Position numbers and translations under genes: made by a program
Virus record (IMG/VR): IMGVR_UViG_3300020045_001587
Coordinates: 19,725 to 83,724 of that record
Reading direction: 5' to 3' (one strand)
Length of the DNA: 64,000 nucleotides
Source of the DNA: a virus
Taxonomy: Duplodnaviria; Caudoviricetes
Shown: piece by piece, positions 1 through 64,000 of the stretch
Layout: each line of letters starts with the position of its first letter
Numbering within the stretch: the stretch's first letter is position 1
Notes under the pieces: model-generated
Told to the model about the DNA's origin: nothing
The model's input: the letters and a program-made list of their open reading frames with translations, nothing else
Databases searched by the model: none

Positions 1-444
1 TGTCCTGTTGAGGATGATGTGTTGGTTGATGTGCGTTTTGCTGATGGAGAAGATTGCATAGCACAGATCGCAGGTAATCAGCTATGGGTCGAGAGTCTAG
101 AGATATGGGATATCACACATTGGCGTTTGCATAAAGTTGAACAGCCTATCAAGGAAGAAGAATCCTTCAAGGGTCTTGAGAATGCTTATGACGAATACGA
201 GCCAGAAGGTTCTCCAATGCCAGCTGAACTGTTCACGCCAGCAATTAATTACATGCCCGGTGACAAAGTTATTTACAAATACCCTGAAACAAGCTATGTA
301 CCTCCTGAGAACATTCCTGTCAAGCGTAGCAAGCATTCCATTGCTGCTGAAGTATATGAGCTAATTACAGGAAAGAGCTTGACAGAGGATGATGTGAGTG
401 ATATTGTAGCTGTATTGCAGCTTATTGAACGAATGGAGAAATAA
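1..444 (+). CDS. hypothetical phage protein, 5'-truncated
   Basis: Frame is open from base 1 (CPVEDDVLVDVRFADG...W..W...DI..W) to the stop at 444. Confidence 0.6.
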   Translation, partial: CPVEDDVLVDVRFADGEDCIAQIAGNQLWVESLEIWDITHWRLHKVEQPIKEEESFKGLENAYDEYEPEGSPMPAELFTPAINYMPGDKVIYKYPETSYVPPENIPVKRSKHSIAAEVYELITGKSLTEDDVSDIVAVLQLIERMEK

Positions 445-445
445 T

Positions 446-727
446 ATGGCAATCTGTAACGGTTGTGGAGGTATTGTTGGTAGGGATTGTTTTAATCCTC
501 AAGAGTGTGAGTGGATTAGTCGAGATATTGAAGCACGACATTACGCACAACAAGCTGCCGAATATCAAGAGTACGAGGCTGTTGGTAAGTTGGAGAACGA
601 TCTAGCACAATGTCAAGATGAGATTGAAAAACTTCGTTACGAGTTGGACGGAGCTATTTCTGATAGGAATTATTGGATTGAATCTTATAACCGTATTTTG
701 GATATGTATAATGAAACCAACAATTGA
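446..727 (+). CDS. hypothetical protein, Cys-rich N-terminus plus coiled coil
   Basis: SD GGAG before ATG 446; MAICNGCGG...C...C. Confidence 0.65.
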   Translation: MAICNGCGGIVGRDCFNPQECEWISRDIEARHYAQQAAEYQEYEAVGKLENDLAQCQDEIEKLRYELDGAISDRNYWIESYNRILDMYNETNN

Positions 728-866
728 GCACGCTAAAATTCTCTTTGCAAATAAATATGCAGAGCCTTCTGTTGTTGAGCATAATGCACAAGCATGGCTA
801 ACGGCTGTGCAGGTGATCGGTGATAAATGGCTGCTGGCTAAGAAGGTTGAGAGGAAAGCTAAATGA
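711..866 (+). CDS. hypothetical protein
   Basis: ATG 711 (MKPTIEHAK); stop overlaps the next start. Confidence 0.55.
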   Translation: MKPTIEHAKILFANKYAEPSVVEHNAQAWLTAVQVIGDKWLLAKKVERKAK

Positions 867-1045
867 CAAATATGTTTTCTAAAGAACTCCTAGACTCTTG
901 TGTTGTAGAGCTTCCAGAGAAATATTACATGAGCTATGAATACTCTGACGATGGTATTTATGTTTCTGTGGCAAAGCACCAAGACGGTGCAGCTACAATT
1001 GTAGTTTGTGAAGTTATTCCTTGGCCTGACGGAGAGAAGAAATGA
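863..1045 (+). CDS. hypothetical protein
   Basis: ATGA overlaps at both ends. Confidence 0.65.
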   Translation: MTNMFSKELLDSCVVELPEKYYMSYEYSDDGIYVSVAKHQDGAATIVVCEVIPWPDGEKK

Positions 1046-1338
1046 GCAACTATATTCACGGATACACTCGACTAGTTGTTTGTGCTGCTAACAAATATGG
1101 TCCGCACATTTTCCTCGGTGCTCGTCACTTCGATGAGCGTATGCGAGAATCCATGGAACATTACCATGTGCCAAATATGCGAAAGCAACATGGAGAAGTG
1201 CAAGGCTTTGTAGACCAGCACGGTGTATTCATGGACCGAGAAGAAGCACTAAAAGTGGCTACAGAATCTGGACAGATTAACAAGTATCGCACGAAGACAC
1301 ATCCAACTAACCTATTATTTTCTGAGGATTTATATTAG
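1042..1338 (+). CDS. conserved phage hypothetical protein
   Basis: VVCAAN..GARH..QGFVDQ.G.F.DREEA..LFSEDLY pattern, which I recognise from other phage proteins. Confidence 0.75.
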   Translation: MSNYIHGYTRLVVCAANKYGPHIFLGARHFDERMRESMEHYHVPNMRKQHGEVQGFVDQHGVFMDREEALKVATESGQINKYRTKTHPTNLLFSEDLY

Positions 1339-1339
1339 T

Positions 1340-1585
1340 ATGACAGACCACCTAGAACCAGACGAGCTTCCCCTTCTTAAATCCTTGAAAGCTCTTTCTG
1401 CACGCTCACAACAAAACCTTGACGGTGATTGTCCTTCAAGGGATGATGTGCTTATTGTGTTTGCTGAGAAGTATATTGAAGGGCTGCGGAAGAAGGTGGC
1501 TGAGAAGCAATATACTATTGATAGGCTTGAGAGTAAAGTGGATTTGTTGATTAAGAGGGAGAAGATTAATGAAGACACGATTTAG
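1340..1585 (+). CDS. hypothetical protein
   Basis: Tightly packed ORF with C-terminal coiled coil. Confidence 0.6.
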   Translation: MTDHLEPDELPLLKSLKALSARSQQNLDGDCPSRDDVLIVFAEKYIEGLRKKVAEKQYTIDRLESKVDLLIKREKINEDTI

Positions 1586-1769
1586 GGTGGCTCAAGTTGG
1601 TTCATGGGGAGCTAAGAAACAAGTGCTTATTCTACAAATTTATAAACATTTTCCACCAGACTATTGGCGAGGAATGCCTGATTATTTGGCGCATAGCAAG
1701 TGGGTAGATGCACAACCAGAGGATTTGCTTGAGGGTGACATTGTGGAGAAATCTAATGAAATGTCCTAA
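1569..1769 (+). CDS. hypothetical protein
   Basis: SD GGAG; overlaps neighbouring ORFs. Confidence 0.6.
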   Translation: MKTRFRVAQVGSWGAKKQVLILQIYKHFPPDYWRGMPDYLAHSKWVDAQPEDLLEGDIVEKSNEMS

Positions 1770-1923
1770 TTGTTCTAGCACAGATGGTGCTTATCGAGAG
1801 ATAGAAGACTTCAATCCGGGTGGTGATCCTGAATGGAGTTATTATGAATTCTGGCAATGCTTTAGTTGTGACCACACTGTGTATTCATATGAAGACGGTT
1901 TTGAATATTCGGAGGACGAATGA
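1756..1923 (+). CDS. Zn-ribbon protein
   Basis: MKCPNC...CFSC; SD GGAG upstream of 1756. Confidence 0.65.
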   Translation: MKCPNCSSTDGAYREIEDFNPGGDPEWSYYEFWQCFSCDHTVYSYEDGFEYSEDE

Positions 1924-2123
1924 ATTGCCAGTGTGACGTATGTCAAACAAATCGTAACAGACAAGTACGAGTAGATGCTCTACCAAAGGAGCATCAAGAA
2001 TATTTTAATGCTATGCTTGAGTATATCTTGGCTTTGGAGTACGATAACAGCTACTACAAAGTTGTGCTAAATGGAGAATGGTCTTCTGCCGATGCTGTTC
2101 TCAAGCGTGCTTTTAAGAAATAG
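1920..2123 (+). CDS. hypothetical protein
   Basis: ATGA overlap; SD GGAGG. Confidence 0.65.
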   Translation: MNCQCDVCQTNRNRQVRVDALPKEHQEYFNAMLEYILALEYDNSYYKVVLNGEWSSADAVLKRAFKK

Positions 2124-2146
2124 GAATGTAAATATAAGGATGAAGA

Positions 2147-2362
2147 ATGAAAGATAATATACTAACATGGGAACAAATTGACCCATACCATAAGCGTGCT
2201 GCCGTCATTGGAGGGTGGCTTGTAAAGGCTTATGAGGATGTACAAACTCATAGGGACACTAGCATGGGGCTCCGCACTGAAAGTGGCTATGAATGGCGGG
2301 TGACGATGTGCTTCGTTCCCGATGAAGGTCATTATTGGAAGAGTGATTGGAGTAAGCGTTGA
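2147..2362 (+). CDS. hypothetical protein
   Basis: SD AAGGA; fits the operon. Confidence 0.65.
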   Translation: MKDNILTWEQIDPYHKRAAVIGGWLVKAYEDVQTHRDTSMGLRTESGYEWRVTMCFVPDEGHYWKSDWSKR

Positions 2363-2574
2363 CAACACATACTAAAATTATTCCCTGTACTGTGACATTC
2401 ATGTACAATCCTGAAGAACCTGCTACGGAATTTGAGCCGAAAGTGGAAGAAGAGTTTGAGGTTATTTCTGCGAAATTTGGAAATGAAGAAATTATTCACT
2501 TGATTGACGAGAATTGTTATGGTATGCTCGATGTGGCTATTGAGAAATATTTAATGGAGAATGCTGATGAGTAA
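2359..2574 (+). CDS. hypothetical protein
   Basis: TTGA overlap; SD GGAG. Confidence 0.6.
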   Translation: MTTHTKIIPCTVTFMYNPEEPATEFEPKVEEEFEVISAKFGNEEIIHLIDENCYGMLDVAIEKYLMENADE

Positions 2575-2746
2575 ATCTGAAAAAGAAGTTCTGATTCGCG
2601 CTCTTGAGATTTGCAATGAAAAAGTACGTATTGCAGAAAATGAATGTGATATGCTTGAAGAAGAATTACGAGAGGCGGGTGAACAGTGCCAAGCATGGTA
2701 CGAGGCTGCTGATAAGGTTAAGAAAGAACTGGAGGGATTGGAATGA
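2561..2746 (+). CDS. hypothetical coiled-coil protein
   Basis: Overlapping ORF in the operon. Confidence 0.6.
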   Translation: MLMSKSEKEVLIRALEICNEKVRIAENECDMLEEELREAGEQCQAWYEAADKVKKELEGLE

Positions 2747-3291
2747 ATACAATTGATGCTTATAAAAAGATTCTGAAAGTAATTAAAAGTTGTGCTAAAG
2801 ATGCAGTAATTGACAGTAGTGTTGACATAAGTTACAAACTAGAATCACTAATCATTCGTGAAGAAATTCAAGATAGTTTTGGAATCAATCTATCTAATTG
2901 TTATGACTATGGCACTACTTATTTCAAAGTAGATAACGACAAGTATATTGCCAAATACGGTAGTAAGTACAGTCGCACCATCTCTTGGTCAGTAGATGGT
3001 AAGCAACCAAAAGATGATTGGCTGCTTGCAGTTACCTACCCAACTGGCGCTTATATATTTGGAGAGGATTATCAGAAAGAGACTTTTGCACAATACTTTG
3101 ATGAGCTTAAAGAATTTGAGCCAAAGTATGTTGACGAAGTTAACCACTGTCTGTATTATACGGCTGATAAAGCTAAAGCATTGTATGAGAAAGTTGATGA
3201 GATTCTTAATAAATATAAGGTAATATCAGAGGACAATCGTAAGGCCAGTAAGATTGAAATGCTAAAGAAGCAGTTGAAGGAACTAGAATGA
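2743..3291 (+). CDS. conserved phage hypothetical protein
   Basis: 182 aa; ATGA overlaps; SD GGAGG. Confidence 0.75.
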   Translation: MNTIDAYKKILKVIKSCAKDAVIDSSVDISYKLESLIIREEIQDSFGINLSNCYDYGTTYFKVDNDKYIAKYGSKYSRTISWSVDGKQPKDDWLLAVTYPTGAYIFGEDYQKETFAQYFDELKEFEPKYVDEVNHCLYYTADKAKALYEKVDEILNKYKVISEDNRKASKIEMLKKQLKELE

Positions 3292-3476
3292 CAGACAAAG
3301 AAAAGTTGTGTGACCTTCTAACAGAATTTGGAGTAGGTTGGCGAGAGAAACCATATTATACTATTAAGTGTGGAGGGTACAACTCTTATAATAAGATTGG
3401 TGGCTATAGTAGTTTCTACACATTGTTTGAGTTTGATGAAGATGGAAAGTTTATTCAAATGGGAGCTTGGGAATGA
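3288..3476 (+). CDS. hypothetical protein
   Basis: ATGA overlaps at both ends. Confidence 0.65.
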   Translation: MTDKEKLCDLLTEFGVGWREKPYYTIKCGGYNSYNKIGGYSSFYTLFEFDEDGKFIQMGAWE

Positions 3477-4813
3477 GTTTATACGAAATTATCAAAGCAT
3501 TGCAGAATGCTCAAGGAAGCCTTGCAAAGCAAGCTATTCTGATGCAGCACAAGGATAATGAGCTGTTAAAAGAGTACATGCGTGCCGTGTACGACCCATC
3601 TATTAACTTCTACCAGCGTAAAGCTCCTGTACCAAGTTATGTTTATGAAGACAACCTTGAAATTGTAAACATTAAAGGTATTGTTCATATGTTGTCAGAT
3701 CGAATAGTCACTGGTCACAAGGCTAAGGACTGGCTAAAGCGAGAGATGGAAGTTTTTAATGCAGAAGGCCAAGAACTTATCAAACTTATGATTGATCGGT
3801 CTATTGGCGCTTCCGTTGGTGACATGATGATATTGAAAACTTGGCCTGACCTGTATTTCACGGTGCCCTATCAGAGGTGCAGCCTACTAGACGATAAAGC
3901 TAAGTATAAGTTCTCTAAACTTCCTCTGATGTATGTTCAAGAAAAATGCGACGGATCATTCTTGTACTTGGTAAAAGAGGCAGGAAAGCCCGCAGAGGCG
4001 ATTACTCGTGCAGGCTCACGTTACCCTAAAGAGTTTGCTGAAAAGCTCGCTGAAGGTGTTCCTGATGGTGTTGTATTGATTGGTGAATTGCTGGTGTATG
4101 AAGATGTGTCTACTCACGGAGACTATGTTATGTTAGATCGACAAACAGGTAATGGTATGCTTAATAGTATTCTCAAAGGTGGTAATGTAGATAAAAACTT
4201 CGACTATGAAATGAAGGCTTGGGATATTCTAACTCCTGCCGAATTCAAGGCAGGAAAGAGTGAAACGGTTTATTTTGACCGACTGAGCAAGTTGTTTTGT
4301 ATGTATGATTTCTATCAACCAGAGCATGTACAACCTTTGAAGAATAAGGCTGTTAAGACACTTGAAGAAGCATACGTTATCTACTCTAAATTTACCTCGC
4401 AAGGTAAAGAAGGTGCTGTACTCAAGACTCCTGATTTCATTTGGAAAGACGGAACAAGTAAAGATTGTGTTAAGATGAAAGTAGAGTTTGAGATTGATTT
4501 GGAAGTTGTAGAAATTGTTGAAGGTACAGGTAAAGCCTCTGGTATGATGGGCGCTGTGAAGCTCAAGAGTAGCTGTGGTAAGCTACTGACAGACGTAGGG
4601 ACAGGCTTCAGTGATCAACAACGTAAGCATATCTGGGAATTTGGTCTGCCTAAAATTGTAGCAATCAAAGCTAACGACATTATCAGCAAGCGGGGTAGCG
4701 ACACATTCAGTTGTTTCTTGCCGGTGTTCGTAGAAGAACGTCTTGACAAAACTGAAGCAGACAGTTATGATGACTGTGTTGCTATCCTCAATGCTGCGAA
4801 GGGACTGAAATGA
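3473..4813 (+). CDS. lig: ATP-dependent DNA ligase
   Basis: Motif I QEKCDG, LIGEL, KEGAVLK, C-terminal OB fold with DVGTGFSD and FLPVF. Confidence 0.95.
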   Translation: MSLYEIIKALQNAQGSLAKQAILMQHKDNELLKEYMRAVYDPSINFYQRKAPVPSYVYEDNLEIVNIKGIVHMLSDRIVTGHKAKDWLKREMEVFNAEGQELIKLMIDRSIGASVGDMMILKTWPDLYFTVPYQRCSLLDDKAKYKFSKLPLMYVQEKCDGSFLYLVKEAGKPAEAITRAGSRYPKEFAEKLAEGVPDGVVLIGELLVYEDVSTHGDYVMLDRQTGNGMLNSILKGGNVDKNFDYEMKAWDILTPAEFKAGKSETVYFDRLSKLFCMYDFYQPEHVQPLKNKAVKTLEEAYVIYSKFTSQGKEGAVLKTPDFIWKDGTSKDCVKMKVEFEIDLEVVEIVEGTGKASGMMGAVKLKSSCGKLLTDVGTGFSDQQRKHIWEFGLPKIVAIKANDIISKRGSDTFSCFLPVFVEERLDKTEADSYDDCVAILNAAKGLK

Positions 4814-5058
4814 TGAAATCATTAAAAGGTATTGTACGAGAAACACACGTAGGGTATGGCGGCAGTATTGCAAAATACCCTTCCATTGTTAAAGAACGCA
4901 CACTTACAGCAGAAGACATTCAATACATTGAGAGGATTATTAAAGATGGTATGTCAAGCAATTGTGGATATGATTGCTTTCCGGATGAAGGTGGGATTAA
5001 TGTTGCCGCGTATCTTCTGGAAGAAGTGAAGAAGCTTATGGCTGTTAAGGAGAATTAA
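4810..5058 (+). CDS. hypothetical protein
   Basis: ATGA overlap with the ligase stop. Confidence 0.65.
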   Translation: MMKSLKGIVRETHVGYGGSIAKYPSIVKERTLTAEDIQYIERIIKDGMSSNCGYDCFPDEGGINVAAYLLEEVKKLMAVKEN

Positions 5059-5059
5059 A

Positions 5060-5476
5060 ATTGCACGCTTAAAACACGGCCGTCCAAGTAAAGCAATCAA
5101 GACACTCTACCTCAACCTAAAGAACCTTCAAGTGCCGTTTGGAAATAGCCTCTGCACTCAGGTAATGGAATGCACTGTAAGGGTGTACGTAGACACAAAG
5201 CCTCCTGACGGAGGCTCCATACGCATTCTGCAAATCTGGACAGATAGAGTGATTAAGTTTGGTGACGAGCATTGTAGCGTTGTTGTCACAGTTCCGCATA
5301 GGAGTGACTTGACAGACTTTCTTCCTGAGGATACGCTAGAGACGCTTACAATATACGTCGAGCAGATGCTGAAACATAAACCACAAGAATTCAAGGAATT
5401 GAATTACAAGACAGCTATGGGGAAGCGTTATATGAAGTTTTTAGAGAATGATGTTTATTATAAAGAGGGTGTTTAA
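5060..5476 (+). CDS. hypothetical protein with probable ATT start (MARLKHGRPSK...)
   Basis: SD AAGGAG at 5047-5052; ATT at 5060 is in frame with the tracked ORF 5132-5476. Confidence 0.6.
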   Translation: MARLKHGRPSKAIKTLYLNLKNLQVPFGNSLCTQVMECTVRVYVDTKPPDGGSIRILQIWTDRVIKFGDEHCSVVVTVPHRSDLTDFLPEDTLETLTIYVEQMLKHKPQEFKELNYKTAMGKRYMKFLENDVYYKEGV

Positions 5477-5477
5477 A

Positions 5478-5690
5478 ATGACTGAGAGTGAAATTAAAGA
5501 ATTCTGTTATAAGCTTGCACAACAAGGAATTTGCCAAGGAAATTGTGAAGAACATCGCGGAGAGGTGAAAGTCGCTCATACTTCAGGTTGGGGGGGATAT
5601 TTCTCTTATTGTGAAGAAGCAGTAGCTGAAGATATTCGTAGAGGACTTACTGTTGAGGTTTGTGATGTCTATTATAAGGAAGCAGAATAA
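5478..5690 (+). CDS. hypothetical protein, Cys-containing
   Basis: SD GAGG; ATG 5478. Confidence 0.6.
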   Translation: MTESEIKEFCYKLAQQGICQGNCEEHRGEVKVAHTSGWGGYFSYCEEAVAEDIRRGLTVEVCDVYYKEAE

Positions 5691-5881
5691 TGGTCGAAAT
5701 TAAAGATGTTGGTGATGATACAACAGAGCTTCATATTGATGATACATTTCTAGCTGGCTGGAGCACATCGGCACTTCAGAAATATCCAGAAGCTATTTAT
5801 AAACAAATGATAATTCTGGCTGTTGGCTATGGCGAAGCAAAGGCTAGAAAATCTGTTAGAGAATGTCTTGGGATTAAATGA
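5690..5881 (+). CDS. hypothetical protein
   Basis: TAATG overlap. Confidence 0.6.
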   Translation: MVEIKDVGDDTTELHIDDTFLAGWSTSALQKYPEAIYKQMIILAVGYGEAKARKSVRECLGIK

Positions 5882-6273
5882 AGAAAACCCTCACAGCCTT
5901 CCTCTTTCTTCTGCTAATGTCAATAGAAGCGTCTGGTAAGGCTGTGAGCGATTTAGCTTGTGCTGTAGTGGCTTTGCACAGGGAATGCTCAGGATGCTCT
6001 CTGAAGGGCGCTAAAGGTGTTCTAGAGGTAGTGGAAAATAGAGCTAGAATTGACAAGAAATCTTTGTGCAAAGTTGTACGTTCTTCAGCCTTCCCTTGGA
6101 GCAGAAAACAACATTCTTGGAAATTTACAGAAGAAATGTTGACAAGGTATTTTGAAGTGCGTATGATTGAGCCTGTTGTAGGGAAGATGGCCTACTACTT
6201 TAATACAACAAAGATGCCTTATGGGACATATTGCTGTAAAGTGGAAGATCATTATTTTTATTATAGAAATTAA
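5878..6273 (+). CDS. SleB-like cell wall hydrolase (Hydrolase_2 family) with signal peptide
   Basis: Hydrophobic N-terminus; LAC..ALHRE..G..GVLEVVENR...LCKVV...FPW; C-terminal HYFY. Confidence 0.6.
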   Translation: MKKTLTAFLFLLLMSIEASGKAVSDLACAVVALHRECSGCSLKGAKGVLEVVENRARIDKKSLCKVVRSSAFPWSRKQHSWKFTEEMLTRYFEVRMIEPVVGKMAYYFNTTKMPYGTYCCKVEDHYFYYRN

Positions 6274-6284
6274 AGGAGAATTAC

Positions 6285-6560
6285 ATGAGTGTAGATTATC
6301 GCGCTGTTATTATTGTAGGCTTGCCAAAGGATGAACTTGGCTTGGAATACAATGAAATTGAAGATGCAGGGCTTGAGTTTGTGCCACGATATTACGATGC
6401 ACAAGATGGAATTGTAGGTATTGTTGTTTGTGAAAGTGGTGATTATAGCTACGAAGAAATAGCACCAGATTTGACAGACGCTATTTGTCAAGCGGATAAG
6501 ACATTTACTGATGCTACTGGTAAAGATGGTAAGCTCTATCTTTCTACTCAAGGATATTAA
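6285..6560 (+). CDS. hypothetical protein
   Basis: SD AAGGAG. Confidence 0.7.
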   Translation: MSVDYRAVIIVGLPKDELGLEYNEIEDAGLEFVPRYYDAQDGIVGIVVCESGDYSYEEIAPDLTDAICQADKTFTDATGKDGKLYLSTQGY

Positions 6561-6572
6561 GGAGAAAATCTA

Positions 6573-6875
6573 ATGAACAAAGAAGAAAAGCTGCAACAAC
6601 TGCAATCTCAATTGAATGCCATTCAGAAAGAAATTGAGCGCCTTAATGAGCCTGAGAGTTATTATGTTGTTGTCACTAAGCGAGAAGAAAGTAATTGGTA
6701 TAAGGTTGGAGAGATTTATAAAGTGTTTTCAAAAATCACTGAGACTGAGCACGGAAGCTATCACGCACTAGTAAATAATAAGTATGTCGGGATTTCTGGT
6801 AAAAGTTTTGTTAAAATCACTGACCAGATTGTTATTGAGGCTCTGGAAGCCACTTATATTAAATCGTACACTTAA
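6573..6875 (+). CDS. hypothetical protein
   Basis: SD AAGGAG. Confidence 0.7.
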   Translation: MNKEEKLQQLQSQLNAIQKEIERLNEPESYYVVVTKREESNWYKVGEIYKVFSKITETEHGSYHALVNNKYVGISGKSFVKITDQIVIEALEATYIKSYT

Positions 6876-6884
6876 GGAACTGAA

Positions 6885-7112
6885 ATGAACAACGAACAAA
6901 CTATTATCCTCACCAAAGCCATCATCCAGCAAACCTTTAGCGAATGGGATCGACGTTTCCGGGAAGACCCTGACAGCTTTGAAAATATTGCTACGCATTT
7001 GCTGCAAGGCAACCATCTAACGTATGGTGAGGAAGCTGCTGAGTATTTCTTGGAAGTGTTTCGGGATGTTGTCTATGCTGAAAATGTCGCTAACTGGAAG
7101 TGTGGTGTATAA
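6885..7112 (+). CDS. hypothetical protein
   Basis: SD AAGGA. Confidence 0.65.
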   Translation: MNNEQTIILTKAIIQQTFSEWDRRFREDPDSFENIATHLLQGNHLTYGEEAAEYFLEVFRDVVYAENVANWKCGV

Positions 7113-7345
7113 TGGGATGGTCTAGTGGAAGTGAATTGGCAAGCAAGATGATTGCTCTTATGGAGCTTGTTGCAGATGATGGTGAACAACTACGTGAAGC
7201 CTTTCAAGAAATGATTAGGTGTTTTGAAGATTTTGATTGTGACACCTTGCAAGAATGTATTGGTGAGAGTAAGACATTTGACCTTGCATTTAAGATGATG
7301 TATCCTGAGCACTATGAAGAACTCACTAATTGGGAGAGTGTATAA
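7112..7345 (+). CDS. hypothetical protein (MGWSSG.. type)
   Basis: TAATG overlap; MGWSSGSEL..FEDFDCDT pattern seen in other phages. Confidence 0.7.
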   Translation: MGWSSGSELASKMIALMELVADDGEQLREAFQEMIRCFEDFDCDTLQECIGESKTFDLAFKMMYPEHYEELTNWESV

Positions 7346-7500
7346 TGAAGAAATATGCTATTGATTATACTGTAATTGTTGAAGCAGAGGACATTGACGA
7401 TGTTGAAATGCTGGCTGCCAATTTAGAAGGAGATATTAAGTTCTGCAATTGGCGAGTTAAGGAAGTGTTTTGCGATAGTTTTATTGAGGAAGTGGTGTGA
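7345..7500 (+). CDS. hypothetical protein, 51 aa, below the ORF-track cutoff
   Basis: TAATG overlap, SD GGAG; MKKYAIDYTV... Confidence 0.55.
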   Translation: MKKYAIDYTVIVEAEDIDDVEMLAANLEGDIKFCNWRVKEVFCDSFIEEVV

Positions 7501-7703
7501 TGCAAACAGTCAATGACACATGGATTCATGCAAGCATTTCTAAGGAAGATTTGTTAGCTGCTATTCAGGATAGCCTTGATGAGTATTTGATGGCTATGAA
7601 AACTAATGGTAGTAATTCAGATTATATTTCTGGTGGAGTTGTGGCGCTACGAGATTTGGCGGTAGGGTTGGGACTGTGTGAGTATGAAGATTTACTTGAT
7701 TAG
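7497..7703 (+). CDS. hypothetical protein
   Basis: GTGA overlap. Confidence 0.55.
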   Translation: MMQTVNDTWIHASISKEDLLAAIQDSLDEYLMAMKTNGSNSDYISGGVVALRDLAVGLGLCEYEDLLD

Positions 7704-7748
7704 CTATACAGCTAAAGTAGTGTGAATACATAAACTAAGGAGAAAAGA

Positions 7749-8762
7749 TTGATTGAAGTTATTGGTAAAGCAGGAATTATAGCAAAGATTTTGGCAGATA
7801 GTGTAAATGAACAAGGAAATCGTCTTGTAACATATGAACTAACATACCCTCGTCTGATTCACTCGGAATTACTCACGCACAAAATGCTATGCTCTAATTC
7901 TGCCAGCAGTCGAGCTATTCCATTTGCAAAGATGGCTGAACAGCTTACGGCACAACCTGTGCGTTTTGGTCAAGCCAATCCGGGGATGCAAGATAAGGGT
8001 GTGGATTTTGACGCTGCTGTATTTGGGTTGTACAGTGCAGGAGAGGCTTGGCTTAAAGCTAAAGACGCTATGGTCTATGCTTCTGATGCTTTCTATAACG
8101 CAGGCTACCACAAGCAAGTGTACAATCGTCTGACAGAACCATTCCAGATGATGAAGACGGTTATTTCTGGCACCGAATGGGACAACTTCTTCTGGCTACG
8201 TAATGATAGTGCAGCGGACCCTACACTGCATGAATTGGCACGTTGTATGTTTGAGGCCCTTGAGCAGAGTGTTCCACAATTGCTTAAAGCTGGTGAATGG
8301 CATTTGCCTTACATTGATGTAGATTATGCTGACATTGGTAATGGTGAACAGCAGTTTTACTTCTTAGATGAAACTCATTGTATGGGTGATAACATCAGCT
8401 TAGAAGACGCCATCAAAGTGAGTTGCGCTCGTACAGCCGCTGTTTCCTTCCGTAATGAGGACTATGGTCTTGACAAGTGCTTGGAAGTGTATGCACGACT
8501 GATTGACGATGAGCGTAAACATGCTAGTGCTATGCAACATGCTGCTGCGCCGATACAGCAAACTCACTGTAGCCACGATTGCCACACTGATGATCTTGAC
8601 CCTTATAACAGTGTTAATGTAACTTTTGAGCCTCGCTCTTGGCAAAAAGGTATCTCTCACGTAACACGAGATGGTAAACTATGGAGTGCTCAATACTGTG
8701 GCTGGATCATGCATCGCAAAACCATTCCCGGAGAGAATTATGCGAAAGAAAAGCAGGGCTAA
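7749..8762 (+). CDS. thyX: flavin-dependent thymidylate synthase
   Basis: YPRLIHSELLTHK...NSASSRAIP, NRLTEPF, CARTA, HASAMQH; SD AAGGAG with TTG start. Confidence 0.9.
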   Translation: MIEVIGKAGIIAKILADSVNEQGNRLVTYELTYPRLIHSELLTHKMLCSNSASSRAIPFAKMAEQLTAQPVRFGQANPGMQDKGVDFDAAVFGLYSAGEAWLKAKDAMVYASDAFYNAGYHKQVYNRLTEPFQMMKTVISGTEWDNFFWLRNDSAADPTLHELARCMFEALEQSVPQLLKAGEWHLPYIDVDYADIGNGEQQFYFLDETHCMGDNISLEDAIKVSCARTAAVSFRNEDYGLDKCLEVYARLIDDERKHASAMQHAAAPIQQTHCSHDCHTDDLDPYNSVNVTFEPRSWQKGISHVTRDGKLWSAQYCGWIMHRKTIPGENYAKEKQG

Positions 8763-8967
8763 ACTCTGTCTCCAGCTTTACGACGAATTCGCAGGAGAAC
8801 CATACAACTTGCGAAATGGGAAGCCTCATGGTATGCTTCGCTGTAGTTACTGCAATGAGTATTGGGAGCCTGATACTTATGAGACAATTTTGGCTAGTGG
8901 TTATAGTCATATGATAACAGTTTGCAAACATTGTGGTGAAGTAAGTTTTCAGTATGAGGAAGAATAA
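8740..8967 (+). CDS. Zn-finger protein
   Basis: CSYC...CKHC; SD GGAG. Confidence 0.6.
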   Translation: MRKKSRAKLCLQLYDEFAGEPYNLRNGKPHGMLRCSYCNEYWEPDTYETILASGYSHMITVCKHCGEVSFQYEEE

Positions 8968-8968
8968 A

Positions 8969-9196
8969 ATGAAATCAATTGTGCAACAGCTTCAGTCACG
9001 TATTGATAGGAAAGGCTACATAATCTCTCAGGATATTCTTTATAGTGATTGGAACCATCCCATGTTAAAGAAAGCTAAGAAGGAAATTATGGCAGAACAG
9101 GCTTTGGATAAGCGTTTGATGGGAGAGCTTATCCGGCTACGTCGGGGTTATGCTGATCTTACTAAAGAATATATTGGCTTTCTGAGTGGAAAATAA
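8969..9196 (+). CDS. hypothetical protein
   Basis: SD GAGG; fits the operon. Confidence 0.6.
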   Translation: MKSIVQQLQSRIDRKGYIISQDILYSDWNHPMLKKAKKEIMAEQALDKRLMGELIRLRRGYADLTKEYIGFLSGK

Positions 9197-9197
9197 T

Positions 9198-9389
9198 ATG
9201 ACCAAGCAAACAATCCGTCAAGACTTGAAAATCAACTGGATTGCAGCTATTTCTGACAAATCTTGTGAGGAAGCTGCTCAGTGGCTTGCACAGAATATTC
9301 CAGCTAATGCTGTTCTGGAAGTGATGTGCGAGTATGAATATGTTTATGGCGTTGCGTACATTAAAGTAGAGGAGAATTGTAATGGTTAA
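9198..9389 (+). CDS. hypothetical protein
   Basis: Fits the operon. Confidence 0.55.
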   Translation: MTKQTIRQDLKINWIAAISDKSCEEAAQWLAQNIPANAVLEVMCEYEYVYGVAYIKVEENCNG

Positions 9390-9573
9390 GCGATATGACT
9401 TTGAAGATTTCATTGGTGATGATGTAAATCGCATTGAACGTGAATTTGGTGAGTACATCACTTATGAAGATCATGAAGATGCTCTGCTAGATGCCAAATA
9501 TGACTATGACCAATTGCAAAAGAAATACGACAAACTTGTGAATAAACTTGGCGCACTTTATCAGGAGGCTTGA
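9382..9573 (+). CDS. hypothetical protein
   Basis: SD GAGGAG. Confidence 0.65.
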   Translation: MVKRYDFEDFIGDDVNRIEREFGEYITYEDHEDALLDAKYDYDQLQKKYDKLVNKLGALYQEA

Positions 9574-9806
9574 TGGATAATATTTGGTGTAGTATTGAGT
9601 GTGACGCTTGGTTAAGTGATTTTGGATACCAAGATTACCTATACTTGTATAGGAAAATGAATTTGGAAGATAGTAAATTATCTGAGAAAACTTATACTAT
9701 GTTGTGTGAAGCGTTCGACAACCAAATGAATGAAGATATGTCTGACTGTAAAAACTTGGCAAATGATGAACAGGAAATTCTCGTAAAGAATAATCAGGAG
9801 GCTTAA
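9570..9806 (+). CDS. hypothetical protein
   Basis: SD GGAGG; overlaps neighbours. Confidence 0.6.
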   Translation: MMDNIWCSIECDAWLSDFGYQDYLYLYRKMNLEDSKLSEKTYTMLCEAFDNQMNEDMSDCKNLANDEQEILVKNNQEA

Positions 9807-10012
9807 TGACGGAAATTGAAAAGCCATATCCAAGCAAATGCTCAAATTCTGAGGAGTATTACAAAAAGCTTGCCTACTATCGCTACGGTCTGTACAATGA
9901 GCAGAAGGGTGTATTGGAACGGCTTGTTCAGAGGATGGTGGAGATTGATGAGGTGAGAGTGGATGAGGGTAGTGGTAGGATTTATTGGGTGGGTAGTGGG
10001 GAAATTGTTTAA
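9806..10012 (+). CDS. hypothetical protein
   Basis: TAATG overlap; SD GGAGG. Confidence 0.6.
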   Translation: MTEIEKPYPSKCSNSEEYYKKLAYYRYGLYNEQKGVLERLVQRMVEIDEVRVDEGSGRIYWVGSGEIV

Positions 10013-10035
10013 GGGCGGGTTGTTTAGGAGAGATA

Positions 10036-11805
10036 ATGTCAGCCATTGCTGAGAAGTATGGTATTGATTTGACGCGAGATGGTAAGGTAGGTTGTCCCGG
10101 TTGCATCCGTAAGGGTGGTGATAATAGCCGGAATAACCTACAAGTGTATGGAAGTACGGAGAGCGCCCATTGCTTCGCTTGTGGCTGGACTATTGCTAGT
10201 AAAGAGCATAGGGAAGCAATGGGATGGGATGATGAGGATTATGAGGAGCTTGAAGAAGTGAGTACACGAGAAAAAATTACGGCAGAAGATAATGAGCGTA
10301 TTAAAGGTTATACAACCACTGACGGAAAAGGTTATCGTGGAATTAAAAACAGCACGAATACTTTCTTTGGTGTGCGCTATGAATTAGATGAAATCACTGG
10401 CGAAGTAGTTAAGCAGTATGTTCCTACAACTATTAGTGGGGAGCTTAGTGGCTATCGCACTCGCCGACTCCCAAAAGACTTTGCAGGACCAGTAGGCCAA
10501 GTTGGTAAAGAGTGTGATATGGTGTTTCAGTTTCGGTTCAAGACTCACACTGGCACTTGCATCATAAGTGGCGGCGAAACCAAAGCATTAAATTCTTACC
10601 AGATGCTCTATGACAATCAAGCCGCTCGTGGTAAACTTGATTACGAAACGACCGCTGTAGTTTGTTCTACTTTAGGGGAGTCTGGCGCGCACAAGCAAGT
10701 GCAAGCACAATATGAGTTCTTCAACCAGTTTAAGAAAGTTATCATCTGCATGGATGAGGATGAAGCTGGACAGAAGGCTGTTGAGCAGCTTGTTAAGGTC
10801 TTGCCTAAAGGGCGTGTATGGATCATGCGTATGCGGTATAAAGATGCGGACATCTACGTAGAAAAGAATAAACAACAGGAATTTATTCAAGACTTCTTGA
10901 AAGCCAAGAAATACGTTCCGAACGGTATTACAGCTTCTACAGACATTACTGACAAGATGCGGGAGTTTCTGAGTAAACCCCGTTTGTCCCTTCCACCATA
11001 TCTTCATAAATTACAGAAGAAGCTGCGGGGTGGGCTTCCAGTTTGTATCTTTAATATTTTGAGTGCTAGTGGTACTGGCAAGTCTACCCATGTGGATGCA
11101 ATGACTCTCCACTGGATTATGACAGCAGACAAGAAGGTTGGAATTATTCCGATGGAAACCTGCGAGGGAGAGTACGGAGTTAATCTTCTGTCCTCTTACT
11201 CACAAGTTAAGATGAATTTGTTTGAGACTGTAGAAGAACGGTTGGGATTTATTGAGCGTGAGGACATTCTTGACTTGCAACAAGAATTGTTCTATGATGC
11301 TGATGGCAATCCACGTTTCTACATCCTTGACGCCGAAGCTGAAACTTTACAAGAACGTGTAGAGTACCTAATTGTTAGCCTTGAGTGTAAAATCATCATC
11401 ATTGATCCAATTCAAGATGTATTTGACATGCTTGGAGAGGAAGAACAGGCTAAGTTTATGGGCTGGATGAAGGGCTGGATGAAGAAGGGCATCACTTTTG
11501 TGAACGTTAATCACAGCCGCAAGTCTGGTCAAGGTCAGAAGGCTAACAGCAAGGGCGCAGAGCTTTCAGAGGAAGATATGATGGGAAGTTCCACCATCTT
11601 CAAGTCTGGTGGTGTAAACTTGATCTTGATGCGAAATAAGGACGCTGAAACAGAGGAAGAACGCAACACCACTGTAATGAAGCTGAGTAAGGCTCGTGGG
11701 GTTGGTGATACAGGCATGGTAGGTAAATACTTCTATGAGATGGAAAAGCACAAACTGTGGGATTTGGAAGATTGGCAAGCACAGAACGCTCCATCTTATA
11801 TTTAA
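10036..11805 (+). CDS. DNA primase-helicase (T7 gp4-like)
   Basis: Zn finger CPGC..CFAC, TOPRIM ICMDEDEAG and KDAD, Walker A SGTGKST, Walker B IIIDP, HSRK. Confidence 0.95.
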   Translation: MSAIAEKYGIDLTRDGKVGCPGCIRKGGDNSRNNLQVYGSTESAHCFACGWTIASKEHREAMGWDDEDYEELEEVSTREKITAEDNERIKGYTTTDGKGYRGIKNSTNTFFGVRYELDEITGEVVKQYVPTTISGELSGYRTRRLPKDFAGPVGQVGKECDMVFQFRFKTHTGTCIISGGETKALNSYQMLYDNQAARGKLDYETTAVVCSTLGESGAHKQVQAQYEFFNQFKKVIICMDEDEAGQKAVEQLVKVLPKGRVWIMRMRYKDADIYVEKNKQQEFIQDFLKAKKYVPNGITASTDITDKMREFLSKPRLSLPPYLHKLQKKLRGGLPVCIFNILSASGTGKSTHVDAMTLHWIMTADKKVGIIPMETCEGEYGVNLLSSYSQVKMNLFETVEERLGFIEREDILDLQQELFYDADGNPRFYILDAEAETLQERVEYLIVSLECKIIIIDPIQDVFDMLGEEEQAKFMGWMKGWMKKGITFVNVNHSRKSGQGQKANSKGAELSEEDMMGSSTIFKSGGVNLILMRNKDAETEEERNTTVMKLSKARGVGDTGMVGKYFYEMEKHKLWDLEDWQAQNAPSYI

Positions 11806-11819
11806 ACTAAGGAGAACGA

Positions 11820-13946
11820 ATGAACGGCTGGTGTGTAGACGCGGAAGCTAATAACTTGTATTTGCAGGCTTCAAAGATTTGGTATATTCGCTTCAAGACT
11901 CTGGACGGCGTTCGTTCTCTGAGCGTCTACCCTTTCCGAGAGACTAAAGAAGAAACCTATAAGAAAGTGATGGAGTGGGTTGATAGTTTTGAGGATGGTG
12001 CTCTTGTAGTCTCTTTTAACGGATTAGGATATGACCACTTTCTTTTCTGGAAACTGTTAGGCTTAAAACCACAAGTGGGTAAGAAAGGTAAGGACTGGAT
12101 CGCGGACAAGCAAGTACAGTTTTACGATTGCTATGTATGTTCTCAATACCTTTCTCCAGACTCCCCTTTTCACTCTCTTGAGTATCTTTCTCGTGGTTCT
12201 GAGAATGAGAAGATGGCCTATCGTGAAAAACTGATTGAGCTTGGTGCTATGAAAAAGGATGATCCGAAAGGGTTTGAATTCTCCTTCTATCATCCTCTCA
12301 TGGATCAGTATTGCGACGAAGACGTTGATGCCACAATTGGCGTATTTAACCGACAGTGGCAAAAAGCTGTAGATATGTACGGAGAAGATAAATGGATTCA
12401 TCCTAGCTTTAGACAAATGCAGAAGGATTATTTCCTATACTCGGCACAAGCATATTCTGGAGCGCCATTCCATCAAGAGCGCGCAAAGAAACTTGTTGAG
12501 CATGTTAGCACAGAGATGGCAAAGATCAAGGCAGAGGTTGACCCAAAACTACCTAATCGCCCTCTAAAGACAGCAGAGCAGGCTTTCTATAAGATGCCAG
12601 CCAAACCTTATGCTAAGAATGGGGATGAAAGTGCGGCACTAAAGAAGTGGCTTGAGAAGCATAATGCAACTCTTGATAGTGAGCGGTTTGTACACGCCTA
12701 CGGAATGAAGCAGAAGCTGGTGGCGAACGATATTCTTGATATTAAGTTACCTATGGAAATTGAGGATAACCAAGAACTAAAACAGTGGTTTATTGATAAT
12801 GGCTGGGTAGCAGCTGACGGTTTTTGGAATTTCAAAAAAGACCCTGCTACAGGCAAGCCAATGCGTGATGAGGCAACAGGACAGCTTATTAAAACTACGC
12901 CTAAGATTCAGCACCAAGGACAAATCTGCCCCAACCTATTAAAACTGGAAGGTGAAATTCCTAGTAAGGTTGTGAAGTTTTTATCCTATCGTAATCGTCT
13001 AGGTGTTGTAACAGGCTGGTTGAATAACTGGAGAATGGAGTTTGATGGTAAGCTAAGTGCAGAAATTAGTGGATATGCGCCTACCTCAAGGGTAAAACAT
13101 CGTACCCTTGTAAATTGCCCGAAGGCCAGCGACAACGTTCTGTTAGGTGCAGAGATGCGGGATTTGTTCTACGCACCAGAAGGCTATTGGTACGTAGGTA
13201 CAGATGCTGCTGCGTTAGAGAATAGGACTCTCTCCCATCACACATTTAAGTATGACGGTGGAGCATTTGCGAAGATGCAGCTTGAAGGTGATCCGCATAG
13301 TTTTAATGCCTTTGCTTTCTTCCCACAACTTAGCAAGCAGTTTGATATTGACAATCCTGAGAATAAAGAGGATCATAAGTTTAAGCCGTGGCGTAACAAG
13401 GCAAAAACTGGTGCATACTTGCTGGCGTTCGGTGGTGGTGCTCCAAAATTAGCTAGTAGCTTAGGTTTGTCAAAAGCTGAAGGTAAACGAGCCTATGATA
13501 GTTATTGGGAAAAGAATGCTGGACTAGGTAAGCTGAAAGAGGCAGCAGAGAAATATTACACCACAACTGGCAAAAGTAAGTACATACCGGGAATTGATGG
13601 ACGTATGATTTCTGTACGAGGTAAGAATGTTCTGCTGTCATGTCTTGGGCAAGGCACAGGTGCTGTGGCTATGTCCTATGCAGCTTGCTTTATGGATGCA
13701 TGGCTTGGTGAGATGTACTTGGATGAGCTAGGCCGACCTTACTACAAGTATAAAGGACGCAATGTTATCAGGATTTCGATGGTCCATGATGAGTATAGTT
13801 GGTTGGTAGAAGATGGCATTCAGGAAGAAGTCCGAGTTCTTACAGAAAAAGCTATTGTAGAAGCAGGCAAATATCTTAAATTAGCCCTGCCTCTTGCAGC
13901 AGAAGGTAAGATGAGTTTTGAAGGCAGTTGGAGAGATGTACACTAA
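11820..13946 (+). CDS. polA: family A DNA polymerase with 3'-5' exonuclease
   Basis: Exo motifs DAEAN, FNGLGYD, YCDED; polymerase motifs TDAAALE, RNKAKTGAY, VHDE. Confidence 0.95.
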   Translation: MNGWCVDAEANNLYLQASKIWYIRFKTLDGVRSLSVYPFRETKEETYKKVMEWVDSFEDGALVVSFNGLGYDHFLFWKLLGLKPQVGKKGKDWIADKQVQFYDCYVCSQYLSPDSPFHSLEYLSRGSENEKMAYREKLIELGAMKKDDPKGFEFSFYHPLMDQYCDEDVDATIGVFNRQWQKAVDMYGEDKWIHPSFRQMQKDYFLYSAQAYSGAPFHQERAKKLVEHVSTEMAKIKAEVDPKLPNRPLKTAEQAFYKMPAKPYAKNGDESAALKKWLEKHNATLDSERFVHAYGMKQKLVANDILDIKLPMEIEDNQELKQWFIDNGWVAADGFWNFKKDPATGKPMRDEATGQLIKTTPKIQHQGQICPNLLKLEGEIPSKVVKFLSYRNRLGVVTGWLNNWRMEFDGKLSAEISGYAPTSRVKHRTLVNCPKASDNVLLGAEMRDLFYAPEGYWYVGTDAAALENRTLSHHTFKYDGGAFAKMQLEGDPHSFNAFAFFPQLSKQFDIDNPENKEDHKFKPWRNKAKTGAYLLAFGGGAPKLASSLGLSKAEGKRAYDSYWEKNAGLGKLKEAAEKYYTTTGKSKYIPGIDGRMISVRGKNVLLSCLGQGTGAVAMSYAACFMDAWLGEMYLDELGRPYYKYKGRNVIRISMVHDEYSWLVEDGIQEEVRVLTEKAIVEAGKYLKLALPLAAEGKMSFEGSWRDVH

Positions 13947-13960
13947 CTTAAAGTAAGCTC

Positions 13961-13989
13961 TTGACAAGAACCACAACTCGTGGTATAAT
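13961..13989 (+). promoter_or_regulatory. sigma70 promoter, 17-bp spacer, extended -10
   Basis: TTGACA-N17-TATAAT with TG at the extended -10 position. Confidence 0.85.
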
Positions 13990-14010
13990 GTTATCTTTAA
14001 GAGGAGCATT

Positions 14011-14202
14011 ATGTCATTTGATTACCAAAGCTGTACAGTAGAAGAACTTGCCAACCATGTAGAAGCAAGTAACGCGCAACTAATCTCAACCACTCTGATT
14101 TACTACCAGAAACGTGATAACTTGGAGATGGTTGAGAAGATTAAAGAAGCCCGCAAGATTGTAAAGAAGCGAAAGCTAATTCGTCAGTTGGAGGACATAT
14201 GA
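14011..14202 (+). CDS. hypothetical protein
   Basis: SD GAGGAG directly downstream of the promoter. Confidence 0.7.
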   Translation: MSFDYQSCTVEELANHVEASNAQLISTTLIYYQKRDNLEMVEKIKEARKIVKKRKLIRQLEDI

Positions 14203-14774
14203 TTTATGAAATCAAGCCAAGTCTAAACTGGAGCGATTGGCTCTACTACGATGAGACTTCACCAAGTTGCCTTAGGTGGAAAGTAGAAATTCGTAGAGGT
14301 AAGGGCGGGGAAGTTGTTTGTGTGAGTGCTGGAGACGCAGCAGGTTTCTTAGACTCTAATAACTATTGGGTTGTTGGAGTAGACGGAGGTGTGTATAAAG
14401 GACATAGAATCGTATGGGAGCTACACAACCCTTTATTGTTGGAAGGTGAATTCATAGACCATGAGTTTGGAAATTCCACTAACAATAAGATAAGTAATCT
14501 GCGAGTTGTTGACAGGCCACGGAATCAACGTAATCGTGGTATGGGAAAGAACAACAAGACAGGCGTGGTTGGGGTGATTCTTCGTGACGATAAAGTAAAT
14601 TACCATTTCAGAGCTAAATGGCACGATTTGAATGGTAACAGGCATGAGAAAGCTTTCAATATTCGTAAATACGGATACGACGAAGCATTTAAACTAGCTT
14701 GTGAATATCGTGCTAAAATGATCGAACAATTGAATCAACAAGGTGCTGGATATACTACCCGGCACGGCACCTAA
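14199..14774 (+). CDS. HNH homing endonuclease with AP2-like C-terminus
   Basis: YKGHRIVWELH..IDHEFGNSTNNKISNLR; NNKTGVVGV..FRAKW. Confidence 0.85.
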   Translation: MIYEIKPSLNWSDWLYYDETSPSCLRWKVEIRRGKGGEVVCVSAGDAAGFLDSNNYWVVGVDGGVYKGHRIVWELHNPLLLEGEFIDHEFGNSTNNKISNLRVVDRPRNQRNRGMGKNNKTGVVGVILRDDKVNYHFRAKWHDLNGNRHEKAFNIRKYGYDEAFKLACEYRAKMIEQLNQQGAGYTTRHGT

Positions 14775-14788
14775 CCAAAAGGAACAAA

Positions 14789-15019
14789 ATGACGGTCAAC
14801 AAAAGCGCAATCCAAAAGCAACTCCGAATGAACGCTCAAGACATCTTCCTCCTAGAGTCTGACATTCAGAATTTTAAACATGAGAAAGCTCTAGCAGACT
14901 TTAACAACGAACTGGAAGTAGAATTTCACTACCACAACTACCTGAAACGTCTGCGTAGTAAACTCAAAGACTATGTAGCTATTCAGAAGACGCTGAAACA
15001 AATTATGAAAGGGAATTGA
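14789..15019 (+). CDS. hypothetical coiled-coil protein
   Basis: SD AAGGA. Confidence 0.65.
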   Translation: MTVNKSAIQKQLRMNAQDIFLLESDIQNFKHEKALADFNNELEVEFHYHNYLKRLRSKLKDYVAIQKTLKQIMKGN

Positions 15020-15020
15020 T

Positions 15021-15293
15021 ATGCAGCCAAAGATTTTGCAGAGCCTGATTAGTATTAATCGGAACAGTATTCGGATGTATGAGGAAGGTATTGAATATAA
15101 CAAAGCCCTACGTGACAACGACCGAATGTTGGGATGTTCAGAGGATGCCAATGAGGCTCACAAACTCGTAGTAGCTCACAAGAAACACCTTGCACTCCTT
15201 GTCCGCAATCAAATTGCCTTGAAGAAGGCTTTGCGTGAGGCTTATGAGGATCTTAGTTGGAATAACGAATATAGTGATATTGACTATGCCTGA
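15021..15293 (+). CDS. hypothetical protein
   Basis: Fits the operon. Confidence 0.65.
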   Translation: MQPKILQSLISINRNSIRMYEEGIEYNKALRDNDRMLGCSEDANEAHKLVVAHKKHLALLVRNQIALKKALREAYEDLSWNNEYSDIDYA

Positions 15294-15349
15294 CTATGTG
15301 CACAACGGAGACAAGTGGCAACGCATTCCTGATAAATCTCTAATGGAGA

Positions 15350-15679
15350 ATGACAATGAATGACACTAACGCACGAGATGAATTTGTTGAACACATTAAA
15401 GCAGTACGCTTAAAAATTAAAGCTGTTCTTATTTTTAAAGAAGACAACTGTAATGATGATGCCACAACGTATGCTTTTTTAAAAATTGGATACCGACAAG
15501 AAGACTTTAACGGTTTTCTCAATAGAATGGACTTTGAGTATGACAGTGGCTACGGCGGTCAAGAACTATACGGAACCATTTGGTATGAGGACGGTACTTG
15601 GAGTAGTCGTGGAGAGTACGATGGTAGTGAGTGGTGGGAGCACAATTCTGTGCCAATTATTCCAGAGGAATTGAAATGA
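15350..15679 (+). CDS. conserved phage hypothetical protein
   Basis: FEYDSGYGGQELYGTIW..DGTWSSRGEYDGSEWW pattern. Confidence 0.75.
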   Translation: MTMNDTNARDEFVEHIKAVRLKIKAVLIFKEDNCNDDATTYAFLKIGYRQEDFNGFLNRMDFEYDSGYGGQELYGTIWYEDGTWSSRGEYDGSEWWEHNSVPIIPEELK

Positions 15680-15873
15680 CAATCAAAGAAATCACATGCT
15701 ACCAGAACGACGATGGTAAAATATGGACAACTCTCGCACAAGCTGAGTTTTGGGAAACTATTATGATGATTAAAGTAAAGAAGCCTGAAAGTAAGCCACA
15801 AGAGCCTGAAAAGAGTTTCCGAAGCTGGGGCGAAGATGATCACGTTGACAGATACTTTGGGAGAGGACTATGA
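15676..15873 (+). CDS. hypothetical protein
   Basis: ATGA overlap; SD GAGG. Confidence 0.6.
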   Translation: MTIKEITCYQNDDGKIWTTLAQAEFWETIMMIKVKKPESKPQEPEKSFRSWGEDDHVDRYFGRGL

Positions 15874-16040
15874 AGCCCTTCCAAGAAGGCTATCGCTGTT
15901 ATATGTTCAATGACAAGGACATTTCCTCTTGTCCTTACGAAAGCGACACAGATGAATTTGACGCATGGATGAGTGGCTTCTTCACAGCAGAGGAAGACGA
16001 GGCTTATTATAAATGGAGGGATGAGTATGGAAATCGTTAA
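15870..16040 (+). CDS. ribosome modulation factor (Rmf/CrpP)-like micro-protein, 56 aa
   Basis: MKPFQEGYRCY...SCPYE..DEFDAWMSGF; SD GAGG; missed by the ORF track. Confidence 0.6.
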   Translation: MKPFQEGYRCYMFNDKDISSCPYESDTDEFDAWMSGFFTAEEDEAYYKWRDEYGNR

Positions 16041-16302
16041 TGACATTCTTGACAGCGATCAATGGCAAGCACTGCTGAAAGAAATTGCACGTAAGCAGAA
16101 GCAGCTTACTAAGATGAATAATGTTGTCAATAATCTTCTCATCTTACGTGATAAGAATTGTCCACATGAAGAACTTGAACTGAAGGAACGTTATTTTAGC
16201 GGAGGCTATGATTATTGTTCATCTACAGAGTATTGGTCAGTTTGTAAATGCTGTAAGAAAACGTTTGGAAAGTACAAGGAATATCATGGTGGATACGAAT
16301 GA
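16027..16302 (+). CDS. hypothetical protein, Cys-containing C-terminus
   Basis: SD GGAGG; CPH...CKCC. Confidence 0.6.
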   Translation: MEIVNDILDSDQWQALLKEIARKQKQLTKMNNVVNNLLILRDKNCPHEELELKERYFSGGYDYCSSTEYWSVCKCCKKTFGKYKEYHGGYE

Positions 16303-16673
16303 CTCTTAAAACATTGGAGTATCAGTTATGTAAAGCTGAGTATATTGCAATTAATAATCCAGATGCTATTATTGGATTCTTTTGTACGTGGAGCGAGTTG
16401 AAGCCGTTGCTACAATCAGAGTTGTCTGGAGGAACTCTTAATACTCGCACAAGATCTATTGCATATGACAACAACGCCATGATTAGATTGATTGACGAAA
16501 GATCATTAGAGGATGCCTGTGCTGGTGCTCAGTTCACACATGTGTTCTCTAATGGTATATATGACTATAAACGAGTAGCTTACATGAGAAGTCGTATAAG
16601 AACAACCAATATATTTAATTACCCTTCTGGTTATTTTGATGAAATTGGCTTCTTGCGATATGAGGATTATTAA
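16299..16673 (+). CDS. degenerate terminase-ATPase-like small protein
   Basis: By-eye alignment to this genome's TerL; Walker A and Walker B residues absent. Confidence 0.55.
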   Translation: MTLKTLEYQLCKAEYIAINNPDAIIGFFCTWSELKPLLQSELSGGTLNTRTRSIAYDNNAMIRLIDERSLEDACAGAQFTHVFSNGIYDYKRVAYMRSRIRTTNIFNYPSGYFDEIGFLRYEDY

Positions 16674-16675
16674 TT

Positions 16676-17200
16676 GTGGAAGAACCAACTAAACGTAGGC
16701 GGGGTAGGCCGCCCCTAAAAGAATCCGAATTAAAACATCCTCGCCAGCAATGGAACAGACGCAATGTACTCAAGAGCGTTGTGAAGGCTTCTAAGCCACC
16801 TTCTAAGGCAAACAAGGCGCTCTACGGGCCTATTATTGACGAAGCTATTGCTGCTGTATTGACACAGCCTTCTCGTGCTGACAATGTGGCTAAGAAGAAC
16901 AAAATAGAAGTCACATTTCCGAAGAAGCACAAGTTTCCAGAAGGCTGGCCGATAGGTCGTATTGTAAAAGAGCTTGACGGAATGATTACGAGGACTTACA
17001 ATGCTGAGTTGGTCGTTTTGTGGGCTTATGAATATTTGTACATCCATTGGCAACCTACGGACATTTACAGAGAGCGCATGGGCATCATGGCTAACATGAG
17101 CAAGATGGAGAAAGAGTTAGAAATAATGCTTGACGAGAGTTTTGTTGTGGAATACAATGAACCTATTGAACATAACGAAAGAGAACAAAATGAAATTTGA
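16676..17200 (+). CDS. putative DNA-binding protein with AT-hook
   Basis: KRRRGRPP motif at the N-terminus. Confidence 0.55.
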   Translation: MEEPTKRRRGRPPLKESELKHPRQQWNRRNVLKSVVKASKPPSKANKALYGPIIDEAIAAVLTQPSRADNVAKKNKIEVTFPKKHKFPEGWPIGRIVKELDGMITRTYNAELVVLWAYEYLYIHWQPTDIYRERMGIMANMSKMEKELEIMLDESFVVEYNEPIEHNEREQNEI

Positions 17201-17420
17201 TGCACAGAAAATCTTGCCACCTTATATTGCACTGAAACTACTAATAAGCAATGGTAACTATGATATTAAGGCTTTCTCTGAAGTTGTAGCGCCTTTCAAG
17301 GAACACCATGATGTTATGAGTAAGCTTGCTGAGTATATCGTGATGGGTTACAATCTTGCCGAGTTGAAGAAGATTGTTGACAAAATGGTTGAGAATAAAG
17401 ATTATATTGTTGGTTTGTAG
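17190..17420 (+). CDS. hypothetical protein
   Basis: ATG 17190 overlaps the previous ORF. Confidence 0.55.
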   Translation: MKFDAQKILPPYIALKLLISNGNYDIKAFSEVVAPFKEHHDVMSKLAEYIVMGYNLAELKKIVDKMVENKDYIVGL

Positions 17421-17438
17421 GTTTAAAAGGAGAATGAC

Positions 17439-17690
17439 ATGGAATACAAAAACGATCTGGATTATTTTAAAGACATTACAGAGAACAAGGAGCGGGTCAA
17501 GCCTGTTGTCCACTATTCCGCTCTGCTGAGTGATATTGAGATTAATTATAGTGCAACCGTGGTTGTCGTAGATCATCCTGCAAAATACCTGAATAATGAA
17601 CCTTTTATTTACACATCATATGTTGTGAGTTATGATGAGGCTACGGGAGAATTTGAGACGCGAAATACTAAATATGTGCCGTTGAAATGA
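17439..17690 (+). CDS. hypothetical protein
   Basis: SD AAGGAG. Confidence 0.7.
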   Translation: MEYKNDLDYFKDITENKERVKPVVHYSALLSDIEINYSATVVVVDHPAKYLNNEPFIYTSYVVSYDEATGEFETRNTKYVPLK

Positions 17691-17691
17691 A

Positions 17692-18225
17692 TTGTCTATG
17701 AGCGCACATAAAATCAAACTTTTGTCAGGTGGCTGTTTTGACTTCGTAGACATGGAACAGAGCAGCTATACGATAGAAGACATTGCACATAACCTGAGCC
17801 GTATTTGTCGTTTCAATGGCTCTATTGAGAAACATTACAGTGTTGCCCAGCATAGCGTTATCGTTAGCTACGTTGTACCTGAGAAGTATGCGTTGAGTGG
17901 TCTGTTACACGACATGTCGGAGAGCTTTGTAGGCGACTTGTCTAGCCCTTTGAAGCAGCTTATGAAAGAATACAAGAAGCTGGAAATCAAAGTAGAGAAA
18001 TATATGTTTGGCAAGATGGGTATTCCGTTTCCTATGCATAGCTCTATCAAGCTGGCAGACTTGCAAGTGCTGGCTGCGGAGATTCGTGACCTACAGCCAC
18101 ATGCGAGTGATTGGGCTGGGTTAGCAGAGATTGAGCCTTATGCTAAGAAGATTGTTCCTTGGAATGCTGAGAAGGCTAAGAAGGAATTCTTGAAGCGTTA
18201 TAATGAACTAACTAAGGAGAAATAA
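17692..18225 (+). CDS. HD-domain phosphohydrolase (YfdR-like 5'-deoxynucleotidase)
   Basis: IEDIAHNLSRICRFNG..YSVAQHS..LLHDMSESFVGD. Confidence 0.9.
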   Translation: MSMSAHKIKLLSGGCFDFVDMEQSSYTIEDIAHNLSRICRFNGSIEKHYSVAQHSVIVSYVVPEKYALSGLLHDMSESFVGDLSSPLKQLMKEYKKLEIKVEKYMFGKMGIPFPMHSSIKLADLQVLAAEIRDLQPHASDWAGLAEIEPYAKKIVPWNAEKAKKEFLKRYNELTKEK

Positions 18226-18704
18226 TGAATCTTCCAGAAGAATTTAAATTTAAGCACGACCCAGAAAGTGATTGGGTACACACTGCCCTATTGAAACCAG
18301 ATGGCTCTTACCATATTGTGTGGGATGAAAAGTACACTTACCCAAGTTGGAGTAACTGTAACGCTGAAGAAATTTTCTCATTTATGTCGGAAGCAGATGG
18401 TTGGGTAATTCTGTCGCAAAAAGATGTACAAATTGCTGACAAGCCTGTTGTATCTGACGGAGGATCGTCTAGCTACTATGCACTGACAATTACTAACAAA
18501 GCTGGTGACACACTGGTCTGTGAGCTAGGGGATATAATCCGGGTAGTGGTTGGAAATGACGCGGATTTATTCAACATCATTAAAGCATGCCGTAGAGCTT
18601 ACGAATCGTCACAAGGACGAGGTAAAGAAGGTGTGTCAATCGAGTATGACATGAATAAGGTTAAGTATTTCGCTGATGAATTTAAGCACTGGAATAAACA
18701 ATGA
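18225..18704 (+). CDS. DUF3310/SaV-like protein with an extra N-terminal repeat domain
   Basis: SDGGSSSYY..FNIIKACRR..GK..YDMNKVKYF. Confidence 0.55.
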   Translation: MNLPEEFKFKHDPESDWVHTALLKPDGSYHIVWDEKYTYPSWSNCNAEEIFSFMSEADGWVILSQKDVQIADKPVVSDGGSSSYYALTITNKAGDTLVCELGDIIRVVVGNDADLFNIIKACRRAYESSQGRGKEGVSIEYDMNKVKYFADEFKHWNKQ

Positions 18705-18850
18705 AACGCTTTCAAATTACTATGGCAATAATTTCCGCAATTTGCGTAGGTGCCTGTCTTAATGAATCAAATTGGAGCAGTGCTATTTTCTGTGCATCAA
18801 TGATGCTTCTTAACCTTTGGATTGCTGGATTCTTTGAGGGTAGCAAATGA
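18701..18850 (+). CDS. small membrane protein, 49 aa
   Basis: ATGA overlaps; two hydrophobic stretches. Confidence 0.55.
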   Translation: MKRFQITMAIISAICVGACLNESNWSSAIFCASMMLLNLWIAGFFEGSK

Positions 18851-19029
18851 AACTAAAACTTGGCAGCAAATGGGACGACAAGCATAGCTTGGTGTATGGT
18901 GAGTTCACTGTGACACTAACTGACTACAATCCCACCACTGATTGCGTCTACATCATCTATGACGAAGATGGCTCTGATGAGTGGGTTGAGCGTGAGAACT
19001 TCTTAGAGGAATTTTATGAGCTTGTTTGA
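18847..19029 (+). CDS. hypothetical protein
   Basis: ATGA overlap. Confidence 0.6.
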   Translation: MKLKLGSKWDDKHSLVYGEFTVTLTDYNPTTDCVYIIYDEDGSDEWVERENFLEEFYELV

Positions 19030-19109
19030 AGTGCTTTGTTATGGTACAATTGTCGTTGTGGTGATTGTGTTGCTAGAACAAATTCTTGTTAAATTTCTTA
19101 AAGAATTTG

Positions 19110-19138
19110 TTGACAAGCTGTTTAAATGAGCGTATAAT
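19110..19138 (+). promoter_or_regulatory. sigma70 promoter, 17-bp spacer
   Basis: Perfect TTGACA-N17-TATAAT. Confidence 0.85.
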
Positions 19139-19149
19139 GTTGTTTCAAT

Positions 19150-19237
19150 GGCTCCCGTCCCTCCAACGTTCTTCTACAGCGTTGTCATTAAATAGGAGGA
19201 TGGATGACAAGGGGTTCGATACCTCCGGGAGCCTCCA
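19150..19237 (+). ncRNA. tRNA-like RNA lacking a D-arm (UCU anticodon-like loop, 3' UCCA)
   Basis: Acceptor GGCTCCCG/CGGGAGCC plus TCCA; T-arm GGGG-TTCGATA-CCTC; hairpin CAACGTT-CTTCTAC-AGCGTTG. Confidence 0.65.
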
Positions 19238-19272
19238 GAATTTATTGTAGTAATAATTTAAAGGAGAAGTAG

Positions 19273-19563
19273 ATGGAAAAACTACTAAAGTTTCTTGGAG
19301 CATCTGCTGTAGTAGCTATATCGTTCTTTCTTAGTGGGTATGCTGTGCAGCAACTGTGGCAATGGTTTGTGGTTCCAATCTTTGCACTACCTCTGCTAGG
19401 ATTCTTGCAAGCTGTTGGTCTGACAATGACAGCTAGATATATGTGTTCTCGTCACACTATCTGCATCGAGCCAGATGACGTTGCACAGAAACGTATGACC
19501 TACTCTATCTTGTTCCCTCTGACGGCTCTGGCAGTTGGTTGGGTGATTAAGAGTTTTATGTAA
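19273..19563 (+). CDS. membrane protein
   Basis: SD AAGGAG; about 3 hydrophobic segments. Confidence 0.7.
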   Translation: MEKLLKFLGASAVVAISFFLSGYAVQQLWQWFVVPIFALPLLGFLQAVGLTMTARYMCSRHTICIEPDDVAQKRMTYSILFPLTALAVGWVIKSFM

Positions 19564-19636
19564 TAAAGAATTGCAAACAGAAGTTTGCTCTATGCCTTGC
19601 ACGGCTTTGTGCAATTTAAATTAAAGGAAACAAACA

Positions 19637-20716
19637 ATGAGTTTCAAGCCCCGCTCTAATAAACCACAAAATGAAAATCAAACGGAACGTAAGGAGTTCG
19701 TACCAATTATTCCAGAAGATGGTCTGCAACCTGTTCAAGTCGGCCTGCTAGTGGACCTCGGAAGCCATAAGAAGCTGCCTAAGTTTGCTAAAGACAGCAA
19801 CGGTAAACGTGAACAAGATGAAGATGGTAATGATAAAGTAATCTTCCCCAAAGAGGGTAAAGACACTGAACAGCGTGTTGGTGTGTATGTTGACCTTCTG
19901 ACTCAAACTCACGATTATGAAGGTGACATTGGTGTGAAGAACATTCGTCTGCCTCTGCACCAAGTCAGTCGTGGTATGACTGAAGGTCTAAACTTCACCA
20001 CTGTTGCCCCTCGTGATCCTGATGGTAATTATATCAAAGGTAAGCCTTGGACTCTGGCCCCAGCTTCAGCATGGTGCAAGATTGCTTCTGTTGTAAAGGA
20101 TGAAAAAGGCGATAAAGTATCTGATACGATGCTGAAAGCGGATTATAAAAATCCTAAGCACAATGATATTAACATGCTGCTTGGTAAGCCATTCATGTAC
20201 AATGTCGAGGTGAAGAAGACTGAGAAGGACGGTAATACTTATGTGAATACCAAACTTAAAAGTCCTGTTCCACTGATGAAGGGTATGAATCCTGAGCCTG
20301 CACTAATTCCCGCAATCTCTGTTAACTTTGATGACGACGATTTGCTTGAACCTCGTGAAGACTTGGGTGGTGTAGCTAAGTTTGACCTGCTGCGTATTAG
20401 TGATTTGCGTAAGATTGTTCTGGCTGTAGATTACGAAGGCTCTAATATGCAGGTTGCTGTACGTGAGCGTCAGGATGAAAAGGAATTAATTGATAAGGCT
20501 AAGGAAATCTACGAGAAGATTGTAGAAGGTGACAAAGACTTGGCTGAGATTCGTGAGAAGTACCCCAATGGTCCTGAGGGTGGTGCGGTTGTTGTAGAAG
20601 CTCCAAAGGTTAAAGCAGCACCTAAGAAACCTGAACGGCCTTCCCCATCCTTTGCTGACATGGACGATGACATTCCGTTTGCCCCTATTAGCAAGCGTCT
20701 TCTGATGATTATGTAA
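19637..20716 (+). CDS. single-stranded DNA-binding or recombination protein
   Basis: Acidic tail DMDDDIPF; position between the replication genes and the exonuclease. Confidence 0.65.
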   Translation: MSFKPRSNKPQNENQTERKEFVPIIPEDGLQPVQVGLLVDLGSHKKLPKFAKDSNGKREQDEDGNDKVIFPKEGKDTEQRVGVYVDLLTQTHDYEGDIGVKNIRLPLHQVSRGMTEGLNFTTVAPRDPDGNYIKGKPWTLAPASAWCKIASVVKDEKGDKVSDTMLKADYKNPKHNDINMLLGKPFMYNVEVKKTEKDGNTYVNTKLKSPVPLMKGMNPEPALIPAISVNFDDDDLLEPREDLGGVAKFDLLRISDLRKIVLAVDYEGSNMQVAVRERQDEKELIDKAKEIYEKIVEGDKDLAEIREKYPNGPEGGAVVVEAPKVKAAPKKPERPSPSFADMDDDIPFAPISKRLLMIM

Positions 20717-20724
20717 TATAGCCT

Positions 20725-20759
20725 AGCCCTTGCAATCTTCGGGTTGTGAGGGCTGTTTT
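20725..20759 (+). terminator. intrinsic terminator with UUCG loop
   Basis: AGCCCTTGCAATC-TTCG-GGTTGTGAGGGCT followed by GTTTT. Confidence 0.7.
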
Positions 20760-20771
20760 GTTAGGAGAGTT

Positions 20772-21794
20772 ATGACAACAGTTATTTTTGATTACGATCC
20801 AATCTTGTATGCAGCGGGAAGTGTTGGAGAAACCCGAACAGTGAAGATTATTCATCGGCAATCTGGTGATGAATATGAATTTGACACACGAACATTGTTC
20901 TGGGGTCATTGGAAGAAGAAGGCTGGTGGGTGGCTTGCTGATTACAACAAAGGTGCAGACTCACCACGGTTTCCAGAAGAGTTTGATGTAGTTGATGTGC
21001 AAACTCCAGAACCAATTGAGAATTGTCTTCACACTGTCAAGCAGATGATTAAGTCAACTTGTGAAGTGTTGGGTACATCAAACTATTATGGATACTCTGG
21101 TAAGGGGAAAGTGTTTAGGGAAGACATTTCAACCATCCTGAAGTACAAAGGAAATAGAGATGGTAATCTTCGACCGCTGCACCTTGATGAGCTAAAAGAG
21201 TATCTACGGAAACACCACAGTTGTGAAATCGTGACAGGTGTCGAAGCAGACGATGCTTGCTCTATTGATAGTTACAATGCTTACAAGAAGTGGTTGAAAA
21301 CCAAGTCTGATAAAGACAAGTATATTCTAGCGTTTGTTGATAAGGACTACCTCCAGTGTGCTGGTCATATGTACAATACAAATACTCAGGAAGGTGTTTG
21401 CTCATATGATGGATTTGGTTGGCTCAAACCAAATGATAAGGGCGATATTAAGGGTAGGGGAAGGATGTGGCTGTATCAGCAGGTATTGGATTCTGATGAA
21501 TCAGATAACTATGCTGCTAACTCGGCTAGTGATATGAAGTGGGGCGAGAAAAAGTCTTATGATTTGCTCAAAGATTGCACCAATGACAAAGAAGCATTTG
21601 AAGCTCTTGTGTTAGGTTACAAGACACTCTATCCACAACCAAAGAAGATTGTTGGTTGGCGTAAAGATGAAATTGAAATAGATTGGCTTTATGTGTTGCA
21701 AGAAAACTTTAATCTTGCTAAGATGCTTCGAGCTTATGACGAGAAGCCAACAGATGTAAAAGCAGTATTAACCAAACTAGGAGTAGCACACTAA
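20772..21794 (+). CDS. 5'-3' exonuclease (T7 gp6/PolI-exo family)
   Basis: IFDYDPILY, YKGNR, GVEADD, DKDYLQ, DESDN. Confidence 0.9.
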   Translation: MTTVIFDYDPILYAAGSVGETRTVKIIHRQSGDEYEFDTRTLFWGHWKKKAGGWLADYNKGADSPRFPEEFDVVDVQTPEPIENCLHTVKQMIKSTCEVLGTSNYYGYSGKGKVFREDISTILKYKGNRDGNLRPLHLDELKEYLRKHHSCEIVTGVEADDACSIDSYNAYKKWLKTKSDKDKYILAFVDKDYLQCAGHMYNTNTQEGVCSYDGFGWLKPNDKGDIKGRGRMWLYQQVLDSDESDNYAANSASDMKWGEKKSYDLLKDCTNDKEAFEALVLGYKTLYPQPKKIVGWRKDEIEIDWLYVLQENFNLAKMLRAYDEKPTDVKAVLTKLGVAH

Positions 21795-22657
21795 TGAACA
21801 ACCAAATCCGCATCAAAAATTCCCGCAACGAATACGCAACCATTTGGCCTATTGGTGATAATCCATATTTTTATTCTGTCAAATGGGACTATGAGAACGC
21901 ATCTGGAACGTATTGCAAAGGTCTTGTAGACGATGCAATCCGAGATGGTGAGTGGAATATTGTGCGAGAGTCTAAGTTGCCGAGTACATTTAATTTCGTA
22001 ACTAAAGTTCGTGAAGACACTGATGGGAATGTGTACACATGTAAAGTGCCAGAGGACGATGCCACGAATGTGCTTGTCACTTGGAAAGGTAAATATGGTG
22101 ATCGGTGTTGTAATGGGTATTATAGCAAGATTGATGCTCTAGAATTTGTGGAGAATGGTGCTTGGAAAATCATAGAAGAACCAGAAGATGAACAAGAGCC
22201 TGATCTGATGAACTATCTTTATGAGATTGTCAAAATGCGAAATGAAGAAAAAGAATTTGTTCCACACAGCTTTAAATACTATCATGTGGAGCATCCTGAA
22301 ACGATTGGTACGTTTACAGCCATTGCACCTGATAAGGGTATTGTGACGTATAACGATGCTACAGATACTCTTACCTATTGGGATTCTAAGTGGGCTGAAA
22401 AGCATATTAGCGAGGGCACTTGGGTTGTAATCCCTTCCAGTGAATATGTAAAAGACTACGACGAGGACGCCAACCCTGACATCATGCGGATCATCGCAGA
22501 TTTCACAGCATCTAGTAAACACTTCTTCGCAATCGAAAACGGCAAGTATAATGTCTATCGCCGAGGTCAAGATTACCCGTTCACTTGTGAGAATGCTGAT
22601 GAAATTATGAGTGCGATGAATGCTATTGAGGTGCTTGATAGCTTTACTGGAGAGTGA
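21794..22657 (+). CDS. repeat-domain hypothetical protein
   Basis: Three approximately 60-aa units, each ending G.W.I/V. Confidence 0.7.
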   Translation: MNNQIRIKNSRNEYATIWPIGDNPYFYSVKWDYENASGTYCKGLVDDAIRDGEWNIVRESKLPSTFNFVTKVREDTDGNVYTCKVPEDDATNVLVTWKGKYGDRCCNGYYSKIDALEFVENGAWKIIEEPEDEQEPDLMNYLYEIVKMRNEEKEFVPHSFKYYHVEHPETIGTFTAIAPDKGIVTYNDATDTLTYWDSKWAEKHISEGTWVVIPSSEYVKDYDEDANPDIMRIIADFTASSKHFFAIENGKYNVYRRGQDYPFTCENADEIMSAMNAIEVLDSFTGE

Positions 22658-23013
22658 ATATGCTTGAGCGTAGAACGTGGACAGAAGTTGTTGTTCCTGA
22701 TGTTAACTTTGATAATCTGTCTCTACAAGACTTGAAAGTGGTTGTAGACGAATTAATAGGTTTGCATGGTAAAGATGCTTTCCTGACATATGACTATTAT
22801 GGCTATGACAACGCTTACGAGGTAAACCTCAGTGTAAGAATGATTGAAGATGACTCTACATATAATAAGAGGGTTGTTCAAGAAGATTTGAAAAAGAAGC
22901 GTTCTGAGGAAAAGGCGGCTAAGAAATTGGCTGCTTCTGAGCTTACTAAAGCAGAACAAGAGAGAAAATTGTATGAATCCTTGAAGGAGAAATATGGCGA
23001 CAAAGAAGCCTAA
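22654..23013 (+). CDS. hypothetical protein
   Basis: GTGA overlap; C-terminal LYESLKEKY. Confidence 0.65.
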   Translation: MNMLERRTWTEVVVPDVNFDNLSLQDLKVVVDELIGLHGKDAFLTYDYYGYDNAYEVNLSVRMIEDDSTYNKRVVQEDLKKKRSEEKAAKKLAASELTKAEQERKLYESLKEKYGDKEA

Positions 23014-23542
23014 AGAGCATCTTGTGCGTTGTGGTGGAACAATGACCGAGAGTGCATACCTTGCTTGGATTCGTTCAGCATTACGCTCTAAGTCTTTGCG
23101 CTGGCCCCCACGGTCTGAAGCATTAGAGCTTGCAAGACGGCCCTACAAAGGCCCGAACAAGCGCCAGAAGTGGGAATATCAATGCGCAATTTGTGGTGAG
23201 TGGCACAATGCTAAAAATGTCATTGTTGACCATCACCCTGTTGCAGCAGGTAGTATTCTCAGTGTTGAGGACATTGGACCTTTTGCCAATAACTTGTATT
23301 GTGAAGTGGATAATTTGAGAGTGCTAGATAAAGTATGCCACGACATTTGGACAGTGGCTGACGCACAACAAATTAGCTTTGAAGAAGCACGGACATTAAA
23401 AACTATTATTGACTTGCTGAAACCAGCTAACAAGAGTAAAATGCAAGCTCTACTAGACTTGAATGGCTACGTATGTAGAAATCCTGAACAGCGTAGGAAG
23501 GCTCTGATGGAAATTTTTAATAAGGGGGAAGAAGATGTATAA
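22994..23542 (+). CDS. HNH-type nuclease (EndoVII/resolvase-like)
   Basis: IRSALRSKSLRWPP..YQCAIC..VDHH..NLRVLDKVCH. Confidence 0.75.
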   Translation: MATKKPKEHLVRCGGTMTESAYLAWIRSALRSKSLRWPPRSEALELARRPYKGPNKRQKWEYQCAICGEWHNAKNVIVDHHPVAAGSILSVEDIGPFANNLYCEVDNLRVLDKVCHDIWTVADAQQISFEEARTLKTIIDLLKPANKSKMQALLDLNGYVCRNPEQRRKALMEIFNKGEEDV

Positions 23543-23750
23543 GCGAGTTGATTGTGATGGAGAAGATTATATTGAAGGATTCTCTTATTTGAATTTGTAT
23601 GATGAAGAAGAATCTGTTGAGCTAGTAAAAGGTGAACGTTACGTGATTGTTAGAGCCGATGGTGATAAGGTTGGTATTTACGACAAAGACATTCCGAAGC
23701 TGATTAAGGCTTTGCAAGCTGCTTATGATTATAAGATGAAGGAAATCTGA
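23535..23750 (+). CDS. hypothetical protein
   Basis: Overlaps neighbours. Confidence 0.6.
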   Translation: MYKRVDCDGEDYIEGFSYLNLYDEEESVELVKGERYVIVRADGDKVGIYDKDIPKLIKALQAAYDYKMKEI

Positions 23751-24715
23751 TGACTAAGGACTGGAAACAAGACGCAATAATGCTGGCAAACACTGGTGTA
23801 ATGAGTTGGCGTGATATTAGCATCCAACTTGACGTAGCCAAGAGTACATTAAGCGATTTTCTCAGGAAATACTTTCAGACTAAGGAAGATGCCTCGCAGG
23901 ATTATTTTGATGAGGTTTTTAAGGAGAATGAAGTAAAGGACATTACTCACTTGGTTATTCCAGACAGCCAAGTACGTCCGGGAATCTCCCTAGAGTATCT
24001 TCGATGGATTGGTGAATATATTGTACGAAAGCAGCCAGAGGTTATAGTACACCTTGGTGACTTTTGTGATTGGGAGAGTCTTTCTCAGTGGGATGAGGGA
24101 AAGAAGTCTGCTGAAGGTAAACGAGTATTGGCTGACATTGAAGCGTCTATTCTCGGCATGGAAGAACTATTGTACCCTCTTCGTAAATTGCAAGCAGAAC
24201 AGAAGTTAGCTGGCGAGAAAGTGTATAACCCTCGCATGGTTATCACTCTGGGGAATCACGAAGACCGCCTTACTCGGTATGTAAATAACAACCCAAAACT
24301 TGAGGGTTTCTTGGATATGTCGCTGTTGCAATACGAGAAATTTGGTTGGGAAGTTGTCCCGTTTCTTACCCCAATCAATATTGACGGTATCAACTATTGT
24401 CATTATTTCCCAAATGTTATGACAGGTCGAGCACTAACAGGTACAGCAAATAATATGCTGAAAACTGTCGGGGAAAGTTTTACAATGGGTCATCGCCAAA
24501 CTCTTGACGTAGCTACACGATTTCTGCCGTCCAGTGGGCAACAGCAGTGGGGCTTGGTTGTCGGGGCAGGTTATGTGCATGAGGAACACTACAAAGGTAA
24601 GCAAGGAAATTACCATTGGCGGGGTATTGTTGTCAAGCACCGAGTAAAGAATGGTAGCTACGACCCCTTGTTTATTTCTTTAGACTGGCTAGAAAGTGAA
24701 TATGGAAACAAATAA
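23750..24715 (+). CDS. calcineurin-like metallophosphoesterase with N-terminal HTH
   Basis: IPDSQ, HLGDFCD, LGNHEDR, YCHY, MGH; N-terminal SWRDISIQLDVAKSTLSDFLR. Confidence 0.9.
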   Translation: MTKDWKQDAIMLANTGVMSWRDISIQLDVAKSTLSDFLRKYFQTKEDASQDYFDEVFKENEVKDITHLVIPDSQVRPGISLEYLRWIGEYIVRKQPEVIVHLGDFCDWESLSQWDEGKKSAEGKRVLADIEASILGMEELLYPLRKLQAEQKLAGEKVYNPRMVITLGNHEDRLTRYVNNNPKLEGFLDMSLLQYEKFGWEVVPFLTPINIDGINYCHYFPNVMTGRALTGTANNMLKTVGESFTMGHRQTLDVATRFLPSSGQQQWGLVVGAGYVHEEHYKGKQGNYHWRGIVVKHRVKNGSYDPLFISLDWLESEYGNK

Positions 24716-24990
24716 TGCACCAACAAATCACTATCAAGATTAACAATCTGCCACTTGTTCTTATTTGTCTAAGTAACGGTCATGTGGCAATTATCCCACA
24801 AGGGAAATTCCCTGTAATCTTTGACAGTCCTGAACAAGGAGTGAAAGCTGTAATAACTCCAGAAACAATGCTTGTAGGAACTACGAATGTGCCGTATAAT
24901 ACAAGTCTTCCTTACAAGGAGATGCCAGAGTTGTTACAATGGCTTGTTGACCAGCAATTAGAAATGCCCGCGTTTGGGAATATGTTTTAA
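24715..24990 (+). CDS. hypothetical protein
   Basis: TAATG overlap. Confidence 0.6.
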   Translation: MHQQITIKINNLPLVLICLSNGHVAIIPQGKFPVIFDSPEQGVKAVITPETMLVGTTNVPYNTSLPYKEMPELLQWLVDQQLEMPAFGNMF

Positions 24991-25001
24991 GGAGGAATAC
25001 G

Positions 25002-25295
25002 ATGTACCTACCAATGTGTTTTCCAAAATCTGAATACACTGAAGATAGTGCTCTTCATAGATATAACAAGTACCTGAAAGAATGTAATTTTAGAGTTCTC
25101 AACTCTGTAGGTTTAGCAGTTTGTCCTTGGGAGATTTCTATCAAAGACATTGAAGACGACTATGTAATAGCTCTTGACCAAGGGCGCAAGTATGATATGA
25201 CTCCTGAAGCTCGTATTCTGTTTAGCAAGTTTCTAGAGCAAGTGCAGATAGATTTTAATAACAAGACGTTGGAAGAACGTAAGGAGTTTGTATGA
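25002..25295 (+). CDS. hypothetical protein
   Basis: SD AAGGAGG. Confidence 0.7.
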   Translation: MYLPMCFPKSEYTEDSALHRYNKYLKECNFRVLNSVGLAVCPWEISIKDIEDDYVIALDQGRKYDMTPEARILFSKFLEQVQIDFNNKTLEERKEFV

Positions 25296-25714
25296 AAGTT
25301 CCAGCGCATCGCATTGGTTACTACGAAGAAACTTATAAGGAAGATATGAAAAATAAAATTAACGATGTAGTAGATGCCTGCCACAAAGCCTCTTTTGATG
25401 CTGGTTGGTGGACTGACAAAGAAGGTAATAGCACGACTCTTAATCCTATGTGTTTTTCCAACAAGCTATGCCTGATTCACAGTGAGATTTCTGAATCAAT
25501 GGAGGGTGATCGTAAAGACTGCCCTGATGACAAACTCCCTCACCGAGATATGCGAGAAGTAGAGTTGGCAGACGCACTAATTCGCATTTGTGATTTAGCT
25601 GGTGCTTACAATATGGATTTGGGTGGTGCGGTTGTGGAGAAAATGGAGTACAATAAAAATCGGCTGGACCATAAGAAAGAGTCTCGTGAAGCTGCTGGTG
25701 GAAAGGCTTACTAA
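25292..25714 (+). CDS. MazG-like NTP pyrophosphohydrolase
   Basis: LCLIHSEISESMEGDRK..EVELADALIRICDL..KMEYN. Confidence 0.9.
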   Translation: MKVPAHRIGYYEETYKEDMKNKINDVVDACHKASFDAGWWTDKEGNSTTLNPMCFSNKLCLIHSEISESMEGDRKDCPDDKLPHRDMREVELADALIRICDLAGAYNMDLGGAVVEKMEYNKNRLDHKKESREAAGGKAY

Positions 25715-26286
25715 TGTTGTGCATTTCGGTTAGCGACCTAAAGCTAGTAGACGAATTGTCGCATATGACAGAATTTGAAGTCGTACAAATTAAGAATGAC
25801 AGCATTGTTGCCAAGTATGCACATGAGTGCGGTATTGACACAGATTTTCCTGTAATGTATATTGCGAACAAACATCGTAACCTACAAAACCAAATTGTTG
25901 TAGGTTATCGGCTGTGCGGTGAAGTGAGGATTGATAGTGAGTTTCGCAATAGTAATCGAAGCAGCATCACAGATCGTCTAGTTATGACAAGCTACACTGA
26001 TCCTACGCTTATGGTAGAAGTTGCAGAACTCTCCTTCAAAGTAAGGGATTGGGAGGAGCATCTAAACGACAATGACAGCCTTGATTGGGATGCTAGTCGC
26101 GCAGAACTACCTGACAGCCAACTAGAAGAAGGTTGGCAGCAAGAGGAAAAGAATATTCAAGCTATGAATGATATGCTTGTCAGTATTCGCGGCAGTTGCT
26201 ACAACGCTTCCGGCAGTCTCAAGAGCGCTGAAGAATATAAGAAGTTTGATGAAGAACGTAAGAGCAATATTAACAATAACAAGTAA
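25714..26286 (+). CDS. conserved phage hypothetical protein
   Basis: 190 aa; TAATG overlap. Confidence 0.7.
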   Translation: MLCISVSDLKLVDELSHMTEFEVVQIKNDSIVAKYAHECGIDTDFPVMYIANKHRNLQNQIVVGYRLCGEVRIDSEFRNSNRSSITDRLVMTSYTDPTLMVEVAELSFKVRDWEEHLNDNDSLDWDASRAELPDSQLEEGWQQEEKNIQAMNDMLVSIRGSCYNASGSLKSAEEYKKFDEERKSNINNNK

Positions 26287-26296
26287 TAGGAATAAA

Positions 26297-28153
26297 ATGG
26301 ATAAGCAAGCACTAGCAGACATCACCGTCTTCAACAAATATAGTAAGTTCGTACCAGAGGTATCCCGCCGAGAAAACTGGGCAGAAATTGTGAATCGTAA
26401 TGCAGCCATGCATAAAGAGAAGTACCCACGCATGACTGAAAAGATTGACCAAGTTTACAAGGATTTTGTGCATACTAAACGTGTCCTTCCTAGTATGCGT
26501 TCCCTTCAATTTGGTGGTCGTCCTATTCTATTGAACGAAGCGCGCATCTTTAACTGTGCGTACGCCCCAGCAGAATCTCCAAAGTTCTTCAGTGAACTTA
26601 TGTTCTTGCTGCTAGGTGGCACAGGTATGGGCTACTCTGTACAGAAGCGACATGTAAGTAAGCTGCCTAAAGTGAAGCAGCCTGAGAGTGACATGGAATA
26701 TAAGTTCCAAGTTCAAGATAGTATTGTTGGTTGGAGTGATGCAATCAAGGTGGTTGCTAAGGCATTCTTCAACGCAGGTACTCTCCCTATCTTTGACTAT
26801 CGGGATATTCGTGAAAAAGGCAGTGAGCTTGTAACTACTGGTGGACAAGCGCCGGGTCATGCTCCTTTGAAGGCTTGTGTGGAGCAACTGATTGCACTGC
26901 TTCGCCCTGCTGTTGGTCGTAAGCTCAAGAGTATTGAAGTGCATGACATGGCTTGTATTATTGCAGATGCTGTACTTGCTGGTGGTATTCGTCGGGCAGC
27001 TATGATTAGTTTGTTTGATCGTGATGATGAAGACATGCTAACCGCTAAAGCAGGAGAATGGTATATCACTCATCCGTACCGTGCACGTTCTAATAACTCT
27101 GCTGTTCTTCCTCGTGGTGAAGTTACGGAAGAAGAGTTTGAGGCTCTGATGAAACGTGTAGAGGAATCTGGCTGCGGCGAGCCGGGAGTGTATTGGAGTA
27201 ATAACGAAGATTGGGGTACGAATCCTTGTTGTGAAATTGGCCTTCGTCCTTACCAAATGTGTAACCTTGTTGAGCTAAATGCAGGAGTTATTACAGACCA
27301 AAAGAGTTTTAATGACGCGGCTGAAGCTGGTGCATTCATTGGCACTTTGCAAGCAGGTTATACTGACTTCCACTATCTTAATCCTAAGTGGAAGATTGCT
27401 TGTGAGAAGGATGCTCTACTTGGTGTATCTATGACAGGTATTGCTTCTGGTAATGTAGAGCCACTTGATATGAAGGAAGCAGCAGAGCATGCTAAGAAGT
27501 GTAACGTAGAAACTGCCAAGTCTCTTGGGATTAAGAAGGCTGCACGAGTTACGGCTGTTAAGCCAGCAGGCACTACTTCTTTGGTTCTTGGCACTAGCTC
27601 TGGTATTCATGCTTGGCATGGTGAGTATTATATTCGTCGGATGCGTGCTGGTAAGGATGAGAAATTGGCTCAGTATATGATGCAAGCTGCGCCGGGTCTT
27701 GTAGAGCAAGATGTATTTGTACCACATCAGGTAGTGCTAAGTTTCCCTCAGAAGGCCCCTGAAGGTGCTACGGTACGTACAGAAAGTATGTTGTCGCTGC
27801 TTGAACGTGTGAAGAATGTCGCTATCAATTGGGTAGCACAAGGTCATCGTTCTGGTTCTAACAAGCACAATGTAAGCTGCACTATCTCTGTGAAAGACGG
27901 TGAGTGGGAAGAACTTACTAAGTGGATGTGGAATAACCGAGAGCACTACAACGGTATTTCTGTGCTTCCGTTCTTTGGTGCTGAAGCCTATCCGCAGCTT
28001 CCCTTTGAGGACATTAGCAAAGAGAAGTATGAAGAAATGCTTCCTCTGTTGAATGGTATTGACATTAGTAAGGTTTACGAGGAAAATGGCAATGCTGTGA
28101 ACTTGTCTTCGGAGCTTGCCTGTTCTGGACCAAATGGTTGTGAAATTATTTAA
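26297..28153 (+). CDS. nrdJ: class II (B12-dependent, monomeric RTPR-type) ribonucleotide reductase
   Basis: LPSMRSL, FNC, TNPCCEI, CNL, VKPAGT, C-terminal ACSGPNGCEI; no nrdB gene nearby. Confidence 0.9.
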   Translation: MDKQALADITVFNKYSKFVPEVSRRENWAEIVNRNAAMHKEKYPRMTEKIDQVYKDFVHTKRVLPSMRSLQFGGRPILLNEARIFNCAYAPAESPKFFSELMFLLLGGTGMGYSVQKRHVSKLPKVKQPESDMEYKFQVQDSIVGWSDAIKVVAKAFFNAGTLPIFDYRDIREKGSELVTTGGQAPGHAPLKACVEQLIALLRPAVGRKLKSIEVHDMACIIADAVLAGGIRRAAMISLFDRDDEDMLTAKAGEWYITHPYRARSNNSAVLPRGEVTEEEFEALMKRVEESGCGEPGVYWSNNEDWGTNPCCEIGLRPYQMCNLVELNAGVITDQKSFNDAAEAGAFIGTLQAGYTDFHYLNPKWKIACEKDALLGVSMTGIASGNVEPLDMKEAAEHAKKCNVETAKSLGIKKAARVTAVKPAGTTSLVLGTSSGIHAWHGEYYIRRMRAGKDEKLAQYMMQAAPGLVEQDVFVPHQVVLSFPQKAPEGATVRTESMLSLLERVKNVAINWVAQGHRSGSNKHNVSCTISVKDGEWEELTKWMWNNREHYNGISVLPFFGAEAYPQLPFEDISKEKYEEMLPLLNGIDISKVYEENGNAVNLSSELACSGPNGCEII

Positions 28154-28162
28154 GGAGAAACA

Positions 28163-28423
28163 ATGCTGACGATTTATTCTAAAAACGGTTGCAGTGCTTG
28201 TGTATCAGCAGCTAACCTTCTAACTAATTACAACATTCCTTTCAAGGAAGTTAAGATTGACCAAGATGATAATGCTAAACAGTTTATTCTTGGCCGAGGA
28301 TTCCGAACTGTTCCTCAAATCTTCAATGGAGATAAACTGTTCGTTGCAGGAGGTTGGCTTGGTCTTATGAAAATGTCTGAGCAAGATATCAAGGCTTTGC
28401 TTTACGGAACGGAAGGAGCATGA
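28163..28423 (+). CDS. glutaredoxin/NrdH-like redoxin
   Basis: TIYSKNGCSAC..RTVPQIF..GG. Confidence 0.9.
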   Translation: MLTIYSKNGCSACVSAANLLTNYNIPFKEVKIDQDDNAKQFILGRGFRTVPQIFNGDKLFVAGGWLGLMKMSEQDIKALLYGTEGA

Positions 28424-28495
28424 ATGCTTGATTGGCCTGATATGGAGTTTCCACCAATCAATCTCTGGAATGCTCCACATTTGAAATAATAACAA

Positions 28496-28524
28496 TTGAC
28501 AACCCTGAGAAGACCCTATAAAAT
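28496..28524 (+). promoter_or_regulatory. sigma70 promoter, 17-bp spacer
   Basis: TTGACA-N17-TAAAAT; the -10 lies inside an inverted repeat. Confidence 0.7.
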
Positions 28525-28549
28525 GGGCTTCTCAGCTAAAGGAGAAATA

Positions 28550-29008
28550 ATGAGATTTTCTACATTTTGGAAACTGTTTGGAGAGAAGGGTGAGCAACAT
28601 CCACATGTCCCTCCAAAGCCAATTCCACCACCAATGCCAGAAGTTGTACACCCACCTCTGAGTGAGCCTGTTCTATCTATAATCCGTACTCTGGAAAACG
28701 GTGAGTGGACTAGTTATTGTTCCAAAGGAGGTATTTATTGTCAATCTTATGAGTTCGCACATAAAAAGACTTCTTTGAAGATTAAAGTCCACGTGAGCGT
28801 GATTGATCGAGGTATTGGCGAAAAGATAAAAGTTCTTTACTATACTGACGAGCCTTACATGACGCAGTACGAAAGAGAAGCAGTTGGTAAAGCAGCGATG
28901 GAGAGTAAAATTAAATTTGATGCTATTCAAAAGTTGGAACGAGATGCTAAACGTAAAGAAGAGTTTATGGTATTGATAGAAACCACACATTCTAGTAAGG
29001 AGAACTAA
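28550..29008 (+). CDS. hypothetical protein with Pro-rich N-terminus
   Basis: SD AAGGAG. Confidence 0.7.
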   Translation: MRFSTFWKLFGEKGEQHPHVPPKPIPPPMPEVVHPPLSEPVLSIIRTLENGEWTSYCSKGGIYCQSYEFAHKKTSLKIKVHVSVIDRGIGEKIKVLYYTDEPYMTQYEREAVGKAAMESKIKFDAIQKLERDAKRKEEFMVLIETTHSSKEN

Positions 29009-29191
29009 ATGTCAAAACTAATTGACACAGCGCTGTCAAAGCTACTAAAATTCATTGTAGCATTCGTTGTAATGTTCTTTGCAATTATTGTAGGATATCC
29101 ACTTATTGTTGTGAGTAGTGTGGCTCTTGTGGCTTATTACACTGTTGCTGTTGTGAAGCTGACGTACCAGAATTTCTTGAAAGGTGAATGA
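29009..29191 (+). CDS. small membrane protein
   Basis: SD AAGGAG; long hydrophobic stretch. Confidence 0.65.
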   Translation: MSKLIDTALSKLLKFIVAFVVMFFAIIVGYPLIVVSSVALVAYYTVAVVKLTYQNFLKGE

Positions 29192-29424
29192 TGCGTTATT
29201 CTTCTGACAAAAACGATGAGGGATATCAAGCACTACAAGACGTCAGGGTACTAGGTAAGAATGTATTTGTATATTTAGACGGAGACAAAGTAGAAGAAGT
29301 GTTCACCGTGGATACAGAGATTGGGTATATTCATAAATACTGCCAACCACTTGAAACCACTAAAGATGGTGACAAACTAGTAACTGAAGGAATCTTCGGT
29401 AATGTAACTATTGAAATTAAATAA
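29188..29424 (+). CDS. hypothetical protein
   Basis: V.LDG..V..V.T.DTE.GYI pattern. Confidence 0.65.
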   Translation: MMRYSSDKNDEGYQALQDVRVLGKNVFVYLDGDKVEEVFTVDTEIGYIHKYCQPLETTKDGDKLVTEGIFGNVTIEIK

Positions 29425-29433
29425 GGAAATAAT

Positions 29434-29811
29434 ATGACCCAAACTAACACCACTACCACCCTCGTAGAATACTCCCGCGAACTGATGCCTAAGTTCCGCA
29501 CTCTTGCCAAGAAGAACGAAATTCTTAAAGAATGGGCCGCAGAAGACACCACTGTTCTTGAATATAAAGTGCAAATCAAAGCACTCCAAGATGAAATGAA
29601 AGCCTACATTGAAGAAACGGAAAGTGAGCTTGTACGTGAAATCAAAGACCTCTCCACCGATATTGGTTTGGCTTGCAAGGCTGCTGCTAAAGGCTCTGAC
29701 TATGAAGCGAAAGATTTGAAAGCGTACTTCAAGAAACGCTCTGAAGATAAGGTTGAGGAAGTTGTGCAGAAGGGCGTTCTGTTCTGCGAACTGGAACAGG
29801 AGCTTGCATAA
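29434..29811 (+). CDS. helical hypothetical protein, possibly DNA-binding
   Basis: SD AAGGA; coiled coil. Confidence 0.65.
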   Translation: MTQTNTTTTLVEYSRELMPKFRTLAKKNEILKEWAAEDTTVLEYKVQIKALQDEMKAYIEETESELVREIKDLSTDIGLACKAAAKGSDYEAKDLKAYFKKRSEDKVEEVVQKGVLFCELEQELA

Positions 29812-30107
29812 TGTATATTGCCCTCGACTACGACGATACGTACACGCTTGATCCTGCTGCTTGGGATGAGTTTATCTTGATGATGCAAGAACATCAGCAT
29901 GAAGTGTATATTGTGACGGGACGTAGTAAACCTATTCCAAAGAAACATCGTAAGCATCTTTCTGATCTAGTTGATGGTATCTATTACACCGGAGGTAAAG
30001 CTAAGAAGCCTTATATGGAACGAATTGGCATTTACATTAATATTTGGTGTGATGACAACCCCAAGCGAATCCTGAAAGATAAGAAGCCTAAGCTAAAAGA
30101 AATCTAA
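29811..30107 (+). CDS. HAD-superfamily hydrolase
   Basis: IALDYDDT, IVTGR, WCDDNP. Confidence 0.85.
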   Translation: MYIALDYDDTYTLDPAAWDEFILMMQEHQHEVYIVTGRSKPIPKKHRKHLSDLVDGIYYTGGKAKKPYMERIGIYINIWCDDNPKRILKDKKPKLKEI

Positions 30108-30191
30108 AGTACAATAAAAGAAGCTCAGAGTCCTGTGAAGGATATCTGAGCAAATCCCTCACACGAGGGTATTCCCACCAAAGGAAAGCGT

Positions 30192-30410
30192 ATGAATCTT
30201 AATGATATTGTTCCGCTGGTTGTAAAGTATTCTCCAGCGGCTAATTGTGTTTTGCAATTGCTGGGTGAACCTCAAAAGGAATTCATCCACAATAATGCTG
30301 AATGGCTCTCGCCATATATGCAAACTAAGGAAGGGCAAGAAGCTTTGCATTTATTTCTCGTAGAGTTTGCAGAGTTTGTTTTGAAGCAGAAAGCAAGAAA
30401 TGCAGGGTGA
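30192..30410 (+). CDS. hypothetical protein
   Basis: SD AAGGA. Confidence 0.6.
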   Translation: MNLNDIVPLVVKYSPAANCVLQLLGEPQKEFIHNNAEWLSPYMQTKEGQEALHLFLVEFAEFVLKQKARNAG

Positions 30411-30897
30411 AGTAATATCCCAACAAGCATTAAAAGAAATTCTTAGTTACAACCCTGATACAGGTATATTTACTTGGATAAAATCCCCTAGGCCGGGCTG
30501 GGTTAATAAAGTTGCTGGCTATTTACATGAGACATATATTGACATCTCAATAAATAGAAAAGCGTACAAAGCTCACCGTCTTGCTTGGCTGTATATCTAC
30601 GGAAACTTTCCAGACTGTGAAATTGACCATGTAAACTTAAACAGGACAGATAATAGAATCAGTAATTTAAGGTTAGCAACGGAAGAAGAACAAGCCAGTA
30701 ATAAATCAAGGTACAAGAATAATAAAAGTGGAGTGAAAGGAGTCTACAAAGATAGTAGGTATGATAAATGGATTGCTGTCATTTACAAAGATAGGCGAAG
30801 CTATTATATTGGGTCATTTGAATTACTAGAAGACGCTGCTGAAGCAATTAAGATTAAAAGGGAAGAATTACACGGCGCTTTTTGTAATCATGGGTAG
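30400..30897 (+). CDS. HNH-AP2 homing endonuclease
   Basis: LSYNPDTGIFTW..AHRLAWLY..IDHVNLNRTDNRISNLR..SGVKGV. Confidence 0.9.
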   Translation: MQGEVISQQALKEILSYNPDTGIFTWIKSPRPGWVNKVAGYLHETYIDISINRKAYKAHRLAWLYIYGNFPDCEIDHVNLNRTDNRISNLRLATEEEQASNKSRYKNNKSGVKGVYKDSRYDKWIAVIYKDRRSYYIGSFELLEDAAEAIKIKREELHGAFCNHG

Positions 30898-30900
30898 TGG

Positions 30901-30925
30901 GAGGGAGCCGCTTGGCTCCCTCTTT
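30901..30925 (+). terminator. intrinsic terminator between convergent operons
   Basis: GAGGGAGCC-GCTT-GGCTCCCTC-TTT. Confidence 0.75.
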
Positions 30926-31026
30926 GCTATGAATTACGTGCTATTGCAAGTTTCAGTCTAAGCTAGTGATGCTACCAGTCGCCATAAACTATAGTGCTAT
31001 GTGCTAAAGCAGCATCAATGCACACC

Positions 31027-32091
31027 TCAATTTACGCGAGTGTTTGCGGCGCTGGCAGTTTGACCTGCTGTCCCTTGTACACCAAAATTGATGTTGCTTT
31101 GTGTCTGACGAACAACCTGAATGTCATTAGCCAGATTGCCAACCTGTGCAGCTAGTTGAGCAAGAATCTGGAATTGTTGCTGTTGCTGAGTCTGTGCTTG
31201 AATCTGGTTTTGATTCTGGTTCACAGTTTGGGCAACATTGACTTCCACTTCGCGGCTACGACCAGCAGCACGAGTTTCTGCCAGTTGTGCTTCAGCGACA
31301 GCCAGCATGCGTTGCAGATTAGCATCGTTTTGCGACACGATCAGAGCACGAGTCTTGTCACCGTCATCACGCACAGCCGTAGTAATAGCGTACTGAGAAT
31401 CTTTAGTAGCGTTCAGGTTAGCAACACCGTAAGCTGCGATAGATTCTTTGATGGAGCCTTGCGAGGCCAGAGAAGCAGCAATAGCTTCGGAAACACCCTT
31501 GTTGATGCTTGCCGTAGACATTGCAATGTTCTGGTTTGTCAGGCTATTTGCCAGAGCAGAAGCTGTAGCGTTGGTGTTAGCAATCAGGGTAAGATTATTA
31601 TCAACACCAGCAAGGGCCAACTGAACTTGTGATTCAGCCAGAGGCACAGCAGCCTTGATGTCGCCAAGAGCTTGCAGAACAACAGTGTTCTGTGCTGTAT
31701 CAGTGATTTGTGCAGCCGTAGATGCCAGCAGAGAAGGCGTAACAACACCACCTACAGCGCCATCACCATCACCGCCTAGAATACCACCACGGCGACCAAG
31801 TAGCGCGCCACCCAATACCCCACCCAATACTCCAGCTCCAAGTCCTCCACCGATGGCACCGGCTGTATTACCCCCGGCATTGCCCATCACCATTGGCAGA
31901 ACACTTCCCAAGCCACTTCCAAATACGTTTACGTCAGGTGTACTCATTTTCATTTCCTCTTTTAAATGTTTGATTTTCTTTTCAATACGAGCAGCACGAG
32001 CGACACTATTGTCTTCATGCTGTTGTAGGCGAGTGCCTACGTCTTGCAGGGTTTCCACTGACCCCATTGAAGGGGCTACAGATTCGTCCAT
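31027..32091 (-). CDS. glycine-zipper, Ala/Gln-rich protein of unknown function (alternative start at 31947)
   Basis: GGGLGAGVLGGVLGGALLG; DGDKTRALI motif; internal SD plus M-K-M. Confidence 0.8.
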   Translation of the reverse strand: MDESVAPSMGSVETLQDVGTRLQQHEDNSVARAARIEKKIKHLKEEMKMSTPDVNVFGSGLGSVLPMVMGNAGGNTAGAIGGGLGAGVLGGVLGGALLGRRGGILGGDGDGAVGGVVTPSLLASTAAQITDTAQNTVVLQALGDIKAAVPLAESQVQLALAGVDNNLTLIANTNATASALANSLTNQNIAMSTASINKGVSEAIAASLASQGSIKESIAAYGVANLNATKDSQYAITTAVRDDGDKTRALIVSQNDANLQRMLAVAEAQLAETRAAGRSREVEVNVAQTVNQNQNQIQAQTQQQQQFQILAQLAAQVGNLANDIQVVRQTQSNINFGVQGTAGQTASAANTRVN

Positions 32092-32275
32092 AAAACACCT
32101 CTTTCTAATGTGTTAGAATTAAGTAAAGGAGTTATTAGAAAATGTATCTTTCGATACACATTTAGATACTCACAGCTTCTATGAGTATTCGCACAACATA
32201 TTGCTACGTCGTGCTCAACGGCTCTTGCCATTGTCTTGCAGAGAACACAAAGAGGGCCATGTTCTCAATTCAAAT

Positions 32276-32542
32276 TTATTTTGTTGCTTTAATTAATGCG
32301 TCCATACGATCTGAACATTCCCAGAAGATAGCTGCATTAGTTGTAATATTCACCAAAGCATCCTTGCCAGTTGTTCCCTCAAGGGCCACTATTGGCTTGC
32401 ACGGTTGCTGGAGAGATGGATTCAATTTTACGTCCTGAGATGGCTTGATTGGCAATTGACAGCCCTGAATTGTCAAGACAATTGTTAGTGTAAACAGGCT
32501 TCTCAATAATCTTTGATACAGTTTTGGTGATGGTTCGCACAT
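32276..32542 (-). CDS. o-spanin (Rz1-like lipoprotein)
   Basis: Lipobox IQGC after a hydrophobic stretch; overlaps the i-spanin in another frame. Confidence 0.75.
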   Translation of the reverse strand: MCEPSPKLYQRLLRSLFTLTIVLTIQGCQLPIKPSQDVKLNPSLQQPCKPIVALEGTTGKDALVNITTNAAIFWECSDRMDALIKATK

Positions 32543-32756
32543 TATCTTCTCTATTCTTTTTAGTGTCTTCCAACTCTTGCGCAATAGTGTTATACTTGTC
32601 TTGCTGAATTTTGTCAGCCTTAGCTTGCTTGGCAAGCATATCTTCTGTGCATTGCTTGTAACCGCTCTCGTACACGTAATAGCCAATTCCGAAGAACACA
32701 GCAATGACGATGAGATACTCGCCTAGCTTGGCTTGCCAGCCTAGTAGCCCAAACAT
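32379..32756 (-). CDS. i-spanin (Rz-like)
   Basis: N-terminal TM segment, coiled coil, C-terminal Cys. Confidence 0.8.
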   Translation of the reverse strand: MFGLLGWQAKLGEYLIVIAVFFGIGYYVYESGYKQCTEDMLAKQAKADKIQQDKYNTIAQELEDTKKNREDNVRTITKTVSKIIEKPVYTNNCLDNSGLSIANQAISGRKIESISPATVQANSGP

Positions 32757-33001
32757 TATTCTGGCTCCTTCGGTGTGTCCTTTTTAATTGCTAATGCACC
32801 TCCGAGTGTTGCGAGAATTGCACCTAAGCCTCCTGAGAATGCAAGCATATCAAAAGGGACGTGTTGAATGAATGTGGAGTAAAAGTGGCAGCCGAAAGCG
32901 TATGTTGTTCCTCCTAATGCTGTGAGACGAACAGGGCAGATGGTTTTATTATCAGGTTCTGTTGTGATGTTGTTTATTGTCTTCTTCATCTTTTCCCACA
33001 T
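32756..33001 (-). CDS. putative holin
   Basis: Two hydrophobic segments, charged C-terminus, located between endolysin and spanins. Confidence 0.6.
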   Translation of the reverse strand: MWEKMKKTINNITTEPDNKTICPVRLTALGGTTYAFGCHFYSTFIQHVPFDMLAFSGGLGAILATLGGALAIKKDTPKEPE

Positions 33002-33002
33002 A

Positions 33003-33485
33003 CTATTCCCTCACACTCTTGAATAGATCAGATTCCTTCTGGCGGCGGTTAATAAGCCCTTGTACAATTTTACCATTGTCTTTATTCCAGAGCTTGAATG
33101 CTTCAGCAGCGGATGGCATGTTATCTTGGTCAATATATCGGCGTACTGAGGATGTATTATATCCATCAATCTTTTTCTTCTCGTCACCCATTCCGATATT
33201 GTAAGCAAGAGAAGTACAAGCTGCCAGCTTCTCAGGGGAGTGCTCTAGGAGCTTAGGAGAAGCCTTTAGGACGGCTTCCATAAACTCTCTAGCACGTACT
33301 ACTAGGCTTTCCTCAGCTTGCTCCTGAGTCCATTTAACGCCTTTTACAACGCCCTTTGTTTCTCCATAACCAACAGTCCACACTCCACCGCCATCTTGAT
33401 AGGCTACTAGCTTACAGCCTTCAAAAAGCTTGATTACTTTTATGGCAATTGGAAGGGCTACCGCAATTAGTTGTTCTTTACTCAT
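33003..33485 (-). CDS. GH24 lysozyme endolysin
   Basis: FEGCKLVAYQDGGGVWTVGYGET..WNKDNG..GLINRR. Confidence 0.95.
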   Translation of the reverse strand: MSKEQLIAVALPIAIKVIKLFEGCKLVAYQDGGGVWTVGYGETKGVVKGVKWTQEQAEESLVVRAREFMEAVLKASPKLLEHSPEKLAACTSLAYNIGMGDEKKKIDGYNTSSVRRYIDQDNMPSAAEAFKLWNKDNGKIVQGLINRRQKESDLFKSVRE

Positions 33486-33550
33486 ATTATTGTTCCTTGT
33501 ATTTGGTGGAGGGCACTTCAGTGCCCAGCCTTCTGCGAGGCTTTGTGTTA

Positions 33551-33913
33551 CTATTTATCTTGGTTGTGAAACATTATTGACATCTGCTGAAGAATATTTT
33601 TCTCCATGGCCTGCATGGCCTCTTTAAGGCCTGATATTTGTTCCCTGAAGCCTGATGATACAATTTCAATATCACGTTGTTGTCGTTGCTCTAACTTCTC
33701 GATAAGACGGGCGTTATTTGACACAATACTCTCCATGTCTTTCTCCATTTTACGATCAAGTTCTACAAGTCTGTCAGAGTTAGCTTTAAGTTCTAGCAGG
33801 CGGGAGTGCTCTTTCGTTTCTGCACGAATAAGGTTCCAAACAACTCCAAACAATGCTGATAGGATAACGAAGCATCCACTAAGTATCCATGTTAAAACTT
33901 CTGCGGAAGGCAT
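33551..33913 (-). CDS. single-TM coiled-coil protein (holin/antiholin candidate)
   Basis: N-terminal TM segment; directly upstream of the endolysin. Confidence 0.6.
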   Translation of the reverse strand: MPSAEVLTWILSGCFVILSALFGVVWNLIRAETKEHSRLLELKANSDRLVELDRKMEKDMESIVSNNARLIEKLEQRQQRDIEIVSSGFREQISGLKEAMQAMEKNILQQMSIMFHNQDK

Positions 33914-34284
33914 CGTTTTACCCTTTCTTTTATAAATTGAATGATAGGATTAGAGAATATGATGCAAGGAACAATCTCTAGGTGTTCTAGTGCTTGTACT
34001 ATCAGGTAGTAGGTATTATTTGTATGGAGAATCCAGCTAATAATATGACTTATTGTCAGCATTGAACATATTCCAAATATGGCTAGTTTTGCCGGAACAT
34101 TCATTCCTATCGCAACCAAAGTTATTAATGTCTCTGCGACAATACAAACCATAAACCATGCCGACCTATTTGTGATATACTCAACAGGAAGGTAGTGGCT
34201 CAAGCCCACCAACAACGTGAGCAAGAGCATTCTACGATCCGTCCTGCATAACCAGATAGCTAGTAATAACAGGACGGCATACAT
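33892..34284 (-). CDS. multi-pass membrane protein (about 4 TM)
   Basis: Hydrophobic throughout. Confidence 0.7.
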   Translation of the reverse strand: MYAVLLLLAIWLCRTDRRMLLLTLLVGLSHYLPVEYITNRSAWFMVCIVAETLITLVAIGMNVPAKLAIFGICSMLTISHIISWILHTNNTYYLIVQALEHLEIVPCIIFSNPIIQFIKERVKRCLPQKF

Positions 34285-34367
34285 TACGCTTCGTCAGGCG
34301 GTTTGCCGCCGCCCGTGTCAGGAGTTGGCAAAACAGGAGGAACAACAGGCTCAATAATATCGCTCAT
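34284..34367 (-). CDS. 27-aa Pro-rich micro-peptide
   Basis: SD AAGGT; MSDIIEPVVPPVLPTPDTGGGKPPDEA; TAATG overlap with the next gene. Confidence 0.6.
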   Translation of the reverse strand: MSDIIEPVVPPVLPTPDTGGGKPPDEA

Positions 34368-34420
34368 AAACTACCTTTCAAAGTGTGCCGAAGCACGTTA
34401 CGTCCAAAGTGGACAATTAG

Positions 34421-36730
34421 TTAAATCAAACCTTCAACAGTACAAGTGAGATAACTATTGGTAGAATACGCACAATCAATTTCCCAATCCTTGTAATATC
34501 CATAGATGATGAGAGAAGTTTTCTCATTACTATTCAGATTGGTAATATTTGTGTTAGCATTCCATACGCACGGCGTCGCTCGTGCATTTGATAGAATACG
34601 TGCAACCAAATCAACCTGAGAGTCATCTACCAAACTCTTAGTGCTCATACGTTTGGCATAACCACGTTTAGTTAGAGTAGGATTGCCGAAAGCGTCCACA
34701 GTCTTTATTGAGTAGTCTGTAATACCAATTGTAGGCGATGTTTCTGTAGAGCCTAAATAGTATTTTGTGCCTACGACGAAGTTACCAATCGCAGGTGCTA
34801 GAGTCGCATGATAAATGTCTAACGTCACATAAGTGTCTGCTGACATTGGAAGCCCTGTTATGGTGTAGTCCGTTATTGGTACACCTATAGCTCCACCGGT
34901 GAAGTCTATCACTGAAGAATACACAGAAGTATATCCAGAATAGACATTAACTGTTATACTGTCAGCCACAACATTAATGAAACTCATGCTTGGAAGATTA
35001 GCATATGCAATGGTTGCAATAATGCGCCCACCAACTGTCCCTACTGTCTGAGTACCAACTTGGGAGTCAAGCATTGCATACTTGTTTGTAGGACCAATCA
35101 CAGACCACCATGTAGGTGATGTGGCAGGATTGTGGTCAGCATTAGATGCTTGTAGGGACGCATACTTTACATGGTTGTATATAACAGAATTGCTCCCAGC
35201 AACATCAACACCATAAGTTGTGGCACTAGACCAAACTGGAAAATCATTCTCTAAGATATTACTATAAACCAACCCTGTAGTGTACAAGTCAGCAGACCTT
35301 ACATTGCTGAGTGAGGATGTGTAAGAGTCCGCTGTAGATGTTACAGCCGCAGTGCTTGTAAGTATTACGGAAGTCTCAACATAGCCAGTTTCAAATTGAG
35401 CATTCCATATAGTCTGACTGCCTACAGCAGTCACATCAACTATCCCTGACCCGTTACTGTTAAATGCTGGGTACACGTCAACAGAGGTAGTAGAAAGACT
35501 GTTATTAAAAGTTCCAATGGAAACCCTCCACCATGCAGGGTAACTTCTAACATTGACATACTTTGGATCATTTGTTGACGAATTAGTTACATATGCTCCA
35601 GTGTCAGTGTTAAAGACAATACCAGCTTTATACGTGCTTGTACCCATAACAATGGCTGGATAGATAGTGGCCCCAGAGGTTTTCTTTATGAATACCGAGA
35701 ATACTCTCATCAGAGTATCCGATGGAGTCGTTACAGATTGTGTCAATAAACCAGAGGTTATATTACTAGAATCAGTGATTATTGTACCTGAACTATTAGA
35801 TACAGTTGGGTCAGATGAGTTATTAGAACCTACTGAGATATTTGTTGCTACCCAAGGAGAGGATAAAAACGTTCTTGACCTTAATAACATATTAGTTATG
35901 GAAGGCTCTAGGAGTAACTTAGGCGCTAGCGTTAAATTATCTGGAGTATAGTCATTTCTAGCTGCTCCGGTAACTGTATCTAATAGTCCGCTTGCGTTTG
36001 TATAGTATTTAGTCCCTGATGTCGATACAAATGTTTGTACAGAGGGGATATAGCTTGTTGGAACCAGCCCTGTCTCTACTTGAGCACCCCAAACGTAGAT
36101 ACCTGAAGAGCCATCACCAGTGTAACTAATACCGCCGTTGTATGTTCCCACAATAAGGTTTACTGAGCCGATAGCTTGAGCAACTGTGCATCTATACCAG
36201 CCATTTCCTACATTCTGGATAGATGGAGCTATTGCCGGTGTCCCTTGTGCAATTACTGTGTAAGTACCTGCCACCAAATCAAATGAGACAGTGCTTCCTG
36301 TTCCCCCCGTACCTGTAGTACGAATGTATGCACTTGTCCGCTCTCTCGCTTTTAGATATACGGAGCAAACACAGCTTGGAGACACACTTACGAAAATAGT
36401 TCTGTCAATAGTGTGATTGTTATTAGCTGTATTCTCTATTAAAGCTATTGCTGTGTATGTACCATCTGGCGCTTTAGCAGCATGTGGTGCAACTGTAGCG
36501 TTAGAACGATTCCATACAGCTACTCCAAAATCTTCCGTCTCATTATAAACGTTTGTTGCGGCAGCTTCAATAACTGGTACAGGGGGGGCACTTAGGTTAG
36601 CAGGATTGTACCCGACTCGCAATACGTCGTTAGCTGCGAAGGTCAAGAGTCCTGTGCTATTATAGTAAGCTGCTTTAGAACTTCTTGTGAATATACTTGT
36701 TCCAAGAGTCTGTGGTATAATTAAATCCAT
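34421..36730 (-). CDS. tail tip/fibre fusion protein
   Basis: Follows the TMP; two repeated E...TN..W...W.AQ.E.G...TS.I modules; C-terminal DYSIKTVDAFGN..RG.AKRMS. Confidence 0.75.
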   Translation of the reverse strand: MDLIIPQTLGTSIFTRSSKAAYYNSTGLLTFAANDVLRVGYNPANLSAPPVPVIEAAATNVYNETEDFGVAVWNRSNATVAPHAAKAPDGTYTAIALIENTANNNHTIDRTIFVSVSPSCVCSVYLKARERTSAYIRTTGTGGTGSTVSFDLVAGTYTVIAQGTPAIAPSIQNVGNGWYRCTVAQAIGSVNLIVGTYNGGISYTGDGSSGIYVWGAQVETGLVPTSYIPSVQTFVSTSGTKYYTNASGLLDTVTGAARNDYTPDNLTLAPKLLLEPSITNMLLRSRTFLSSPWVATNISVGSNNSSDPTVSNSSGTIITDSSNITSGLLTQSVTTPSDTLMRVFSVFIKKTSGATIYPAIVMGTSTYKAGIVFNTDTGAYVTNSSTNDPKYVNVRSYPAWWRVSIGTFNNSLSTTSVDVYPAFNSNGSGIVDVTAVGSQTIWNAQFETGYVETSVILTSTAAVTSTADSYTSSLSNVRSADLYTTGLVYSNILENDFPVWSSATTYGVDVAGSNSVIYNHVKYASLQASNADHNPATSPTWWSVIGPTNKYAMLDSQVGTQTVGTVGGRIIATIAYANLPSMSFINVVADSITVNVYSGYTSVYSSVIDFTGGAIGVPITDYTITGLPMSADTYVTLDIYHATLAPAIGNFVVGTKYYLGSTETSPTIGITDYSIKTVDAFGNPTLTKRGYAKRMSTKSLVDDSQVDLVARILSNARATPCVWNANTNITNLNSNEKTSLIIYGYYKDWEIDCAYSTNSYLTCTVEGLI

Positions 36731-36745
36731 CGTATTCCTTTAAAG

Positions 36746-36773
36746 AGAAACCTCCTATGTAAGCGAGGTTTCT
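36746..36773 (-). terminator. hairpin or terminator after the TMP
   Basis: AGAAACCTC-N10-GAGGTTTCT inverted repeat. Confidence 0.5.
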
Positions 36774-36782
36774 ATAATTACA

Positions 36783-39700
36783 TTAAGCTGGACCAGCAGT
36801 AGTTTGCAGAGACTGGCCGTTAGGTGACATGTCAAGAATTCGCTTGTACAGCTTGCGAATATCGCTCTGCATAGCTGACAACACTTCTAGTGAATCCGCA
36901 TTGGATTTGTTGATATCTGACGATAGTCCACTAATATCAGAACCTTGTACAACACCTTGAGCTTGTTTGGCTGGCAACACCATTTCACCCTTGTGGAGTT
37001 TAGCTGTATAGCCATCAAACGGTACGTTATCAAGTCCATTTGCATGAGAGCCATTAGGATGCGAAGCAAGATACTCTGCTGAAGTGTAGAACCCTTGAGC
37101 CACATCCATAGATGACAAGCCGGATTTAAGCCAGAAATCTACTCCAGATGCTTCACCTTCACGACCAAGAATAACTTGGTAGAGGGTTTTAATATCCTCT
37201 GCTGTAGCTGATTTTGGCGCTTCTACAGGTGCCGTAAGCCCACCGCTAGTTGCAGCAGCTTCGTTCTTTGTAGCAATAGCAGTAAGAATTGAGGAATTAA
37301 AGCTGTCAAGCGCTTTAGCCATACTTGCTGAACTTATTGAGATTCCGTTAAGAACGTCCAGTTGACTCTGTGCCATCGTCAACAGATTATCAAGCCCTTG
37401 AGTAATACTGTCATAGGTATTCTTTGCTATTACTAATTGAGACTTCAAAGCGTCGAGCTGCTTATCACTCACAGTTTTAGCACCTTTAGTAATGTCGTTA
37501 AGCTGATTAACTTTACCTGCTGTAATGCCCTGATCTTTGACATACTCTGCATAAGATGAGTACATGCTGTCACTAGGCTTTGTAATAGTGCTCAAAGCGT
37601 CTTTCAAACTATCTGCTGTAGGTAGTTTTCCAGTTTTAAGTGCTGTATCAAGAGCATCAGAGATTTGTTGCTGTGCTGCTCCACGGCTTGTCATTGTGAC
37701 AGGTGCAGAGGATTTCAACGAATCAACAGTTGATTGCAGAGCATTTGACAAGTCTGTGATGAGTTTGTTGGCAACTTCAGCACTACTAATCTGAGCATTA
37801 AGAATAGCTACTTGAGCGTCGTATGTAGCTTTCGCAGCGTCTTTCTCTGCTTGTACAGAATTCTGAAGAACTTTAAAACTAGCGTCAGCTTGCTTGTAAG
37901 CCATGTCAATAGCTTTTTGCTGGGCTTCTGACAATCCGGTTAAAGCATCTGTTAGACTTGCTGTATAATCTACAACTTGCTTAAACGCTGGAGCCAATTG
38001 CATTAGGCTTTCAAACATTCTGGCTTGTGCAGGGTCGGCAAGGTTTAGACCATTTACTAGCTTCTTGAAGTCTTCTGTAGTTTTTACACTTGAATAACCC
38101 ATCTCAGCCAATGCGGCTGTAACAGCTTTCTGTACAGGAGCAATTTTCTCGGCATCTGTTAAGAAGTTTGTAGCGTAGAATGTTACTTGTGTGTTCAGGG
38201 CAGAAATACCACCAGCCAAGTCTACAAGGTATTGACGAGCTTTAGCGCTTTCTAAGCCAAGCCCACCAAATGCTTTAGCCATATCTTGACCAAGCACATT
38301 AGCAATCTGGTTTGTAGCTGCGAAGGTTTCTGACAAACGCTGCAATGTTCCAGAAGCTGTCTCACCAGATTTAGCAAAATCGCTCAGGTTAGGAATTAGC
38401 TTATTAGCCATATCGTCACCCATACTGTTGAAGAACTTTGCAACAGCATCTTGCTGAATCTTTGTGTTAGATTCAATAATGGCAGCTTGTTCAGCAGCCG
38501 TACCTTTAACTTCTTTTAAACCTTCAAAGGTGATATTGAAATCTCTTGAATAGTTTGTCAGAGCATCAGCAGATACGTTAAGATTCTTGGCAAAGTCTGT
38601 TGAAGTAGCTTTCAAACTCGTCAAGCCAGAGGCGAACGTATTGATAACATCCGTAGCCAAGTCTTGCTTTTCTGTGCCTGACTTATCACTTCTGAACCAT
38701 CCACCGGACTGTTGCCAGTTTTGGTATGATTGACCTGTTACACCAGACTCTGCGATGGTTCCTGAAATACCTTGTGAGGTGACGTTCTTGCTACCCATGC
38801 CGAACGCACGGTTGATAAGACCGCCAATAGCTCCACCAATAGCACCTCCAATTGGGCCTCCAACAATTGAACCAATAATAGCTGAAGTATTAACAACAGC
38901 TTGTCCATGACCACCAACACTGTAATCACCAGATATTGCGTTACCTAACATGTGACCTGCGGCTAACCCACCAGCATAACCTGCTGCTTGCCCTATTGAA
39001 TTAGCTGCTGCGCTATTTTGCCAGAATGTGGCTTCTTGTGCATTTGAAGTTCCTAATGCGTTGAATGTTTTCTGAGCAGCATTGGAAACCATTGTGCTCA
39101 AGCCATCAAAGCCTTTAGAAATTGCACTGTACACGTTAGAGGCAATCTGAGCTAAACCAACAGCACCACTAGCCGTACCTGCCACAGCACCCGGAGAGCT
39201 TGCACCGACAGTAGTTGTAAGTGAAGCAATCGTTCCGCTAATAGGAGCCAGAATAGGCTGCAAAATCATCTTAGCAAAGCCTATTTCCATATCCTTGATA
39301 AGTTTCTTCCAACCTTTGCCACCACCGTCAATGATTGCTTCAGCTAAGTCGTTTCCAATTTGCTTGTTGGCTTGCTTCCAAGCTGTTGTATATTCCTGAG
39401 CAGCTTTGTTGGTAGCTTGTTGGGCTTCGCGTGTTGTTTGTACGTCGCGTAGATCAATCAGAGCTTGCTTCTCATCTTTCAGCTTCTGTATCGTGTCAGC
39501 GCCCACAAATTGATATTCAATTTCCTTATCAATTTCTTTCTGCTTATTGTCAATTGCAGACTGTGTAACTTGATCACGCATTTGTTTGTCAGTCACACCA
39601 GCGGCGCGAGCCGCTTCTGGAAGACGGTTGTAAGCGTCAATTTCATTCTGAATGGCCGCTGTTTTTCCAGTGGTTGCTGCCATGAACTTCTCAAAAGCCC

Positions 39701-42404
39701 TCTGAGAATCTTCAGCTTCTTTTTGGAATACTTTGGCCGTTACATTACCATTCTCTACAATAGCGGCATTTTCTTTAGCTAATTCGTCAACATACTTAGT
39801 GTACAAATCTGACAACTTTTTAGAAAGCTCATTTTTTTCAGTTGCATTCCGTCCAGCTAATACTGAAGACTTAGCAATCGCTTCAGCTTCTTTGACATAA
39901 GTTGAAGTAGTTAAGTCTTGTTCTTCTTTGAGCTTTTTACCCTTAGCACTCACATACTCGAACACTGAGAGTTGTTTTGCTTTATAGGCGTTATCAAAAG
40001 CAACAACTTCACTTTGTAATATCTTCTTCTGTTCTTCGCCAGAAGACCTTAAAGCAGCTAATTCAGCCTCAATTGCAGACAGGCCCATAGCTTTTTCTTT
40101 ACCATCTTTTCCACCGCTATATGTCAAAGTTCCAGCAGTATTTTTAGCAGCTTCAGCAGCCGCTTTTTGAGAATCTAGATATGCTTCTTTTTTCTTCTGT
40201 TCAGCACTGATAATGCGTTGGGTTAGATCAAGAGCTTTCTGATTTTCTGTTGAAGCTTTGTTTTGAGCATCGGTAAGCGCCTTCGTAGCGGAAGCAAGCT
40301 CTGTCGCCTCTTTACTTCTTAGTTTGTCAAACGTGTAGTCTTGAATGGCTTTCGCATCGTAGGCTTTCTGAGCAGCATCTTTTGCTTTCTGAGCAGTAGC
40401 CACTTCATTTGCGTTATTTAAACGCATTCTTGACAGTGCCTGATCCTTCAGAGACAGTGACATAGCATCCGATTCAGTCCTACCCTCTGTCATTAACTTA
40501 TTGACTTTATCAAGCCTGTCAGCTTCGTCTTCTAGCGATTTTAAGAATGATGTATTATAAGTGTCGCTTAACTTTCTGGTATTATCATCTGTTTCTTTTG
40601 TATGCAACGCCAGCAGGCTCATACCAATAGTAATTGCTGTAAGTACAGCGCCTACTCCGGGAAGCAATCTTAATGCCATGCCAACAGCACCTACGCCTAC
40701 GGCTGCACCGTTTGCAGCAACCTGTACAACACCTAGGCTAACAGCAATCCCTGTGAGTCCTCTGGTAACAAGTTCAAATAGGTTTGCACCTAATGTTGCA
40801 GCCTTGAACACAACAAAGGCTTCAATCAAGTATCCTAGTGCTGTGGTGTTTTCTGCAATAAACTGTGCAATACTTCCAATACCAGAAGCAATGTTTTGGA
40901 TTCCTGTGATAAACTCTTGTGACGCAAATACAGACTTCATGTTTGATGTAAACACAAGCATCTGTGGAGCCATTCCTTCAAATGCCTTTGAGAAACTAGT
41001 TTTAAGAGTGTTAGCAACAGAATCTAATTGTTTCTGTGTTGTAAGACCTAATTGAGCCGCTTGCAATGCTGCCGTACCCGCCGCCTCTGCAATTTGTCCC
41101 TGTACTTCACGCAATCTATTTGAATACTTTTCGGTGTCATCAGCAGCAGAATTAACTAGATCACGCAAGCCCTCTACATCTCGCAATGCACGCTCACCGA
41201 ATATATTCATAATGAAGTTTTGCTGCGACTTCAAATCATACTTATTCAGCTTACTCGTAAATTCTTCGTAGGCAGCAATCAGAGGTTTTGCTCTGCCCTC
41301 GGCGTCAGTAAAGCTCATCCCAAGTTCATCTAATGCGTCCTTAGCCTTCTTAGTACTACCTACCGCATTAGCATAGAAGTTTGTGATAGCCGTACCTGCT
41401 GCTGTATTCTTAATACCAAGCTGTGCAAGAGCAGCAGTTTGTGTAAGAATATCCTCAAATGTAGCTCCGTACAATTTATTTACGACAGATGCACGCTTGA
41501 CAGCCTCTGAGATAGAGTCAACAGATGCCAGAGAAGTGTTAGCTGCGGCTGTAATTCCGTCTGCTAAATAGTCAAAGTCCTTTGCTGTAGCTCCGACAGC
41601 AGAACCAATAGTAACTAAAGATTCTGCTGCTTTTTCAATAGTTGATCCACCAGCGGTAGCTAGATTGATCGCAGAACCAATAGCCAGTGTTGACTCTTTA
41701 GCTTTCAAGCCTGCCAGAATCAGGGCATCAAAAGCTTTTGCAACTTCTTGTGGCCCGTAAACACCTTCTCCAATTTTGTACACTGAGTCACGAATCGCTA
41801 TCATTTCTTCTGTAGTAGCTGCACCACGGACACGAATACTCTCCAAAGTATTTTCAACATCCGAGCCAACAGATACAATACTTTTCAAAGATTGACCAAT
41901 AGCAAGACCGACTGCCATGCCTGCAAAGTTACCGTAAGTAACCCACAACGCACCAAAGGAGCCAGATAAACCTCGTGCGAGTGCATGAGCCTCTTGCATA
42001 GCTTCATTGTTTGAGCGATGAGCCCTTTCTACGACTTGCAGATTTGCGCTAACTTGTGGAAGGGATACAGCCAATGCTTGCATTGCTATAGCAAGAGAAA
42101 ACACGCTAGAAGTAATGGCAGCTTGTGTAGCTGTGACAGATCGCATTGCATTCGCGTATGCGTTACTTTGCGTGACGTTTTCACGTAACTGGTCTGACTG
42201 CTTGCGGTAGCTTGCCAAAGCGGAATCTAATGCGGAAGCAAGAGCTTTGGCAGATTCTCCACCCGATTTGTTTGCGGTAGATAATTGACCCGTTGCTTTC
42301 TCTGCTTTGGTGGAAGCATCCGTCAGGTTGTTAAGGGACTTAGTGGTAGCATCAATACCGTCCGATACCACTTTTACAATAAGACTATTTACGTCAGCAG
42401 CCAT
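36783..42404 (-). CDS. tape measure protein
   Basis: 1873 aa, Ala-rich helical, central TM block, located after the tail chaperones; C-terminal VPFDGY.A.LHKGE.V.P motif. Confidence 0.95.
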   Translation of the reverse strand: MAADVNSLIVKVVSDGIDATTKSLNNLTDASTKAEKATGQLSTANKSGGESAKALASALDSALASYRKQSDQLRENVTQSNAYANAMRSVTATQAAITSSVFSLAIAMQALAVSLPQVSANLQVVERAHRSNNEAMQEAHALARGLSGSFGALWVTYGNFAGMAVGLAIGQSLKSIVSVGSDVENTLESIRVRGAATTEEMIAIRDSVYKIGEGVYGPQEVAKAFDALILAGLKAKESTLAIGSAINLATAGGSTIEKAAESLVTIGSAVGATAKDFDYLADGITAAANTSLASVDSISEAVKRASVVNKLYGATFEDILTQTAALAQLGIKNTAAGTAITNFYANAVGSTKKAKDALDELGMSFTDAEGRAKPLIAAYEEFTSKLNKYDLKSQQNFIMNIFGERALRDVEGLRDLVNSAADDTEKYSNRLREVQGQIAEAAGTAALQAAQLGLTTQKQLDSVANTLKTSFSKAFEGMAPQMLVFTSNMKSVFASQEFITGIQNIASGIGSIAQFIAENTTALGYLIEAFVVFKAATLGANLFELVTRGLTGIAVSLGVVQVAANGAAVGVGAVGMALRLLPGVGAVLTAITIGMSLLALHTKETDDNTRKLSDTYNTSFLKSLEDEADRLDKVNKLMTEGRTESDAMSLSLKDQALSRMRLNNANEVATAQKAKDAAQKAYDAKAIQDYTFDKLRSKEATELASATKALTDAQNKASTENQKALDLTQRIISAEQKKKEAYLDSQKAAAEAAKNTAGTLTYSGGKDGKEKAMGLSAIEAELAALRSSGEEQKKILQSEVVAFDNAYKAKQLSVFEYVSAKGKKLKEEQDLTTSTYVKEAEAIAKSSVLAGRNATEKNELSKKLSDLYTKYVDELAKENAAIVENGNVTAKVFQKEAEDSQRAFEKFMAATTGKTAAIQNEIDAYNRLPEAARAAGVTDKQMRDQVTQSAIDNKQKEIDKEIEYQFVGADTIQKLKDEKQALIDLRDVQTTREAQQATNKAAQEYTTAWKQANKQIGNDLAEAIIDGGGKGWKKLIKDMEIGFAKMILQPILAPISGTIASLTTTVGASSPGAVAGTASGAVGLAQIASNVYSAISKGFDGLSTMVSNAAQKTFNALGTSNAQEATFWQNSAAANSIGQAAGYAGGLAAGHMLGNAISGDYSVGGHGQAVVNTSAIIGSIVGGPIGGAIGGAIGGLINRAFGMGSKNVTSQGISGTIAESGVTGQSYQNWQQSGGWFRSDKSGTEKQDLATDVINTFASGLTSLKATSTDFAKNLNVSADALTNYSRDFNITFEGLKEVKGTAAEQAAIIESNTKIQQDAVAKFFNSMGDDMANKLIPNLSDFAKSGETASGTLQRLSETFAATNQIANVLGQDMAKAFGGLGLESAKARQYLVDLAGGISALNTQVTFYATNFLTDAEKIAPVQKAVTAALAEMGYSSVKTTEDFKKLVNGLNLADPAQARMFESLMQLAPAFKQVVDYTASLTDALTGLSEAQQKAIDMAYKQADASFKVLQNSVQAEKDAAKATYDAQVAILNAQISSAEVANKLITDLSNALQSTVDSLKSSAPVTMTSRGAAQQQISDALDTALKTGKLPTADSLKDALSTITKPSDSMYSSYAEYVKDQGITAGKVNQLNDITKGAKTVSDKQLDALKSQLVIAKNTYDSITQGLDNLLTMAQSQLDVLNGISISSASMAKALDSFNSSILTAIATKNEAAATSGGLTAPVEAPKSATAEDIKTLYQVILGREGEASGVDFWLKSGLSSMDVAQGFYTSAEYLASHPNGSHANGLDNVPFDGYTAKLHKGEMVLPAKQAQGVVQGSDISGLSSDINKSNADSLEVLSAMQSDIRKLYKRILDMSPNGQSLQTTAGPA

Positions 42405-42423
42405 TATATTCCCTTAACATATT

Positions 42424-42966
42424 CTATTTATTATGTACAAACTTAGCAAGGAAGTCCTCACCAAATGCTGTACTCTCAGCCAGCGCGTCAACTTCATCCA
42501 AGAATATTTCTTTAGGACAAGGGGCATCAGGCTCTGAGGCACTGTGATATTCTCCACAATACTCTCTACTCAATTGCATAATTATTTCTAGCTCATAATC
42601 TACAAGCGTATTCTGTTTCAGGATGTGAGGAACTTTTGTGACGCTAATCACATTCCCTTCACCGTCCTTTGTAACACTGTCAAGCCATTCTACGTATTGT
42701 TCTGTGTAGAACCTATCAGCCCAAGCAATAACCTCACTCCAAAGCAAAGGAGCAACACCCATGCCACTCTGAGAAACACTACCTACTTCTCTCCAAAGTT
42801 TCACAAGATGTTGCTCATAGTCATCCAATTCTGGAGGCTCTAGGTATGCTGTTCCCTCTACCATTGTTTCTCTGCGTGGCTTGCTTTGCTCTTTTGGAGT
42901 TGCGTTTAGCCACGCAGAGTGTCGGACGTAGAGGGAAAGGTTATTTCTTAGGCTTGCAAGAAAGAA
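42424..42966 (-). CDS. tail assembly chaperone -1 frameshift extension (gpT-like)
   Basis: The -1 frame is open from 42966 (LYVRHSAWLNATP) and continues into ORF 42424-42864. Confidence 0.7.
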   Translation of the reverse strand, partial: FFLASLRNNLSLYVRHSAWLNATPKEQSKPRRETMVEGTAYLEPPELDDYEQHLVKLWREVGSVSQSGMGVAPLLWSEVIAWADRFYTEQYVEWLDSVTKDGEGNVISVTKVPHILKQNTLVDYELEIIMQLSREYCGEYHSASEPDAPCPKEIFLDEVDALAESTAFGEDFLAKFVHNK

Positions 42967-43361
42967 TCAACACTGCCGAACGCAGATGCGACCTGCGACG
43001 TCACCCAATCAAGGTTAGGGTTAGCGTACAGTTGTTCATAAGCCTCAAAACTATCAAGAGGAACACCACCCATGTTCAGATTCGTGATAGACTTGGTGAT
43101 GGTGGCGTAGAACTCAGCGTTACTTGCTAGCACTTCTTCAGCAGTTGGGGTTTTCTCAGCTTTACCAGCTTTCTGCTTCAGAGCATTCTTACGTGCTTGG
43201 GTAGCCATGTAATTACGGAAAACTTTAGACGACTTGCCGTACACTTCAATCATCACTGGCTTGCTTTCGTCGTCATCTGCGAAGATTGGGCCGTTGACAG
43301 GGTGTTCCAGTTGGAAGGCTGTGGTTTCGGAAAGTTGGGTGTTAAGAATGTCAAAACTCAT
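42948..43361 (-). CDS. tail assembly chaperone (gpG-like)
   Basis: SD AAGGA, MSFDIL; located between the tube and TMP genes. Confidence 0.8.
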   Translation of the reverse strand: MSFDILNTQLSETTAFQLEHPVNGPIFADDDESKPVMIEVYGKSSKVFRNYMATQARKNALKQKAGKAEKTPTAEEVLASNAEFYATITKSITNLNMGGVPLDSFEAYEQLYANPNLDWVTSQVASAFGSVDSFLQA

Positions 43362-43513
43362 ATTATTGTTCCTTGGTATGGTGGTGGATAACTTTTGGCG
43401 ATATGCCGTTTTATTGGCTTGATTGTTCAAGCTCTTTGGTATATAATTCTGAAACACTAGATGGGAAGCCGGTAAGAGCCGGCAATTCCCGTAGTGTTAA
43501 AACATTAAGCTAT

Positions 43514-43954
43514 TTAGACGACTACAATGTCACCGGTAACTTCAAGATTTGATTCAAAGGTTGTAACAACGGCTGCTGTACCAACGACAGTCTTATATGA
43601 ACTAACCAAAACCTGACAATAGATGATAGTTCCGGTTTGCAATACGATTTTTGCAGCATAAGGTGCATAAACTCCAACAGCATTATTCAGGAGAGTCTGA
43701 CCTGCGTCAGAAGTTTGACGAGCACCTTTCAGTGCAATCTGCCCATTATCTTTTGTAGTCTTGAGCTTGAAAACGATACCACTGTCTACCGGAATGTGTT
43801 GCGTAACTGCAACAACTGGTCCCACCGAACCAATGTCTGTAACTTCTGAAATCTTCGTGAAAGTTAGTGCTCCGAACCCTGCAGCGTCGATGGTAGCCGG
43901 GACACCGGCAGAAATCGAGATAGTAGTACCTGCACTTGTAAATGGAATTGCCAT
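43514..43954 (-). CDS. major tail tube protein (siphovirus)
   Basis: TSAGTTISISAG.PAT.D..GF.AL.F..I.EV.DIG..G; gene position. Confidence 0.85.
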   Translation of the reverse strand: MAIPFTSAGTTISISAGVPATIDAAGFGALTFTKISEVTDIGSVGPVVAVTQHIPVDSGIVFKLKTTKDNGQIALKGARQTSDAGQTLLNNAVGVYAPYAAKIVLQTGTIIYCQVLVSSYKTVVGTAAVVTTFESNLEVTGDIVVV

Positions 43955-43987
43955 TTGTATTTCCTTTTATGTTATAATTGTTAGCTA

Positions 43988-44347
43988 TTATTGTAGAACA
44001 ACAGCTTTGACTTTTGCACCAGTTGCAGCAGTGATAGCAACAGCACCTTGCAGGAAAGCACTAATGTTATCCAGCATCACAAATGCAAAACCACCAGCAG
44101 GGACTGAGACAGCGTAGCCAGAAGCTACAGAAACAGTGGTATCACCAGCACCTGAGACAGGGATAGTGGTGCCAGAAGCCCCATCAATCGTCACTACAAT
44201 CGGAGATACATCAGTATTGAAAAGTGCCAGTTCTTGCTTGCTACCTTGCGACCACACCAGCGAATCGCCTGAAGTTGCTAGCGTTACTGCTGTTGGGAAG
44301 AATGCGCCTGCATAAGAGCCACGCGATACATTTGAGACTACAGCCAT
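43988..44347 (-). CDS. virion structural protein, hypothetical
   Basis: Beta-rich, Ala/Val/Gly-rich; SD AAGGA. Confidence 0.7.
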   Translation of the reverse strand: MAVVSNVSRGSYAGAFFPTAVTLATSGDSLVWSQGSKQELALFNTDVSPIVVTIDGASGTTIPVSGAGDTTVSVASGYAVSVPAGGFAFVMLDNISAFLQGAVAITAATGAKVKAVVLQ

Positions 44348-44386
44348 GATTATTTCCTTTTGTTATGTTAAATTTTATTGCATGGC

Positions 44387-44794
44387 TTATGCCGTGCTCT
44401 CTACTCGGTAGGGACAACTAGTGGGAATGCATCCCCAACCATCTGCCGCTAACGTAAATCTTCCCGTATTGACAGGACTCTCGATTGAAACATTCCCCAC
44501 TTTAGGTAATACTGTAAATGTCTTAACAATCAGTGCAGCAATAGCGTCAGCCTTACCGACACCTTGTCCGCTAGGAACCCATACATTAATAGCAATAGTT
44601 CCTCGCTCTCGATTCCTTGTAGCATCTAAGGATACTGTAATAGTTCCTGCTGACACTAAATAGCATTCAAGAAAAGGGACATTGACAGGTCTTGTGAAAG
44701 GGACATTCTCGTAGGCTACAGCTAATGGAGGCGTTTGAGCCGCTGCAAATGCTGCCACACGGCCTTCAATTTCTTGTCTAGTTGAAAGGGTCAT
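44387..44794 (-). CDS. tail terminator
   Basis: VAYENVPF..G...INVWVP.G.G...AD..A. Confidence 0.8.
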   Translation of the reverse strand: MTLSTRQEIEGRVAAFAAAQTPPLAVAYENVPFTRPVNVPFLECYLVSAGTITVSLDATRNRERGTIAINVWVPSGQGVGKADAIAALIVKTFTVLPKVGNVSIESPVNTGRFTLAADGWGCIPTSCPYRVESTA

Positions 44795-44803
44795 GTGAGC
44801 CTG

Positions 44804-45253
44804 TTAAGAATATTTATTAAGAATTTGTTGCATTGACGTTGATGTGAAATAATAAGGCTTGATGTTGTTTGACCACACCCACCCCGTATCATTTGTAGGA
44901 TCACCTGAAGGCCAACCTACTACGTCTGCACGATACGCCCACTTTGTTGTATTCGTAAGATACACAACATTATCCTTGCCAAAGAACGGCTTTGATGATA
45001 TAGTGGAGTCAATACGTGAAAGACTGTCTACACCAGAAGCGTCTACAGAACCTGAGAAGGAACTGTCAGGAGCGCCTACAGAAGAATACCAATTGTTCTT
45101 GATTGTACCAACAGAATATCCACCTTTACCAGATGGTGTAGGTGACAGGTGGACGTTAGTTTTGAATAAATCTTCAGCAACTTTAGCTGTGCTGTCAGAC
45201 ATTGCTTGGACAATGTTGTCACAAGACTTTCTCATATTATCTGCAAAGCCCAT
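44804..45253 (-). CDS. neck/tail completion protein (HK97 gp10-like)
   Basis: SP...G..KNNW..S.G..YLTN...YA pattern; gene position. Confidence 0.7.
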   Translation of the reverse strand: MGFADNMRKSCDNIVQAMSDSTAKVAEDLFKTNVHLSPTPSGKGGYSVGTIKNNWYSSVGAPDSSFSGSVDASGVDSLSRIDSTISSKPFFGKDNVVYLTNTTKWAYRADVVGWPSGDPTNDTGWVWSNNIKPYYFTSTSMQQILNKYS

Positions 45254-45295
45254 TATATGCCTTATAGGTTATAATGGAAGCCTTTGTTAGCAACC

Positions 45296-45323
45296 ATTAT
45301 AACAGATTTTTGTCAGTTGTCAA
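45296..45323 (-). promoter_or_regulatory. putative late promoter, 16-bp spacer class
   Basis: TTGACA-ACTGACAAAAATCTGT-TATAAT. Confidence 0.75.
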
Positions 45324-45330
45324 GAGTTAA

Positions 45331-45720
45331 TTACAAACTGTCTGCAAGTATCCACAAGTCATCTAGTGCTTCATCAGATACTTTTAACACAGACGCTAAA
45401 GTGGCTACAACAGGGTTGTCCCTACGAAACTCGGTAGAGAACTCATACCAATCTTTAGTATCTTGATTTGATATAGATACTTGTGTTTCTACTTTAGTTC
45501 GCAGAGACATTTTAGTAAGAGCTTGACGAATCTGGCGAGGGCTTACAGATTGTGGTACAATTTTAGGAGGTACAAAAGGGATAGCAACCCATTCTTCAAT
45601 AGTGGCTTCACCAATCACATTGAAAGGATATTCAGTACCATCACATACGTAGCGATCTGAAGTTTCTTCAATAAAATTGAAAGGGCCATAAGTCGCGCCA
45701 GTAGTTTTTAATTGCTTCAT
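45331..45720 (-). CDS. tail fibre assembly chaperone-like protein
   Basis: PQSVSPRQIRQAL..WYEFSTEFRRDNP.V..L...L...D.LW. Confidence 0.7.
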   Translation of the reverse strand: MKQLKTTGATYGPFNFIEETSDRYVCDGTEYPFNVIGEATIEEWVAIPFVPPKIVPQSVSPRQIRQALTKMSLRTKVETQVSISNQDTKDWYEFSTEFRRDNPVVATLASVLKVSDEALDDLWILADSL

Positions 45721-47399
45721 TCTGCTGCCTCGATTCTTGAGATATTCCCTCTGATCTGCGTGAAGGATGCAGGAGAGCTTGTAGCCCAGAGTTCTCTTGA
45801 CAATCCCTGAATATAGAACTTAGATGCACCCGTAGCACTTGATACAGTAGACTTAATAGGTAGTGGTTGCATATATGTAAACGAGTTGGGTGTAATACGA
45901 ATATCATACGGAGGTGCCACATTACCTGTAGTAGACGCACCATACGTAGGGATATAGATAGAACTTCCCGCAACAATAAATGTTCCAGACATAACGTTAT
46001 CACTGTCAGTCCCTACTGGGAGTTGGGCTGAAGCATTCTGATACGGGATATTTTTCAAATTTCCGGGTGACAAGCCAGAACAGTCTATTTGAGATACTAA
46101 ATCGAAACTCCCTGCCCCTCTTGTACCTAATGTTCCAAAAAATGCTGTGTTACCGTCAACGTAATAAGCAATAGGAGTCTGCCCGTTACTTGCTGATTGA
46201 GCAGTAGATATAGATGCCGTTCCTGATGTATCTATGAGCAGTGCCCAATTTGCCCCTGTTGCAATGCAGGTTTTTGTTGAGCCGACATGCAGCATCTCGT
46301 AAGAACCTTGCGCAGTACCTATACTAACTGTGCTAAAAGCCTCGGTAGTTCCAGTTAATTTTGAAATTGATACTGTGAAAGTAGTATTGGTATATATAAT
46401 TACTAAATTACCACTCCCGTTTAAACTAGCTTTCCATGTAGCTGCTGTAGTGGGGGCTGTTGCTGCTGCTCCTGCTGTCAAGGTACTTCCAGAGACAGTG
46501 TATGGTACGACTGCGATCTGTGACGCTGTTGCGACAACACAACGCACAATAGAGCCTGCTACAAAGATTGAAGGAGATGTTGCCACTGATGCAACAATAC
46601 TCTCTGATCCAATTGTCGGTACAGTCCCAGAGATAGTTATTGCAACAACAGCAGAAGTCGTTGTAGCACGTGAATAAGCAAGTATGAAGCTACTACCGAC
46701 AGCAATCATTCTACCAAATCCGGCAATAGTCCCTGCTAGTGTTGCCGTAACGGCTGTATTAACGGCGATAGACGTTCCTGACAAACTCAATGTCACTGCT
46801 TGAAAACCTGTAGTAGAGTCACAAGAAGTTACTAAAATCTGGTCAGTATTTGATAGAATAGCCTTTGAGTAGGAAGCTGATGCTCTAATAAGTACAGGAC
46901 TACCCCAAGTGAGTGTATGAGAGTTGTAGACAATCCCGTAATGACCTACTCCCTGCCCAGACAATAAGAAAAATGTTCGGCTGTCATCCACTACAACTCT
47001 AGACAACGGACTAGCAAGTACACCCGGCATATCGACTTGTGCAGTAACCCCCAATTTCTCAAGTCCATAAGGACTCCACACACCGGCTGAAGTAGAATTA
47101 TCCGCACAACCAATTACAGAGCCTGTTCCGGGACGAATCCAGCCGAGCTTCTTTCCTGTGCTGTCCGTTACCCCGTAGTCATACTCTCCAGCATTGAAGA
47201 TGCTAAATGGTGCCGTCCCCTTGGTCATTGTTGTACCAACAGGAAGCACAGCATACATTCCGGGTGATGCTGGAGTAACAACCATTGCTGCTGGTGAAGA
47301 AGCTGTCAGTGTTACTCCTGTGGTGATCGTAGTGCCACCTGTACCGCTACCAGAGCCACCTGATGATCCCGCTGGTGTTCCATAAGAAATTTGTGCTAT
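45717..47399 (-). CDS. fibre/receptor-binding-like protein, probable ATA start, 560 aa
   Basis: Gly/Ser/Thr-rich beta repeats; the frame is open 38 codons upstream of the tracked ATG to an ATA with SD AGGAG. Confidence 0.7.
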   Translation of the reverse strand: MAQISYGTPAGSSGGSGSGTGGTTITTGVTLTASSPAAMVVTPASPGMYAVLPVGTTMTKGTAPFSIFNAGEYDYGVTDSTGKKLGWIRPGTGSVIGCADNSTSAGVWSPYGLEKLGVTAQVDMPGVLASPLSRVVVDDSRTFFLLSGQGVGHYGIVYNSHTLTWGSPVLIRASASYSKAILSNTDQILVTSCDSTTGFQAVTLSLSGTSIAVNTAVTATLAGTIAGFGRMIAVGSSFILAYSRATTTSAVVAITISGTVPTIGSESIVASVATSPSIFVAGSIVRCVVATASQIAVVPYTVSGSTLTAGAAATAPTTAATWKASLNGSGNLVIIYTNTTFTVSISKLTGTTEAFSTVSIGTAQGSYEMLHVGSTKTCIATGANWALLIDTSGTASISTAQSASNGQTPIAYYVDGNTAFFGTLGTRGAGSFDLVSQIDCSGLSPGNLKNIPYQNASAQLPVGTDSDNVMSGTFIVAGSSIYIPTYGASTTGNVAPPYDIRITPNSFTYMQPLPIKSTVSSATGASKFYIQGLSRELWATSSPASFTQIRGNISRIEAAE

Positions 47400-47401
47400 G
47401 G

Positions 47402-47695
47402 TTACTCCTGCACTACTGCGATGGAACCACTAGTATCAGCACAGTATGCCCACAACCCTGCTGCTGACGATGCTACTGAAATAGTTGAGCCAAATATACC
47501 GCAAGGATACACAGGAACTCCTTTAGGTGCTCCGCTAGTTACAGCAGCGGGGCTAGTCGCTTGGGCTGAGACGTAGAAAGAATTACTCCCTTTATTAATA
47601 ATTACTACTGCTGTACCTACAGCAATTCCCGATAGAGCATAAATATCAACCCATTGCTTACTTGGGACTGGTACATCATTTCTAGTATCTGCCAT
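47402..47695 (-). CDS. virion structural protein, hypothetical
   Basis: SD GAGG; beta-rich. Confidence 0.65.
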   Translation of the reverse strand: MADTRNDVPVPSKQWVDIYALSGIAVGTAVVIINKGSNSFYVSAQATSPAAVTSGAPKGVPVYPCGIFGSTISVASSAAGLWAYCADTSGSIAVVQE

Positions 47696-47705
47696 ACATT
47701 CCTCA

Positions 47706-48104
47706 TCAACATCTTATCATAAATCTATACAAAATTACATTTATAGCATCTGGGTTAGCTTCTTGCATACTCTCAATTTTGTACACAATGCTTCCGATTC
47801 TAACTCTGTCACTTGTCGTGTCAATTTCTAATGGAGCTACTAAGCTATCCACCTTATTTGGCGGGAATAGAAACAACTCCTTATCTCCTGCCAATATTTC
47901 TTTGCCAGAAATACTTGACAATCCTCTTGAGTCTCTGGTAAGATCAAGTAAGATTGCTTTGCAAGGAATTTCAACTGTTGTCGTTGTAAATTCGCTTGTT
48001 GTAGTGTCGTATGCACCTTGAGTATATTTTGTGTAATAAACTGTAAGTGGATCATCTGCCATGAACTCGAGAATGCTTTTAAGGAAGTCCGATTCTGCTC
48101 TCAT
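47706..48104 (-). CDS. head closure protein
   Basis: G.YD..T...I..GDK.L..Y.L.IR pattern. Confidence 0.75.
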   Translation of the reverse strand: MRAESDFLKSILEFMADDPLTVYYTKYTQGAYDTTTSEFTTTTVEIPCKAILLDLTRDSRGLSSISGKEILAGDKELFLFPPNKVDSLVAPLEIDTTSDRVRIGSIVYKIESMQEANPDAINVILYRFMIRC

Positions 48105-48556
48105 TACACTAACCCACCAAAACCAAATCTACTACCATCATTAGGAGAGCGTTCGGCATCAATTGCAAGCTGTTGTGATTCTGTACCGTTGTAATAATTT
48201 CGTTTCCAATCATATACAAAGTCTACAATATCATTAGAGCCGTCACCTGTAGCCATGTATGGGATTGGGCTAATACCAGAGTATGCTGGGTCTTTGATAA
48301 TCTTTTCTAGGAATTTCAAATACGATGAGAATGCTTCATTTCCCCATACCTCTAGTTGTAAGCCCATTTTTCGGTGTGTCTTTTGGCTAAGAATTCCGAG
48401 AATATAGCTACCAAGTATTGTTGTGCAACGTTGCAAATTATTATCGTTATCTAAAAGTGTCTGTTGGTACACAGAACTTGGAAGCAATTCAATATCACTC
48501 CAGTCACTTAACCTCAGTCGGAGCTTTCCTTCATTTGTTGTGGGGTCGATTATCAT
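48104..48556 (-). CDS. head-tail adaptor/head completion protein
   Basis: IDPTT..GKLRLRLSD..D...L; follows the MCP. Confidence 0.75.
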   Translation of the reverse strand: MIIDPTTNEGKLRLRLSDWSDIELLPSSVYQQTLLDNDNNLQRCTTILGSYILGILSQKTHRKMGLQLEVWGNEAFSSYLKFLEKIIKDPAYSGISPIPYMATGDGSNDIVDFVYDWKRNYYNGTESQQLAIDAERSPNDGSRFGFGGLV

Positions 48557-48606
48557 TCACTTCTCCTTTAATCTTTATTGAAGCACCCTATTTCTAAGAT
48601 GCTTTG

Positions 48607-48629
48607 TAAAGAGCCGGATTATTTCCGGC
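48607..48629 (-). terminator. intrinsic terminator after the MCP
   Basis: GCCGGA-AATAA-TCCGGC-TCTTTA. Confidence 0.6.
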
Positions 48630-48636
48630 GAATTAC

Positions 48637-49677
48637 TTAGTTACTTGAGCTAATTGCAATACTAGTGCGCGGAGCGGTTGAGAAGTACAGAGGGCTGGCC
48701 TCCAATTCAAACTCGACCCACTCATCACGTTCATCCAAGTAGGTACGGACAAACAGTTCTTGACCGGGTTGATTAGCTTCCGACAGTTTAGCCGAAGGGC
48801 CAGTGTAACCACGGAACAGACCACGTACACCTGTAGGCAGAGCCAGACCAGTAGATGCACCAAATGCCAACTCAGTGGTGCCATCTGGCAGATTGAAGGT
48901 TGCGTCATACGACACAAATGTCACGCCACGGTGCTCAAACACATCCTGAATACCATAAGCCATGTAACGCGATAGATCATCACGCAATACTTGCTTACCA
49001 GAGTTCATGTAATATTGATAAGCATTCTTCATGTTAGGATGCGAAATTAGTTTATCAAAGAACTCAGGATCAACCATAACTTGAACGCCAGTCATGGAGC
49101 CGCCATTAATCATGGCCTTAGCCATCTTAGTCTTCATTTCACGAATCTTAGCGTCAATATTCGTAGTTGAAGTACCAAGAACGAAGTCTACGGTTTGTTG
49201 GCTAACACCGAACTCAGTAAACATATTTGCCACAACAACACCATCTGGGGTCTTGAAGATACCTTTCAGGGCTTGCAGCTTCATGTACTCTTGGGTTTGA
49301 TCCCAAGTACGGCGCATGTCAAGCATCTTTTCACCAGTGGCACGAGCAATCGACTCGTTGTCAGTCGAACCCGGAACACGCCAGCCTTGAATGTCATCGC
49401 TAGTCAGACGATCAGCATGTTTGAAGTATGCCAGTTTCAGGGCGAAGGTATCAGCAGTGCGTTCTTTGCCTTGCGTAGCAGCTTTATCGCCACGATTTAC
49501 TTGCGGCAGCAGGGTAGTTGTGGCATAATCTTTGTCAAAGATGATAGCTGTCTGTGAAGTAGAACGAGTATCAAACAGATTGAGGCTATTGATGTAGCCG
49601 TATTGCAGAGATGCTTCCGAAATGCCTTCTACGAAGTCAGAGTTCTTGAAGCTATTGAAGTATGAACGAATATCCAT
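48637..49677 (-). CDS. major capsid protein (lambda gpE-like family)
   Basis: T.EYMKLQALKG..DG.V..NMF.EFG; ELEASPLY...PR. Confidence 0.95.
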   Translation of the reverse strand: MDIRSYFNSFKNSDFVEGISEASLQYGYINSLNLFDTRSTSQTAIIFDKDYATTTLLPQVNRGDKAATQGKERTADTFALKLAYFKHADRLTSDDIQGWRVPGSTDNESIARATGEKMLDMRRTWDQTQEYMKLQALKGIFKTPDGVVVANMFTEFGVSQQTVDFVLGTSTTNIDAKIREMKTKMAKAMINGGSMTGVQVMVDPEFFDKLISHPNMKNAYQYYMNSGKQVLRDDLSRYMAYGIQDVFEHRGVTFVSYDATFNLPDGTTELAFGASTGLALPTGVRGLFRGYTGPSAKLSEANQPGQELFVRTYLDERDEWVEFELEASPLYFSTAPRTSIAISSSN

Positions 49678-49702
49678 TTATGTTTCCTATTCTTATTAGT
49701 TA

Positions 49703-50371
49703 TTAGACGCGAGTACGGTTGACAATACGACGACCATTCAATTTGTCGAGTACGGTGGTTTTTTGTGCAGTCGTCAGAGCATCTTTGTACAGCAGGGAAG
49801 CACCAACAACACCAGCCCAACCACGCGAAAGAATAGTCATGGAATAGTCCGTAGCATTTGTCAGAGAAGGAACGTCTTGGACAGTTTCAATCAGGACGGC
49901 AACGGCATCAACTAGAGTGATGATGTCAGCAGCAGCTACCCATTTATATTTGTAAGTGCCAGACACTGCTACGGTGAAGGAGTCACCCGCTACAGCAGCA
50001 GTACCGCCAGCGGTAATAGTGAAGCCAAGGCCAGCAGTTTTGATATTAACAGCAGTTCCAGTTGCGCCAGAAACTACAAGAGCACCACTTGGATTATAGA
50101 CGTTGAATGCAGTAGCTGCTGTGAACACAACACGATAGTTGCCAACAACTGCCGGGTCTGCTACAGTGATAGTGCCAAAGGTGGGATTGCCAGTATTGGT
50201 ATCTGCGGTTGCTACAGCGGTGCCAGAGGTAATGGACCGGCGAAGAACAGCACCAACATCCATACCAGTTTCCATAGTCACCGTGACGGTTTCACGGCAA
50301 ACGCCATATGATGCTTCGTCTTCAAAGGCCAGAACACCTGACAGTTTATTACTGCGAGTTGCAAGTTTCAT
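49703..50371 (-). CDS. head decoration protein with inserted beta domain
   Basis: Directly upstream of the MCP; RETVTV..G.VL..A.AVL..RG.A. Confidence 0.8.
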   Translation of the reverse strand: MKLATRSNKLSGVLAFEDEASYGVCRETVTVTMETGMDVGAVLRRSITSGTAVATADTNTGNPTFGTITVADPAVVGNYRVVFTAATAFNVYNPSGALVVSGATGTAVNIKTAGLGFTITAGGTAAVAGDSFTVAVSGTYKYKWVAAADIITLVDAVAVLIETVQDVPSLTNATDYSMTILSRGWAGVVGASLLYKDALTTAQKTTVLDKLNGRRIVNRTRV

Positions 50372-50379
50372 ATTTATTC

Positions 50380-51051
50380 CTATTTAAAATTAGATTTGAA
50401 AGAAACCCAGTGAGGGTCTTCAAGAGGTATCCATCCACACTCAAACATATTGAATATGGATATCAGTTTACAATACTCACAAGATAGAACTCGTGAAGCT
50501 TTTGTTTGGTTTTTCTCAGCAAGATATACTTTGTAGATTCTTTCTGCGTCTAACCATGTCTTCTTATCAGCACGAGGGTTTTCCCAAGGCTTTCTTTTTG
50601 GACGATTCTTTGCAGAGACTGACATTTTGTTTCTGCTATCTTCAGAGTATTTTCTACCCTTACCAGCCTCAGAAATCCTACGTCGAGTTTCCTCAGTTAC
50701 TATGCAGTTTTGCTTAGACTTTCTTAACTTCTCTTTTACATGCTCAGGCATTGGAATACCTAAAGATGGTGCAACACCTCCAATACCATGATTCCAGCCA
50801 ATATTTTCAGAACTTCGTAGTTTATTTTCTATCAATAAACAATAGTCATTACTACCTTCAAGTAAAGTTTCAAAAACCAACTTGTCCCCATATTTTCTGA
50901 TAGCATGTGATAACCTTCTTTTACCTCCGTTTTTAGCTTCTGTTCTGTGAGAACTCCACCTATATGACGGCTTGGTAGAAGTATATCCAACATAGCCTTG
51001 TGATGTAATATCAGTGTGGTCTTTTAAGTGTATCCAATACACATAAGCCAT
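50380..51051 (-). CDS. GIY-YIG homing endonuclease with NUMOD3 repeats
   Basis: YVYWI..QGYVG..RWSSH..E..GWN..GG; TEETRRRISEA.KGRK.SEDSR.KMS. Confidence 0.85.
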   Translation of the reverse strand: MAYVYWIHLKDHTDITSQGYVGYTSTKPSYRWSSHRTEAKNGGKRRLSHAIRKYGDKLVFETLLEGSNDYCLLIENKLRSSENIGWNHGIGGVAPSLGIPMPEHVKEKLRKSKQNCIVTEETRRRISEAGKGRKYSEDSRNKMSVSAKNRPKRKPWENPRADKKTWLDAERIYKVYLAEKNQTKASRVLSCEYCKLISIFNMFECGWIPLEDPHWVSFKSNFK

Positions 51052-51052
51052 A

Positions 51053-51556
51053 TTATTTTTGTTTGATAAATTGTTTAAAGTGCGTAGGCTTTACGTCCAC
51101 TTCCGTAGCAGCAGTCAGACCTTTTTCTTGAAAGACTTCTGATTTGGCTTCAGCTTCAAAGCTGTTTGCGAAAGCACCAACAATAGCTTCAAAAGACGCA
51201 TCATCAAGATTAGCGGTTGCAGCCAAAACTTCTTCTGATTTTGCACTACCAAGCGTTGCTTCAACTCGCTCTCGGCGGGCTTGTGCTTTATCAGCCATAG
51301 CTTTAGCGAGAACGTCTGCTTTCTCTTTTTCGATTGCACTGAATGCAGTTTTCAGCGTATTCAGTTCAGCAATCATTTGTGCATTTTCAGCTTGGATTGC
51401 GGTCAGTTGCGAAGTAGCCGATTCTAGTTGTGCAGTCAGGTCGGCGTTTTTATTATCAACAACCAACTCTGGTTGCCCCTCTTTAGCGGTCATATCTACT
51501 TCCTCTTGTGTTGTGCCTTCCGGCGCTTTAAAAAATCGTTTAAGGTGGTCTAGCAT
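51053..51556 (-). CDS. capsid scaffolding protein
   Basis: Ala/Glu/Lys-rich coiled coil between protease and decoration genes. Confidence 0.7.
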   Translation of the reverse strand: MLDHLKRFFKAPEGTTQEEVDMTAKEGQPELVVDNKNADLTAQLESATSQLTAIQAENAQMIAELNTLKTAFSAIEKEKADVLAKAMADKAQARRERVEATLGSAKSEEVLAATANLDDASFEAIVGAFANSFEAEAKSEVFQEKGLTAATEVDVKPTHFKQFIKQK

Positions 51557-51558
51557 CT

Positions 51559-52398
51559 TTACTCCTTTGGCTCAGCAAGGTAAGCTGAAAATTGTTTGTG
51601 GTCAAGAATCTTGTTTACCAAGCCTAACTCAAGTGCCTTCTCTGCATGGAATACTTTGGCATCCATTGCCAGAATATCTTCCACAGGGATTCCTGTAAAT
51701 TTAGAAACGTGTGTTGCAAACTCATTACCAAGCCGAGTTACATCTTCTTGAACTGAAGCTAAAAACTCATCTGAGAAACTTCCATCATTTTTGAATGGAG
51801 TTTTGCCGGGGGTAGATGAGATATAGATAGGCTTCAGACCAGCACTCTCTAAGGCTTTACTTTTATCCAGTAGGGCGACTACGCAACCAACAGAACCTGT
51901 TGATGCGGATGGGTGGATAATCACTTCATCAGCAACCACACTTAGAGCAAGGCTAGCTGAAGCTGACAGTGTATCTATATAAGAAATCAGCTTGATTCCT
52001 GATTCATCAGCCATACTGCGTAATTCTTGTGCAGTAGAAAAACAATGGGCTGCTTGACCTCCGGGAGAAGTATGTGTTAAAATAACAGTATCAACGCCAA
52101 GGCTGATCAACTCTGCCATTTGCTCTACAATACCTTGATAGCTAACACCAACAGGTCCACACTCACCCATTACAGGTTGATACGTCAGAACGCCGTCAAT
52201 TTTAATCTCTCCAACGCCACCGACAATCTCTTTTTGTTTGCTTACATCCTTGGCATCTGCTACAATGGCAAACATTGGCATTTCTCCAGCATTGCGCAAT
52301 TGCAGATATTCAATAATTGGATCAAGGGCCGCTTCTGTAACTAGATGTGGAGTGTTCCACACAGAGTCCAGCAAACGCCGAACGGGATTTTTACTCAT
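51559..52398 (-). CDS. S49 family prohead protease
   Basis: SPGG, SASLAL, TGSVGCV, GK. Confidence 0.9.
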   Translation of the reverse strand: MSKNPVRRLLDSVWNTPHLVTEAALDPIIEYLQLRNAGEMPMFAIVADAKDVSKQKEIVGGVGEIKIDGVLTYQPVMGECGPVGVSYQGIVEQMAELISLGVDTVILTHTSPGGQAAHCFSTAQELRSMADESGIKLISYIDTLSASASLALSVVADEVIIHPSASTGSVGCVVALLDKSKALESAGLKPIYISSTPGKTPFKNDGSFSDEFLASVQEDVTRLGNEFATHVSKFTGIPVEDILAMDAKVFHAEKALELGLVNKILDHKQFSAYLAEPKE

Positions 52399-52406
52399 GG
52401 AACTCC

Positions 52407-53873
52407 TTATTTATTATTGGCATTTGCAGCAGAAGCGTCTTTAGCGCCCATCGGAGATTTCCTAGTTCCATCTCCTGCTGTCTTCATACCTTCTCCAGCA
52501 TTTGTTTGTGTTCCAGACATAGCTGCTGGTAGAATTTCTTGATCTACAGCCATATCGTCAGGTAATGGAGGAACACCGAAGATTTCACGCACACGGTTTA
52601 TTACTGGACGGTCCATTTCGATGGCAGAAACTGAAAATACCTGTTGTACAAACTTTCCGTACTTCTCAACATCCAACTTCTCAATATCAGTGCATTCAAA
52701 CGTAGGCATCCGTTCAATGTCCCACCCATTAATTTCATGGATGAAGCGCATCAGGTGCTTGTTAAGAACACACTTAATCTCTTTTAGTCTTGCTGCTATA
52801 GCCCACTCAAGAATCTCGTTACTCTCACCACTACCAACAGCATTGATACTTAGTGCTGTATAAATATCGTCTTGTAGGCCAGTGATGATGCTCTCAATAT
52901 TATTTTTACTATTTCCTTTTTCTTCCATAAGGGAATAGTTGAACATGTTCTGCTTAGACTCTGGGTCAATCTGTTGAGGAACTAAAAGTCCTCTGTTAGT
53001 TCCTTCATTGTGTCCATCAATGATGGCTTTAAATGATTCAGCAGCAACACCTTTATCTGGGGAGTTTTCACCTTGTAGATACTGTGCAGGAACTTCAATT
53101 TTCATAACGCCAGCAGAATCTTTTGCTACAGACAGAAGCTGATTATCTTGCAGCATTGTAAGCTGTTTGTATGACAGATAAATATTACGATAGATTGACG
53201 TACCTTGAGGATTACCACCGTTAGCAGATGCTGTGAATAGCAAGAAGCTATTTCGTGGAAGCGTGATGTTTCCATTTTCATTCAAGTCAAAATTCACCAT
53301 AGAACTATTTTCAATAAGCTGTGGTGACTGCTCGATATGAAGTAATTCACGATTGGCTGGGTCAAATACCCACTTAACAATTGTTTCTTGATTACGGAAG
53401 GCAAGCTTTTTAATCCCTACCAAACCATCATTGTACAAACTACCATTGCGTTTAAGCCTACGGTAGGGTACAATGTTATGGATTGAGTGACCGTAGCGAA
53501 GATAGCTAACAACACTATGAAGGAACGTGTCCCAGCTTTCTTCCATATCGTGCATCATTGTACCAATGAGACGAGCACGCTCAATCTCTTTAGCGTCTGC
53601 ATCAATATGTGGCTTGACAACCCAATCTGGGCGGGTTATCATAAACCTGTAGACATTCATGGCACTGCCAATTGTAGGGTTGGCATCCATTTCAGCAATA
53701 GTTTTGAAGAACTGAGGGAATTGGAAGGATTTATTAGCGTCTTGGATAATTTTACCAGAGGACGTTTTAAGACCTAGAGCGCCAGTTTCCTTTAGTGCCA
53801 TTCTAGGAATAACCATTCCTTCGTCTGGTGATAAAGCTTCTTGTGCGCCCTCTGGCGTCTTTTTACGTGCCAT
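52407..53873 (-). CDS. portal protein
   Basis: 488 aa downstream of TerL; YG.SI..IV..R, NP.G.S.Y.N.Y..Y. Confidence 0.9.
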   Translation of the reverse strand: MARKKTPEGAQEALSPDEGMVIPRMALKETGALGLKTSSGKIIQDANKSFQFPQFFKTIAEMDANPTIGSAMNVYRFMITRPDWVVKPHIDADAKEIERARLIGTMMHDMEESWDTFLHSVVSYLRYGHSIHNIVPYRRLKRNGSLYNDGLVGIKKLAFRNQETIVKWVFDPANRELLHIEQSPQLIENSSMVNFDLNENGNITLPRNSFLLFTASANGGNPQGTSIYRNIYLSYKQLTMLQDNQLLSVAKDSAGVMKIEVPAQYLQGENSPDKGVAAESFKAIIDGHNEGTNRGLLVPQQIDPESKQNMFNYSLMEEKGNSKNNIESIITGLQDDIYTALSINAVGSGESNEILEWAIAARLKEIKCVLNKHLMRFIHEINGWDIERMPTFECTDIEKLDVEKYGKFVQQVFSVSAIEMDRPVINRVREIFGVPPLPDDMAVDQEILPAAMSGTQTNAGEGMKTAGDGTRKSPMGAKDASAANANNK

Positions 53874-53903
53874 TAGGGCGTCTCCTTTTATTAATTGAAA
53901 ATC

Positions 53904-53931
53904 ATTATAACAGAAATTTGTGTATTGTCAA
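53904..53931 (-). promoter_or_regulatory. putative late promoter, 16-bp spacer class
   Basis: TTGACA-ATACACAAATTTCTGT-TATAAT. Confidence 0.75.
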
Positions 53932-53961
53932 TAGGCAATCTTCAATTATTTTGCAATTATG

Positions 53962-55389
53962 TTATAATTTTGGGATAGGTGATGGTTTGGAGAGGGCGGG
54001 AATGGAGAATGTGGGGATTGTTACTGTTCTTGACAACTGGTTGAAAGCTGTACTTGTTGCGTCAGCTTGGTCGTCAGAGTCACCTTTTTTGCCTGTGAAG
54101 AAACAAACCTCATCAAGCCACCAACGATTCCACTCACCTTTTACAAGTTTCACATTATTATTTGCTGCAACGCTTGCGAACGGACCAAATCGAGTCGCTT
54201 TATTAGCGTGAGGGTTCACACCATCCACCCTAGAAGATACACCATGCTCTGCTAGATATGTTGTATAGAATCTTGTAGCTACCTTGCCAGCTTGGCCGGG
54301 GTCAGTTGGAATTATCTGTACAATATCCAAACCATCTTGCCAAGCTGTCTCTTTGATCCCTTTTAGGACACCATCAATCTGCTGTTGAAACCTAACAACA
54401 TCTTCAATGTAGAATGTCCCAAATTCGTCTTTAGACATTAGCACACCAACAGTCCAGTCACATTTAAACTGATTTGCCTCATTAGGTACTGATGCTGCTA
54501 AGTCCCAGCCGCGTACTTTAGACACAGGATTTATTGGAGGGTGGTCTACAATCTCAAACATATCCTCATTTACCATTGAGCTACCTTCGACGGAAGCATA
54601 CCAAGAACCTCTGTATAATCGTAACACGTTGACACGAGGCTGACTCAATAGACGACCAACATATCCGGGGTCAGCCCTCATTAAATCTGTATTATCTGTA
54701 CACAACATAGGGATAAAGCAGAACTTCATAGGTACGAACTCAGTACCCTTCTTCAATCCATTTCCACACTTTTCGTAAAGTTCCTCAGGAGAGTCTGCCC
54801 ATTTCATATGATTGTTTTGGACAACAAAGTAACGAATCTTATCCTCTGTTCCAGGGAGTGGAACACCCTCTTGATCTAGTGAAAACTCGACCCACGGTAG
54901 CAAAAAACTTGTTTTTGATGGGTTGCAAGTAATTAGGATTGACATCTTACCTTTATACGTTGCACTACGAAGACGACTCATAATAGCCAGAATATCTTCT
55001 TGCTGAAACTCAGCACCTTCGTCTACGATGAAGTGTGTGCGTTCCCATCCCTGTACCTCATACAAGTCCCTAGGCATCGCTTTGAAGTCAATCTCAGCAC
55101 CATTTGGGAACACCCATGTTCGGGCTTGTGTCTTGTATGTAGCTCCGAAATGCGGGCAAATTTGTTTGGATGCACTAATCAAATCTTTTAGCATAGGGTA
55201 AGATAATCGCAAGATCATTACCTTTGCAGCACTATCAGAGCTAGCCCACATTGCTGCTTTTAATACTGCAAGGAAAGATTTTCCTGAGCCTGCGCCGCCA
55301 CCTGTTAGCAGTATGTCAACTTCTTTTTCTTGTAGTACAATTTTTTGTTTTATGCTTCCGGGCCTGAATACTTTACGTTCTCGTGTCAT
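53962..55389 (-). CDS. terL: terminase large subunit
   Basis: Walker A GGGAGSGKS, Walker B IVDEG, TCNP, nuclease GWDLAAS and DDQADA. Confidence 0.95.
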   Translation of the reverse strand: MTRERKVFRPGSIKQKIVLQEKEVDILLTGGGAGSGKSFLAVLKAAMWASSDSAAKVMILRLSYPMLKDLISASKQICPHFGATYKTQARTWVFPNGAEIDFKAMPRDLYEVQGWERTHFIVDEGAEFQQEDILAIMSRLRSATYKGKMSILITCNPSKTSFLLPWVEFSLDQEGVPLPGTEDKIRYFVVQNNHMKWADSPEELYEKCGNGLKKGTEFVPMKFCFIPMLCTDNTDLMRADPGYVGRLLSQPRVNVLRLYRGSWYASVEGSSMVNEDMFEIVDHPPINPVSKVRGWDLAASVPNEANQFKCDWTVGVLMSKDEFGTFYIEDVVRFQQQIDGVLKGIKETAWQDGLDIVQIIPTDPGQAGKVATRFYTTYLAEHGVSSRVDGVNPHANKATRFGPFASVAANNNVKLVKGEWNRWWLDEVCFFTGKKGDSDDQADATSTAFNQLSRTVTIPTFSIPALSKPSPIPKL

Positions 55390-55411
55390 ACCTCTCCTTT
55401 GTTACTAACAA

Positions 55412-55445
55412 CAAAAGCAAGCCTACCATTTCTGATAAGCTTGCT
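55412..55445 (-). terminator. hairpin with U-tract between the HNH gene and terL
   Basis: AGCAAGC...GCTTGCT-TTTG. Confidence 0.45.
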
Positions 55446-55450
55446 GTAAA

Positions 55451-56017
55451 CTAAATTACATCTTTATAGCTCTGCCCTATAATAACATCACTAACTACAT
55501 GATGACCTACTCCTAATTTCTTAGCTATTGCTCTACAACCATTAACTTTGCAGCCTCGTTTGTAGTTTTCTCGTATGTATCTTACCTGGTCTGCAGTTAA
55601 TTTAGCAACAGTGCTCTGTAAGCCCCTTGTCCCTTTACCCGGTATATAGTATCCAGAATTTAACATATCTTGTGAATTATCTTTATAAGTTCCCCACAAA
55701 AGGTTATTTGCACAATTATTATCTTTGTTATTGTCAATGTGACGAACAATAACTACACCATACACTGTCTTAGAACATTCTTGAATTAAATCTTCAGAAG
55801 GAGGCTCCAAAAACGCTTCAGCAACTAGCCGGTGTACTCGGAATGTATTTGCTTTAGATTTTCTTCCACTAAGCCTTGTTGTGAATATCCAGTATCCTGT
55901 CTTGTTTTTACGAGTTTTTAAAATTTTTGAACTTCTTTTTGTGTAAATACGTCCTAAGTTAGATACCATAAAATACTGTTCAAAACCTACAACGTCTTTC
56001 CAAACTTCTTCTTGCAT
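55451..56017 (-). CDS. NUMOD4-HNH homing endonuclease with C-terminal HTH
   Basis: EVWKDVVGFE.Y.VSNLGR; VHRLVAEAF; VRHIDNNKDNN..NL.W. Confidence 0.9.
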   Translation of the reverse strand: MQEEVWKDVVGFEQYFMVSNLGRIYTKRSSKILKTRKNKTGYWIFTTRLSGRKSKANTFRVHRLVAEAFLEPPSEDLIQECSKTVYGVVIVRHIDNNKDNNCANNLLWGTYKDNSQDMLNSGYYIPGKGTRGLQSTVAKLTADQVRYIRENYKRGCKVNGCRAIAKKLGVGHHVVSDVIIGQSYKDVI

Positions 56018-56112
56018 TGTAACCATCCTCATGGTTGTTATAAATCTTCTTAGAATAACAGCCTCAACAAGCGGAGGATGGCAGACGCCAAGGCTGCTAA
56101 TATAAGAAGACT

Positions 56113-56200
56113 AGGAAAATATCCGATTCGAACGGATGGAAGGCTATAAACCTTCGACAGTTTTCAAGACTGTAGCCTTAAACCACTCAGCCAATTTTCC
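56113..56200 (-). tRNA. tRNA-Ser(UGA), CCA not encoded
   Basis: GGAAAAT/ATTTTCC acceptor; ACAGT-CTTGAAA-ACTGT; long variable arm; TTCGAAT. Confidence 0.9.
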
Positions 56201-56324
56201 ACTGATTGTGTACATACCACGCGACCTTGTATTGCACACGCGAGACGGCTTACCCCATCCCCTCACCACTACCTGTTCACGTTATTCACACAAACAAATT
56301 CTTACGCACCACCTAAACCTTCCA

Positions 56325-56471
56325 TCATGCCACCTTCAATTCCAAAGGAGTGCTGTTAATCTTTGTCAGCAACTCATCAACTTTCGTAGCAGCCTCAACT
56401 AGCTCATCTACTAGAGCTTTAAACTCAGCTACATTACTAGACACAGTAATTTTGGTATTATCTGCATTCAT
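56325..56471 (-). CDS. 48-aa helical protein within the tRNA locus
   Basis: SD AAGGAG; MNADNTKITVSSN... Confidence 0.6.
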   Translation of the reverse strand: MNADNTKITVSSNVAEFKALVDELVEAATKVDELLTKINSTPLELKVA

Positions 56472-56576
56472 ACTTCTCTCCTTAGTTAAAACAACCTTAC
56501 AAAGCTCTTATAGCTTCGCTCAACTCAAATGCCCGGAGAGTAGGACTCACATTAAGGAGCGAAGCTATAAAAACTC

Positions 56577-56651
56577 TGGAGCATCCTGAGAGTACCGATC
56601 TCTCGTCCTTGTGCTTGGAAGGCACTCGCTCCACCATTGAGCTAAGGATGC
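56577..56651 (-). tRNA. tRNA-Gly(UCC)
   Basis: GCATCCT/AGGATGC plus UCCA; loop CTTCCAA; atypical T-loop ATCGGTA. Confidence 0.85.
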
Positions 56652-56864
56652 TTAGTGATTAGCCGCTGCCTAATCTGCCACTATCTGCTCTTTACAAGCT
56701 GACCATGACGGGTGCATACGCGGGTCTCATCTGGATTTATAGAGCGGGGAGACTCACTCACACTCTTAATTATTGCTCCGTGTCAAACTTGAAATTGTGT
56801 CCGTTTAAGGCTCACGCCAGAGGTTTGCACTCCGAAGGCTTTAGGCTGATCAGGCCATTCTGTT

Positions 56865-56939
56865 TGGAGGCGAGTTCCAGAATTGCACTGGAGATAAGAG
56901 GTTACAAAGCTCACGTTATGCTGACTTAACTAACCCGCC
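56865..56939 (-). tRNA. atypical tRNA, anticodon UGU (Thr) with a Cys-like acceptor
   Basis: GGCGGGT/ACTCGCC plus UCCA; D-arm GTTA/TAAC; loop TTTGTAA; T-loop TGCAATT; two mismatches in the anticodon stem. Confidence 0.7.
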
Positions 56940-56947
56940 GTAATTAT

Positions 56948-57391
56948 TTAATCCTGCACACCCTTCAGAATACTCCGCACTTTCCAAGCAAGCTTCTGAT
57001 GAGCGTCAAGACGTTCTGCAATAAAATTAGCAATTCCTTGCTGACGTTCTTTCTGACTATCATCAAATGCCTCATTAAGCAAAGAAATGAACGTATTATT
57101 ATCCTTCTGTAAATCCGTGAAAATCTGCAAAGGGTCTGCCACAGGAATCGTAGCATCACTCACAGCAGACAAGCTAGTGAATTCTGACAAACTCGCAGGA
57201 GTGTAGCTATCTAGCGTGCGAATGTACTCAGCAATCTTATCCACTTGGTCATAAATGTCAGCATATATATCGCCAAGTAACTCATGATATTGTGGGAAGT
57301 CTCCACCTTCAATATTCCAATGATAGTTGGCTGTCTTGACAGAGAATAAATAGCTTGTAGCTAAAAGTGTTTTGAGACGGTCAACTAACAT
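56948..57391 (-). CDS. dps: Dps-family ferritin-like protein
   Basis: NYHWNIEG.DF.QYHEL..IY..I..QVDKIAE.IR.L; H.K.AW. Confidence 0.95.
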   Translation of the reverse strand: MLVDRLKTLLATSYLFSVKTANYHWNIEGGDFPQYHELLGDIYADIYDQVDKIAEYIRTLDSYTPASLSEFTSLSAVSDATIPVADPLQIFTDLQKDNNTFISLLNEAFDDSQKERQQGIANFIAERLDAHQKLAWKVRSILKGVQD

Positions 57392-57513
57392 TGGTTTCCT
57401 TTATAGGTAATTTAGAATTCTTCCCTTGCGGCTCTCCGCAGCATAAATTTCCCACATCAGGGTCATGTGGTGCCTAGTCATCTAAGGTAGCAACTCAGAT
57501 TCTTTTAAAACTA

Positions 57514-57628
57514 AAGGTGGTTAGTAATGAAACTCTAACTTAGCAGGCATGTTTTTGATTCCTCTCGAATACCCCCTCACGCCTACCGCACTCCGATATG
57601 CACTCAATCATTACTTGAGTAACACCTT
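57514..57628 (-). ncRNA. candidate four-way-junction structured RNA
   Basis: Four predicted helices, with G-U wobble pairs that work only on the minus strand. Confidence 0.5.
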
Positions 57629-57673
57629 ATTCTTTTCAAGTTCGCACTCAAGGTAGCGACTCATCTAAATTTC

Positions 57674-57758
57674 TGGTCCCTCCTACAGGACTCCAACCTG
57701 TAAGACTCTCGTCGCAAAGGCTTAAACTTTGTGTGTTTAGCGATTTCACCAAGGAGGG
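57674..57758 (-). tRNA. tRNA-Leu(UAA)
   Basis: CCCTCCT/AGGAGGG plus ACCA; CAAAG-TTTAAGC-CTTTG; variable arm; T-loop TTGGAGT. Confidence 0.85.
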
Positions 57759-57779
57759 AAGGTAGCGCCTTCAGATTCT

Positions 57780-57845
57780 TTACAGTCCGGGCTTTTTGTC
57801 CATAGTCCACGTATCACTTTTATTGAGAATAATTTCTTGACTCAT
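57780..57845 (-). CDS. 21-aa leader ORF of the tRNA operon
   Basis: SD AAGGA; MSQEIILNKSDTWTMDKKPGL. Confidence 0.45.
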   Translation of the reverse strand: MSQEIILNKSDTWTMDKKPGL

Positions 57846-57907
57846 GTTGTTTCCTTAAGTTAGTTTATAGCGCGGCCACTAATTACGCCACAGACTCAGT
57901 AACAGCT

Positions 57908-57935
57908 ATTATACAACAATTCTGCCAATTGTCAA
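57908..57935 (-). promoter_or_regulatory. promoter of the tRNA/Dps operon, 16-bp spacer
   Basis: TTGACA-ATTGGCAGAATTGTTG-TATAAT. Confidence 0.75.
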
Positions 57936-57939
57936 GAGG

Positions 57940-58227
57940 CTATTCAGAGATTGTGTTAAAATCAATAATTGGCCTATTGTCTTCTTGTAGCTGCGGAGCA
58001 CTCATGCTCTTAATCTTATGATCTAACAAGATTTGCTGCAACTCATCCTTACGAGCACTAGCAGACATATCCTTCAGTGCTGTCAGAAGCCTCGTAGAGG
58101 CATCCAGTGCAATCTTTTCATCGCTGCTGTCACACAACTGTGCAAGTTTATTGACAGCCTTTGTAGATTTTGCTGTAAGCTGCCTAATAGTCTTCTCTAA
58201 TTCGTGGGCCTTTGGCTTTGTAGCCAT
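57940..58227 (-). CDS. helical protein, terminase small subunit candidate
   Basis: First gene of the late strand, upstream of terL; SD AAGGAG; assignment by position only. Confidence 0.45.
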   Translation of the reverse strand: MATKPKAHELEKTIRQLTAKSTKAVNKLAQLCDSSDEKIALDASTRLLTALKDMSASARKDELQQILLDHKIKSMSAPQLQEDNRPIIDFNTISE

Positions 58228-58260
58228 AAATTCTCCTTGTGTTATTCTTTAATTTCGTGT

Positions 58261-58289
58261 ATTGTATCACCTAAGAGCCATTTTGTCAA
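58261..58289 (-). promoter_or_regulatory. sigma70 promoter, 17-bp spacer
   Basis: TTGACA-N17-TACAAT. Confidence 0.7.
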
Positions 58290-58320
58290 GCTTTTGCTAT
58301 TCTGACAACTATAACAACTC

Positions 58321-58348
58321 TTGACAACACGCAAAAATCTGTTATCAT
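58321..58348 (+). promoter_or_regulatory. promoter, 16-bp spacer class
   Basis: TTGACA-ACACGCAAAAATCTGT-TATCAT. Confidence 0.7.
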
Positions 58349-58390
58349 AAATCATCTACACAAATTGCTGTAGACAACAAGGAGAGGAAC

Positions 58391-58513
58391 ATGTTTGACA
58401 AAATTAAGTGGTCTGCTATCATTCTGTACAGCACACTCTGTAACAAAACTGTAGTGGATTTCTTCGGAAGCACTTATGCAGTATCTGGCAACTTTGTAAG
58501 AAAGATTCGTTGA
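58391..58513 (+). CDS. 40-aa hypothetical protein
   Basis: SD GAGGA. Confidence 0.5.
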   Translation: MFDKIKWSAIILYSTLCNKTVVDFFGSTYAVSGNFVRKIR

Positions 58514-58707
58514 TGGCAATATTTTATAGGAGTAAGAATTTGTACGACATCTACTACCGTGACGTAAAGAATGCTATACATTGCTTACAAGCTGAAGTAG
58601 ACTCCTATGAGGATGCTATCAAGGAAGTTGAACAGCATCTTACAGAAACACTTGAAGAATTTAAGAAACCTATTCTTGCACTAATTAAAGGAAGTAAAGC
58701 AGCATGA
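58510..58707 (+). CDS. hypothetical coiled-coil protein
   Basis: Overlaps neighbours. Confidence 0.6.
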   Translation: MMAIFYRSKNLYDIYYRDVKNAIHCLQAEVDSYEDAIKEVEQHLTETLEEFKKPILALIKGSKAA

Positions 58708-58826
58708 CCATTATTGAACAATTTGTAGACGAATACACCCGCATGGAGGACGACAAGGACATGCACTACAGTATTTATTACATCCCATCGTATTATCAAC
58801 CAGAAGGAGAAACCTATGCAATATGA
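58704..58826 (+). CDS. 40-aa hypothetical protein
   Basis: ATGA overlap; SD AAGGA. Confidence 0.45.
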   Translation: MTIIEQFVDEYTRMEDDKDMHYSIYYIPSYYQPEGETYAI

Positions 58827-59076
58827 AACACTAATCAATATTAGCTATCCAATTTTGATGCTGGAACTACAGAAATATATTTTGGATGGGTGGGTAATTA
58901 ATGAGAACAATCTTCCTGCACACTATCCTATGCAGTATTTTGAAGTACATCTAGTACGTGACGAACATCGAGAAGCTGTAAAAGAAGTGTTTGGTGAGGA
59001 CAGTGCTGTAATTGATTTTAGTAAAATTGCTGAGAAGCAAGAACCAGCTAAACGTGGCCCTAAGCCTAAGAATTAA
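58816..59076 (+). CDS. hypothetical protein
   Basis: SD AAGGAG; C-terminal AKRGPKPK. Confidence 0.65.
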   Translation: MQYETLINISYPILMLELQKYILDGWVINENNLPAHYPMQYFEVHLVRDEHREAVKEVFGEDSAVIDFSKIAEKQEPAKRGPKPKN

Positions 59077-59108
59077 ATTTTAAATAGTAACAACACAAAG
59101 GAATAGCT

Positions 59109-59858
59109 ATGTCAAAAAGTGCAAGCCGTTTTAGCAAAAAACAGTCCACTGGTTCGGATACTGATCGAGTGGTAAAAGCGAAGTTCCTTGCAGTGGCACG
59201 AGAAGAAGTGAAATTGAAAGCAATCACACCTCTCAATAAGCGACAAGAAGAATATTTTGAAGCACTCCAGACTAAAGATTTGGTTGTCGCCACTGGCTTT
59301 GCCGGGAGTAGCAAAACGTTTGCAGCATGTTGCTTTGCTGCTGATGCGTACAAGGCGGGAGAAATTAACAAGATTGTTCTGGCCCGTCCTGCTGAGAGTT
59401 CGTCTAAGTCTTTAGGCTTCGCTAAAGGCGACCAAAACGAGAAAATGATGCAATGGGTGTTGCCTATGATTTCGGTGTTGAATACTCGTCTTGGTAAAGC
59501 TGTCGTAGATTTGGCTCTACTTGAAGGAAATATCTGTCTGCAACCACTGGAGTCTATCAAAGGTATGAGTTTTGGTAAGAAAACTTGGGTTATCTGTGAT
59601 GAGTGTGAAGATTGCACAGTTGATGAAATCAAGTCTATTGTAACCCGGCACGGCGGGTGCAAGATGACTCTCTGCGGCGATGTATCCCAGAGTTGCCTTA
59701 AAGGTAATAGTGGTCTGAAAGCTCTTACTGAGATTGTAAAAGGATCAACTCGATTGCAGGAGAGTGCTGCACTTATTGACTTTGACCATTACGACCACAT
59801 TGTACGTAGTAAGTTGTGCAAGGATTTTATTATTGCTTATGATAAAGCGGGGTTCTAA
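59109..59858 (+). CDS. phoH: PhoH-family ATPase
   Basis: PLNKRQ..TGFAGSSKT..VLARP..IKGMSF..CDECED..GD..Q. Confidence 0.9.
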   Translation: MSKSASRFSKKQSTGSDTDRVVKAKFLAVAREEVKLKAITPLNKRQEEYFEALQTKDLVVATGFAGSSKTFAACCFAADAYKAGEINKIVLARPAESSSKSLGFAKGDQNEKMMQWVLPMISVLNTRLGKAVVDLALLEGNICLQPLESIKGMSFGKKTWVICDECEDCTVDEIKSIVTRHGGCKMTLCGDVSQSCLKGNSGLKALTEIVKGSTRLQESAALIDFDHYDHIVRSKLCKDFIIAYDKAGF

Positions 59859-60574
59859 TGGCAAAAACTATTCATACAATAAGTGAAGGGGAATCCTACG
59901 GTCTTTGGACTACATTATATCCTGTATCGGGTTTTACAGTAGAGAAATGGATGTGTAGATGTCAATGTGGTACTGAAAAACTTGTTATAAAGAGCCATTT
60001 ATACAATAGGGAATCAAACTCATGTGGTTGTGTAGGGAGGGCAAAAATAACTGAGAGAAACCTATCGCACGGTATGTCAAGAACAAAAGAACACAATACT
60101 TGGATGAGTATTAAATCACGTTGTTATAACAAAAACTCTCAAGATTATAAGGATTACGGAGAAGCAGGAATAACAGTATCTGACGATTGGCTACTCTCTT
60201 TTGAGAACTTCTTAGCGGACATGGGCCATTCCCCAAAAGATGAACAAAGGTGGAGCATAGGAAGGTTTGATAATTCAGTTGGTTATTGTAAAGAGAATTG
60301 CAGATGGGAAGTAGATTCACAGCAAGCAAGAAATCACACAATGCTTCGCAATAACACATCTGGGAAGAATGGCGTATCTATCCGTGTAAGAGATGGAAGA
60401 ACGTCTTTTGTGGCTCAATGGAGAGACTTGGATGGTAAGAAGCATTCCAAGGAATTTTCAGCAATGAAGTGGGGCTATGATAATGCACGAAATATGGCTT
60501 ATAAATGCCGCGATGATGCTATTGCAGATTTGAATTCTAAAGGCGCTGGATATTCTGACAAACATGGACTATAA
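59858..60574 (+). CDS. HNH-like homing endonuclease with AP2-like C-terminus
   Basis: CRCQCG..SCGC..HG.S.TKE..TW..IK.RC..FENFLADMG..SI.R.DN..GY.KENCRW. Confidence 0.85.
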   Translation: MAKTIHTISEGESYGLWTTLYPVSGFTVEKWMCRCQCGTEKLVIKSHLYNRESNSCGCVGRAKITERNLSHGMSRTKEHNTWMSIKSRCYNKNSQDYKDYGEAGITVSDDWLLSFENFLADMGHSPKDEQRWSIGRFDNSVGYCKENCRWEVDSQQARNHTMLRNNTSGKNGVSIRVRDGRTSFVAQWRDLDGKKHSKEFSAMKWGYDNARNMAYKCRDDAIADLNSKGAGYSDKHGL

Positions 60575-60583
60575 GGAAGTAAT

Positions 60584-61219
60584 ATGAACAAAAAAGCAAA
60601 CCACAGTAATTCTGAGCAAGAAGAATTTGCAATTACGTACCATGCTCACAAATCTGGTGTGTACAATATCTATCTGTTCGGTAATATAGAATCCGCGCAG
60701 CAGTTCGTTGGAGCCGTAGAGGTATTAGCTGCTGCTGGTCCAGACGATGTAGTTGTTATTCATTTGAGTACAGATGGTGGCTCACTTGATGCAACAGATA
60801 CATTTATCCAAAGCATACGAGAAACAGAGGCACATGTGGTGGCTAAAGTATCAGGATCGTGCTGCTCTGCTGGGACTCTCATTGCTCTTGCTGCTGATGA
60901 GTTCCAATTGTCAGAGAATGCTAGTTTTCTTTTCCATAATGGCGGGACAATTGTTGGTGGAAAATTCTCTGACTTCGTATCTCAAACTGAGTACACAAAG
61001 AAATATTTTGAAAAAGTTATGCGTACAAGCTACGAAGGGTTTTTTGATGAGTCTGAAATTAACGACCTTCTGCGTGGTATTGACTTCTGGATGGACAGTG
61101 AGGAATTCGTAGAGCGTCATAACAAGCGTAATGCTTACTACATGGCAGAATATGAAAAGGCCAATAAACCCTCTCGTCCTAAACGTGTCAAGAAAGAGTC
61201 CTTGACAGAACCTGAGTAA
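60584..61219 (+). CDS. clpP: ClpP-like serine protease
   Basis: STDGG, CCSAG (Ser), FHNG (His), DFWM (Asp). Confidence 0.85.
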   Translation: MNKKANHSNSEQEEFAITYHAHKSGVYNIYLFGNIESAQQFVGAVEVLAAAGPDDVVVIHLSTDGGSLDATDTFIQSIRETEAHVVAKVSGSCCSAGTLIALAADEFQLSENASFLFHNGGTIVGGKFSDFVSQTEYTKKYFEKVMRTSYEGFFDESEINDLLRGIDFWMDSEEFVERHNKRNAYYMAEYEKANKPSRPKRVKKESLTEPE

Positions 61220-61230
61220 TGTAAGACAAT

Positions 61231-61266
61231 AAGACCTGCTTGGCATTGTGCTGAGTAGGGCTTTAT
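61231..61266 (+). terminator. hairpin after clpP
   Basis: CCTGCTTGGCA...TGCTGAGTAGG followed by GCTTTATT. Confidence 0.4.
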
Positions 61267-61281
61267 TAATGGAGAGAATAG

Positions 61282-61425
61282 ATGGAAACCAAAGACAGCA
61301 CACAACTACAGAAGGATGAGCTAATACGCCAGATTAGGCACATGACAAGTTTTTGTACATGTCCTAGCTATATTAGTGTGGAACAACTGGAAGAATTTAT
61401 TGCTGTATTGAAGGGAGAGAAATAA
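61282..61425 (+). CDS. 47-aa hypothetical protein
   Basis: SD GGAG; TAATG overlap with the ligase. Confidence 0.55.
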   Translation: METKDSTQLQKDELIRQIRHMTSFCTCPSYISVEQLEEFIAVLKGEK

Positions 61426-62723
61426 TGTCGAAGGCTATTGTAGCAAAAGTGACAAGCACTATGGTTATTCCCGGTGCTGACAAAATTCATGTAGCTGTTG
61501 TGCTCGGAGAAAATTGTATTGTCAGCAAAGATGTCGGTGTAGGTTATATTGGACTATTGTTCCCAGCAGACACACAATTATCTGAAGACTATTGCAAGCA
61601 CAACAACTTGAATCGTTGCTGTGCAGACAATATTGACTCAAATAAAACTGGATTCTTTGATGCTAATCGTCGAGTACGAGTACAACCATTCTTGAAGGTA
61701 AAATCCACAGCTTATTTTGCTAGTTTGGACAGCTTATCTTACATTGGTCACACTGTAGACGAAGTGTCTCGTGCCAAATATGTTGCTCTAGGAACTACTT
61801 TTGACAATATTGAAGGTGTTCCTGTCTGTAACAAATACATCTCACAAGCTACTCGTGACAGTATTTCAAAACAGAATCGTCCCAAAATGGCTAAGGCCTC
61901 TGTGATGCCATACTTTGAGAAGCATGTGGATTCTGCACAGTTCAAGCATAGTGCTGCAATGATTCCAGTAGGTAGTTTGTTGAGCTTCCACGCCAAGGTG
62001 CATGGTACAAGTCATCGCAACAGCTACACCAAAGTTATTAATGATCTTCCTAAATGGAAACAGCTTGTGAACAAGGTTGCTCCTATCTTTGCAACTGAAG
62101 AATGGAAACACGTTGTAGGTACTCGAAATGTTATCCTTACAGAGAAAGCAGAAGGATTTCATGGCTCAGAACAATTCCGTTTTGATGTTATGGAGAGCTT
62201 GAAAGCTTACATGCCAAAAGGTATGACTATCTACGGTGAGATTGCAGGATATGCTAATGGTAAGCCGATTATGTCAGTGCATTCTGGTAAAGCAGCTAAG
62301 GACAAAGCTTTCTTGAAAAAGTATGGTGAGAATGTCATTTACAAGTATGGTTGCGCAGAACACGAATACCGTTTTCATGTCTATCGTATCACTCAACTTA
62401 CTCAAGATGGTGTGAATGTAGACTTCTCTCAGAAACAACTTGACCAGTGGTGTGCAGATCGTGGCATTCTTGGGCCTATAGAAGTAGCTCCTCAAGAAAT
62501 ATATGAGGGTGACTTGGAGAAACTTCTTGCTAAAGTTGAGCGGCTGACTGAGCGTGCAGAATCTATGTGTGACGACGTAATTGATGGAAGCCATCCAAGT
62601 GAGGGCATTATTGTTCGTGTAGATACTGGTAAAATGAATCCTTATTTTTTGAAGAGCAAATCTTACTTCTTCCTTACTCTGGAAGGTTTGTGCGAAGCTG
62701 TAGACACTGAGGATGCTGCTTAA
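61425..62723 (+). CDS. RNA ligase (Rnl2/DRB0094-type) with N-terminal tRNA-binding OB fold
   Basis: IPGADKI; motif I KVHGTS; IYGEI; FHVYRI; EGIIVR; LKSKS. Confidence 0.85.
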   Translation: MSKAIVAKVTSTMVIPGADKIHVAVVLGENCIVSKDVGVGYIGLLFPADTQLSEDYCKHNNLNRCCADNIDSNKTGFFDANRRVRVQPFLKVKSTAYFASLDSLSYIGHTVDEVSRAKYVALGTTFDNIEGVPVCNKYISQATRDSISKQNRPKMAKASVMPYFEKHVDSAQFKHSAAMIPVGSLLSFHAKVHGTSHRNSYTKVINDLPKWKQLVNKVAPIFATEEWKHVVGTRNVILTEKAEGFHGSEQFRFDVMESLKAYMPKGMTIYGEIAGYANGKPIMSVHSGKAAKDKAFLKKYGENVIYKYGCAEHEYRFHVYRITQLTQDGVNVDFSQKQLDQWCADRGILGPIEVAPQEIYEGDLEKLLAKVERLTERAESMCDDVIDGSHPSEGIIVRVDTGKMNPYFLKSKSYFFLTLEGLCEAVDTEDAA

Positions 62724-62938
62724 TGGACGGCCTATCATACAAGCAGAAATATGAATACCTTCTAAACCTTATAGAAATTCAAGACGTAGACTTGTGGGAG
62801 AAGGATGCTATGATGTGTATTTCTAGAACTTATTTTCAATTCTGGGATGAGCATGAATTGAAGGACAAGGATAAGGTTGTGGAGGCTTGCATGAATGATT
62901 GGTATTGCCAACGAGTTGTGAATGGGGAGAACAAATGA
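62723..62938 (+). CDS. hypothetical protein
   Basis: TAATG overlap. Confidence 0.6.
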   Translation: MDGLSYKQKYEYLLNLIEIQDVDLWEKDAMMCISRTYFQFWDEHELKDKDKVVEACMNDWYCQRVVNGENK

Positions 62939-63297
62939 CTGACAAATTAAAAGCCTATCGAGATAGCCTCACACCAGAACAGAAGAAGCATCTTCTTGAA
63001 ATGGCTAAAGCTGCACGATTGTCTAAAGCTGCTGAACGTGATGCTAATGCTCATCTCTTGAAAACAGAATATCTTGACAGCAATAATTGGGCTACGCTCG
63101 CTAGCAAATATAAAATTCGTATGCCACACATGAACGAGAAGGCTAGTGTGAAAGTAATTCGTAAATATTTGAAGAAGGCAGGAGTAAGTGTAGACAATTG
63201 GAATGACAGCTACACAAGTATGAATTATTTTGTGGACAATAACCCTCGTTGGACAGCTTATGCTGTTGCTGGTTTGATATTGGAGATGAAGGAATGA
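62935..63297 (+). CDS. hypothetical protein
   Basis: SD GGAG; ATGA overlap. Confidence 0.7.
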   Translation: MTDKLKAYRDSLTPEQKKHLLEMAKAARLSKAAERDANAHLLKTEYLDSNNWATLASKYKIRMPHMNEKASVKVIRKYLKKAGVSVDNWNDSYTSMNYFVDNNPRWTAYAVAGLILEMKE

Positions 63298-63569
63298 ACT
63301 TTGAAGAACAATTGAAAGTAATAGCACAACTAGACGCTTTACCAAGAAACGTCAAGAAGTTTGTTACATCGACAAATGACAAATACTTTGTAATGGGAGT
63401 GAAGCCGTGTCATTTCTTTTGCTATGATCACGAAGGCATTGAGATGTTGAGCTACTTTTCTAAAGAAGATGCTGTTGTAAAGTGCCAAGAGATTAAGGAG
63501 AAGCATTCAGATGGTTGGTATGACTACGGAGTATTTAAACTTTCAGCAGAACGTATAGAGTTTCCTTAG
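63294..63569 (+). CDS. hypothetical protein
   Basis: ATGA overlap; SD AAGGA. Confidence 0.6.
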   Translation: MNFEEQLKVIAQLDALPRNVKKFVTSTNDKYFVMGVKPCHFFCYDHEGIEMLSYFSKEDAVVKCQEIKEKHSDGWYDYGVFKLSAERIEFP

Positions 63570-63641
63570 AAATAAATAGCAATTAGACGAATTGTGATTT
63601 AGTGGGTAACTTTCTATGTCAATCATAATTTAAAACGTTTT

Positions 63642-63699
63642 AAAGCCACATTCCTTGAGACATTACGTTTCTTGGATATGTAGCTTTGTGTTTATTACT
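63642..63699. terminator. probable terminator between convergent genes
   Basis: Imperfect long hairpin AAAGC...GCTTT with a T-rich flank. Confidence 0.45.
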
Positions 63700-64000
63700 T
63701 TACAAATTTATTACAATCGCTAAGGTATTTCTCACGCAGACCAATTATGTTTGTCATCATAAAATCTACATGAGCCTTAGCATTATGGTACTTGTCAATA
63801 TTACTTAGTTCTCCAAATTCTACAGATATGAACCTATCATCACCTTTCTTGTTTTCCTTCAGCTTAAGCATCTCCAAAGGAACATCTGCAAGTCGACATA
63901 CAGACGCTACAACCACTTTGAATTTATTTTTATCCGAACATTTGAATGCCTTATCTCGTTCACTTCGTCCAGAAATATCTGTATCAATGAATTCTTCTGA
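63695..64000 (-). CDS. C-terminal part of a gene running off the window
   Basis: Frame is open from 64000 to the stop at 63695. Confidence 0.6.
   Translation of the reverse strand, partial: SEEFIDTDISGRSERDKAFKCSDKNKFKVVVASVCRLADVPLEMLKLKENKKGDDRFISVEFGELSNIDKYHNAKAHVDFMMTNIIGLREKYLSDCNKFVK

Follow-up and report, generated by a model that had tools for sequence, protein, structure and literature searches.

Within the window, by which we mean the whole stretch of 64,000 nucleotides analysed here (positions 19725-83724 of the IMG/VR record of an uncultivated phage, 83,724 bp in all, which has direct terminal repeats and an estimated completeness of 100%), a run of about 15 small genes on the + strand, from 14011 to approximately 19100, includes one encoding a protein of 124 residues that we call mini-TerL. 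The features of the window on which the following account depends are:

10036-13946: genes for a primase-helicase and a family-A DNA polymerase, on one side of the small-gene run
13961-13989, + strand: predicted sigma-70 promoter, a perfect consensus match (TTGACA-17-TATAAT with TG), heading the block that holds mini-TerL
16288-16293, + strand: GGTGGA, purine-rich, a putative ribosome-binding site 5 nt 5' of the mini-TerL ATG
16299-16673, + strand: mini-TerL gene, 124 aa, a P-loop-less paralogue of the TerL ATPase core without the Walker-B acidic pair
17692-18225: gene for an HD-domain phosphohydrolase, on the other side of the small-gene run, with ribonucleotide reductase farther on
19110-19138, + strand: next perfect sigma-70 consensus promoter (predicted)
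53962-55389, - strand: TerL (large terminase), 475 aa, with Terminase_6N and Terminase_6C

The mini-TerL ATG, as read from the sequence, shares bases with the TGA that ends the upstream ORF (ATGA), an overlap that points to translational coupling of the two genes, and the 3' neighbour has a GTG start 2 nt past the mini-TerL stop. Structure and packaging are encoded on the - strand, where TerL adjoins a Mu-type portal and an HNH/NUMOD4 endonuclease. An earlier, sequence-only reading of this DNA had placed the 124-residue ORF in an early/middle operon, about 38 kb from terL, and the layout is as it described. We infer that mini-TerL is probably expressed early. Both of the sigma-70 matches are 12/12 and flank a block of small ORFan genes; the pairing suggests, as far as promoter sequence can, transcription by unmodified host RNA polymerase in a host with a canonical sigma-70.

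The gene abutting mini-TerL (16676-17200, + strand) encodes a 174-residue ORFan with an N-terminal K-R-R-R-G-R-P-P that resembles an AT-hook and is encoded by a GC-rich, hairpin-forming sequence (16697-16714) amid an AT-rich region; the protein gave no family matches and no homologues in the related genomes G3 or G4. Two further neighbours matched families of unknown function, the product of 15350-15679 (+ strand) matching phrog_3972 (E = 5e-27) and that of 18225-18704 (+ strand) matching the C-terminal part of the 423-position profile of phrog_4521 (E = 7e-19), the latter with a weak match to a polynucleotide kinase/phosphatase family as well; all of the other neighbours are ORFans. The window also contains three HNH-type homing-endonuclease genes: a NUMOD4+HNH_3 gene (55451-56032, - strand) immediately upstream of terL, an HNH_3+AP2 gene (14199-14774, + strand) just past the DNA polymerase gene, and a gene at 30400-30897 (+ strand) that matches the same HNH ORF of G3 as does the gene at 14199-14774. 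Their homologues occupy differing sites in G3 and G4, and these genes are therefore mobile.

Relationship of mini-TerL to the large terminase

The similarity of mini-TerL to TerL had been proposed by eye, from five pairs of matching segments. All five pairs are present and colinear; at the level of pairwise comparison, however, the similarity does not rise above chance, because BLASTP aligned residues 44-102 of the ORF with residues 82-142 of TerL at 24% identity and an E-value of 0.72, which is not significant. Sequence searches of Pfam, PHROGs, NCBIfam, PADLOC and the PDB with mini-TerL alone found no meaningful match, megablast and tblastn searches of 50,697 phage records found no match, and a word-indexed search of 5.8 billion proteins recovered only mini-TerL itself. 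An exhaustive HMMER search of 1.84 billion cluster representatives gave 14 full-length homologues, 124-131 residues in length and 29-49% identical, and three more were found in related virus records (G003, G011 and G012), making a total of 17. Four longer matches (P0012, P0016, P0018 and P0019) were spurious, being tandem-repeat proteins that match short motifs.

Comparison of profiles gave a different result. Against a TerL profile built from 42 TerL homologues at 45-82% identity, hhalign aligned the mini-TerL family with a probability of 96.9 and an E-value of 1.5e-10, residues 10-104 of the ORF corresponding to residues 42-144 of TerL, which is thus the homologous segment. With the three added family members the probability was 97.5, the E-value 5.6e-12 and the score 81.2, compared with scores of 15-16 for reversed profiles and of no more than 21.4 in 100 column shuffles. 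The similarity seen by eye therefore holds between the profiles and not between the two sequences.

An HMM of the family, run against 2,041 ORFs of at least 40 residues from three related genomes, matched the mini-TerL genes and the three TerLs only, with E-values on the TerLs of 8e-7 to 5e-6 and 0.19 for the next best ORF. These genomes also encode helicases, and we therefore rejected an origin from a helicase RecA2 domain. The same HMM matched 119 of 120 TerL homologues at up to 31.6 bits (reversed sequences gave 3.1 bits at most), and in raw DNA it recovered TerL in 13 of 19 related viral records. Its score was 13-17 bits on the TerLs of REC1 and PAK_P5, two Pseudomonas phages (38% identity to the TerL of this phage), and against the solved TerLs it found nothing; this fall in score with increasing distance fits an origin of mini-TerL from a TerL of this lineage. 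No member of the family reached the Pfam terminase models, even at an E-value of 10.

The family profile gave only chance matches among PDB sequences (ribosomal L36 and alkaline phosphatase), and a match within the phage's own genome (G000:C1:8382-8510, - strand, E = 0.003, in a 213-residue ORF) was not reproduced by the family HMM and is attributed to chance. A split ATPase completed by the upstream ORF was likewise rejected, since the 109-residue upstream protein is rich in cysteine and has no P-loop, nor do the in-frame upstream codons contain one. Mini-TerL is a real gene, encoding a remote, non-catalytic and P-loop-less paralogue of the ATPase core of this phage's TerL.

Motifs, predicted fold and descent

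TerL carries its Walker A motif at G30-GGAGSGKS38 and its Walker B motif at F120-IVDE124, and Arg139 and Arg141 are invariant across the TerL family. The first residues of mini-TerL, M-T-L-K-T (M-K-[TS]-L in the family consensus), align to K37-S38, where the GGGAGSGKS of TerL ends. The loss of the P-loop glycines noted in the sequence-only reading is explained by this start at the Walker-A K-[ST], which leaves out strand beta1, the P-loop glycines and the upstream adenine-binding region; the 14 in-frame open codons 5' of the gene contain no P-loop and overlap the previous gene. In the HMM register, H81-V-F-S-N85-G86 of mini-TerL lies on H119-F-I-V-D123-E124 of TerL, so that the Walker B Asp-Glu pair is replaced by Asn-Gly, again as had been proposed. 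The absence of a nuclease domain was also borne out, Terminase_6C being found in TerL and not in mini-TerL. The small protein has neither the lid subdomain nor the RNaseH-like nuclease domain, has an 8-residue deletion before the C-motif strand when compared with TerL, and ends shortly past that strand; it is an early-region protein and not a terminase.

Across the family, the two Walker-B columns hold N/R/T/E/L/D and G/K/D/S/R/N/E, respectively, and are not conserved, with DE or EE kept only by the basal members P0014 (V-D-E), G012 (I-D-E) and G011 (V-E-E). Other positions are constrained. The family motifs are M-K-[TS]-L, a remnant of the Walker-A Lys/Ser; G76-x-Q-F-[ST]-H81-[VI]-F, on the Walker-B strand; S98-R99-x-R101-[ST] (-T), equivalent to S138-R-L-R141-S of TerL; and a C-terminal E-P-x-G-x-Y-D-E-x-G-V-x-R-x-E-D-Y, which has no counterpart in TerL. 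Gly76, His81 and Arg101 are invariant, the starts and ends coincide in all homologues, and the TerL-invariant positions retained are, in TerL numbering, K44-A45, G114, R139/R141 and the N-P near the C-motif. The conserved C-terminal hairpin that the family has gained lies four residues past the C-motif strand and, because only four residues separate the two, we infer that it packs antiparallel in the place of beta1.

An AF2 model of mini-TerL, computed from an alignment of 15 mini-family sequences that included no TerL sequence, had a pLDDT of 91.1 and a pTM of 0.85, compared with a pLDDT of 30 from the single sequence. A Foldseek search of the PDB, which the sequence-only reading had named as a check against terminase ATPase domains, ranked the TerLs of D6E, T4 and Sf6 first (TMq 0.5-0.63), and the ESM Atlas model of the exact protein matched terminase clusters only, with a TM of 0.72-0.79 over 120 residues. 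The predicted structure has an alpha/beta core of the RecA/ASCE type and can be superposed on TerL ATPase domains of solved structure; those named for comparison are D6E, Sf6, P74-26, HK97 and T4 gp17. Profile, HMM and fold evidence together back the view that mini-TerL, part of an early transcription unit, is a truncated and catalytically dead paralogue of the TerL ATPase.

Among the 12 related records estimated to be at least 90% complete, mini-TerL is present in three (G000, G011 and G012), and it is missing from the closest complete relative, G005, whose TerL is 76% identical; it is therefore a dispensable and patchily distributed accessory gene. Scans for related loci, with the family alignment or with single members, found none in viral or genome contigs, and in metagenomes gave two short contigs only, which are mutually identical and so yielded no dN/dS. 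A maximum-likelihood tree with the TerL segments as its root, which is to be read with possible long-branch effects in mind, shows the mini-TerL family as monophyletic (100/99), with the acid-retaining members in a basal grade and the acid-less members, including that of the window, in a derived clade (94/89). On this tree the simplest history would be that terL was duplicated and truncated once and that the catalytic residues still left then decayed.

A rival reading is that mini-TerL is a relic without function, left over from a duplicated terL that is decaying, with its frame open by chance. The loss of the catalytic motifs, the noise-level pairwise similarity to TerL and the absence from many relatives would all be expected of a relic; against it, the 17 intact homologues at 30-50% identity share length, start, stop and motifs with no disruption, which argues against a pseudogene, AF2 gives a compact, high-confidence model, the gene is closely fitted between its neighbours and coupled through ATGA, and a conserved C-terminal motif has been gained. 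We regard a relic as highly improbable.

Comparison with Ksap2, vs.8 and the TerL sensors

Of the protein patterns that bacterial STAND immunity senses (through Avs1-3 and now Upx), TerL is the best established, and two small proteins that are not terminases and have no known origin or function, Ksap2 and vs.8, have recently been found to enter the same sensor pocket. Ksap2 (Bas60_220 of Escherichia phage PaulScherrer) binds Avs2 and activates KpAvs2 experimentally (PMC11564622). Avs2 is activated by Ksap2, T4 vs.8 and isolated TerL ATPase domains alike, each of which binds in its TerL pocket (PMC11564622; bioRxiv 10.64898/2026.04.30.721860). For EcAvs2 the TerL ATPase domain alone is sufficient for activation, vs.8 is toxic in its presence, and Ksap1, Ksap2 and vs.8 occupy the same pocket through a smaller part of the interface (bioRxiv 10.64898/2026.04.30.721860). 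Both EcAvs2, via a bridging ATP, and SeAvs3 contact the TerL-bound ATP/Walker site, SeAvs3 also reads the nuclease domain and is not activated by Ksap1 or Ksap2, and Upx has been modelled binding an unfolded TerL ATPase core (bioRxiv 10.64898/2026.04.30.721860). The mini-TerL family adds to these recently recognised small phage proteins that resemble the TerL ATPase, and so far it is their clearest example of genuine derivation from TerL, having sequence-level homology to the TerL of its own phage.

The Ksap2 gene used for comparison is:

MZ501100.1 124604-124939 (= L028:6605-6940), - strand in L028: Ksap2, between ribonucleotide reductase (RNR) subunits

A profile of Ksap2 and 12 homologues aligned with the mini-TerL family profile at a probability of 77-83 and E-values of 2.2e-5 to 8.6e-6, over approximately 45 columns only, with a score of 35.2 compared with 11 for the reversed profile and at most 18.6 in 100 shuffles. 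The aligned columns comprise a strand, A-G-x-Q-F-[ST]-x-V, a helix and [ST]-R-x-R. The HMM-to-sequence search between Ksap2 and the mini-TerL family gave no match, Ksap2 against the TerL profile was at noise level, and the Ksap2 HMM did not match the TerL of Bas60 itself. We consider this moderate evidence, at the level of profiles, that the mini-TerL family links TerL and Ksap2 transitively, and it suggests that Ksap2, the origin of which its discoverers could not establish, may also be derived from TerL. A stretch R-x-R-x-Y-x-G...L-L-T is common to Ksap2 and to the TerL segment SRLRSATYKGK..ILIT. The two small proteins differ in that Ksap2 has no N-terminal helix and has a different, helical C-terminus, and in that the binding and activation of Avs2 by Ksap2 are experimental results, whereas mini-TerL is known here from sequence and model.

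Like mini-TerL, T4 vs.8 is a TerL-ATPase paralogue that is not a terminase, comes from an early region and has no known native function. However, it has 219 residues with intact Walker A (GGRQSGKS) and Walker B (IIDE) motifs, both of which are missing from the 124 residues of mini-TerL, and hhalign detected no profile similarity between vs.8 and the mini-TerL family (probability 0.2, E = 0.35). It is probably an independent derivation. The known anti-Avs proteins of phage DruSM1, the DNA ligase ORF55 and the DprA/Smf-like ORF83, are also phage accessory proteins and are linked to the TerL-sensing Avs3, but their folds are unrelated to that of mini-TerL, they are not TerL mimics and their proposed mechanisms are not based on decoys.

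Possible roles of mini-TerL

The motifs and the tree are consistent with the following course of events. Mini-TerL would have arisen once, from a TerL of this phage lineage. Its ancestor would have been stripped of beta1 with the P-loop, of the lid subdomain and of the nuclease domain, and the Walker-B acidic pair would have gone later, in the derived clade to which the protein of the window belongs. The product would be a pseudo-ATPase that extends from the helix following the P-loop, by way of the Walker-B strand, as far as the C-motif strand and ends in the family-specific C-terminal hairpin. As judged from its motifs, such a protein cannot bind or hydrolyse ATP in the canonical manner, and it would therefore act by binding. 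It keeps the shape of the TerL core together with the TerL-invariant surface residues Gly76, Arg99 and Arg101, which points to a role as a look-alike of that core, and its nearest analogues enter TerL-sensor pockets, which also favours binding of this kind. The reading that we prefer, and to which we give an even chance, is that mini-TerL acts as a look-alike of the TerL core by engaging something that normally recognises that core; candidate partners would be TerL sensors in the host, of the Avs2/Upx type, or packaging proteins made by the phage itself. The family has lost everything needed for catalysis and is nevertheless conserved, and the question of why phages keep look-alikes of TerL, as decoys, as packaging regulators or for some other purpose, becomes testable with it.

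A more specific version involving the packaging proteins is that mini-TerL is a pseudo-subunit, bound to the ring interface or nuclease domain of TerL, to TerS or to the portal, that restrains, times or biases packaging by its own phage, a competitor or a satellite. The TerL-invariant S-R-x-R before the C-motif strand is kept (Arg139 and Arg141 of TerL, Arg99 and Arg101 of mini-TerL) in what is presumably the region where phi29-type packaging ATPases carry a trans-acting arginine finger, a candidate equivalence only, and a subunit without an ATP site of its own has the classic architecture of a capping or dominant-negative component. However, mini-TerL belongs to the early region, some 38 kb away from the packaging module, it is not co-transcribed with terL, and most of the complete relatives package without it. 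A prediction of the complex between full-length TerL and mini-TerL scored 0.11 and 0.19, against a mark of 0.32, and carries no weight for or against binding. We consider this role unlikely.

The genomic position of mini-TerL bears on its main rival to look-alike binding. The gene is not syntenic between genomes, yet in the contexts seen it is always in the early region for replication and nucleotide metabolism. In G011 and G012 the homologues directly follow, and slightly overlap, a gene resembling ThyX (flavin-dependent thymidylate synthase):

L112 (G011:C1:35834-39214): mini-TerL locus after the ThyX-like gene, Walker-B region WVEED
L113 (G012:C1:9872-13201): mini-TerL locus after the ThyX-like gene, Walker-B region WIDEY

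In the window the gene sits between DNA polymerase A and the HD phosphohydrolase, and Ksap2, as noted above, lies between RNR subunits. These positions would suit a repurposed scaffold, in which the alpha/beta core derived from TerL binds a protein of nucleotide metabolism or replication, whether of host or phage, or a nucleic acid, during host takeover. The conserved C-terminal motif without a TerL counterpart would also be in keeping with a new partner, P-loop-less RecA2 domains are common binding modules, and one small phage protein of the same fold in BFVD is annotated 'replication-associated'. On the other hand, no specific partner or motif points in this direction, co-location in an early region is weak evidence, and the link to Ksap2 ties the fold class to TerL sensors. 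We hold a repurposed scaffold to be possible though doubtful; mini-TerL would even then be a tidy example of the evolution of a phage pseudoenzyme.

Returning to mini-TerL as a look-alike that engages a recogniser of the TerL core, a connection with TerL-sensing immunity is plausible by analogy, and a role as a decoy is speculation. An immune decoy, the role suggested in the sequence-only reading, would be an early, dead mimic that fills the TerL pocket of Avs1-3 or Upx sensors without oligomerisation and so shields the TerL made late. Mini-TerL is a true look-alike of the TerL core, encoded in the early region behind a predicted host-type promoter, its distribution is patchy, as is often the case for arms-race genes, and small proteins resembling the TerL core do enter the Avs2 pocket. 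The failure of SeAvs3 to respond to Ksap1 or Ksap2 makes binding without activation conceivable for some sensors, and anti-defence proteins often trigger other systems, many such cases being known. Nevertheless, each analogue that has been tested (isolated TerL ATPase domains, Ksap1, Ksap2 and vs.8) proved to be an activator of Avs2 and not a blocker, and the parts of TerL that the sensors read, namely the ATP/Walker site (EcAvs2 and SeAvs3) and the nuclease domain (SeAvs3), are absent from mini-TerL. The known anti-Avs proteins ORF55 and ORF83 include no TerL decoy, and a decoy would therefore be new. On balance we think it distinctly unlikely. Whatever its role, the family provides a natural series, from Walker B kept to Walker B lost, for probing what sensors of the Avs type read.

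A broader proposal is that phages repeatedly carve P-loop-less look-alikes from the TerL core, to serve as early decoys or sponges that occupy the pockets of Avs1-3 and Upx without licensing oligomerisation. We put little faith in it; if it were true, triggers of the Ksap2 type would represent sensors that have caught up with a decoy. Proteins like mini-TerL may be widespread, as judged from predicted structures. BFVD contains many small phage proteins, 108-130 residues in length, with the same P-loop-less, ASCE-like fold (TM 0.64-0.75 on both lengths), among them unannotated proteins from the unrelated Arthrobacter phages Yavru, Kuleana and MargaretKali, Pseudomonas phage phiPMW and Mycobacterium phage Ryadel, and the ESM Atlas has a cluster of 115-residue proteins of which 27% of the members match Terminase_6N.

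What the first reader, a model, noticed from the sequence alone, without database searches (positions are those of the whole stretch)
19110..19237. Stand-alone, promoter-driven D-armless tRNA-like RNA
A perfect sigma70 promoter precedes an 88-nt element far from the tRNA cluster. It has an 8-bp acceptor (GGCTCCCG/CGGGAGCC), U73-CCA, and a 4-bp T-stem with a canonical TTCGATA loop. This 8/4 geometry is reminiscent of allo-tRNA/SelC*-type tRNAs. There is a 7-bp hairpin with a canonical 7-nt loop CU-UCU-AC (Arg AGA), but no D-arm; a second hairpin GTCAT/ATGAC with a 15-nt loop follows instead. The G1-C72/G2-C71/C3-G70/U73 end resembles tRNA-Cys. UCU would complete the T4-like set (Leu UAA, Ser UGA, Gly UCC, Thr UGU) seen at 56-58 kb. 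It could be a tRNA mimic or decoy for synthetases or anticodon nucleases, or a new tRNA class (inference).
Basis: partly seen in the sequence, partly recalled or inferred. Interest (0 to 1): 0.75.

Follow-up and report, generated by a model that had tools for sequence, protein, structure and literature searches.

The report
Rewired, non-cloverleaf phage arginine tRNA
This 88-base phage gene is very probably an arginine tRNA (anticodon UCU) whose D-arm hairpin is replaced by a helix that closes around the anticodon arm plus a small pseudoknot. Tested gene finders and the checked GenBank records miss this layout, and I found no paper describing it for tRNAs used on bacterial ribosomes.

Summary
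A perfect TTGACA-17-TATAAT promoter (19110-19138) precedes an 88-nt RNA gene (19150-19237). The gene has an 8-bp acceptor stem, a 4-bp T-stem with loop UUCGAUA, a 7-nt anticodon loop CUUCUAC, an encoded U-CCA end and no D hairpin. ARAGORN and Rfam do not call it.

It is not a one-off. A covariance model built from this sequence alone finds 17 further distinct homologues, each with E of 3e-7 or lower. They come from uncultured phages and from cultured Vibrio, Acinetobacter, Aeromonas, Salicola, Nitrincola and E. coli phages. About 340 GenBank phage records match by blastn.

On the 13-sequence alignment, 22 of 28 proposed pairs show compensatory changes.

The gene sits in tRNA arrays at tRNA spacing. 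It fills the slot that holds a canonical tRNA-Arg(UCU) in a relative. Every carrier checked lacks a canonical tRNA-Arg(UCU). One phage has tandem CCU and UCU copies.

Best reading: a working tRNA-Arg for AGA/AGG, with odds of about 0.6. A non-decoding tRNA mimic remains possible.

This scan has noted the same family before on other genomes. I found no paper describing it.

The parts
19110..19138 (+). Sigma-70 promoter: TTGACA (19110-19115), 17-nt spacer, TATAAT (19133-19138). The expected transcription start is about 4-5 nt before the RNA's 5' end.
   Evidence: It is a 12/12 match and one of 5 perfect sites against 0.07 expected. A homologous promoter precedes the tRNA slot in relatives L002, L003 and L006.
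19150..19237 (+). The 88-nt RNA gene: rewired tRNA-Arg(UCU), including the encoded CCA.
   Evidence: It scores 95 bits with family model R2, whereas canonical tRNAs score below 28 bits. ARAGORN and Rfam give no call.
19150..19157 (+). Acceptor stem 5' strand (nt 1-8). It pairs with 19226-19233.
   Evidence: All 8 pairs show compensatory changes and 99% of cells are paired.
19160..19164 (+). P2 5' strand (nt 11-15, CCUCC). It is continuous with the anticodon stem and pairs with 19195-19199.
   Evidence: 4 of 5 pairs show compensatory changes and 98.5% of cells are paired.
19165..19183 (+). Anticodon arm: 6-bp stem (19165-19170 with 19178-19183), loop CUUCUAC (19171-19177), anticodon UCU (19173-19175).
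   Evidence: 5 of 6 pairs covary. Loop positions C32, U33, C35, U36 and A37 are invariant in all 18 sequences. Position 34 is U in 17 and C in 1.
19184..19188 (+). P3 5' strand (nt 35-39, GUCAU). It pairs with 19204-19208, and this helix crosses P2, which makes a pseudoknot.
   Evidence: P3 was not part of the search model, yet 84.9% of cells are paired and 3 of 5 pairs show double changes. A 3-6 bp helix is present at this place in nearly all of the 13 sequences; L113 is doubtful.
19195..19199 (+). P2 3' strand (nt 46-50, GGAGG).
19200..19204 (+). AUGGA: a D-loop-like segment. GG (19202-19203) and the following A (19204) are invariant.
   Evidence: G55, G56 and A58 of alignment A7 are present in 18 of 18 sequences, including members found by BLAST without any pattern constraint. 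Reading them as G18, G19 and A20/21 is inference.
19204..19208 (+). P3 3' strand (nt 55-59, AUGAC).
19211..19225 (+). T-arm: 4-bp stem GGGG/CCUC with loop UUCGAUA.
   Evidence: UUCGA is invariant in 18 of 18 sequences. 96% of stem cells are paired.
19226..19237 (+). Acceptor 3' strand (19226-19233), discriminator U (19234), encoded CCA (19235-19237).
   Evidence: CCA is encoded in 16 of 18 members. It is missing only where the neighbouring canonical tRNAs also lack it.
19273..19563 (+). Downstream co-transcribed ORF of 96 aa, a small membrane protein. A terminator-like hairpin lies at 19597-19614.
   Evidence: It matches phrog_2169 with E = 2e-14. No terminator lies between the RNA gene and the ORF.

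Best explanation
The element is a gene for a non-cloverleaf tRNA-Arg(UCU).

Shown:
- It belongs to a conserved, covarying RNA family found in many unrelated phages.
- The family has an 8-bp acceptor stem stacked on a 4-bp T-stem (12 bp, as in normal tRNAs), a canonical T-loop, and a canonical anticodon stem-loop with UCU.
- Instead of a D hairpin it has helix P2 (nt 11-15 with 46-50), which closes around the anticodon arm. A 3-6 bp helix P3 (35-39 with 55-59) makes the core a pseudoknot.

Inferred:
- The P2 3' strand followed by A-N-G-G-A has the polarity and sequence of a D-stem 5' strand plus a short D-loop (A14, G18, G19, A20/21). The GG could then still dock on the T-loop and an L shape could be kept.
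- The RNA is made from the strong sigma-70 promoter together with the downstream membrane-protein gene. RNase P cuts it at G1 and it is trimmed to the encoded CCA.
- The host ArgRS charges it through C35, U36 and the A after GG.
- It reads AGA (and AGG), which make up 29% of this phage's arginine codons.
For: 1. The family is real.
- A model made from the window sequence alone hits 17 other distinct sequences at E = 3e-14 to 3e-7.
- Family model R2 gives members 67-98 bits and canonical tRNAs less than 28 bits.

2. The structure covaries.
- 95.5% of cells are paired, against 48% or less when partners are slid.
- 22 of 28 pairs show double changes, and 0 of 500 shuffles reach this.
- P3 was not in the model and is still supported.

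3. It sits in a tRNA context.
- In L022/L023 it lies 7 nt before tRNA-Leu. In L024 it lies inside a 12-tRNA array. In Nitrincola phage and Acinetobacter phage ME3 it lies directly before tRNA-Met. In KARL-1 it lies 13 nt after tRNA-Thr.

4. It replaces the canonical gene.
- Relative L003 has a canonical tRNA-Arg(UCU) plus tRNA-Met behind the homologous promoter. L006 has the rewired form there.
- No carrier checked has a canonical tRNA-Arg(UCU). That includes Vibrio phages Gary (21 tRNAs), VCPH (20) and D51 (16).

5. The anticodon is constrained.
- C32, U33, C35, U36 and A37 are invariant in 18 of 18 sequences.
- The only change at position 34 gives CCU, another Arg anticodon, in a tandem CCU+UCU pair in Aeromonas phage AhSzw-1.

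6. It carries processing marks.
- The encoded CCA follows the habit of neighbouring tRNAs.
- U at position -1 occurs in 15 of 18, P = 1.5e-4. This fits the known RNase P preference, which I cite from established knowledge.

7. AGA and AGG mean arginine in this phage.
- They align to R in homologues at 19/28 and 24/32 sites, like CGN codons.
- AGA plus AGG are 29% of Arg codons.

8. Published background makes it plausible.
- A20, C35 and U36 are the bacterial Arg identity set (PMC9976931).
- The E. coli translation apparatus accepts an artificial tRNA with the D-arm removed (PMC11551756).
- 8/4 tRNAs exist in phages (PMC5389517).
Against: - There is no expression, end-mapping, aminoacylation or decoding data.
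- The conserved A after GG is usually the closing pair of P3 (U-A in 10 of 13 sequences). It may therefore not be free to act as the A20 identity base.
- No 3D model was possible, so the L shape is inference.
- Two members have C53-G61 instead of the usual G53-C61, and one has a 6-nt T-loop.
- Part of the sequence invariance around the anticodon stem in the metagenome hits was imposed by my search patterns. The BLAST-found members remove this bias for the loop and for GGA only.
- Every observation is also compatible with a tRNA mimic that needs a genuine-looking anticodon loop and CCA end.
Confidence: 0.6

Rival explanations
1. It is a tRNA mimic that is processed like a tRNA but not used for decoding. 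For example, it could be a decoy or inhibitor for a host or phage enzyme that recognises the tRNA-Arg(UCU) anticodon loop, such as an anticodon nuclease or a modification enzyme. Its rebuilt body would keep it out of the normal pathway.
For: - The body departs radically from the cloverleaf while the anticodon loop is frozen.
- tRNA-targeting defences and phage counter-tRNAs are known in general terms. I cite this from my own knowledge and did not test it here.
- The family is found almost only in phages. The one pattern scan of 185,579 prokaryote species genomes gave no true hit.
Against: - It fills the otherwise empty UCU slot in near-complete phage tRNA sets and replaces a canonical tRNA-Arg(UCU) at the same locus.
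- It keeps the 12-bp acceptor/T branch, GG, the T-loop and CCA, all of which a decoy of the anticodon loop would not need.
- A tandem CCU+UCU pair looks like a decoding set.
Confidence: 0.25
2. It is a working tRNA that is charged with an amino acid other than arginine. For example, SerRS might charge it through the variable-arm-like P3, as with 8/4 allo-tRNAs. Or CysRS might charge it through G2-C71, C3-G70 and U73.
For: - It has 8/4 geometry and a helix at the variable-arm position, as in allo-tRNAs (PMC5389517).
- The window copy has G1-C72, G2-C71, C3-G70 and U73.
Against: - AGA and AGG codons sit at conserved Arg positions, so missense insertion would be harmful.
- The acceptor pairs and the discriminator are not conserved.
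- The anticodon is not GCA.
- The P3 loop is tied up in P2, so no free long arm protrudes.
Confidence: 0.05
3. It is a cis-acting leader of the downstream mRNA. In this reading the tRNA-like fold only supplies an RNase P processing site or stabiliser for the membrane-protein transcript.
For: In this window it lies between a promoter and an ORF with no terminator in between.
Against: - In most other phages it lies between tRNAs, not before an mRNA.
- A processing signal would not need an invariant Arg anticodon loop.
Confidence: 0.05
4. It is a decaying tRNA pseudogene or a chance fold.
For: - The MFE z-score is only -1.6.
- tRNA finders fail on it.
Against: - 18 distinct sequences in unrelated phage groups keep all five helices through compensatory changes.
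- Member lengths of 83-88 nt differ by non-multiples of three, and no ORF is conserved across them.
Confidence: 0.02

Closest known systems
Canonical bacterial and phage tRNA-Arg(UCU) (class I cloverleaf, Rfam RF00005), for example the gene at L003:3553-3627 behind the homologous promoter in a related phage
   Same: It has the same anticodon and the same loop features (U33, C35, U36, A37). It has a TΨC-type T-loop, a 12-bp acceptor/T branch, a CCA end, the same genomic slot, and tRNA-array context.
   Different: There is no D hairpin between the acceptor and anticodon arms. The D-stem-like helix is formed by nt 11-15 with 46-50 around the anticodon arm. The GG-A segment lies 3' of the anticodon arm. 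There is an extra pseudoknot helix. The geometry is 8/4 instead of 7/5. RF00005 and ARAGORN do not detect it.
(8/4) tRNAs and allo-tRNAs of bacteria and phages (Mukai et al. 2017, PMC5389517)
   Same: It has an 8-bp acceptor plus 4-bp T-stem, a helix at the variable-arm position, and it occurs in phage tRNA clusters.
   Different: Those tRNAs keep a normal D-arm and a free long variable arm, and they are Ser, His, Cys or Sec types. That paper reports no Arg(UCU) and no pseudoknotted core.
D-armless mitochondrial tRNA-Ser(AGY) and the artificial D-arm-less mini HisT (PMC9427863, PMC11551756)
   Same: There is no D hairpin. The anticodon helix is extended towards the acceptor stem. mini HisT shows that bacterial translation can accept such a body.
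   Different: Those RNAs lack the D-loop/T-loop contact and fold into a Y shape. This family keeps an invariant GG and a canonical T-loop, and it adds two covarying helices. It is larger than a normal tRNA (83-88 nt), not smaller.
tRNA-like structures with pseudoknots (plant-virus TLS, the tmRNA tRNA-like domain)
   Same: It is a tRNA-like fold that includes a pseudoknot and a CCA end.
   Different: There the pseudoknot is in the acceptor branch, or the anticodon arm is absent. Here the acceptor branch is ordinary and a complete anticodon arm is present. Rfam gives no match even at E = 10 or lower.

Membership tests
Canonical tRNA (Rfam RF00005, cloverleaf) | Acceptor stem with discriminator and CCA | tested here: met
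   The stem is 8 bp rather than 7. All pairs covary, and U-CCA is encoded.
Canonical tRNA (Rfam RF00005, cloverleaf) | T-arm with a 7-nt UUCRANN loop | tested here: met
   The loop is UUCGAUA on a 4-bp stem, and UUCGA is invariant in 18 of 18.
Canonical tRNA (Rfam RF00005, cloverleaf) | Anticodon arm with a 7-nt loop, U33 and a purine at position 37 | tested here: met
   The loop is CUUCUAC. U33 and A37 are invariant.
Canonical tRNA (Rfam RF00005, cloverleaf) | D-arm hairpin between the acceptor and anticodon arms | tested here: not met
   Only 7 nt lie between the two arms, and 5 of them pair with nt 46-50.
Canonical tRNA (Rfam RF00005, cloverleaf) | Score at or above the family threshold, or a call by a tRNA finder | tested here: not met
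   RF00005 gives no hit at the gathering score or at E = 10 or lower. ARAGORN fails in five modes.
Working tRNA-Arg (function) | Bacterial ArgRS identity set: C35, U/G36, A20 (PMC9976931) | tested here: inconclusive
   C35 and U36 are invariant. An invariant A follows GG, but it is usually paired in P3, so its equivalence to A20 is inference.
Working tRNA-Arg (function) | Aminoacylation with Arg and decoding of AGA/AGG on ribosomes | not testable with these tools
   Only indirect support is available: slot replacement, absence of a canonical UCU gene in carriers, a CCU+UCU tandem pair, and AGA meaning Arg.
(8/4) allo-tRNA group (PMC5389517) | 8-bp acceptor plus 4-bp T-stem | tested here: met
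   A divergent Felix O1 relative appears to be 7/5.
(8/4) allo-tRNA group (PMC5389517) | Normal D-arm and a free long variable arm | tested here: not met
   There is no D hairpin, and the loop of the variable-arm-like helix is paired with nt 11-15.
D-armless mitochondrial-type tRNA | D-arm replaced by a short unpaired connector, with loss of the D-loop/T-loop contact | tested here: not met
   The connector is paired (P2), and an invariant GG plus a canonical T-loop are kept. ARAGORN in mitochondrial mode does not call the window copy.
Rewired phage tRNA-Arg family (unpublished; defined here by model R2) | R2 score far above canonical tRNAs, plus the acceptor, P2, anticodon, P3 and T helices and a UCU or CCU anticodon | tested here: met
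   The window copy scores 95.1 bits. Members score 67-98 bits and canonical tRNAs score below 28 bits.

The most novel reading that the evidence does not exclude
This is a natural class of tRNA used on bacterial ribosomes that is not a cloverleaf. The D-stem is assembled across the anticodon arm, the D-loop is moved behind it, and a pseudoknot locks the core. The design spread among many phage lineages because the altered body lets the phage's AGA/AGG decoder escape something that acts on ordinary tRNA-Arg(UCU), such as a host tRNA-targeting defence or a phage-induced tRNA attack.
Probability: 0.2. Interest if true: 0.95.

Novelty: new variant of a known kind. Interest (0 to 1): 0.8.

Why it matters

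A conserved, covarying, non-cloverleaf tRNA-Arg would overturn that statement. It is present in hundreds of phages, including cultivable E. coli, Vibrio, Acinetobacter and Salmonella phages. It would also give a natural test of how much of the tRNA core RNase P, ArgRS, EF-Tu, the modification enzymes and the ribosome really need.

There are practical consequences too. Phage tRNA inventories are undercounted, because the gene is unannotated or covered by 'hypothetical protein' in GenBank. The scaffold could also interest people who build orthogonal tRNAs.

The question is directly testable, because carriers with laboratory hosts exist.

Tried and rejected
- Rfam at the gathering score and at E = 10 or lower gave nothing relevant. 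The weak miRNA and RT-6 hits are noise.
- ARAGORN in bacterial, mitochondrial, intron and low-score modes gave no call on the window copy.
- A blastn search of the 1-kb region against GenBank phages found no match. Members turned up only with short queries taken from other family members.
- An exact T-arm/acceptor pattern in IMG/VR gave 0 hits.
- A pattern with a relaxed T-loop and one with a free anticodon produced no new members after covariance-model filtering. So I found no other anticodons on this anticodon-stem scaffold by that route. CCU turned up only through BLAST.
- A pattern scan of prokaryote species genomes gave 4 hits, none real.
- MAFFT alignments A1 and A2 misplaced gaps in the stems. 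I dropped them in favour of model-based alignments.
- A blastn search of the canonical L003 tRNA-Arg against E. coli genomes found no match. The intended comparison with the host argU loop was therefore left out.
- Pfam found nothing in the flanking ORFs except an HD/YfbR-type 5'-deoxynucleotidase. No neighbouring gene is shared among carriers, so no dedicated protein partner is suggested.
- The tRNA-Cys identity idea was rejected (see rival explanations).

Full report
**What is in the window.**
- TTGACA (19110-19115), a 17-nt spacer and TATAAT (19133-19138) lie 11 nt before an 88-nt element (19150-19237).
- The element has an 8-bp acceptor stem (GGCUCCCG/CGGGAGCC), U73 and an encoded CCA.
- It has a 4-bp T-stem (GGGG/CCUC) with loop UUCGAUA.
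- It has a hairpin with the 7-nt loop CUUCUAC.
- There is no hairpin where a D-arm should be.

The promoter is the only 12/12 match in the 10 kb scanned. It is one of five perfect sites in the window, where 0.07 are expected. Another perfect site lies upstream of the canonical tRNA cluster (57908-57935, minus strand).

No terminator separates the element from the next ORF (19273-19563, a small membrane protein, phrog_2169), so the two should be co-transcribed.

ARAGORN finds three tRNAs far away (Ser-UGA, Gly-UCC, Leu-UAA). Rfam adds a fourth at 56868-56939. Neither tool calls the element, nor does Rfam at E = 10 or lower, nor ARAGORN in five modes. The folding energy alone is not unusual (z = -1.6).

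The window is bases 19725-83724 of an 83.7-kb IMG/VR phage genome with terminal repeats. The genome has 42% G+C. Its nearest cultured relatives are distant Pseudomonas phages (45% identity in the exonuclease).

**Relatives at the same locus.**
I fetched relatives through the neighbouring 359-aa protein. They show that this spot is a promoter-plus-tRNA slot whose contents change.
- L003 carries a canonical tRNA-Arg(UCU) followed by tRNA-Met(CAU).
- L002 carries tRNA-Met only.
- L006 carries a homologue of the odd element, followed by a long tRNA-Met-like RNA.
- Four other relatives have nothing there.

The window and L006 copies differ at most stem positions yet keep every pairing.

**The family.**
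I built covariance model R1 from the window sequence alone, with its proposed nested structure. It finds the following.
- IMG/VR members L022/L023 and L024 (E = 3e-14 to 5e-8).
- 13 metagenome contigs.
- After short-query blastn, members in cultured phages:
  - Vibrio phages VCPH, D51/D254/D260 and Gary/GRLPWR (T5-like Demerecviridae)
  - Salicola jumbo phage SCTP-2
  - Nitrincola phage 1M3-16
  - Acinetobacter T4-like phage KARL-1 and about 30 relatives
  - Acinetobacter phage ME3
  - Aeromonas phage AhSzw-1
  - E. coli O157:H7 phage Av-05

About 340 GenBank phage records match by blastn. In the rows listed, the place is unannotated or lies under a 'hypothetical protein'.

Model R2, built from 18 distinct sequences, separates members (67-98 bits) from all canonical tRNAs in the same loci (below 28 bits). 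It finds one copy per genome, except for two in AhSzw-1. A divergent relative that looks 7/5 scores 39 bits in Salmonella phage Felix O1, at a place ARAGORN leaves empty.

One pattern scan of one genome per prokaryote species gave no true hit.

**Structure.**
On the 13-sequence alignment the figures are as follows.
- 95.5% of pair cells are standard pairs, against 41-48% when partners are slid by 1-3 columns.
- 22 of 28 pairs carry changes on both sides.
- No shuffle out of 500 reaches any of the five measures.

| Helix | Cells paired | Pairs with double changes |
|---|---|---|
| Acceptor | 99% | 8 of 8 |
| P2 (11-15 with 46-50) | 98.5% | 4 of 5 |
| Anticodon stem | 95% | 5 of 6 |
| T-stem | 96% | 2 of 4 |
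| P3 (35-39 with 55-59) | 85% | 3 of 5 |

The alignment was fitted to the nested helices, which favours them. P3 was not in the model, so its support is independent. A separate scan finds a 3-6 bp P3 helix at this place in nearly every member; L113 is doubtful.

P2 and P3 cross, so the core is a pseudoknot.

The invariant unpaired bases across 18 sequences are:
- C32, U33, C35, U36 and A37 of the anticodon loop
- GG and the following A at nt 53-55
- UUCGA of the T-loop

U9 and an A-rich stretch (nt 41-45) are nearly invariant.

Some invariance next to the anticodon in the pattern-found members was imposed by my search patterns. The BLAST-found members vary in the anticodon stem but keep the loop, GGA and the T-loop.

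**How I read the topology (inference).**
- P2 is continuous with the anticodon stem. This gives an 11-bp arm, comparable to the D-stem plus anticodon stem of a normal tRNA.
- The P2 3' strand runs away from the anticodon. It is followed by A-(A/U)-G-G-A, which has the polarity and sequence of a D-stem 5' strand followed by a short D-loop (A14, G18, G19, A20/21).
- The parts of a D-arm are therefore present. The strand that normally precedes the anticodon arm now follows it, inside the loop of a variable-arm-like helix (P3).
- The acceptor/T branch is 8+4 = 12 bp, as in normal tRNAs.
- A GG/T-loop elbow and an L shape look achievable. I could not model them.

**Evidence that it behaves as a tRNA gene.**
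- Members lie in tRNA arrays at tRNA spacing: 7 nt before tRNA-Leu in L022, inside a 12-tRNA array in L024, 2-16 nt before tRNA-Met in Nitrincola phage and ME3, and 13 nt after tRNA-Thr in KARL-1.
- CCA is encoded in 16 of 18 members. The two without it (L024, L053) sit beside canonical tRNAs that also lack it.
- The base before G1 is U in 15 of 18, where flanks are 39% T (P = 1.5e-4). This is the preferred context for bacterial RNase P, which I cite from established knowledge.

**Evidence for arginine decoding.**
- The gene occupies the slot that holds a canonical tRNA-Arg(UCU) in L003.
- No carrier examined has a canonical UCU gene:
  - the window's whole genome
  - the complete 43-kb phage of L022, whose only other tRNA is Leu-UAA
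  - Vibrio phages Gary, VCPH and D51, with 21, 20 and 16 canonical tRNAs. Gary and VCPH include Arg-ACG.
- The single change at position 34 gives CCU, the other AGR-box arginine anticodon. It occurs in a tandem CCU+UCU pair in AhSzw-1.
- C35 and U36, which are bacterial ArgRS determinants (PMC9976931), never vary.
- In this phage AGA and AGG sit at conserved arginine positions as often as CGN codons do (19/28 and 24/32 align to R). This argues against a recoding tRNA.
- AGA plus AGG make up 29% of arginine codons.
- E. coli ArgRS-independent work shows that the bacterial apparatus can use an artificial tRNA with the D-arm removed (PMC11551756).

**What remains open.**
- The conserved A after GG usually closes P3, so it may not be available as A20.
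- Two members have C53-G61, and one has a 6-nt T-loop.
- All the comparative facts would also fit a processed tRNA mimic that needs an authentic anticodon loop.

My odds:

| Reading | Odds |
|---|---|
| Working tRNA-Arg | about 0.6 |
| Non-decoding mimic | about 0.25 |
| Other amino-acid identity | 0.05 |
| mRNA leader only | 0.05 |
| Pseudogene or chance | about 0.02 |

**Comparison with known kinds.**
- Function and most parts match a canonical tRNA-Arg(UCU). It fails that family's defining D hairpin and its models.
- It shares 8/4 geometry with the phage and bacterial 8/4 tRNAs of Mukai et al. (PMC5389517). That paper describes Ser, His, Cys and Sec types with normal D-arms and mentions no Arg(UCU) or pseudoknot.
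- It is unlike the mitochondrial D-armless tRNAs, which lose the D/T contact and shrink.

Eight full-text searches found no description of such a phage tRNA. Reviews of non-canonical tRNAs do not mention phages or pseudoknots.

**Earlier notes of this scan.**
describe the same family on other genomes many times, as 'rewired, pseudoknotted phage tRNA-Arg'. The notes include the AhSzw-type tandem pair, an Av-05-like locus and Felix O1. I reached the reading independently before consulting them and re-tested those three points here. They are not independent evidence.

**Verdict.**
The interpretation 'new tRNA class' is the best supported. The window copy is one member of a widespread family that the GenBank records I inspected leave unannotated, and that I could not find in the literature.

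Noticed in passing
L006:3500-3614: Directly after the rewired Arg gene, a related phage has a 115-nt tRNA-like RNA. It has an acceptor stem, a D-arm, a T-arm and CCA. A roughly 60-nt extended arm (two stacked helices, with CAU in the apical region) stands in place of the anticodon arm. Rfam tRNA scores it 28.6 bits, just under the threshold.
   Followed up: partly
L120:1152-1239 and 1246-1330 (Aeromonas phage AhSzw-1): Two tandem rewired genes lie 6 nt apart, one with anticodon CCU and one with UCU. ARAGORN finds no tRNA in this locus.
   Followed up: partly
L033:1430-1864 and L033:1440-1527; L117:2987-3069 (Vibrio phage D51): The GenBank 'tmRNA' annotation spans several tRNA genes and looks like a spurious ARAGORN permuted-tmRNA call. 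Other tRNA-like elements lie between canonical tRNAs; they have a T-arm and CCA, but ARAGORN gives no tRNA call there. They are not members of the Arg family.
   Followed up: no
window 56018-56082 (-): A 65-nt hairpin with a 9-bp basal stem lies next to tRNA-Ser and runs into the next ORF's start codon. It is a weak hit to model R1 (E = 5.9) and has no T-arm. It is probably an unrelated structure.
   Followed up: no
window 13961-13989 (+), 19110-19138 (+), 45296-45323 (-), 53904-53931 (-), 57908-57935 (-): Five perfect TTGACA-N16-18-TATAAT promoters occur where 0.07 are expected. The last one precedes the canonical tRNA cluster.
   Followed up: partly
window 56868-56939 (-) and 57674-57758 (-): The phage's canonical tRNAs are themselves atypical. 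The Thr(UGU) gene is found by Rfam but not by ARAGORN and has a non-standard T-loop. The Leu(UAA) gene is found by ARAGORN but not by Rfam at the gathering score.
   Followed up: no
L022:1475-1850: An HNH-type endonuclease ORF ends just upstream of the rewired tRNA gene in the 43-kb phage group.
   Followed up: no
window 18225-18704 (+): A 159-aa ORF lies 450 nt upstream. It has a weak PHROG match to 3'-phosphatase/5'-polynucleotide kinase (E = 5.5e-4) and no Pfam hit. This would be relevant only if tRNA repair were involved.
   Followed up: no
L123:1501-1582 (Salmonella phage Felix O1, NC_005282 25951-26032): A divergent relative with what looks like 7/5 geometry, anticodon loop CUUCUAA and a GG-A segment behind the anticodon arm. 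It scores 39 bits with R2. ARAGORN leaves the place empty.
   Followed up: partly
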